A stretch of 22,868 nucleotides of DNA from a virus. Taxonomy: Duplodnaviria; Heunggongvirae; Uroviricota; Caudoviricetes. Position 1 is the stretch's first letter. Each line of letters begins with the position of its first letter. Both the position numbers and the translations under genes were made by a program. The notes beneath the pieces are model-generated. The model did not search any database and was not told where the DNA came from. It saw nothing but the letters and a program-made list of their open reading frames with translations. Below are positions 1-22,868 of this stretch, one piece after another. The DNA is taken from IMG/VR virus record IMGVR_UViG_3300007177_000114; one strand, 5' to 3'.

Positions 1-42
1 ATTCACTTAGGTATAAATGCAATAAAAGTTATACAATAAGGG

Positions 43-70
43 TTGACATTTTTTCCATCATTGGTATAAT
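43..70 (+). promoter_or_regulatory. sigma70-type early promoter for primase
   Basis: TTGACA (43-48), 16-nt spacer ending TGG (extended -10), TATAAT (65-70). Confidence 0.8.
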
Positions 71-103
71 GGTTAGTGACACAATAATGATGGATTATAA
101 ATT

Positions 104-1135
104 ATGTTATGGCTTGAACAAAAATATATTGGTCTCCTGTCAAATAGACTAAGGAACTTTAAAAGGAAATCATCTGGTTTATATAATTTTTCCTGTCCTC
201 TTTGTAATGATTCAGAGACAGATAGGAGAAAAGCCAGAGGTTATATATATGAAAAGCAAGGCAAAACTTTATTCCATTGCCATAATTGTGGCCTTACCAA
301 TGGATTTGAAAAGTTTTTGCAAAAACTTGATGAGTCGCTTTTCAATGAATATTCACTAGAAAAATTAAAGGATTCAAAATCTCCGCAACAGATTGAACTT
401 GAAGAATTTGTTGCAAAGATGAAGAAGCCAAACTTTATGAAAACAGAACCTTTAAAGGGCCTGCGTAAAGTTAGTCAGCTTGATCCAGATGATCCGGTCA
501 AACTTCTAGTGACAAAACGTAAACTTCCAAATCCCTATCATGCAAAAACGTTTAAGGTACCTAAGTTCTTTTCTTGGGTCAATACCTTTATTCCAGAGAA
601 GTTTGACGATGAAGCTCTTCTCTATGATGAACCACGTCTTCTCATTCCTTTCTTAAATAAGAAAGGTGAAATGCATGCTTTCCAGGGTAGGTCTTTAGAT
701 TCTAAGTCTAGTACAAAGTATATTACAATTGTTCTAGATGAAAGTCAACCTAAAGTTTATGGACTAGACACAGTTGATATTTCAAAAAAGACCTATGTTT
801 TTGAAGGACCAATTGATTCTATGTTTATTCCAAATTCAATTGCAACTGCGGGTGGTGATCTAGTTTCTGGTTTAAATACATTTGATAAGAAGAATTTGGT
901 TATTATCTATGATAATGAACCTAGAAATCGAGATACAGTAAAAAAGATTGACAAGGCTATTTTAAATGGTTATAATGTTTGTATATGGCCATCTAATTTA
1001 GATCCAAAAGATGTAAATGATATGGTTTTGTCTGGTCTAAGTTCCGATTTTATTCGATATATCATTGATACACACACATTTCGTGATCTCAGAGCAAAAA
1101 TGGAATTAAATAATTGGAAAAAAGTCGCCGTTTAA
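104..1135 (+). CDS. gp61: T4-like DNA primase (gp61)
   Basis: N-terminal Zn finger CPLCND...CHNC; TOPRIM motifs FEGPIDSMF, YDNEPRN, KDVNDM; 343 aa matches gp61 size. Confidence 0.93.
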   Translation: MLWLEQKYIGLLSNRLRNFKRKSSGLYNFSCPLCNDSETDRRKARGYIYEKQGKTLFHCHNCGLTNGFEKFLQKLDESLFNEYSLEKLKDSKSPQQIELEEFVAKMKKPNFMKTEPLKGLRKVSQLDPDDPVKLLVTKRKLPNPYHAKTFKVPKFFSWVNTFIPEKFDDEALLYDEPRLLIPFLNKKGEMHAFQGRSLDSKSSTKYITIVLDESQPKVYGLDTVDISKKTYVFEGPIDSMFIPNSIATAGGDLVSGLNTFDKKNLVIIYDNEPRNRDTVKKIDKAILNGYNVCIWPSNLDPKDVNDMVLSGLSSDFIRYIIDTHTFRDLRAKMELNNWKKVAV

Positions 1136-1326
1136 ATTGTGATGCCTGTTCTAACACAGGTGTGGTAAGTTATGATGAAAATCATTCTACATGGTGTAAA
1201 AAATGTTGTCGCCATGAAGATGGATATTGGAAAGTCACAACAGAACATTTTGGAGAACATGTAATGGGTGAATGGCTTTGCAAAAAATGTGGGTGGATTA
1301 GAAAAGGTGTAAATTATGGGGATTGA
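1114..1326 (+). CDS. small Cys-rich hypothetical protein (possible Zn-binding)
   Basis: 70 aa with CDAC, CKKCC and CKKC; overlaps the primase end. Confidence 0.55.
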   Translation: MEKSRRLNCDACSNTGVVSYDENHSTWCKKCCRHEDGYWKVTTEHFGEHVMGEWLCKKCGWIRKGVNYGD

Positions 1327-1407
1327 TACTTACTTTTCTATTTACTCTAGATTCAAAAATCCCTTAAATTAATAAGTCTCATTCACTTTTCATAAGGATA
1401 CTAAATC

Positions 1408-1836
1408 ATGAACTCCCTTAGTCTATTGATCTACTTTGCCGGTGTTGTTGGTAATATTATTAGTGTACTGTCTTTAGTGACAGTATTACTAGTCCTTGCC
1501 ACAATTGGTAGTCTTATTTTTTGGGCAATCTATCATGACGAAACTGATTCAAGTTATAGGCGTATAGAAGGTGATGCACTAATTGAACTCAGGAAAACAC
1601 GTGAGAATTGGCGTAAAAGGGCTCTAAAATTTGCTGTAATTGCATTTTTAGCTGGTTCTATTAATAGTTTTATTCCAAATCGTAGTACAGTACTGCTTAT
1701 TGCTGCATCTGAAATGGGTGAAAAAGTACTGAATCATCCCAAGGTTGAACAAGTTGTTGACCCAAGCATTGATCTTATTACAACTTGGATGAAAAATGAA
1801 ACAGCTGTAATTAAAAAGAAAATGGAGAGTAAATAA
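1408..1836 (+). CDS. hypothetical membrane protein
   Basis: AAGGA SD; two hydrophobic segments (residues ~5-41 and ~72-88). Confidence 0.7.
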   Translation: MNSLSLLIYFAGVVGNIISVLSLVTVLLVLATIGSLIFWAIYHDETDSSYRRIEGDALIELRKTRENWRKRALKFAVIAFLAGSINSFIPNRSTVLLIAASEMGEKVLNHPKVEQVVDPSIDLITTWMKNETAVIKKKMESK

Positions 1837-2168
1837 TGGCCATTGATATTGTCGACATCAAGGATAATGAAGATGGATCGGCAACTCTATCGGTTGATAT
1901 GGATGAAGTCACACTCAAGAGACTAGCATCCATTGGACTTTTAAAAGTTATCACAGATGCTGCCAAAAATATTGTTGATGAATATCAAGAAGCAACTACA
2001 CCAACAGTTGAATCATTGATCGATGATACTATCAAGTGTCTAGAACGTCGACCTCATACCGGTACGGATCATGCTACTTTAATTGATGCTTTAGGTGAAA
2101 CTATTCAAGATGCTATTAATATCTTGATGGTGGCTAAAGGTTTCTTTGATGTTAAAGAAAGTCGATAA
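1836..2168 (+). CDS. hypothetical protein
   Basis: 110-aa ORF coupled to the upstream gene by TAATG overlap. Confidence 0.7.
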   Translation: MAIDIVDIKDNEDGSATLSVDMDEVTLKRLASIGLLKVITDAAKNIVDEYQEATTPTVESLIDDTIKCLERRPHTGTDHATLIDALGETIQDAINILMVAKGFFDVKESR

Positions 2169-2266
2169 GTATACAGGAGTGTCGTGTCATACTTGATAGA
2201 GCTCTAAATTTAAATTCCATTATAGGACCAAATTTACAAGCAGTATTTGATAAAAAACCAAATCCT

Positions 2267-2731
2267 ATGAGTATTCAAGAATGGGCTAAAGTTTGTTATC
2301 AAATTGTGATTAATTTGCTTTTGCCACGTCTTGATGAAATAAACTATGATCTTGAAGATAAAAATAAATTTAGACCATTAGAAGCACTCCAGGTACTGAA
2401 TACACTCTATTCAAATAGATTGATTACAAAAGATCAATTCTTTAAATTATTCGATATTATTTGGTATGATTTTGAACTATGGGATGCGCCGTTTCTTGTT
2501 TATTGTATTAAACACAAGGAAATAATTGAACAGATCTTAGATAATAATGATGATAAGTATAATGTGATCATTCAAAAAGTTTTCAGTGAAAATAAAAAGA
2601 TAGTTGATGATATCATCACATCAAAAAACTATAAAATGGTCAACTTCCTAGTCGGTAAATGCATGAAAGAGGATAAAAGTTTAAGTGCGCCGATTGTAAA
2701 AGAAAAAATTGAAGGTATTTTAAATGCTTAA
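2267..2731 (+). CDS. GatB/YqeY C-terminal-domain-like protein
   Basis: C-terminus IIQKVFSENKKIVDDI...MVNFLVGKCMK resembles the GatB tail motif (vl.enp..v..y....gflvGqvMK); no GatB catalytic domain. Confidence 0.55.
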   Translation: MSIQEWAKVCYQIVINLLLPRLDEINYDLEDKNKFRPLEALQVLNTLYSNRLITKDQFFKLFDIIWYDFELWDAPFLVYCIKHKEIIEQILDNNDDKYNVIIQKVFSENKKIVDDIITSKNYKMVNFLVGKCMKEDKSLSAPIVKEKIEGILNA

Positions 2732-3374
2732 TTCAGCTAAAATTGTTGCTATTACTAATCCACTCGTCGATGGTGTAAAATCCGCCGACGAGTTTATTGC
2801 CTTTGCGGCTAGAGTTTCTAATCCATCCAATCAAATGAATTCAGAAACTGCAGAGAAACTTTTACGCTACTGTATTCGTAATCAGCATTGGTCTATCTTT
2901 GAGATGGTAAATATTGTTATGGAAATCAGTACCACCAGGGATATTGCCCGACAGATTCTTCGTCATCGTTCATTTTCCTTTCAAGAATTTTCACAGCGAT
3001 ATGCTGATCCTACTCAAGATCTAGGATTTGTTACTCGTGAAGCACGACTTCAGGATATGAAAAATCGTCAAAATAGTGTAATGACATATGATAGTGCTTT
3101 ACTAACAGAATGGGAAAATAGACAAAATTTTCTTATTGATATTGTAAAAAGCCAGTATCAATGGGCTATTCAAAACGGTATCGCTAAAGAACAAGCACGT
3201 GCAGTCCTTCCTGAAGGCTTAACTATTTCACGTATGTATATGAATGGAACTCTTCGCAGCTGGATTCATTATTGTGAATTGCGTATGTCTAATGGGACAC
3301 AAAAAGAACACAGAGAAATTGCAATTTCCGCATGGGAAGAATTGGCCAAGTATTTTAAATTTTTAGTCAGTTGA
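2724..3374 (+). CDS. thyX: flavin-dependent thymidylate synthase ThyX
   Basis: ThyX signature RHRSFSFQEFSQRY; HWSIFE; AKEQARAVLP; TQKEHR. Confidence 0.96.
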   Translation: MLNSAKIVAITNPLVDGVKSADEFIAFAARVSNPSNQMNSETAEKLLRYCIRNQHWSIFEMVNIVMEISTTRDIARQILRHRSFSFQEFSQRYADPTQDLGFVTREARLQDMKNRQNSVMTYDSALLTEWENRQNFLIDIVKSQYQWAIQNGIAKEQARAVLPEGLTISRMYMNGTLRSWIHYCELRMSNGTQKEHREIAISAWEELAKYFKFLVS

Positions 3375-3387
3375 TAAAGAGGCATTA

Positions 3388-5010
3388 ATGAAAATTAACG
3401 TAATTAAAAGAGATGGTTCAATTGAACCACTTAATCTAGAAAAATTCCATAGAGTTGTCCGTTGGGCATGTGAAGGTCTTTCTGGAGTATCTGAATCAGA
3501 AGTTGAAATTAAGTCTCAGATTCAGTTTTATGACAAGATCAAAACTTCTGATATCCAGGAAACTTTAATTAAAGCGGCATCAGAACTTATTGATGTGGAT
3601 GCTCCAAATTATCAGTATGTTGCTTCTAGACTTATCAACTATCATCTTCGCAAGCAAGTCTATAATGGACCAAATCCTCATAATCTATTTCAGCATGTAG
3701 TAAATGTTGTTTCAGATGGATATTATGATCAACAAATTCTTTCTCAATATGATGATGAAGAGTTTGCTTATCTTAATAAGCAATTAGATCATGATAGAGA
3801 TTTTACTGTTCCATATGTGGGTATGGAACAATTTCGTGGTAAATATTTAATTAGAAATCGTGCTACAAATAAATATTATGAGACACCTCAGATGGCATTT
3901 ATGCTTATCTCCATGGTTCTTTTTAAAAATTATCCAAAAAGTGAACGTTTAAAATGGGTGAAGGACTTTTATGATGCGGTATCTACATTCGAAATCTCTC
4001 TGCCGACTCCTATCATGGCTGGTCTACGCAGTCCACAGAAGCAATTTAGCTCTTGTGTCCTGGTTGACTCCGATGATTCGCTAGATTCTATTAATGCCAC
4101 AACTTCTGCTATTGTAAAGTATGTCTCACAAAAAGCAGGAATTGGTATTAATGCTGGAAGAATTCGTGCTATTGGTTCACCTATTAGAAATGGTGATGCC
4201 ACTCACACTGGTGTCATTCCTTTCTATAAAATGTTTCAAGCAGCGGTTCGTTCCTGCTCTCAAGGTGGTGTTCGTAACGGCGCCGCAACACTATATTACC
4301 CAATTTGGCACTATGAAGTTGAAGATCTTCTAGTTCTAAAAAACAATAAAGGTGTTGATGAAAACCGAATTCGTCATGTTGATTATGGCGTTCAATTCAA
4401 TAAGCTTATGTATGAACGTCTATTGTCTGGTGGTAATATTACACTATTTTCACCACATGATGTGCCAGGTCTATATAAGGCATTTTTCATCAATTATGAT
4501 GAATTTAAGCGTCTATATGAAGAAGCTGAATCAAATCCAAATATTCGTAAGAAGACTATTTCAGCGCTTACTTTATTTACATCTTTTCTACAAGAAAGAA
4601 AAGATACCGGTAGAATCTATTTGATGAATGTGGATCATGCAAATGATCACGGTGCTTTTATTAAAGAAGAGGCTACAATTTATCAAAGCAATCTGTGTCT
4701 AGCTGGCGATACTTGGCTTACGGTTCAACTTGACAATGGTGATTTAAAAGATATTCAACTACAAGATTTAGTTGAATCTAATAATAATAACTATAAGATT
4801 TTATCACGTAATATTAAAACTGGCGTCGATCAATTTAAGCCTGTTACTGCTAGAGCAAAAACGGGTACAAATAGACATGTCATGAAGATTACAAATGAAA
4901 ATGGTGATAGTATTATTTGCACACCCGAACATAAAATCTATACTAAAAATAGAGGTTACGTTGAAGCAAAAAATCTTCTTCCAACTGATATTTTACAGTC
5001 ACTAAGTTAA
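3388..5010 (+). CDS. nrdA: class Ia ribonucleotide reductase alpha, N-terminal part (aa 1-436) fused to split-intein N-fragment (aa 437-540)
   Basis: ATP-cone (VIKRDG), PTPIMAG, QFSSCVL, QGGVRNG; NrdA stops at YQSNL, followed by intein block A CLAGDT and block B CTPEHKIYT, then a stop. Confidence 0.95.
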   Translation: MKINVIKRDGSIEPLNLEKFHRVVRWACEGLSGVSESEVEIKSQIQFYDKIKTSDIQETLIKAASELIDVDAPNYQYVASRLINYHLRKQVYNGPNPHNLFQHVVNVVSDGYYDQQILSQYDDEEFAYLNKQLDHDRDFTVPYVGMEQFRGKYLIRNRATNKYYETPQMAFMLISMVLFKNYPKSERLKWVKDFYDAVSTFEISLPTPIMAGLRSPQKQFSSCVLVDSDDSLDSINATTSAIVKYVSQKAGIGINAGRIRAIGSPIRNGDATHTGVIPFYKMFQAAVRSCSQGGVRNGAATLYYPIWHYEVEDLLVLKNNKGVDENRIRHVDYGVQFNKLMYERLLSGGNITLFSPHDVPGLYKAFFINYDEFKRLYEEAESNPNIRKKTISALTLFTSFLQERKDTGRIYLMNVDHANDHGAFIKEEATIYQSNLCLAGDTWLTVQLDNGDLKDIQLQDLVESNNNNYKILSRNIKTGVDQFKPVTARAKTGTNRHVMKITNENGDSIICTPEHKIYTKNRGYVEAKNLLPTDILQSLS

Positions 5011-5017
5011 TCTCAAG

Positions 5018-5067
5018 TATAAATACTCCTTGAAATAAACCTACCTATACATTTCAAGGAGTATTTA
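5018..5067 (+). promoter_or_regulatory. T4-type late promoter TATAAATA plus RBS-sequestering hairpin upstream of the endonuclease
   Basis: TATAAATA 5018-5025; perfect 17-bp inverted repeat 5020-5036 / 5051-5067 covering SD AAGGAG (5056-5061); ATG at 5070. Confidence 0.88.
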
Positions 5068-5069
5068 AC

Positions 5070-5789
5070 ATGGCTATAGTCTATAAAATTACAAATAAAG
5101 TAAATGGTAAAATCTATTTTGGGTTAACTACAAGAACTCTTAAACAACGATTTGATAGTCATTTATCAGCTGTCAGACAAGGTAGTAAGTTTAGATTCCA
5201 TAATGCTATAAGAAAATATGGAGTTGATTCTTGGGATCTTGAAGTTGTTGCAGAAAGTGATGATATGGATTTTATTCGTAAAAGGGAAGAAGAATTGATA
5301 TCGGAATATAATACAACAAATAACATGTTTGGCTATAATGCAAAGCCAGGCGGTTGTGGTGGATGGATTGTAAAACCTGAAAATTATGATAAATGGAAAG
5401 AAAATAATAAAGCATCTGTAACGGGTGAAAAAAACGGTAGATTTAACGGCGTAACAAATGCTGAATTATACCAATTAGTAAAAGAGGAATCAATCAAACT
5501 TGGATATATACCATCTTCAAGATATATGATCAAAAATTATTATCCTAAGTTTCCTAAATCATTTAATGATTATAGATTTAATGGTTCCTATAAAAATCTT
5601 GTGGATATCTTACAAAAAGAAATAGATTTGAAGTTTAATCCATATAAAAGAACAGATGAACACATTGAAAAATTAAGTAAAGCAAATTCTGGTAAGAAAT
5701 GGTTTAATAACGACAAAAAAAATTTACAATGCTTTCCAGATCAAGTTCCTGATGGTTTTAAACCTGGTAGATTAAAAAGTAAAGGATAA
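5070..5789 (+). CDS. GIY-YIG homing endonuclease (Seg-like)
   Basis: IVYKITNKVNGKIYFGLT (GIY-YIG variant), conserved R (KQRF), E (EEELI), N (GYN); C-terminal NUMOD-like RTDEHIEKLSKAN and WFNND...GFKPGR. Confidence 0.88.
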   Translation: MAIVYKITNKVNGKIYFGLTTRTLKQRFDSHLSAVRQGSKFRFHNAIRKYGVDSWDLEVVAESDDMDFIRKREEELISEYNTTNNMFGYNAKPGGCGGWIVKPENYDKWKENNKASVTGEKNGRFNGVTNAELYQLVKEESIKLGYIPSSRYMIKNYYPKFPKSFNDYRFNGSYKNLVDILQKEIDLKFNPYKRTDEHIEKLSKANSGKKWFNNDKKNLQCFPDQVPDGFKPGRLKSKG

Positions 5790-5794
5790 TATAA

Positions 5795-6892
5795 ATGTTA
5801 ACAATCGAGTATCTCGATGAAACTATTGATGTATATGACATTACAGTGGAAGATAACCATAATTTCTATGCTAATGGTATTTTGGTTCACAATTGTTCGG
5901 AAATTGATCTTCCAACAAAACCACTAGAACATATTTTTGACCCAGAAGGTGAAATTAGTCTATGTACTCTTGCAGCTATAAATTGGGGAAAAATTCGTGG
6001 AACTTCTGATTTTGAGCGCCCTGCTAGACTTATCGTTCGTGCTCTTGATGAATTACTTGACTATCAGGATTATCCAGTCTTGGCAGCAAAAAACTCTACA
6101 ATGGCAAGACGTCCTCTTGGTGTCGGTATCATTAACTTTGCTTATTGGCTCGCTAAAAATGATCTTACTTATTCTGATATTGGGGTAGAAGGTCTAAAGA
6201 AAGTTCATGAATATGCTGAGGCTTGGTCATATTATCTGATTAAAGCTTCTGCTGATCTTGCCGTAGAAAAAGGTGCGTGTCCGAAATCCCATGAAACTAA
6301 GTATTCACTGGGTATGGTACCTATTGATACTTACAAGAAAAATGTTGACAATCTTGTGGATCCGGTTTATAAATTTGATTGGAACTCTCTGCGAATCCAG
6401 CTATCAGAGTATGGAATTAGAAATTCTACACTGATGGCACTAATGCCGGCAGAAACATCAGCTCAAATCTCCAATTCCACAAATGGGATTGAACCACCTA
6501 GAGCTCTTGTTTCGGTAAAGTCATCTAAGGATGGTATCTTCAAGCAAGTAGTACCTGAAGTTCGTAAACTAAAAAATAAGTATGATCTTCTTTGGGATCA
6601 AAAATCTCCTGAAGGTTATCTACAAATCTGTGCTGTATTACAGAAGTTTATCGACCAAGGTATTTCAGTCAATACTAGTTATAATCCAGAAAATTATCCT
6701 CTTGAAGAAGGTGAAACTGTTCATAAAATTCCTATGTCAGTTCTTCTCAAAGATATCATTCAGTTCTATCAGATGGGTGGTAAGCAATTGTACTACTTTA
6801 ATACATATGATGGTGCTGGTGAACAAGATGTTGTTCCGGAACTAGAACAAAGTATTATTGAAGATCAAGATTGTGATAGTTGCAAAATATGA
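5795..6892 (+). CDS. nrdA: split-intein C-fragment (33 aa) fused to NrdA C-terminal part (332 aa)
   Basis: HN|CSEIDLP, ISLCTLAAINWG, RRPLGVG, LMPAETSAQ, DQGISVN, KQLYY, C-terminal CDSC redox pair; predicted spliced length 768 aa. Confidence 0.95.
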   Translation: MLTIEYLDETIDVYDITVEDNHNFYANGILVHNCSEIDLPTKPLEHIFDPEGEISLCTLAAINWGKIRGTSDFERPARLIVRALDELLDYQDYPVLAAKNSTMARRPLGVGIINFAYWLAKNDLTYSDIGVEGLKKVHEYAEAWSYYLIKASADLAVEKGACPKSHETKYSLGMVPIDTYKKNVDNLVDPVYKFDWNSLRIQLSEYGIRNSTLMALMPAETSAQISNSTNGIEPPRALVSVKSSKDGIFKQVVPEVRKLKNKYDLLWDQKSPEGYLQICAVLQKFIDQGISVNTSYNPENYPLEEGETVHKIPMSVLLKDIIQFYQMGGKQLYYFNTYDGAGEQDVVPELEQSIIEDQDCDSCKI

Positions 6893-7080
6893 TTTTACAA
6901 TTAAATCCGCCCTTACCCTTGATTACACCCAAGGGTAAGGCTTTAGCCCACATAATGATAGATTATGGTATTGAGCATGATTTACTTTGGGTTTGTTTTC
7001 AAGAAGATAGTTCCGAATGTTGGACTTGGCCCAATAAAGATATAAAGATTCAAAAAAACATAACTATAGGTAGAAATTAA
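6889..7080 (+). CDS. small conserved phage hypothetical protein
   Basis: ATGA overlap with the nrdA-C stop favours M4 (MILQLNPPLP) as start; fills the nrdA-nrdB gap. Confidence 0.65.
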   Translation: MILQLNPPLPLITPKGKALAHIMIDYGIEHDLLWVCFQEDSSECWTWPNKDIKIQKNITIGRN

Positions 7081-8181
7081 ATGTCTTATCGAGTATTTGA
7101 TTCTAATAATAAAAAGAGTCATCTAAAGTCAAGATTATTTTTCGACAACGCACCTACTATTGCTAGATTTGACAAGCAAAAGTATCCATTTCTAGAAAAA
7201 CTCACACGTCAACAGATGGGCTTCTTCTGGGTTCCGGAAGAAGTTGATCTATTAAAAGACTCTAAAGACTTTAGAGAACTAACTAAGCATGAACAACACA
7301 TTTTTACAAGTAATCTAAAGCGTCAAATTCTACTAGATTCGGTACAGGGTCGTGCACCAACTGTTGCGTTTGGACCAATTTGTTCTCTACCCGAACTAGA
7401 AAACTGGATTGTGGCATGGACATTTAGTGAATCTGTTCATTCTCGTTCATATACACATATTATTCGGAATGTATATTCAGATCCATCTAAAATACTTGAT
7501 GAAATTCTTGATCTACAAGAAATTGTAGATTGTGCTAATGATATCAGTAAGAATTATGATGCCCTTATTGAACTTAATACTACATTGAGCGCTATGTCAT
7601 CAATCGATGTAGATGCATACGAGCACAAAAGGGCGCTTTGGCTTACTCTTATGTCAGTCAATATTCTTGAGGGCATCCGCTTTTATGTAAGTTTTGCTTG
7701 CTCTTGGGCATTTGCAGAACTCAAAAAGATGGAGGGTAACGCCAAGATCATCAAGTTAATTTGTCGTGATGAAAACCTACATCTTGCCGGCACTCAACAG
7801 CTTCTGAAGATTCTTCCTTTAGATGATCCGGATTTTAAACAAATTCAAGAAGATACAAAAGCCGAATGCATTGCAATGTTTGCTGAAGCTGCAGAACAAG
7901 AAAAAGCATGGGCTGATTATCTTTTTAAAGATGGATCAATGATCGGTCTCAATAAACAACTTCTAAATGATTATGTGGAATGGATTACAAATAGACGATG
8001 CACTGCCGTTGGATTGCCTAGTCTATATAAGACTGGATCCAACCCACTTCCATGGACTCAAAAATGGATTTCAGGTTCTGAAGTGCAAGTTGCTCCACAA
8101 GAAACACAAATTACTTCATATGTAATTGGTGGTGTTAAAAATGACGTTTCAACAGAATCATTAAAAGATTTTAAATTATAG
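7081..8181 (+). CDS. nrdB: class Ia ribonucleotide reductase beta subunit
   Basis: FFWVPEEVDL, LDSVQ, ESVHSRSY (radical Tyr), LEGIRFY, RDENLH, APQETQITSY. Confidence 0.96.
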   Translation: MSYRVFDSNNKKSHLKSRLFFDNAPTIARFDKQKYPFLEKLTRQQMGFFWVPEEVDLLKDSKDFRELTKHEQHIFTSNLKRQILLDSVQGRAPTVAFGPICSLPELENWIVAWTFSESVHSRSYTHIIRNVYSDPSKILDEILDLQEIVDCANDISKNYDALIELNTTLSAMSSIDVDAYEHKRALWLTLMSVNILEGIRFYVSFACSWAFAELKKMEGNAKIIKLICRDENLHLAGTQQLLKILPLDDPDFKQIQEDTKAECIAMFAEAAEQEKAWADYLFKDGSMIGLNKQLLNDYVEWITNRRCTAVGLPSLYKTGSNPLPWTQKWISGSEVQVAPQETQITSYVIGGVKNDVSTESLKDFKL

Positions 8182-8190
8182 GAGATTTAT

Positions 8191-8451
8191 ATGGGTTGGG
8201 CTAAAGGAAGTGCTTTATTTGCAGAAGTCGCAGAAACAATCGAGAGACATGTACATGATGAACAAATTAAGATAAACATTTATTATGAAATGATATCTTC
8301 TTTTGAAGATTATGATGCAGTTACATTAGAAGAACTGCTTGGTATTAGTGATGCACTTGATGCCGTTCTCAAAGAAGTATATGATATTGAATATGATAAA
8401 GATGAAGATGAAGAATTTTGGGATGACGGCGGAAGAGAAAACTTCGGCTAA
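8191..8451 (+). CDS. acidic hypothetical protein
   Basis: AGGAG SD; 86 aa, D/E-rich C-terminus. Confidence 0.7.
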   Translation: MGWAKGSALFAEVAETIERHVHDEQIKINIYYEMISSFEDYDAVTLEELLGISDALDAVLKEVYDIEYDKDEDEEFWDDGGRENFG

Positions 8452-8457
8452 GTAATA

Positions 8458-8489
8458 TATAAGTATGGGGGAAAGGAGATTCCCCCATG
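8458..8489 (+). promoter_or_regulatory. late-promoter-like TATAAGTA plus hairpin over the start codon of the second GIY-YIG gene
   Basis: TATAAGTA 8458-8465 (1 mismatch to TATAAATA); 9-bp stem 8465-8473 / 8480-8488 with SD AGGAGA as loop and ATG (8487) in the stem. Confidence 0.65.
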
Positions 8490-8903
8490 ACTGATTGGCT
8501 TTATTATGATAAACCTATAGATTTAGAAACTCTAGATCAATATATAGGTTTTGTATATCAAATTACAAATCTCTTAAACGATAAGAAATATATCGGAAAG
8601 AAACTGTTAAAATTTAAAAAGACCAAACAACTCAAAGGTAAAAAGAAAAAGATACTGGTAGAGTCAGATTGGCAAGTGTATTATGGATCCAATGAAGCAT
8701 TAAAAAATGATGTGGTAAAATATGGATCAGATAATTTCAAACGTGAAATACTTAGATTCTGTAGAAATAAAGCAGAATTAACTTATTTTGAATTAAAAGA
8801 ACAGATTGTAAGAGGTGTCTTAGAATCTGATAAGTATTATAATTCTTGGATTTACGTGAGAGTTAGAAAAGAACATCTAAAAAAGATTGACTTTTCTGCG
8901 TAA
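8487..8903 (+). CDS. short GIY-YIG-family nuclease of T4-like phages
   Basis: GFVYQITNLLNDKKYIGKK; ESDWQVYYGS; FKREIL; conserved E and YN. Confidence 0.75.
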   Translation: MTDWLYYDKPIDLETLDQYIGFVYQITNLLNDKKYIGKKLLKFKKTKQLKGKKKKILVESDWQVYYGSNEALKNDVVKYGSDNFKREILRFCRNKAELTYFELKEQIVRGVLESDKYYNSWIYVRVRKEHLKKIDFSA

Positions 8904-8915
8904 ATAATATAGTAT
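8887..8915 (+). promoter_or_regulatory. sigma70-type promoter
   Basis: TTGACT (8887-8892), 17 nt, TAGTAT (8910-8915). Confidence 0.6.
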
Positions 8916-8928
8916 AGGAGAGTCTATT

Positions 8929-9021
8929 ATGCCATGGGCACACAAATCTAAATCTGGTAAAGGACGAAGAAAGATTGGATCTTCAAAACGAAAGAAGAGA
9001 AATCTTAATAGAAAGAAATAA
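8929..9021 (+). CDS. 30-aa very basic peptide (not in ORF track)
   Basis: AGGAG SD at 8916-8920, ATG 8929: MPWAHKSKSGKGRRKIGSSKRKKRNLNRKK; no acidic residues. Confidence 0.65.
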   Translation: MPWAHKSKSGKGRRKIGSSKRKKRNLNRKK

Positions 9022-9025
9022 TGTC

Positions 9026-9496
9026 ATGAACAAGTTCGACCTAGAAGAAGTCAGAAATTATATTTCATCATCTTCAAAAGAATCAAAAATCTATATTGGA
9101 GCAGATTCGGAACGTTTTAAGCATTCCGGCGTCTGGCATGCTGACTACTGTGTAGCAATTATCATTCACAAAGATGGTAAACATGGCTGCAAAGTATTTG
9201 GTGAGATTACAAGACAAAAAGATTTTGACGTTAAGGTCGGACGTCCTGCTCTACGACTTATGAATGAAGTATATCTAGTACATGATATGTACGAAAAACT
9301 TTCTGATGTAATTGGTGAACGTTATGTAGAACTTCACCTTGATATCAACCCATCAGAAAGATATGGCTCTTCCTGTGTAGTAAACCAAGCAATTGGCTAT
9401 ATTAGGGGAGCTTGCAATATAACACCGATGGTGAAGCCTCAAGCATTTGCAGCATCTATTTGTGCTGATAGGCTTAAGGAGCTTATTGCAGCTTAA
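9026..9496 (+). CDS. RNase H-like YkuK/DUF458 family protein
   Basis: IYIGADS, RLMNEV, ELHLDIN, VKPQAFAASICADR; start moved to M18 to avoid overlapping the basic peptide. Confidence 0.72.
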   Translation: MNKFDLEEVRNYISSSSKESKIYIGADSERFKHSGVWHADYCVAIIIHKDGKHGCKVFGEITRQKDFDVKVGRPALRLMNEVYLVHDMYEKLSDVIGERYVELHLDINPSERYGSSCVVNQAIGYIRGACNITPMVKPQAFAASICADRLKELIAA

Positions 9497-9523
9497 TTAA
9501 AATCACAAAAAGGAGTATAAACG

Positions 9524-9904
9524 GTGAGAAAACGCATGTTTGGTGTGTTTCTTGCTTTTGGATTATTGTTTTCTAATGTGTCCAATGCGCACGAGCACCC
9601 ACCAGCTGCGGTCAAAATCGTGAAGACTTATAAGGCAAAAGTTTCATGGTACAAACACGGCCGTAAGACCGCTAATGGAGAAGAGTTTAACCCAAACCGC
9701 TATACTGTAGCACACAAATCACTTCCATTTGGAACGCTTGTTAGGTTTACAAATTTGGAAACAAATGCAAGACTTATAGCAAGAGTAAATGATCGTGGTC
9801 CTTTTATTAAAGGTAGAGAATTTGATATTACCGTAAAATGTGCTATAGTTCTCGGGGTTAAGAAAACTGGTGTATCAACCTTAAAAGTAGAAATACTTGG
9901 ATGA
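9524..9904 (+). CDS. rlpA: RlpA-like lytic transglycosylase (double-psi beta-barrel) with signal peptide
   Basis: SWY...TANGE.F....TVAHKSLPFGT.V..TN......RVNDRGPF...R.FD; hydrophobic N-terminal leader; GTG start after AAGGAG. Confidence 0.85.
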   Translation: MRKRMFGVFLAFGLLFSNVSNAHEHPPAAVKIVKTYKAKVSWYKHGRKTANGEEFNPNRYTVAHKSLPFGTLVRFTNLETNARLIARVNDRGPFIKGREFDITVKCAIVLGVKKTGVSTLKVEILG

Positions 9905-10464
9905 TAATTATAAAGAAATGGCTCAATGAGCTTAAGGAGAAATTTATGGATGAAGCGACAAGAGCAAAACTAAGCGGATATCAGTGGTATACGGACGGCA
10001 CCACTGATATCCGAGTCCCAAAAGAAAATATTGAACAATTCCTTAAAGATAATCCAACACATCGTCGTGGTCGTGTTAATGTTTTTAGAAAGAAAGAAAA
10101 GCCTGTGGAACAAAAACCGTTTGATTATGAAGAAGAACTTGCACAACAGGGATTAGCACCAAAATGGGTGGAAGCAGATAAAGAAAATTTTGATGTTGTT
10201 ACAAATTCAGAACCCGGTTCAATATTTGTTGATAGTACGCAATATGCTAAACAACAATTAAAACTTCATCTTGTTGAGGGTGTGGTTCAAATGCGACCAA
10301 ACCAACCGGGTAGTGGCATGACACAATCTGATCAACGTCGAATTGTCTGGGCTGTAAATGGTTCTGAAGCTATTCAAAAGTTCTCAACATATTTTTCAAG
10401 TCTAAATACACCAACCGAAACTTATGTAGTTGTATTTGCATCTGTTTCTGAGGAAATCCGATAA
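9901..10464 (+). CDS. hypothetical protein with an N-terminal NUMOD-like segment
   Basis: 187-aa ORF, ATGA overlap; QWYTDG...HRRGR resembles endonuclease tail motifs. Confidence 0.6.
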   Translation: MIIIKKWLNELKEKFMDEATRAKLSGYQWYTDGTTDIRVPKENIEQFLKDNPTHRRGRVNVFRKKEKPVEQKPFDYEEELAQQGLAPKWVEADKENFDVVTNSEPGSIFVDSTQYAKQQLKLHLVEGVVQMRPNQPGSGMTQSDQRRIVWAVNGSEAIQKFSTYFSSLNTPTETYVVVFASVSEEIR

Positions 10465-10616
10465 TGGAGAATGTTTTTTTCAGTGATTTTGAAAGAATGA
10501 TTGCTGAAGAAATGCTAAATCAGAATCTTCATCCCTTAAATAAGGATGATATTCAAATATTTTGGAAAAATAAACTCCCAGAAGATACACAGGACATTTC
10601 ATTTTATGATAGTTGA
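10464..10616 (+). CDS. 50-aa hypothetical protein (not in ORF track)
   Basis: TAATG coupling; MENVFFSDFERMIAEEMLNQNLHPLNKDDIQIFWKNKLPEDTQDISFYDS fills the gap before the glutaredoxin. Confidence 0.6.
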   Translation: MENVFFSDFERMIAEEMLNQNLHPLNKDDIQIFWKNKLPEDTQDISFYDS

Positions 10617-10863
10617 ATTATATACAAAAGCTAATTGCAATTATTGTTCTTTGGCTAAACAAATTCTCCGTAATAATCAAATTCAGTATACAGAAAATAT
10701 GCTTGATAGAGATTTCACCAGAGAAACTCTAAAAGAAAAATTCCCCACAGCTGTAACTTTTCCTGTAATAGTCCTTGACGGATATTTCATTGGTGGTTAT
10801 AATCAGCTTAAGACCATTATTGAAGAAAAGAATAATAATTCTCAACGACTACTAACCGAATAG
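10606..10863 (+). CDS. nrdC: glutaredoxin (NrdC-like)
   Basis: CNYC active site, TFPVI, FIGGY; likely start M21 of the track ORF (MIVELYTK). Confidence 0.88.
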   Translation: MIVELYTKANCNYCSLAKQILRNNQIQYTENMLDRDFTRETLKEKFPTAVTFPVIVLDGYFIGGYNQLKTIIEEKNNNSQRLLTE

Positions 10864-10877
10864 TATAAGGATATATA

Positions 10878-11153
10878 ATGTTTACTCGTGATACTTTACT
10901 AAAAGATCTTCGTCATGGTGTTCTAGACGTCACCTTCACTAAGGTAAATGGTGATGAACGTAAAATGCGCTGCACCCTAGTTCCTGCTCTACTACCTGAA
11001 TCATATCGTAATAGTCTTGAAGAACAAGCAGGTGAAAAGACTTACCATCGAGATAATCCGGATATTATTGCATGTTGGGATCTTGAAAATAAGGGATGGC
11101 GTTCTTTTAGAATTGATTCCGTCATTTATACACAAGCTATTGATAGCTATTAA
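10878..11153 (+). CDS. conserved T4-like SH3/WYL_2 (DUF2693)-like protein
   Basis: VTFTKVNGDERKMRCTL ... WDLENKGWRSFR pattern. Confidence 0.6.
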   Translation: MFTRDTLLKDLRHGVLDVTFTKVNGDERKMRCTLVPALLPESYRNSLEEQAGEKTYHRDNPDIIACWDLENKGWRSFRIDSVIYTQAIDSY

Positions 11154-11165
11154 GGAAATAAAATA

Positions 11166-11546
11166 ATGAGTCAAGTAAATTACTGGGGTTACCATCTTCA
11201 TCTAGATGCAGCTGGATGTAACCCAGAAGCAATTAGATCTAGTCAGACTATCTATGATTTCACCAAGGAACTGGTACAGGCTATTGATATGGTTGCTTAT
11301 GGTGAACCACAAATTATCAATTTTGGTACTGAAGACAAGGCTGGTTATACTCTAATTCAGCTTATTGAAACTTCAAATATTTGCGCTCACTTTGTGGATG
11401 AATATAATCATGCTTATCTAGATGTATTCTCATGCAAAAACTTTGATCAAAAGGTAGTTAAGAAACTTGTAAAGAAGTACTTTGGCGCAAAGAAAATGAA
11501 AAAGACATTTATGACTCGTCAAGCACCAAAATTAAAGGGTGAATAA
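11166..11546 (+). CDS. speD: pyruvoyl-dependent S-adenosylmethionine decarboxylase family proenzyme
   Basis: WGYHLHLD, LIETSNICAH (self-cleavage Ser), AYLDVFSC. Confidence 0.85.
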   Translation: MSQVNYWGYHLHLDAAGCNPEAIRSSQTIYDFTKELVQAIDMVAYGEPQIINFGTEDKAGYTLIQLIETSNICAHFVDEYNHAYLDVFSCKNFDQKVVKKLVKKYFGAKKMKKTFMTRQAPKLKGE

Positions 11547-12550
11547 TGACAGCATTTGAAGAAAATGAAATTTCACTAAAAGCCAATGGTGGAACAGAAA
11601 TTGCTAAAAGAAAACTGGGATCAATAATAGATCCCACACTTCTAGAACATTTTCAAATTATTAGTTCTCGTCCGAGGGAACTTGATGAATCAAAAATAAG
11701 AGTTCTTTGGTTTCATGATTTACCAAACGAACCTGAAATTGCAAAATTGCGTGAATCAGCTTTTAGAGATAAGTTCCACAAATTTGTTTATATTTCAAAT
11801 TGGCAGATGGGCCAATTTCAATTATATCATGGTCTACCGTATGATGACAAATCTATTGTTCTAGAACATGGAATTGAACCAGCAGATCCACTAGCACGAT
11901 GGTCCCACGGTGATGATAAAATACGTCTAGTATACACATCTACACCACAACGAGGACTAGACATTCTAGTTGATGTTTTTGAATATCTAGCACAATCTGA
12001 TCCAGATATTCATTTAGATGTTTTCTCAAGTTTTAAAATTTATGGTTGGGATGAAACTGATAAACAGTTTGAACCACTGTATGATAGAATCAGAAATAAT
12101 CCTAGAATGACTTATCATGGATTTAAGCCAAATGATGAATTAAAACATCATCTGAATTCATGTGATATTTTTGCATATCCATCTACTTGGATGGAAACCA
12201 GTTGTAGAGCCATGCTTGAAGCTATGTCGGCACAATTGGTTTGTGTACATCCAAACTATGGTGCTCTACCAGATACTTCTGGCTCTTTAAACATAATGTA
12301 TCAAGGTTCTGCAAATAGATCGGAACATGCTACAACGTTTGCTGCCAATCTTAAAGGCGCAATACAATTTGTAAAAGATAAGAAGCACACTGATTATACT
12401 AGATTTAATAAGATCTATGTAGACAATAGATATAATTTAAATCGAATTAAAATTCAGTGGGAAAATATGTTAAAGCAGTTACTTGAAAAATATCCCACAC
12501 CAGAGAGTAGAAAATTTGCAAAAGAAACATTTGTTTATAAAACATCATGA
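11546..12550 (+). CDS. GT-B fold glycosyltransferase (GT4-like)
   Basis: GGTE N-terminal motif; YTSTPQRGL; DIFAYPSTWMETSCRAMLEAM (E-x7-E). Confidence 0.85.
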   Translation: MTAFEENEISLKANGGTEIAKRKLGSIIDPTLLEHFQIISSRPRELDESKIRVLWFHDLPNEPEIAKLRESAFRDKFHKFVYISNWQMGQFQLYHGLPYDDKSIVLEHGIEPADPLARWSHGDDKIRLVYTSTPQRGLDILVDVFEYLAQSDPDIHLDVFSSFKIYGWDETDKQFEPLYDRIRNNPRMTYHGFKPNDELKHHLNSCDIFAYPSTWMETSCRAMLEAMSAQLVCVHPNYGALPDTSGSLNIMYQGSANRSEHATTFAANLKGAIQFVKDKKHTDYTRFNKIYVDNRYNLNRIKIQWENMLKQLLEKYPTPESRKFAKETFVYKTS

Positions 12551-12561
12551 CTAAAAAAGAG

Positions 12562-12590
12562 TTGACAACCCCTCTAGTATATGGTATTAT
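12562..12590 (+). promoter_or_regulatory. sigma70-type promoter
   Basis: TTGACA, 17 nt ending TGG, TATTAT. Confidence 0.75.
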
Positions 12591-12595
12591 AAACT

Positions 12596-12979
12596 ATGAA
12601 TACTGCTAATAACGTCATCCTATTTCCATCTAAAAATAAGTATAATGGTCCACAGACTCTAGAAGAAGTTGATGAGTCCATGGATATGGTCAAGCAGTTT
12701 CATATTCAGGAAACTATTGAAACTATAGTGCCTTCATTGTTTGATCAACTTAATATTGCTGGTTTTATGCCAGATGAAGATGATGAGGAAGTACTAAAAC
12801 ATTCTGCTATGGTTGTAGAATCTATTAGATCTCTTCTCTGTATGATTAGAGGTATCAATCATCCTCTACAACTCATAGCAAATAACTTATTTGTTCAGAC
12901 TGACGACGGTTTAGCAGTTTCTGATAAAGTTAAAATCATCATAACTCCAAAAGAAGGAAAGGGCGAAAGCCCATTATAA
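12596..12979 (+). CDS. hypothetical protein
   Basis: 127-aa ORF directly behind the promoter. Confidence 0.7.
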   Translation: MNTANNVILFPSKNKYNGPQTLEEVDESMDMVKQFHIQETIETIVPSLFDQLNIAGFMPDEDDEEVLKHSAMVVESIRSLLCMIRGINHPLQLIANNLFVQTDDGLAVSDKVKIIITPKEGKGESPL

Positions 12980-12980
12980 A

Positions 12981-13841
12981 ATGCTCATTATTGATTTCTC
13001 TCAGGTGATGCTATCTAATATTATGGTGCAGCTTGGTAATCATACAAATGCACAAGTTGATGAAAATATGTGCCGTCATATGGTATTAAATTCAATCCGT
13101 ATGTATAAAACAAAATTTGGCGCTGAATACGGTAAAGTTGTGATTGCATGTGATGCTACCAACTATTGGCGTCGTACAACATTTCCCTATTATAAAGCAA
13201 ATCGTAAAAAGTCTCAAGCAGCATCCGAGTTGGATTGGAAGGCAATTTTTGAATGCCTCAATAAAATTCGTGATGAACTGGTTGAGTATTTTCCGTATTC
13301 TGTAGTGCGAGTTGATACTGCTGAGGCAGATGATATCATTGCAACTCTATGCAATGAATATGGAAATACATCAGAAAAAATTATGATTATTTCTGGTGAT
13401 AAAGATTTCCAGCAACTTCAGCGCTATATGAATGTGCGTCAATATAATCCTGTTCTCAAGAAGTTTATAGTCTGCAATGACCCTGATAAGTTCCTCAAAG
13501 AACATATTATCAAGGGTGATCCAGGTGATGGGATTCCTAATTTCCTATCTGCTGATAATTCATTTGTCCTTAATATTCGTCAAAAGCCAGTAACACAAAA
13601 GCGTCTAGATGAATATCTAAAGAAAACTCCCCATGAATTTTGTCAGTCTCTAGAACAACTACGCAATTATAAGCGTAATGAACAGCTAATTGATCTGTCC
13701 AAAATCCCACCAGAAGTCTCAACAAAAATTATGGAGACATATAGGGAACAGTCAGTAAAAGGATCTAATCCACAACTGATGAATTATTTTATTACCAATC
13801 GTCTAAAGAATTTAATGGAGCATATTAATGAATTCATTTAA
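12981..13841 (+). CDS. rnh: T4-type RNase H / 5'-3' flap exonuclease
   Basis: LIIDFSQ, EADDIIA, ISGDKDF, KGDPGDGIPN. Confidence 0.92.
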   Translation: MLIIDFSQVMLSNIMVQLGNHTNAQVDENMCRHMVLNSIRMYKTKFGAEYGKVVIACDATNYWRRTTFPYYKANRKKSQAASELDWKAIFECLNKIRDELVEYFPYSVVRVDTAEADDIIATLCNEYGNTSEKIMIISGDKDFQQLQRYMNVRQYNPVLKKFIVCNDPDKFLKEHIIKGDPGDGIPNFLSADNSFVLNIRQKPVTQKRLDEYLKKTPHEFCQSLEQLRNYKRNEQLIDLSKIPPEVSTKIMETYREQSVKGSNPQLMNYFITNRLKNLMEHINEFI

Positions 13842-13853
13842 TGGAGATACCAA

Positions 13854-14267
13854 GTGATTTTGGGTGTCTCTGAAATCCTGGAAAAAGCATCACAAATGAC
13901 AGATCGGAGAGAACGAATAGTATTTTTGCAAAAAAATAGTTCTGTTCCACTTCATACAGTTTTACAAGGTGCATTTGATCCTAGAATTAAGTGGTTATTA
14001 CCTGAAGGTGAACCGCCATATAAACCAAATGATCTTGTAGATCAACAACATGTATTTTTTTCAGAATGCAGAAAAATGTACTTATTTGTTGAGGGCGGCA
14101 ATAATGATTTAAAACCGCTACGCCGTGAGGCTTTATTTGTTCAAATGTTAGAAAGGGTTGATCCTAAAGATGCCAAACTCTTATTGGCAATAAAGGATAA
14201 ACACATGCCATATCCAGGAATTACTGAAGATGTTATTAGAGAGGCTTTCCCAGGTCTGCTACCATGA
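13854..14267 (+). CDS. conserved T4-like hypothetical protein
   Basis: GGAG SD, GTG start; LPEGEPPY and RREALFVQMLE patterns typical of the gene following rnh in T4-like phages. Confidence 0.7.
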   Translation: MILGVSEILEKASQMTDRRERIVFLQKNSSVPLHTVLQGAFDPRIKWLLPEGEPPYKPNDLVDQQHVFFSECRKMYLFVEGGNNDLKPLRREALFVQMLERVDPKDAKLLLAIKDKHMPYPGITEDVIREAFPGLLP

Positions 14268-14434
14268 GTAAAAGTAAGAAAAATATTCGTCGTGAATGGT
14301 ACGATGATGATGAAGATGATTTTGTTATGATTGAACGAGATAGGGAAAGAAGGAAGAATAAGAGACTTACTAATGCCCTTCGCTCTAAGAACATCGATGA
14401 TTTAATGCGTCTAGAAGACGACGAGGAAGATTAA
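14264..14434 (+). CDS. 56-aa highly charged hypothetical protein (not in ORF track)
   Basis: ATGA overlap; MSKSKKNIRREWYDDDEDDFVMIERDRERRKNKRLTNALRSKNIDDLMRLEDDEED exactly fills the gap. Confidence 0.65.
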   Translation: MSKSKKNIRREWYDDDEDDFVMIERDRERRKNKRLTNALRSKNIDDLMRLEDDEED

Positions 14435-14435
14435 A

Positions 14436-14684
14436 GTGCCAACATATTTGTTTAAAGATATAAATACTGAGGAAGAGTTCGAACTCTTCCTCTCAATTTC
14501 AGAAAGGGACAAGTATCTAAAAGATAACCCTAATATAACGCAACTTGTTCACGGTGCACCAAGTATAGGCGATCCAATTCGCCTGGGACTCCGTAAGCCC
14601 GATGATGGCTTCAGGGATCGACTAAGAGAAATAAAGAAGCATCATAGTCGTGGAATTACTCGGAGTTCAATAAACACATTTTAA
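14436..14684 (+). CDS. FmdB-like small protein (Cys-less)
   Basis: MPTY.F...........ISE....LKDNP pattern; GAGG SD, GTG start. Confidence 0.6.
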   Translation: MPTYLFKDINTEEEFELFLSISERDKYLKDNPNITQLVHGAPSIGDPIRLGLRKPDDGFRDRLREIKKHHSRGITRSSINTF

Positions 14685-14714
14685 GTGCACTCTGAACTTT
14701 ATAAAGGTTCACAT

Positions 14715-15452
14715 ATGTCAGCACCGCCTAATAAAAGATTATCTCGTAAAGAAAAAAGACAACTGAGAGATTCTAATCTCAGTGAAAAGATAAACTTCAA
14801 TTTACAAGAAGTAGTACCGCTTACTGAAAATCAAAAAATCACATTTAATGCATATAATAACGGTAAGCACTTAATGTTACATGGAATAGCAGGAACAGGT
14901 AAATCATATGTGTCGCTTTACCTGGCTTTAAACGAGATACTCAACGGCGATTCTCCATATAAAAAATTAGTAATAGTAAGATCAGTGGTTCCAACAAGAG
15001 ACATGGGATTTCTTCCAGGTAACACCAAAGAGAAATCCAAAGTCTATGAGGGACCATATTATGCTATCTGCACAGAACTTTTTGGTAGAGGTGATTCATA
15101 CGACTATTTAAAGCAAAAAAATATCATTGAATTTATTTCTACTTCTTTCATTAGAGGTATAACTCTAAATGATTGTATTATCGTTGTAGATGAAATGCAA
15201 AATGCATCACTACATGAATTAGATTCTATCATTACTAGAGTAGGAAAGAACTGTAAAATTATATTCTGTGGTGATTTCACACAAAGTGATTTTACAAATG
15301 AAAAAGAAAAAGCAGGTATCATTCAGTTCATGAAGATTATAAAAGCAATAAAAAGTTTTAGATTTGTTGAATTTAATAAAAATGATATTCTAAGGAGTGA
15401 CTTGGTTCGTGACTACATCATTGAAAAAGACAGACTTGGAATTACACCCTAA
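14715..15452 (+). CDS. phoH: PhoH family ATPase
   Basis: GIAGTGKS, GFLPG, FIRGITL, IIVVDEMQN, GDFTQSD, RSDLV; probable start M11 of the track ORF. Confidence 0.93.
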   Translation: MSAPPNKRLSRKEKRQLRDSNLSEKINFNLQEVVPLTENQKITFNAYNNGKHLMLHGIAGTGKSYVSLYLALNEILNGDSPYKKLVIVRSVVPTRDMGFLPGNTKEKSKVYEGPYYAICTELFGRGDSYDYLKQKNIIEFISTSFIRGITLNDCIIVVDEMQNASLHELDSIITRVGKNCKIIFCGDFTQSDFTNEKEKAGIIQFMKIIKAIKSFRFVEFNKNDILRSDLVRDYIIEKDRLGITP

Positions 15453-15675
15453 ATGGTATCCTATTGAAACTTATAATAGTCATGATCATGGTTTTGTAAT
15501 AGTATCCAATTATAATAAACGTTGGATTAGATTCGGTAGATTATATCCAGGTTTAAATCGTTGGTATTATTCAGGACATACTGGTTTTGCAGAGTATACA
15601 GAAGGACCTAATAGTGATATACCGACACATTGGGCTCCAATGATTAAAGGACCATGGGAATTAGATAATGTTTAA
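15397..15675 (+). CDS. hypothetical protein (DUF551-like THW ending); true start uncertain
   Basis: KWYPIET...PTHWAPM; overlaps phoH by 56 nt if the first ATG is used. Confidence 0.55.
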   Translation: MTWFVTTSLKKTDLELHPKWYPIETYNSHDHGFVIVSNYNKRWIRFGRLYPGLNRWYYSGHTGFAEYTEGPNSDIPTHWAPMIKGPWELDNV

Positions 15676-16306
15676 ACATATGCTATTAAGTCTAGCTCCA
15701 TTGGAAAGAGTGGAGCTAGACGGTGAAAGACGCTATAAAACACCTGATGGAATATTCCCATCGGTTACTACAGTTTTAGGACAAAAGACCGATAAGAGTG
15801 CTATTGAGCAATGGAAAGCTAGAGTTGGTAAGGAAGAAGCAGATAAAGTTTCTAGACAAGCCGCAACTAGAGGTACCGCTGTTCATTCTCTCTGTGAAGA
15901 ATATCTTATGAATAGAGAGATAGATGCTCGACGAGTCATGCCATCAAATATGATGACTTTTAAAACTATTAAACCAATTTTAGAAAAGAATATAGATTTG
16001 GTTTATGGTATTGAAGCTCCGTTATATTCCAAGAATCTTAAGACTGCTGGTACTTCAGACTTGCTTGCAAAGTTTAATGGCGTAAATTCCATAGTTGACT
16101 TTAAAACTTCAAAGAAAGAAAAAAAGGAAGAATGGATCTTAAACTATTTTCTACAAGCAACTGTATATTCTATTATGGCTGAAGAACTTACTGGTTTGGA
16201 TTTCCCACAGATTGTTATTATTATAGCAAATGATGATTATGAAGTCCAAACGTTTATAAAGAACCGAAATGACTATAAAGAAAGAGTTCTAGAACTTTTC
16301 AACTAA
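15668..16306 (+). CDS. PD-(D/E)XK exonuclease
   Basis: PSVTTVL, RGTAVH, IEAPLY, AGTSDL, IVDFKTS, YFLQATVY. Confidence 0.85.
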   Translation: MFKHMLLSLAPLERVELDGERRYKTPDGIFPSVTTVLGQKTDKSAIEQWKARVGKEEADKVSRQAATRGTAVHSLCEEYLMNREIDARRVMPSNMMTFKTIKPILEKNIDLVYGIEAPLYSKNLKTAGTSDLLAKFNGVNSIVDFKTSKKEKKEEWILNYFLQATVYSIMAEELTGLDFPQIVIIIANDDYEVQTFIKNRNDYKERVLELFN

Positions 16307-16338
16307 AAAGGGGAAGCAATGCTTCCCCTTACTTTTTT
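16305..16338. terminator. bidirectional intrinsic terminator between convergent blocks
   Basis: 10-bp stem AAGGGGAAGC/GCTTCCCCTT (16308-16330), A-run on the left and T-run on the right. Confidence 0.85.
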
Positions 16339-16775
16339 AGACTACGCTTTAAAGCTTGAAGTTCTTCTTTGGTAAGTTTATTCATAGCACTATTTAATAG
16401 CTTTTTTTCTTCCTGTGCTTCAGCTTTTTTAATTGCTTTTTGAGCTGCTTTTTGTCTTTTTCTTTCTTCAGCTTTATCTAGTTTAATCATTCTATCAATA
16501 TATTCTTGGTCAGTTTCATCTTCTTCCCAACTAAGAAATATATTCATCTCATCATAATAAAGATCTATAGTTAATGTGGCACCATGTTTAAGTTCTGAAA
16601 GATCATCTAAGGTATACGTACCACCATGTAGATCAAGATTACGAGATTTGAAAACTTTAATACGTGGTCTTTTTTGATAATTATCAACGATCAAATCTGT
16701 ATTTGATGTAGAAGTAGATGCTATACATCCACGGTCACGGCAATCCATACGATCACAATCTTTACATTCGTTCAT
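16329..16775 (-). CDS. hypothetical protein with Cys-rich N-terminus and K/E/A-rich helical tail
   Basis: 148-aa ORF; start lies in an ATGA overlap with the upstream mini-ORF. Confidence 0.7.
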   Translation of the reverse strand: MNECKDCDRMDCRDRGCIASTSTSNTDLIVDNYQKRPRIKVFKSRNLDLHGGTYTLDDLSELKHGATLTIDLYYDEMNIFLSWEEDETDQEYIDRMIKLDKAEERKRQKAAQKAIKKAEAQEEKKLLNSAMNKLTKEELQALKRSLKK

Positions 16776-16813
16776 AGTTTTTCTTTTCTAGTTTGATTTC
16801 CGACTTGATTCAT
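16772..16813 (-). CDS. 13-codon mini-ORF MNQVGNQTRKEKL (collapsed Q-repeat unit)
   Basis: ATGA overlaps at both ends; ends EKL-stop like the right-arm repeat genes. Confidence 0.5.
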   Translation of the reverse strand: MNQVGNQTRKEKL

Positions 16814-17001
16814 TTGTATCTTAATTCAATTTCTTGATCCCAGACTTGATCATAGACTTGATCATGGACTTGATTCCAGACTTGATCATGGGCTTGATTC
16901 CAGACTTGGTCCCAGATTTCTATATTGATCTGATCCCAAACTTGATTAAAAATTTGTTTTCGTATCTTTGTCCAAAGATACTGTCTAGATGGATTCATCA
17001 A
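16810..17001 (-). CDS. QVWD tetrapeptide-repeat mini-protein (left-arm copy)
   Basis: ...QIFNQVWDQINIEIWDQVWNQAHDQVWNQVHDQVYDQVWDQ...; same 12-nt CAAGTC-NNN-GAT/AAT unit as the right-end array. Confidence 0.7.
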   Translation of the reverse strand: MMNPSRQYLWTKIRKQIFNQVWDQINIEIWDQVWNQAHDQVWNQVHDQVYDQVWDQEIELRYK

Positions 17002-17030
17002 ATATTAACTTACTTCATATACAATTTTAT

Positions 17031-17058
17031 CTGAGGTTTGCTTCACACCAAACCTCAG
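17031..17058. terminator. 10-bp stem-loop at the end of the ATPase gene (no U-tract on the - strand)
   Basis: CTGAGGTTTG / CAAACCTCAG with 8-nt loop. Confidence 0.45.
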
Positions 17059-17930
17059 TTCTTGCAGCAAGTCACAATGGCACGCTTCATCCAGTTGGAG
17101 TCGCTCTTACGGCGAAGAGCACCAATCTTAAGAGCCATGCGCAGGGAAAGCTCACGAAGACGACCGGCGTTCTTCTCGATGAAGGTCACCACATCAGCCT
17201 GGGCATCATCGCTAAGACCGATGTTCCGCAGCAGACCCTGGCGAACCACCTGACGGATACGGATGAGATAGTCACGCTGGGTCTTCATTGCCAGGTCGAT
17301 ATAGTGAGCTCGGGATACCAGAGCCGAGAGGTGTGGGGCAAGCTTGGAGCCGCGGTCGATCATGGCATCGAAGTCGTAGTTCGTGATGAAGATCACAGTG
17401 CCCTGGAACTCGAAGCTCTTAGGCAGACGCTCGGCCGATTCCTCGTCGATCAGCGTGCCCTCAGTCATATACGAAATGATACGCTTGTCGTTGGTGTCAA
17501 GCGCCGCCTTGAGAAGGGTGATAGCAGTCTCGTCAAGGAACACATCGTCAGCATCGTCAAACACCAGAACGGAGCCGGGAGTACGGTGCTGATAGAGCAG
17601 CTTGAAAAGCGCCGGGGCCTTAACGTAACCCTTGACGATACGGTGAGACGTAGAGTTCGGGTCCCAGGACTCGAGTGCCTTCTCGACCGTGAAACTCTTG
17701 CCGAGACCGGCCGGACCAGACACGATCAGCGCACGAACATCACCGTCGATGGCAGCGTTGGCCATATCAGACAGGATTTCAAAACGGTCCGAGAGCTTCT
17801 GCTCAATCTCTTCGTCCGTCTCGACCACCACAGGCTCCACAGCCTGTGCAACGTTCATGATCTTGGTCACCTTATCGGTCTTGGAAACTCGGGGCTTGCG
17901 ATAGCCATTGCGGGGAACGCCACGGGGCAT
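17055..17930 (-). CDS. P-loop (AAA+-like) ATPase
   Basis: Walker A GPAGLGKS, Walker B VLVFDDAD, sensor-like FITN; AAAGGA SD; GC-rich codons. Confidence 0.85.
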   Translation of the reverse strand: MPRGVPRNGYRKPRVSKTDKVTKIMNVAQAVEPVVVETDEEIEQKLSDRFEILSDMANAAIDGDVRALIVSGPAGLGKSFTVEKALESWDPNSTSHRIVKGYVKAPALFKLLYQHRTPGSVLVFDDADDVFLDETAITLLKAALDTNDKRIISYMTEGTLIDEESAERLPKSFEFQGTVIFITNYDFDAMIDRGSKLAPHLSALVSRAHYIDLAMKTQRDYLIRIRQVVRQGLLRNIGLSDDAQADVVTFIEKNAGRLRELSLRMALKIGALRRKSDSNWMKRAIVTCCKN

Positions 17931-17957
17931 GTCAGTGTCCTTTAAGTTTGTATTTTG

Positions 17958-17986
17958 AACTTAACTCAAGCTTGGATTAAAGTCAA
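17958..17986 (-). promoter_or_regulatory. early promoter for the ATPase
   Basis: GG-TTGACT-TTAATC family, 17 nt, TAAGTT. Confidence 0.6.
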
Positions 17987-17989
17987 CCC

Positions 17990-18115
17990 TTAATCTTCAA
18001 GAGAGTTAAGATATTCTTCGTATTCAGCAAGATCAGCAGCCGTCGGCTCGTAGGCTTCCTCGCAGGAGACCTCGGCGTCAAAGTCATCGAAGGGGTTTGT
18101 GTTGTCATTCATCAT
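17990..18115 (-). CDS. 41-aa very acidic peptide (not in ORF track)
   Basis: MMNDNTNPFDDFDAEVSCEEAYEPTAADLAEYEEYLNSLED: 14 D/E, no K/R/H; own promoter; GC-rich codons like neighbouring early genes. Confidence 0.65.
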   Translation of the reverse strand: MMNDNTNPFDDFDAEVSCEEAYEPTAADLAEYEEYLNSLED

Positions 18116-18121
18116 AGTGTC

Positions 18122-18150
18122 TTTATACCACCTGGTTGGATTAAAGTCAA
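18122..18150 (-). promoter_or_regulatory. leftward early promoter
   Basis: TTGACT, 17 nt, TATAAA on the - strand; inverted copy of the rightward promoter. Confidence 0.8.
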
Positions 18151-18158
18151 CCATGACA

Positions 18159-18521
18159 AATCAATGGGTTAGCCTAATGACCATCTTAACCCATTGAAAA
18201 GATTATAAAAATTTTTTTGAACTTTTTTTGCACCGACTTAGCAATCAGACACATATAGATGCTGCTAGGACGATAAAACCTAATCTTTTCAATGGGTTAG
18301 CTGCTAACAAAAAGTCAATGATATCAATGGGTTAGGTGCTCACATCGTTTTTCGGCAGTCTAAGCCACCCTAGATGGGTTTATCATACCGCCTGGGCCGT
18401 CAAGATCAAAGCTAGCCGGGATCTTGGCTAAGTGGTTGATAAGATTGTATAAAAAATTTTTGTAGTTTTTTTGAAAAAATTTTGCTAATCTTATCAACCA
18501 CTTAGCGCTAACCTATTGATT
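18159..18521. repeat. non-coding array of 7 IHF-consensus sites in nested inverted repeats with A/T tracts
   Basis: WATCAANNNNTTR perfect at 18159(+), 18322(+), 18429(-), 18492(+), 18509(-); one mismatch at 18187(-), 18287(+); perfect IRs 18187-18205/18281-18299 (19 bp) and 18427-18446/18487-18506 (20 bp). Confidence 0.75.
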
Positions 18522-18529
18522 TCCTTGGG

Positions 18530-18558
18530 TTGACTTTTAAACCAGGTTGCGGTATAAA
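18530..18558 (+). promoter_or_regulatory. rightward early promoter
   Basis: TTGACT, 17 nt, TATAAA. Confidence 0.8.
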
Positions 18559-18583
18559 GACACTATGATGAATGAGGTACAAA

Positions 18584-18934
18584 ATGTCTGATTATATTCC
18601 GATTGGTTATATTCAGGTCGACTCTGATAAAGTCATCGCTGCGTGTGATGATTATCTTGAGTGGGTCGACCAGAGATATACTGAAGCAAAGAACGAATAT
18701 ATCGAAAGTATTATTAAAACTAAGCACGGCTTTCTTTGGAATAAGCGCTTCTATACCCGTGAAGAAGCTGAACATATGTGGAAAAACGGCACCGGTGATT
18801 ATCTGTATTCACCGCATCAGCTGCAGACACTTAGGGGAGCAATTACGACCCAACAAGTTAAGGAGCTTCGTATCCTGGCTCTCAACTCTGACAAGGTTAT
18901 CGTGAGTAACAAAATGTCATTCCTTTTTGACTGA
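18584..18934 (+). CDS. hypothetical protein
   Basis: GAGGT SD favours MSDYIP (18584) as start. Confidence 0.7.
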   Translation: MSDYIPIGYIQVDSDKVIAACDDYLEWVDQRYTEAKNEYIESIIKTKHGFLWNKRFYTREEAEHMWKNGTGDYLYSPHQLQTLRGAITTQQVKELRILALNSDKVIVSNKMSFLFD

Positions 18935-18942
18935 TTTTTTGG

Positions 18943-18971
18943 TTGACTTTAATTTCAGATTAGGTTATTGG
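18943..18971 (+). promoter_or_regulatory. possible early promoter
   Basis: GG-TTGACT-TTAAT family -35; weak -10 (TATTGG). Confidence 0.4.
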
Positions 18972-18995
18972 TTTAGTTATAACAAGGAGCTTACC

Positions 18996-19169
18996 ATGAA
19001 CGTTTCCACCGTCCTCTCCCGCATGCACGCCTTTGCCCGTACGACCAAGGATGACGTCGCCTCGAATGAGGTGGCTCGTGTTGCCGATCGTCTGGCCCAT
19101 CAGGGCCCGTTCGAAGCACCGCTGACCGATGCCGAGATTGCTGTTATCTCTCGGTTCGTGTATGCATAA
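18996..19169 (+). CDS. 57-aa hypothetical protein
   Basis: AAGGAG SD before MNVSTVLSR; GC-rich codons begin exactly there. Confidence 0.7.
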   Translation: MNVSTVLSRMHAFARTTKDDVASNEVARVADRLAHQGPFEAPLTDAEIAVISRFVYA

Positions 19170-19174
19170 ACCTA

Positions 19175-19202
19175 TTGACATTTATACTCAACCTGGTATA
19201 AT
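19175..19202 (+). promoter_or_regulatory. early promoter sharing its -10/leader with the primase promoter
   Basis: TTGACA, 16 nt ending TGG, TATAAT; 19195-19225 is 29/31 identical to 63-93. Confidence 0.8.
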
Positions 19203-19235
19203 GGTTAGTGACCAAATAATGATGGTATAGGTAAT

Positions 19236-19418
19236 ATGTATCTAGTAAGTTTTACTAACTTTGGTTATACCAAAGACTTTGCTACCAAGGAACAGGCTCA
19301 AATCTATATGGAAAGGGCATGCTTAGAGTCTGTTCTTATGACTACGAAGGGTGAAATCCTTGGTGGATTCTCTCCCATCTCTGGATCACAAAAAATGGTT
19401 GACTTTAATCTCGACTAG
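19236..19418 (+). CDS. 60-aa hypothetical protein
   Basis: ORF directly behind the promoter, AGGT SD. Confidence 0.6.
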   Translation: MYLVSFTNFGYTKDFATKEQAQIYMERACLESVLMTTKGEILGGFSPISGSQKMVDFNLD

Positions 19419-19426
19419 GTTATAAT
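19399..19426 (+). promoter_or_regulatory. early promoter for DUF932
   Basis: GG-TTGACT-TTAATC, 16 nt, TATAAT. Confidence 0.75.
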
Positions 19427-19458
19427 CCTACTATCATAACAAATCAGGAGACTTAAAA

Positions 19459-20412
19459 GTGGCTCACAATATCGAAATGATCAACGGCAAGGCTCAGATG
19501 GCATATGTCGGCGAGACTCCCTGGCATGGTCTGGGTGTTTCTGTTCCTGCTGATCTGACTCCCGAACAGATGCTCGAGGCGGCCGGTCTCAACTGGGAAG
19601 TGGAGAAGATCAAGGCATATGCCAAGGTCGGTGGCAAGAATGTCGATGTTGGCCGTTCTGCTCTTGTCCGCAAGATGGACAATAAGATTCTAGATATCGT
19701 CTCGAACGATTGGAATCCGGTGCAGAATACCGAAGCGTTTGAATTCTTCAACGACTTCATTGCCGAGGGTGACATGGAGATGCATACAGCCGGTTCTCTG
19801 GCTGATGGTCAGATTGTCTGGGCCCTGGCCAAGATCAAGGATGGGTTTGATCTGTTTGGTGGCGATGAAGTGGAATCGTATCTCCACTTTACCAACTTCC
19901 ACAAGTATGGTTTCTCCACTGACGTGCGGTTCACTCCGATCCGTGTGGTCTGCAACAACACGCTGACTCTATCCCTTAACACCAAGGTCGAGCGCTTTGT
20001 TAAGATTAGTCACCGTCGTGAGTTCAACGGTGACAATGTCAAGCTAATGCTTGACATCGCCCAGGAGAAGCTTGCCAAGTACAAGGAAATGGCTGCGTTC
20101 CTTGGTACCAAGCGCTACACCGACGAGAATATGGTCGACTACTTCAAGCGTGTGTTCCCTGTCTCTGGTGGACCGGATGCTAAGAAGGAACTTAGCAAGA
20201 ACGCTAAGGTTGCTCTGTCCGTAGTTGATACTCAGCCTGGTGCAGACTTTGCTCGTGGCACTTTCTGGCAGCTGTTCAACACGGTGACCTACACCGCCGA
20301 CCATCTGATGGGTCGCACCCAGGACTCTCGTCTGACGTCTGCTTGGTACGGCAACGGCCGTAATATGAAGACCAAGGCGCTTGAGACTGCCATCGAAATG
20401 GCAAACGCTTAA
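19459..20412 (+). CDS. DUF932 (TIGR03299-like) phage/plasmid protein
   Basis: MAY.GETPWHGLG, VQNTEAFEFF, TAGSL..G..VWALA, TPIRVVCNNTL, GT.W..FN.VT; AGGAG SD, GTG start. Confidence 0.88.
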   Translation: MAHNIEMINGKAQMAYVGETPWHGLGVSVPADLTPEQMLEAAGLNWEVEKIKAYAKVGGKNVDVGRSALVRKMDNKILDIVSNDWNPVQNTEAFEFFNDFIAEGDMEMHTAGSLADGQIVWALAKIKDGFDLFGGDEVESYLHFTNFHKYGFSTDVRFTPIRVVCNNTLTLSLNTKVERFVKISHRREFNGDNVKLMLDIAQEKLAKYKEMAAFLGTKRYTDENMVDYFKRVFPVSGGPDAKKELSKNAKVALSVVDTQPGADFARGTFWQLFNTVTYTADHLMGRTQDSRLTSAWYGNGRNMKTKALETAIEMANA

Positions 20413-20421
20413 AAATAACGG

Positions 20422-20449
20422 TTGACAAACTCCTAGATTGATATATAAC
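20422..20449 (+). promoter_or_regulatory. early promoter for the DUF6745 pair
   Basis: GG-TTGACA, 16 nt, TATAAC. Confidence 0.6.
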
Positions 20450-20480
20450 TAATCTATCAAATAACAGAAAGGACTTAACA

Positions 20481-20834
20481 ATGAAGACTTTTACTAAGAT
20501 GGCTGCTCAGGGTGACTTCATTATCCTGCGTATCCCTTCCATTCCTGCCAATGTGGAACGTGTCCGGCCAGACAATAGTGGCCATATTGTGGTTGCTCAT
20601 TCTGAAACTGGCCATGATCACGTGATGGTTGCCGATCGTGTTGAGGCTTATAAGCCAGCTGGTGTAAAGGAGGCTGATCTCTACGAGCTTTTCCTTTCCG
20701 TCTCTGCGCCTACTGAGATCAACCACCTTCGTACCTTTGATACTCATGAAACTCTGCTTGTCCCACCTGGTGATTATATGGTACGACGTCAGCGTGAATA
20801 TGTTGCCGAGGGATTCCGTCGAGCTCAGGACTAA
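20481..20834 (+). CDS. His-motif protein of the type usually adjacent to DUF6745 genes
   Basis: AQGD, VAHSETGHDH, H..TFDTH, PPGDY.VRRQREY; AAAGGA SD. Confidence 0.75.
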   Translation: MKTFTKMAAQGDFIILRIPSIPANVERVRPDNSGHIVVAHSETGHDHVMVADRVEAYKPAGVKEADLYELFLSVSAPTEINHLRTFDTHETLLVPPGDYMVRRQREYVAEGFRRAQD

Positions 20835-20894
20835 GAGCTCAGAGCTAAAGTTTAGCTAAACTCAAGTTTATCACATAGTAAAGGTAGTTATATT

Positions 20895-21740
20895 ATGAAG
20901 AAGATCGACAAGCTGACTCCGGAACAAGAAGCTCAGCTCGAGGTTTATCGTGACAAGTGGATCAAGATCGGACTCTCCACCGAGCGTGTAGATCATGATG
21001 CGGCACGTGCAGCCGTAGAACTTCTCTATAAGTGTGGTGGACTTGAGCCGCCCAAGATGATTCTATTTGCTAACGGACCCAAGCATGCCAAGAAGCTTCT
21101 TGGTGATCGGTCAGTGATAGAGAGTTGTGTGTATGGTTCTCATGAGGCTGCTTGGCTTAGCTTCTATGACTATATGCAAAATGTTCTTGGTATTGACTTC
21201 GGTGGTAAGCTTGATGGCCTCTGGGCTGTTGCAAAGAATTGTGGTTGGGTATCCTGCTACGATACACTAGCCATTATCCAGGATCGTCCTCTACACATCA
21301 AGATGGATGAGGACAATCGACTGCACTGCGAGAATGGTCCTGCCATTCTCTATGATGATGGGTTTGCGGTCTATGCTTGGCATGGTGTTCGCATCCCCGG
21401 TGAGTGGATCACAAACAAGAGCTCCCTGACTCCTCAGATTGCTCTTACCTGGGAAAACATGGAACAGCGCCGGGCCGCTTGTGAAATCCTAGGTTGGGTT
21501 CACATCCTCAACAAACTTAATGCCAAAGTGCTGGATACCGATCCAGATCCTCAGATCGGCACCCTTGTTGAGGTTGATATTCCGGAGATTGGTAAGGAGC
21601 GCTTCATCCGTGTTCTGTGTGGAACAGGCCGTGAGTTTGCTATCCCGGTGCCACCTAATATGAAGACGGCTCTGGAAGCAAATGCTTGGACATATGACAT
21701 TGACCCTGACCTTCTCAAAACTCTGGAAGTCCGGACTTAG
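20895..21740 (+). CDS. DUF6745-like protein lacking an internal tetrapeptide repeat
   Basis: KIDKLTPEQEA...WIKIGLST; YGSHEAAWLSFYDY; CGW; RLHCENGPAI...DGFAVYAWHGVRIP; EQRRAACEILGW. Confidence 0.75.
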   Translation: MKKIDKLTPEQEAQLEVYRDKWIKIGLSTERVDHDAARAAVELLYKCGGLEPPKMILFANGPKHAKKLLGDRSVIESCVYGSHEAAWLSFYDYMQNVLGIDFGGKLDGLWAVAKNCGWVSCYDTLAIIQDRPLHIKMDEDNRLHCENGPAILYDDGFAVYAWHGVRIPGEWITNKSSLTPQIALTWENMEQRRAACEILGWVHILNKLNAKVLDTDPDPQIGTLVEVDIPEIGKERFIRVLCGTGREFAIPVPPNMKTALEANAWTYDIDPDLLKTLEVRT

Positions 21741-21756
21741 TTCCGGACTTTTTTTT
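21727..21756 (+). terminator. intrinsic terminator
   Basis: 9-bp stem AAGTCCGGA/TCCGGACTT, 6-nt loop, T8 run. Confidence 0.85.
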
Positions 21757-21778
21757 CTTTAATTAAGAAAATAGTATA

Positions 21779-21952
21779 ATGTTTTCTGTTGTTATTAAAC
21801 AAATTCGAAATATGCCTTGGGGTCAAATTTCTGATCAAACTCTAGCTCAAGTAGATGATCAAAGTAGAGATCAGATTTGGAAACAAGTCCGAGATCAAAT
21901 TCCAACTCAAGTCTTGGAGCAAACTCTAATTGAGTTTTTTAGTCAAAGATAA
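21779..21952 (+). CDS. Q-repeat mini-gene 1 (57 aa, degenerate; not in ORF track)
   Basis: MFSVVIKQIRNMPWGQISDQTLAQVDDQSRDQIWKQVRDQIPTQVLEQTL...; Q every 4th residue. Confidence 0.6.
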   Translation: MFSVVIKQIRNMPWGQISDQTLAQVDDQSRDQIWKQVRDQIPTQVLEQTLIEFFSQR

Positions 21953-21961
21953 GATAAATCC

Positions 21962-22192
21962 ATGAACGTAGTCAATCAACTTAAGGCCCAAGTCAATAGT
22001 CAAAATATAACTAAAGTTCTGGATCAAGTTCGAGATCAAATTTTAGATCAAATTTTGCCTCGTATGTGGGGTAAAGTTGATATTAAAGTCGTGGCTTGCA
22101 TATGGGACCAAATTGATGATCAAATTATGCCTCAAATTTTAAATCAATCATGGGATCAAATTCAGATACAAGTTTCGGAAGAAAATCTATGA
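21962..22192 (+). CDS. Q-repeat mini-gene 2 (76 aa)
   Basis: DQVRDQILDQIL...WDQIDDQIMPQILNQSWDQ; ends VSEENL-stop with ATGA overlap. Confidence 0.7.
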   Translation: MNVVNQLKAQVNSQNITKVLDQVRDQILDQILPRMWGKVDIKVVACIWDQIDDQIMPQILNQSWDQIQIQVSEENL

Positions 22193-22440
22193 ACTTAAAA
22201 AATAAAGTATTTCATGAAATACATACCAAGATATTTGATTATGTCTTTAAGAAAGAATTCAATATTATTGAATTACACTTGTGGCACAAGATGTATAATC
22301 AAGTCACTCGTCAAATTGATGATTTAATAACAGATCATGTACACGATTTTATTGCATCGCAATTTATTGCATCGCAATTTTTACACTTAGAATATGATAC
22401 CGAACTAGTCTCCGGAGAGAAAAGCTATGAGAGTAGTTAG
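22189..22440 (+). CDS. Q-repeat mini-gene 3 (83 aa, most degenerate)
   Basis: starts in the ATGA overlap (MNLKNK); YNQVTRQIDD; exact 15-nt duplication 22348-22377; terminal motif out of frame. Confidence 0.55.
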   Translation: MNLKNKVFHEIHTKIFDYVFKKEFNIIELHLWHKMYNQVTRQIDDLITDHVHDFIASQFIASQFLHLEYDTELVSGEKSYESS

Positions 22441-22609
22441 TCAAATTCAACATAGTACTTTGAATAATGTTAAAAATCAACTTTATGGTCAAATCTGGAA
22501 TCAAGCCTGGGATCAAGTCCATAATCAAATCTGGATTCAAATCTGGAATCAAGTCCTGGATCAAGTCCTGGATCAAGTCCATGATCAAGTCTGGGAGGAA
22601 AAGCTATGA
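22427..22609 (+). CDS. Q-repeat mini-gene 4 (60 aa)
   Basis: QIWNQAWDQVHNQIWIQIWNQVLDQVLDQVHDQVWEEKL; GGAG SD. Confidence 0.72.
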   Translation: MRVVSQIQHSTLNNVKNQLYGQIWNQAWDQVHNQIWIQIWNQVLDQVLDQVHDQVWEEKL

Positions 22610-22836
22610 ACACTAGTGTCCAAGTCTGGAATCAAGTCCTGAATCAAGTCTGGAATCAAGTCCATAATCAAATCTGGAATCAAGTCCGTAGTCAAGTCTG
22701 GGTTCAAATCTGGAATCAAGTCCGTAGTCAAGTCCAGGATCAAGTCCAGGATCAAGTCCGTAGTCAAGTCTGGGTTCAAATCTGGAATCAAGTCCGTAGT
22801 CAAGTCAGGGATCAAGTCTGGGAGGAAAAGCTGTGA
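22606..22836 (+). CDS. Q-repeat mini-gene 5 (76 aa)
   Basis: near-pure Q-[VI]-x-x repeat; GGAGG SD 7 nt before ATG; ends VWEEKL. Confidence 0.72.
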   Translation: MNTSVQVWNQVLNQVWNQVHNQIWNQVRSQVWVQIWNQVRSQVQDQVQDQVRSQVWVQIWNQVRSQVRDQVWEEKL

Positions 22837-22868
22837 TCACTAGTGTTCAAGTCTGGAATCAAGTCCGG
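22833..22868 (+). CDS. Q-repeat mini-gene 6 (partial, runs off the window)
   Basis: GTGA overlap and GGAGG SD; (M)ITSVQVWNQVR... Confidence 0.65.
   Translation, partial: MITSVQVWNQVR

Follow-up and report, generated by a model that had tools for sequence, protein, structure and literature searches.

The 3′ part of the window (the whole 22,868-nt stretch of viral DNA analyzed here) harbors what appears to be a fast-evolving, hitherto undescribed phage system of three parts, comprised of a repeat-less DUF6745 gene, a small partner gene (p117) and an array of at least six Q[VI]xx mini-genes that are translationally coupled and lie directly downstream of the DUF6745 gene, past a terminator (Table 1). 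We lean slightly toward the reading that the window carries a conserved phage/prophage module in split form, here in a T4-like phage, with docking of the mini-proteins in trans. The core of this module would be a two-gene unit of DUF6745 and the all-beta, His/Arg/Glu-rich, 117-aa p117. In most bacterial (prophage) copies, a hypervariable tetrapeptide repeat would be looped out between the N-terminal helical domain and the HEAAW...FYD helix, whereas the T4-like lineage, like several others of the DUF6745 family, would lack this segment in the gene and supply the repeat through arrays of small coupled genes. Judging from the i/i+4 spacing of predicted contacts, each mini-protein most likely forms a single long amphipathic helix, and its Val/Ile stripe would plug in trans into a groove that helices 9-26 and 81-96 of DUF6745 make on either side of the insertion site. 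Different mini-proteins could then lend one core varied lengths or surfaces.

Table 1. Features of the DUF6745 locus and of the mini-genes in the window.
Feature	Position	Strand	Description	Remarks
Q[VI]xx mini-gene (seventh)	16810..17001	-	63 aa	3′ of the minus-strand 291-aa ATPase gene, at the left edge of the GC island
Promoter	20422..20449	+	sigma-70-like, TTGACA-16 nt-TATAAC	read from sequence; upstream of the p117 gene and DUF6745
p117 gene	20481..20834	+	partner, 117 aa; QGD/HSETGHDH/RQREY motifs	phrog_27831 match, conserved adjacency, alignment A3, AF2 model
DUF6745 gene	20895..21740	+	repeat-less DUF6745 protein, 281 aa	PF20530 match, phrog_31813 match, AF2 model, linker analysis
Terminator	21725..21752	+	strong intrinsic hairpin, 11 pairs and T-run; also the right-hand boundary of the 49-56% GC island	between DUF6745 and the array
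Mini-gene 1	21779..21952	+	57 aa, partly degenerate Q[VI]xx; GC 33%, phage-backbone-like	alternative start 21812
Mini-gene 2	21962..22192	+	76 aa, Q[VI]xx, tail SEENL	
Mini-gene 3	22189..22440	+	83 aa, degenerate period-4, head MNLKNKV	ATG overlaps previous stop (ATGA)
Mini-gene 4	22427..22609	+	60 aa, Q[VI]xx, tail WEEKL	
Mini-gene 5	22606..22836	+	76 aa with 17 Q[VI]xx units; coupled by ATGA, ribosome site GGAGG	product is the predicted DUF6745-docking chain
Mini-gene 6	22833..22868	+	start only, GTG overlapping previous stop	continues beyond the window end

The initial annotation had assigned the core gene to the DUF6745 family, and the HMM comparison bears this out: PF20530 matches the encoded protein with 119.8 bits (gathering cut-off 27, E 1.3e-34) over residues 73-272, which correspond to profile positions 3-198 of 206. 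The gene is intact, its product matches phrog_31813 (E 2.7e-19; PHROG label “unknown function”) and aligns from end to end with the consensus of 49 full-length relatives, and the AF2 model has a pLDDT of 95.1 and a pTM of 0.84. The family comprises 9338 cluster representatives at E ≤ 1e-3 (more than 9,000 clusters at 50% identity), spread over phages, prophages and many bacterial phyla; related loci were retrieved with a 10-sequence alignment of the C-terminal domain. Residues 1-70 of the window protein constitute an N-terminal helical domain with the motif LTPEQ...KWIKIGLST; in the form LTPEQ...KW..IGL.T, this domain lies outside the Pfam model and is family-wide, having been detected in almost every one of some 190 relatives.

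Between this domain and the HEAAWLSFYDY helix, the window protein contains a non-periodic linker (DRSVIESCV). The initial annotation rightly noted that a repeat is missing here, although the spacer, given as about 15 residues, measures 9. The fused architecture, in which at least 25 residues of period-4 repeat separate the N-terminal domain from the DUF6745 domain, is thus absent from the window copy. Repeat-bearing relatives carry 25-270 residues of period-4 repeat exactly at this position, of the types QVxx, QLxx, SVxx and ATxx, and SSLx in one 425-aa phage protein. The linkers of 188 relatives were divided into a clear-repeat class (65), a class with long non-periodic or degenerate linkers (59) and a short class resembling the window copy (64). 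The view that relatives “usually” carry an internal repeat was therefore correct as to the site and too strong as to the frequency, because only about a third of them have a clean repeat. Internal repeats are present in many of the 150 best cluster representatives, and the DUF6745 copies in bacterial genomes are of the long form nearly without exception; their neighbors are prophage early and recombination genes (among them Rad52, RdgC, YqaJ, RusA, integrase and HNH). The fused proteins, such as gp38 of the Mycobacterium abscessus prophage prophiGD102-1 (QSM05137.1; QLxx) and UOF77368.1 (Caudoviricetes sp. cta39025), share with the window protein the N-terminal helical domain, the DUF6745 domain and an adjoining p117 homolog, and their repeat is of the same class as that of the mini-genes (a polar residue, then V/L/I/T, then x-x). 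By contrast, the repeat is covalently internal in the fused proteins, while in the window it is absent from the gene and encoded as separate mini-genes.

The second component, p117, is encoded directly upstream of DUF6745 in the window, and a p117 homolog adjoins DUF6745 wherever the locus extends far enough to reveal the neighbor (about 70 loci in bacteria, prophages and phages, in either gene order). The protein matches phrog_27831 (E 2.8e-8, with residues 3-117 aligned to profile positions 6-124 of 124; label “unknown function”), and its invariant residues in alignment A3 are Q10, G11, H40, S41, E42, T43, H47, H82, R84, T88, H89, R105, E106 and D117. Both PHROG families thus record shared sequence membership with the window proteins and offer labels rather than a mechanism. 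The position of this His-motif partner was confirmed, a sigma-70-like site for the promoter that it was proposed to share with DUF6745 was read from the sequence, and no terminator was found between the two genes; the “early” timing of the promoter and of expression is a presumption. The promoter is not listed by a strict scan because the final base of its -10 hexamer is C.

The mini-genes next to DUF6745 are free-standing ORFs, as initially described, and their junctions consist of ATGA/GTGA or short overlaps with GGAGG-type ribosome sites. Their anatomy is kept across lineages, with a head of the form M-x-[ST]-[VI], an acidic tail and ATGA start/stop overlaps, and Tandem Repeats Finder (TRF) reports 27.8 copies of a 12-nt period at 22489-22821. 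Mini-gene 3 shows a weak match to phrog_32228 (E 6.8e-4). The Pfam family DUF4816 was considered for the mini-proteins and dismissed as a low-complexity similarity (24 bits, below the cut-off of 29.4), and a word-based homolog search with one mini-protein returned 18 matches, all nameless. The DUF6745 gene has a GC content of 49%, as against 30-37% for mini-genes 1-4; this sharp step, together with the terminator, implies that DUF6745 and the array do not form one operon and possibly have different histories.

The arrays might primarily be DNA-level elements (hot spots of recombination, iteron-like sites or the edges of a mobile GC-rich island), with the open frames as by-products: all six frames are open over the repeats, the arrays border the GC island at 17055-21760 in inverted orientation, and they mark insertion/deletion polymorphisms between conserved genes. 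This explanation is nonetheless improbable, since starts at ATG/GTG, GGAGG sites, ATGA coupling and end-to-end tiling characterize the Q[VI]xx frame, whereas the antisense frames start at TTG and, in the junction sequences, lack a ribosome site. Heads and tails outside the repeat are, moreover, conserved across lineages, and the amino-acid pattern of the repeat is preserved under the very different codon usage of high-GC bacteria and inside fused proteins. That the mini-genes are decaying pieces of a once-fused DUF6745 gene, or artefacts of repeat assembly, is highly improbable. Repeats are indeed difficult to assemble, and a frameshifted fused gene at one bacterial locus (L058) contains a repeat that scores as “free” ORFs; however, the split layout recurs in more than 20 contigs from different samples with heads and tails intact, the arrays reach eight or more genes whose repeat units far exceed any single fused linker, and the DUF6745 gene of the window is undamaged and yields a model of high confidence.

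The distribution of free repeat genes among DUF6745 loci follows the state of the linker. In a sample gathered from DUF6745, free period-4 mini-genes adjoin 15 of 23 short alleles and none of 27 repeat-bearing or long-linker alleles (Fisher p 2e-7, uncorrected for kinship). Sampling from the repeat DNA gave a concordant picture, with no mini-genes beside 10 fused alleles and with the arrays at six loci (L101, L114, L135, L128, L129 and L082) adjoining short alleles. The expectation that short alleles occur with arrays and repeat-bearing alleles without them therefore held in both samples. The array-positive short alleles include some that lie apart on the tree (P0013/L068, P0010/L070-71, P0045/L072 and P0023/L075), and the first of these has five QLxx genes directly 3′ of DUF6745. 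The 2×2 table is confounded by kinship and habitat, as lytic-phage contigs supply most of the short alleles and bacterial genomes most of the fused ones; tree support for independent origins is weak, and there are only three well-supported phylogenetically independent pairs, so that a sign test is unable to reach significance. The arrays themselves turn over rapidly. Collinearity of the loci L004 and L007 with the window, at 75-85% nucleotide identity, breaks off precisely at the stop codon of DUF6745; the arrays of these three loci are not collinear, and L011 has no array between the same flanking genes.

These data bear directly on the most serious alternative, in which large lytic phages would harbor the mini-genes as an independent, self-expanding family of small genes (decoys or self-assembling helices) that does not act through DUF6745 and shares with it only the repeat type and a hyperplastic early region. 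Such a family would fit the terminator and GC step that separate DUF6745 from the array, the occurrence of arrays at further genome sites (the minus-strand mini-gene of the window, and 8-14 kb away in the L010 contig, G001), the existence of short alleles without an array within 5-6 kb (L011, L020, L074 and L080) and the lack of power of the independent-pairs test. It does not readily explain why arrays are missing beside every fused allele in the two samples, nor why a PF20530 search of five array-bearing records found DUF6745 in the three larger ones (13.7, 98 and 197 kb), in each case of the short type with arrays alongside. We regard this alternative as rather unlikely. Under the reading favored here, the mini-genes are instead the detached equivalent of the internal repeat of DUF6745, which is, in our judgment, probable.

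A physical link between the two is suggested by a three-chain co-fold of DUF6745, p117 and the product of mini-gene 5. The mini-protein was placed on DUF6745 with a score of 0.79 (0.76-0.80 among runs), as against 0.02 for the best control; replacing DUF6745 with an unrelated protein gave 0.02, and this specificity for the core argues against an independent family. In the calibration of this score, 58 of 80 solved complexes attained the mark, as did 2 of 110 mismatched pairs; the present co-fold differs from that calibration in its three chains and custom alignments. Contact agreement among runs was at least 88%, and the partner pLDDT was at least 71. The contacts with the lowest predicted error are those of mini-protein residues V47, V51, V55, I59 and V67 with DUF6745 residues 15-26 and 83-90; linker residues 72-80 also lie within the predicted interface. 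All predicted contacts of the mini-protein are with DUF6745 and none with p117. The predicted docking site is thus a groove of two conserved helices that flank the site of repeat insertion, and it is built from the most conserved motifs of the family, which likewise would not be expected of mini-genes unrelated to DUF6745. The groove residues W22, G26, L27, Y45, P62, W87, F90 and Y91 are equally conserved in the short and repeat-bearing forms. On the other hand, an amphipathic helix may settle on any hydrophobic groove, and the docking is a prediction rather than proof. The initial proposal of a partner, a DUF6745 core and interchangeable repeat peptides supplied in trans is supported by the family, co-occurrence and co-folding analyses alike, with binding and function standing as predictions.

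The nearest studied analog, which is not homologous, is gp54 of mycobacteriophage Tweety (with Che8 gp57 and PMC gp51). This protein contains 15-48 AAxx tetrapeptide repeats and acts in tunable counter-defence: mutational changes in repeat number tune its activity against the prophage defence Phrann gp29/gp30 (PMC2884959; PMC9262239). It resembles the DUF6745 proteins in having a central 12-nt/tetrapeptide array between unique N- and C-terminal parts, in the fixed residues 1-2 and variable residues 3-4 of the unit, and in a repeat number that differs among phages; unlike the mini-genes, its repeat is fused rather than free-standing. Membership of Tweety gp54 (L081:4645-5769) in the DUF6745 family was rejected, as it has no PF20530 match at E ≤ 1 and differs in its N- and C-terminal sequences, and none of the three adjacent genes scanned is p117-like. 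That tetrapeptide arrays function in such a non-DUF6745 context is a further point for mini-genes that act independently of DUF6745. A role of the split module in host takeover or counter-defence is a guess drawn from this analogy and from the prophage early-region context, and counter-defence in particular is a tentative proposal. It may further be speculated, as an unlikely extension, that the arrays are a fast-diversifying library of interchangeable specificity helices for one groove of a DUF6745-p117 effector, through which a single counter-defence or host-takeover machine would be retargeted or retuned against many host proteins. Such a library would amount to a modular counterpart, at the protein level, of the repeat tuning in Tweety gp54, achieved by gene arrays rather than by slippage within a gene. 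If the predicted docking is real, the locus would illustrate, in nature, the relocation of a hypervariable protein segment from its gene into an expandable gene array; it would be a strong candidate for a new counter-defence or host-takeover system of phages, and it would account for the many 12-nt repeat mini-gene arrays in uncultured T4-like phages. The locus also offers an experimental handle, with a compact and confidently folded core, an obligate small partner whose His, Glu and Arg residues form an invariant constellation, and detachable helices with a specific predicted docking site.

No mention of the DUF6745 family was found in the papers searched, and a megablast search with 19400-22868 matched none of 50,697 phage records. 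NCBIfam and PADLOC gave no matches for DUF6745, p117 or the mini-proteins, Pfam gave none for p117, and PADLOC-DB at E ≤ 0.01 gave none among DUF6745, p117, DUF932, the ATPase and one mini-protein. Profile searches of PDB sequences with the alignments A1 and A3 (the latter of p117) yielded nothing below E 0.1. At the structural level, no usable match to a solved fold was obtained for the DUF6745 model (best E 0.23 with Foldseek against the PDB, best Z 4.4 with VIA-align) or for the all-beta p117 model (pLDDT 87.5; best E 0.13 and best Z 3.9), which does not imply that either fold is novel. The triphosphate tunnel metalloenzyme (TTM)/CYTH fold, an eight-stranded beta-tunnel lined by charged residues, was considered for p117; several chains of this type align with it at only Z 2.7-3.5 and an rmsd of 4-9 Å, with no match in Foldseek. 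A feature search of the ESM Atlas with p117 retrieved nameless viral clusters only, and a sequence search for DUF6745-p117 fusions turned up only p117-HNH fusions. At the level of structure alone, a 366-aa DUF6745 cluster in the ESM Atlas resembles the p117 fold, with a TM-score of 0.73 over 102 residues.

The gene assigned to DUF6745 in the initial annotation belongs to that family, as its 281-aa product matches the PF20530 profile with 119.8 bits against a cut-off of 27. The Pfam domain begins at residue 73 and is preceded by a distinct helical domain, itself conserved, in residues 1-70 (LTPEQ...KW..IGL.T), with only 9 residues between the two. Exactly at this linker site, relatives carry a period-4 repeat: SSLx over about 130 residues in a 425-aa phage relative, QLxx over about 200 residues in M. 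abscessus prophage gp38, and QVxx, QLxx, SVxx, SLxx, ATxx or NLxx arrays in many of the best 150 cluster representatives. The internal repeat that the initial annotation ascribed to the family is thus real, but the statement that it is usually present was too strong: of the 188 relatives classified, a period-4 repeat is clear in 65, the linker is long and non-periodic or degenerate in 59, and 64 have a short linker like that of the window protein, so that the short allele is not rare. The long non-periodic linkers of proteins with a fused (internal) repeat may be degenerate repeats too. In a Hyphomicrobiales MAG (L058:2987-4422), a frameshift separates the repeat of a fused gene from its C-domain, reflecting either a pseudogene or a sequencing error. 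The window protein is modeled as one compact unit (pLDDT 95) with the linker at the surface; the model matched none of the solved folds searched, and no mention of DUF6745 was found in the literature searched.

Free-standing repeat ORFs do follow the DUF6745 gene. The Q[VI]xx frame contains six ORFs past a strong terminator; they abut end to end through ATGA or GTGA junctions or short overlaps and are equipped with GGAGG sites; the last passes the window end. All six frames of the 12-nt repeat are open, and start codons (ATG/GTG), ribosome sites and translational coupling occur only in the Q frame. The same amino-acid pattern is kept inside the fused DUF6745 proteins of high-GC bacteria despite quite different codons, and in L068, from an unrelated DUF6745 lineage, five QLxx genes show this anatomy too, with the head MISVKDQL, an acidic tail (...EET) and ATGA overlaps. 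On these sequence grounds, the mini-ORFs are taken to be real genes.

The initial annotation had proposed testing whether repeat-less alleles accompany free repeat mini-genes and repeat-containing alleles do not, and sampling that started from DUF6745 gave this pattern: free period-4 mini-genes were found in the loci of 15 of 23 short alleles, versus none of 27 fused or long ones. In raw counts this is a strong association (Fisher p 2e-7), to be read with lytic phage versus prophage habitat as a confounder and with a kinship-controlled independent-pairs test that yielded only three well-supported pairs, too few for power. One all-short clade of 20 rows in a FastTree phylogeny of the C-domain contains both the window and the positives found first; therefore, that set alone could represent a single event. 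Ten more short alleles, placed elsewhere in the tree, were then looked up. Arrays directly adjoin the gene in four (P0013, P0010, P0045 and P0023); in P0116, overlapping small genes form an array, seen without DNA sequence, and in P0046 there are ten small genes whose period-4 pattern is degenerate. No array was found within 5 kb of P0065 or P0133, and the contigs of P0094 and P0024 are too short to show its presence or absence. When sampling started from repeat DNA, ten fused loci contained no mini-genes, and multi-gene arrays flanked short alleles in six loci (L101, L114, L135, L128, L129 and L082). Five array-bearing records without a clear DUF6745 gene near the array were then searched for one; the three larger (13.7, 98 and 197 kb, with the 197-kb record 100% complete) encode it elsewhere in the record, and none was found in the other two, which are fragments estimated to be 12% and 4% complete.

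Several loci show further arrangements. The short gene of L010 has no adjacent array, and both strands of its contig bear large Q[VI]xx arrays at a distance of 8-14 kb (L136; G001:C1:10693-16399). Two short paralogues enclose QVxx and RVxx mini-genes in one viral contig (L018:1570-4046). In L077:6238-8192, ten overlapping genes of 52-68 aa follow a short DUF6745 gene and its p117 partner (p117 being the 117-aa His-motif protein in the window); several have only a degenerate x-V-x-x periodicity, which implies that strict repeat detectors undercount mini-gene arrays.

In relatives with 75-85% identical island DNA, collinearity ends exactly at the DUF6745 stop codon, beyond which the arrays match repeat to repeat only, and L011 has the same flanking genes after DUF6745 and no array. 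The arrays thus turn over, by gain, loss and reshuffling, much faster than the core does.

The proposed three-part assembly of core, partner and peptide was modeled in one three-chain job using alignments of DUF6745 and p117, with the 76-aa product of mini-gene 5 as the scored partner. The job scored 0.79 (runs 0.76-0.80) versus 0.02 for the best control. Of 80 solved complexes, 58 attained this mark, as did 2 of 110 mismatched pairs, although this scale is only rough because the job used its own alignments and three chains. Runs agreed in at least 88% of contacts, with a partner pLDDT of at least 71. All confident predicted contacts are with DUF6745, and replacing it with an unrelated protein abolished the score. 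In the model, the lowest-error pairs link DUF6745 residues 15-26 and 83-90 to mini-protein residues V47, V51, V55, I59 and V67, which occupy the repeat's fixed hydrophobic position; residues 72-80 of the linker lie within the predicted interface. The two contacted helices bear the family signature motifs KW..IGL and HEAAWLSFYD, and contact residues W22, G26, L27, Y45, P62, W87, F90 and Y91 are as well conserved in short forms as in repeat-bearing ones. The simplest reading of this model is that a groove of DUF6745 would hold the repeat helix in cis where the repeat is fused and in trans where it is split off.

Wherever a viral locus is long enough to reveal the neighbor, a p117 homolog adjoins DUF6745, as it does in all 36 bacterial loci; its usual place is directly downstream in bacteria and upstream in the clade of the window. 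In bacteria, the pair is surrounded by prophage early and recombination genes. Fourteen positions are invariant in 42 aligned sequences (Q10, G11, H40, S41, E42, T43, H47, H82, R84, T88, H89, R105, E106 and D117), a set that looks like an active or metal-binding site. The p117 model is an all-beta domain (pLDDT 87.5) with no convincing match among the solved folds searched. A 366-aa viral DUF6745 cluster in the ESM Atlas matches this fold (TM 0.73 over 102 residues) and may be a DUF6745-p117 fusion. Two proteins (P0173 and P0175) join p117 to an HNH_3 endonuclease domain, and in L072 an HNH gene lies between p117 and DUF6745.

The window system represents tetrapeptide-repeat phage proteins in split form, and there is a real chance that it is new. 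Mycobacteriophage Tweety gp54 is the nearest example studied so far; its central array comprises 40-48 AAxx tetrapeptides, and escape mutants with more or fewer repeats defeat the Phrann gp29/gp30 defense (PMC9262239; PMC2884959). Membership of gp54 in DUF6745 was rejected on testing; the likeness is therefore one of design, not descent. With this likeness, a sigma-70-type promoter and the prophage early-region context, our best guess, a tentative one, is that the system might act in host takeover or counter-defense.

The window, which comes from a T4-like phage and covers only part of its genome, has PHROG matches to primase, ribonucleotide reductase small subunit, PhoH and exonucleases; none of 50,697 phage records matched positions 19400-22868 at the nucleotide level. 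The module lies in a G+C-rich island of two divergent arms (49-56%, versus 34% in the backbone), which is collinear with viral contigs L004 and L007 at 75-85% nucleotide identity. By gene, G+C is 56% (ATPase), 52% (DUF932), 49% (p117) and 49% (DUF6745), versus a backbone-like 30-37% in mini-genes 1-4.

Coordinates of features in and around the island and of the interrupted reductase gene
Feature	Position	Strand	Remark
Class Ia ribonucleotide reductase large subunit	3388-6892		two ORFs (540 aa, 365 aa)
GIY-YIG homing-endonuclease gene	5070-5789		splits the large-subunit ORFs (PHROG matches)
Seventh Q[VI]xx ORF	16810-17001	-	other border of island
G+C-rich island	17055 to ~21760
Walker-A ATPase, 291 aa	17055-17930	-	motif GPAGLGKS
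54-aa acidic ORF		-	island minus-strand arm
Three small ORFs		+	island plus-strand arm
DUF932/TIGR03299 "phage/plasmid-like protein" gene	19459-20412	+	upstream of p117-DUF6745 module
p117	20481-20834	+
DUF6745	20895-21740	+
Terminator, strong	21725-21752		between DUF6745 and array
Mini-gene 5	22606-22836

The ATPase matched nothing in Pfam, PHROG, NCBIfam or PADLOC; it is 88% identical in relatives, and L014 has a copy at 49% identity. Linkage of DUF932 to the module is confined to the window's own phage clade and does not extend to bacteria. Q-repeat mini-genes are located at both island borders, in inverted orientation.

Follow-up and report, generated by a model that had tools for sequence, protein, structure and literature searches.

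Coupled tetrapeptide-repeat mini-genes beside a tract-less DUF6745 gene in a freshwater T4-like phage: a probable trans form of the DUF6745 repeat tract

Why does a phage carry a head-to-tail series of very small open reading frames (ORFs) built on a single tetrapeptide pattern, and with what would their products interact? The question is raised by the 3' end of a 22,868-nt stretch of DNA (IMG/VR record IMGVR_UViG_3300007177_000114; in the following, the window) from an uncultured freshwater T4-like phage. Genes for ThyX, a class I ribonucleotide reductase, PhoH, and a T4-type RNase H are present, and the nearest cultured relatives, at about 51% RNase H identity, are Methylophilales phage Melnitz and T4-like cyanophages. 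Cultured phages gave no useful megablast match to the array region or to the first 12 kb. The large subunit of the ribonucleotide reductase is encoded in two ORFs (window 3388-6892), with matches to intein splicing domains at the end of the first and the start of the second and a free-standing GIY-YIG endonuclease gene (5070-5789) between them; the arrangement resembles a split intein with a homing endonuclease inside it. Between nrdB and an RNase H-like gene lies a GIY-YIG homing endonuclease gene of the SegE type (8487-8903).

The array lies 3' of an intrinsic-terminator-like hairpin with a T-run (21725-21752, plus strand), which encloses the stop codon of a DUF6745 gene and stands between this gene and the array. 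The array comprises five complete ORFs (57-83 codons) and the beginning of a sixth, head to tail on the plus strand: U1 (21779-21952, 57 aa), consisting of degenerate Q-[I/V/T]-x-x tetrads; U2 (21962-22192, 76 aa); U3 (22189-22440, 83 aa), in which Gln is mostly gone; U4 (22427-22609, 60 aa), with a C-terminal WEEKL; U5 (22606-22836, 76 aa), with Q-[V/I]-x-x in 17 of its 18 tetrads; and the GTG start of unit 6 (22833-22868). A 12-nt period with 27.8 copies is detected at 22489-22821 by Tandem Repeats Finder, which, together with the ORF listing, agrees with the initial annotation of this DNA: 57-83 aa ORFs, arranged head to tail after a terminator, with a 12-nt/4-aa period. No sigma-70-like promoter was found just upstream of U1. 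A TATAAT at 21773-21778 was considered and rejected, since it abuts the ATG and cannot serve the U1 start.

Neighboring units are linked by a recurrent junction motif, GGGAGGAAAAGCTRTGA (22593-22609, plus strand), in which GGAGG is followed after 7 nt by an ATG overlapping a TGA. Four copies were found against 0.06 expected, two of them exact (the second at 22820-22836) and two with three mismatches each (22176-22192 and 22414-22430). Three of the four Shine-Dalgarno (SD)-like junctions show a stop-start overlap, namely ATGA between U2 and U3 and between U4 and U5, and GTGA between U5 and unit 6, while U3 and U4 overlap by 14 nt and not by ATGA. U1 and U2 are separated by a gap of 9 nt without an SD motif. 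The proposal that a single motif with overlapping stop and start joins all units from U2 on is thus borne out for the motif and for three overlaps, with U3/U4 as the exception. An exact search of IMG/VR with the junction motif retrieved no stretches.

The extent of the array is visible on an 89.8-kb metagenome contig (L001) that is identical to the last 2 kb of the window (window position = L001 position + 12605). On this contig, unit 6 reaches a stop after 22 codons, with a degenerate 92-codon ORF in another frame, and the array ends at about window-equivalent position 23121, some 250 bp beyond the window. Because the identical contig shows its end, the array can be described as six units plus a decayed tail. 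The earlier expectation that the array runs on past the window is not borne out beyond this short tail, as the sixth unit is broken and the end is close by. Beyond it follow unrelated small genes, then a 381-aa gene, gp59, and gp32. A dispersed seventh mini-gene with QVWD tetrads (16810-17001, minus strand, 63 aa) is found 4 kb upstream of the array. It lies directly upstream of a gene for a 148-aa protein (minus strand, region 16329-17001), which gives a sub-threshold match to the SocA/Panacea antitoxin domain (E 0.0028, 19 bits versus a cut-off of 25.7).

The units are real genes, and several observations support protein-level constraint on them as well as coupling from U2 on. In the degenerate units U1-U3 the Q-V frame alone is open, with ORFs in other frames not exceeding 37 aa; in the near-perfect U4-U5 several frames are open, owing to the repeat itself. 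Each unit keeps the tetrad register, with Q followed by a hydrophobic residue, without a break: Gln occupies the first position in 10/13, 12/18, 3/20, 11/14, and 17/18 tetrads of U1-U5, respectively, and a hydrophobic residue the second position in 9/13, 16/18, 15/20, 12/14, and 17/18. When residues were shuffled, this register was never matched for U1, U2, U4, and U5 (p<=5e-5) and once in 20,000 shuffles for U3 (p<=1e-4). Codons at the second position are varied (ATT, GTT, GTC, GTA, ATA, CTT, TTA, and others), and so it is the class of residue that is kept and not the DNA. These data sustain the earlier argument for protein-level selection in the degenerate units. A four-residue period of Gln followed by V/I/L is found in U1, U2, U4, and U5. 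The accompanying statement, Gln at every fourth position with a hydrophobic residue next, fits U1 and U2; U3, for which it was made only locally, has three Gln and keeps the hydrophobic period alone. U3 also contains a perfect 15-nt duplication (22348-22380, 2.2 copies) encoding FIASQ twice, at which the tetrad register is shifted by one residue. Pfam searches gave no match of the mini-proteins to PF20530, and matches of the units to DUF4816, TBPIP, and others stayed below the cut-off and were judged low-complexity noise; a PHROGs search gave weak matches alone. Clusters of look-alike proteins (56-79 aa) in the ESM Atlas have tens to hundreds of members each and are 100% viral among the members with a taxon record.

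The gene upstream of the terminator (20895-21740, plus strand) encodes a 281-aa DUF6745 protein (PF20530, E 1.3e-34) with 1272 relatives at E<=1e-5. Like its close relatives, it has no internal tetrapeptide tract and shows instead a short variable loop at residues about 70-80. In other members of the family a tract is present: database matches of U5 include P0008 and P0009, two N-terminal fragments in which a DUF6745-type N-terminus runs straight into QVxx repeats and in which, by alignment, the tract begins where the window protein has its loop. U5 shares 58% identity (E 2e-19) with the internal tract of the PF20530-positive locus L009. On these sequence comparisons, the mini-proteins are homologous to the internal tract of DUF6745. 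Members differ in their tracts: the DUF6745 relative gp174 of Microcystis phage Ma-LMM01 is recorded without a tetrad tract, and a siphovirus from Manatee Spring (L211, MW202476.1; 1880-3157) encodes a tract-bearing DUF6745 with about 30 S-S-L-x tetrads (x = G/R/E/W), specified by GC-rich (AGCAGCCTCNNG)n. The possibility that SSLx tracts are the same repeat DNA read in another frame was rejected on the DNA itself. As (AGCAGCCTCNNG)n differs from the 12-nt array DNA, the same kind of tetrad is here obtained from unrelated DNA.

The DUF6745 monomer is predicted as a compact alpha/beta protein (AlphaFold2, pLDDT 91.8, pTM 0.79). No clear structural match was obtained for this model with Foldseek in the PDB or in AFDB Swiss-Prot (best E 0.33 in each) or with VIA-align wide (best Z 4.4 over 54 residues, rmsd 3.0), and no mention of DUF6745 was found in the literature searched. 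In an alignment of 20 tract-bearing sequences with the tract-less window protein, P132, H144, and D155 are invariant and H163, D138, G164, and R192 nearly so; the P132/H144/D155/H163 region (residues 132-163) hints at a possible metal-binding or catalytic site. A Cys-His-Asp enzyme was also considered and rejected, as tract-bearing members do not conserve C242.

How regularly the two layouts, split and fused, occur was followed in two surveys of IMG/VR. With a degenerate 12-nt-period pattern, 120 loci were collected. The tract lies inside a DUF6745 ORF, with 7-62 tetrads and no further mini-ORF, in 24 loci; tract-less DUF6745 with mini-ORFs was seen in 4, mini-ORFs alone in 75, and of the remaining 17, 8 carry the tract within a long ORF that is not DUF6745 and 9 lack a five-tetrad tract in all frames. 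The reverse survey started from 80 loci with tract-less DUF6745 at 42-84% identity, which fall into 47 clusters at 90% identity; mini-ORFs are present in 34 of these clusters. Their density is 1.55/kb within 0.5 kb of the tract-less gene, 1.17/kb at 0.5-1 kb, and about 0.13/kb at more than 1.5 kb, and 165 of 172 mini-ORFs share the strand of DUF6745. Mini-ORFs are thus tightly adjacent to tract-less DUF6745 genes, and mini-genes and tract-bearing DUF6745 are mutually exclusive. Judging from these loci, the split layout is conserved across a wide clade.

Structure predictions are in line with such a relationship. AlphaFold2 models U5 as one helix of 74 residues (residues 2-75, pLDDT 92.9), and the comparison of tracts agrees with the earlier view of the units as helices that would differ mainly at two variable positions per tetrad: in 234 distinct tracts beside tract-less DUF6745, W, R, S, and Y make up most of position 3, and D and N most of position 4. 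The right-handed coiled coil proposed along with this view finds no backing. Known right-handed coiled coils have a hydrophobic period of 3.67 or 3.75, and the heptad one of 3.5; since the strict period of 4.0 is further from 3.6 than 3.67 or 3.75, and since the AlphaFold2 helix is single and straight, a classical coiled coil is unlikely. For a complex of DUF6745 with U5 a score of 0.79 was obtained, versus 0.00 for the best of three controls; this mark is reached by 51 of 78 solved complexes and by 2 of 108 mismatched pairs. Contacts agree between runs to at least 88%, with a partner pLDDT of at least 74. From residue 16 on, all 28 Q and V/I residues of U5 are placed in the predicted interface, compared with 14 of 30 variable positions (p 2e-6), and position 4 is the most exposed (4 of 17 in predicted contact). 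The predicted contact residues of DUF6745 are 3-27, 44-50, 62-106, and 121-166, of which residues 62-94 would flank the site of tract insertion; interface residues are not enriched in conserved positions, and no similar solved complex is known. The predicted helix also touches residues 135-166, near the invariant cluster. The complex score expresses model confidence, and the model may echo an arrangement learned from fused DUF6745 sequences; the docking result is therefore read as consistency with the fused form and not as binding.

Taken together, we consider it probable, with some reserve, that the coupled small genes are a trans form of the DUF6745 tract whose products dock on the upstream tract-less DUF6745 protein. 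Each unit would encode one long alpha-helix of Q-[V/I]-x-x tetrads, a free-standing version of the tract that many phage DUF6745 proteins carry internally. Such helices would dock via their invariant Q-V face beside the loop that holds the tract in fused forms, and many residues at the variable positions, above all at position 4, would stay exposed. Because the upstream gene is tract-less and the mini-proteins correspond to its detached tract, the phage's own DUF6745 protein is the likely binding partner. A second candidate partner of DUF6745 is a 117-aa protein (20481-20834, plus strand; phrog_27831, no Pfam family), a homologue of which (116-117 aa) adjoins DUF6745 in all relatives examined (L002-L004, L006, and L007/L008), also where mini-genes are absent. 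Behind the end of the 117-aa gene, at window 20820, the GAGCTCAGRACTAA tandem repeat is longer by one 14-nt copy in a contig from run X1, so that its length differs between strains.

The mini-proteins might instead act alone, as amphipathic helices that associate with themselves or bind targets (decoys or binders of host proteins), their adjacency to DUF6745 reflecting common descent from the tract. This reading, which we regard as unlikely, draws on 27 of the 75 mini-only loci, in which at least 2 kb are visible on both sides and no DUF6745 occurs within 2 kb; the survey profile was, however, built from one clade and may miss distant DUF6745 in such loci. The dispersed copy, 4 kb away and on the other strand, points the same way, as does the third position, which is rich in W, R, S, and Y, amino acids characteristic of binding surfaces. 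The GC content of the array (0.36, backbone-like) also differs from that of DUF6745 (0.49), and for this reason the two may have different histories. Independent action is opposed by the clustering of mini-ORFs, on the DUF6745 strand, at up to 1 kb from tract-less genes, with none beside tract-bearing ones, and by a predicted docking in which precisely the invariant residues take part.

A nearly neutral, coding-looking satellite, in which tract DNA expelled from DUF6745 by recombination decays as a by-product, was weighed against the turnover of the array among relatives. In two loci with a 94% identical DUF6745 (L002, L003), three different units with other termini are found, and in one with 81% identity (L004) there are about seven, some beyond a neighboring gene; overlapping stop-start junctions recur in these relatives. 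Window and L002 are collinear, with 88% identity up to 21756 and 87% from window-equivalent position 23966, and the array between is not alignable. More distant relatives (L006, 67% DUF6745 identity; L007/L008, 63%) are tract-less and have no mini-gene next to DUF6745. Among strains, a variant from run X1, represented by one contig of low depth, has about 10 listed differences within the 174 nt of U1 versus 4 in about 520 nt of DUF6745; a 1-nt deletion at 21935 gives the end of its U1 an ATGA overlap with U2. Metagenome DNA contigs are fragmented over U4-U5. By these comparisons, the array changes far faster than its flanks, apparently through duplication and loss of whole units and 12-nt repeats, and relatives differ in both units and unit number, as anticipated when the locus was first called a gene accordion. 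Decay could account for the truncated or frameshifted unit 6, the degeneration of U1-U3, the relatives without an array, and the several open frames of U4-U5, which the repeat DNA keeps open by itself. It is nonetheless a poor candidate: every lineage has re-formed a start, an SD-like motif, and an overlapping stop from different sequences, the sole open frame of the degenerate units is the Q-V frame, the period-4 hydrophobic pattern outlives the loss of Gln, and arrays occur in 34 of 47 lineages over a DUF6745 identity of 42-84%. In close relatives the ORF layout is intact. A role of the 12-nt repeats as DNA (protein-binding iterons, a recombination hot spot, or a replication element) with incidental ORFs, suggested by the near-perfect periodicity of U4-U5 and by clustered IHF-like sites elsewhere in this genome, is highly improbable, as the GC-rich (AGCAGCCTCNNG)n tract encodes, in different DNA, a tetrad of the same type (polar, hydrophobic, variable, small) at the corresponding site, degenerate units retain the protein pattern and lose the DNA repeat, and mini-ORFs are co-oriented with DUF6745.

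Returning to the trans form of the tract, its possible role is approached through the surroundings of the gene. The AAA-like (phrog_1250, minus strand), DUF932, 117-aa, and DUF6745 genes form a GC island (17000-21740, 49-56% GC) in a phage of 33% GC. Sigma-70 consensus promoters at 19175-19202 and 19399-19426 (12/12 and 11/12) precede a 60-aa ORF and DUF932, and five of the window's seven IHF-consensus sites are located within 363 bp (18159-18521) between divergently oriented genes. Early expression of the DUF932-DUF6745 block is plausible. A PADLOC search gave no match for U5, DUF6745, the 117-aa protein, DUF932, the AAA-like protein, or the 148-aa protein. By analogy and from this context, the locus could serve an early-expressed, fast-evolving recognition function in phage-host conflict, e.g. 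counter-defence. Several units made together would yield several alternative DUF6745-helix complexes. We put forward only tentatively the further idea of a two-part variable recognition system, in which a conserved DUF6745 body would be combined with swappable helical specificity subunits whose exposed W/R/S/Y-rich residues are diversified by 12-nt slippage and unit duplication.

DUF6745 is a large viral family without a known fold match, and the locus offers an explicit predicted interface, that of the DUF6745 body with interchangeable helices. If correct, the proposed docking would explain why two tetrad positions are fixed and two are free (an invariant dock, with many of the variable residues exposed), link the split and fused forms of DUF6745, and, alongside gp54 of mycobacteriophage Tweety, add a mechanism by which repeats diversify an accessory function of phages rapidly. 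A two-part system of the tentative kind described above, if real, would stand beside diversity-generating retroelements and cassette switching as their repeat-driven equivalent, one that many phages would turn against host defences.

The mini-gene array is real, widespread, and undescribed in the literature searched, and its affinities to known systems are of different kinds. The internal tract of DUF6745 proteins in phages and prophages has the same Q-V-x-x tetrad, varies in copy number among the 24 IMG/VR genes of the survey, and is located at the loop beside which the model places the docked mini-protein. What distinguishes the array from this fused form is that the tract is present as six to seven separate coupled mini-genes outside the DUF6745 polypeptide, which allows several variants to be produced together. 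Pentapeptide-repeat proteins (Qnr, MfpA type) have a period of 5 and a beta-helix fold. They share with the array short tandem peptide repeats with fixed and variable positions, whereas the array has a period of 4, a predicted alpha-helix, and no Pfam pentapeptide match. According to PMC2884959, variable region 2 of bbp36 in Bordetella phage BMP-1 is likewise a tandem-repeat coding segment, with a 24-bp unit in one non-essential gene and a copy number that differs between isolates. Gp54 of mycobacteriophage Tweety (also Che8 gp57 and PMC gp51) is a tunable tetrapeptide-repeat counter-defence protein with 48 A-A-x-x tetrads (A-A-[G/W/Q]-[S/Y]) in a 12-nt/4-aa repeat; changes in repeat number lead to escape from the Phrann gp29/gp30 defence, the number differs among related phages, and the gene appears dispensable, being missing in one related phage (PMC2884959, PMC9262239). 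Gp54 and the array have in common two fixed and two variable tetrad positions and a copy number that varies between relatives, but the gp54 repeat lies inside one protein between two domains, and its invariant residues differ from those of the array. Gp54 has no Pfam match, and its hhalign probability against the DUF6745 profile is 0.12%. Gp54 is the nearest described system, an analogue of the array and not its homologue.
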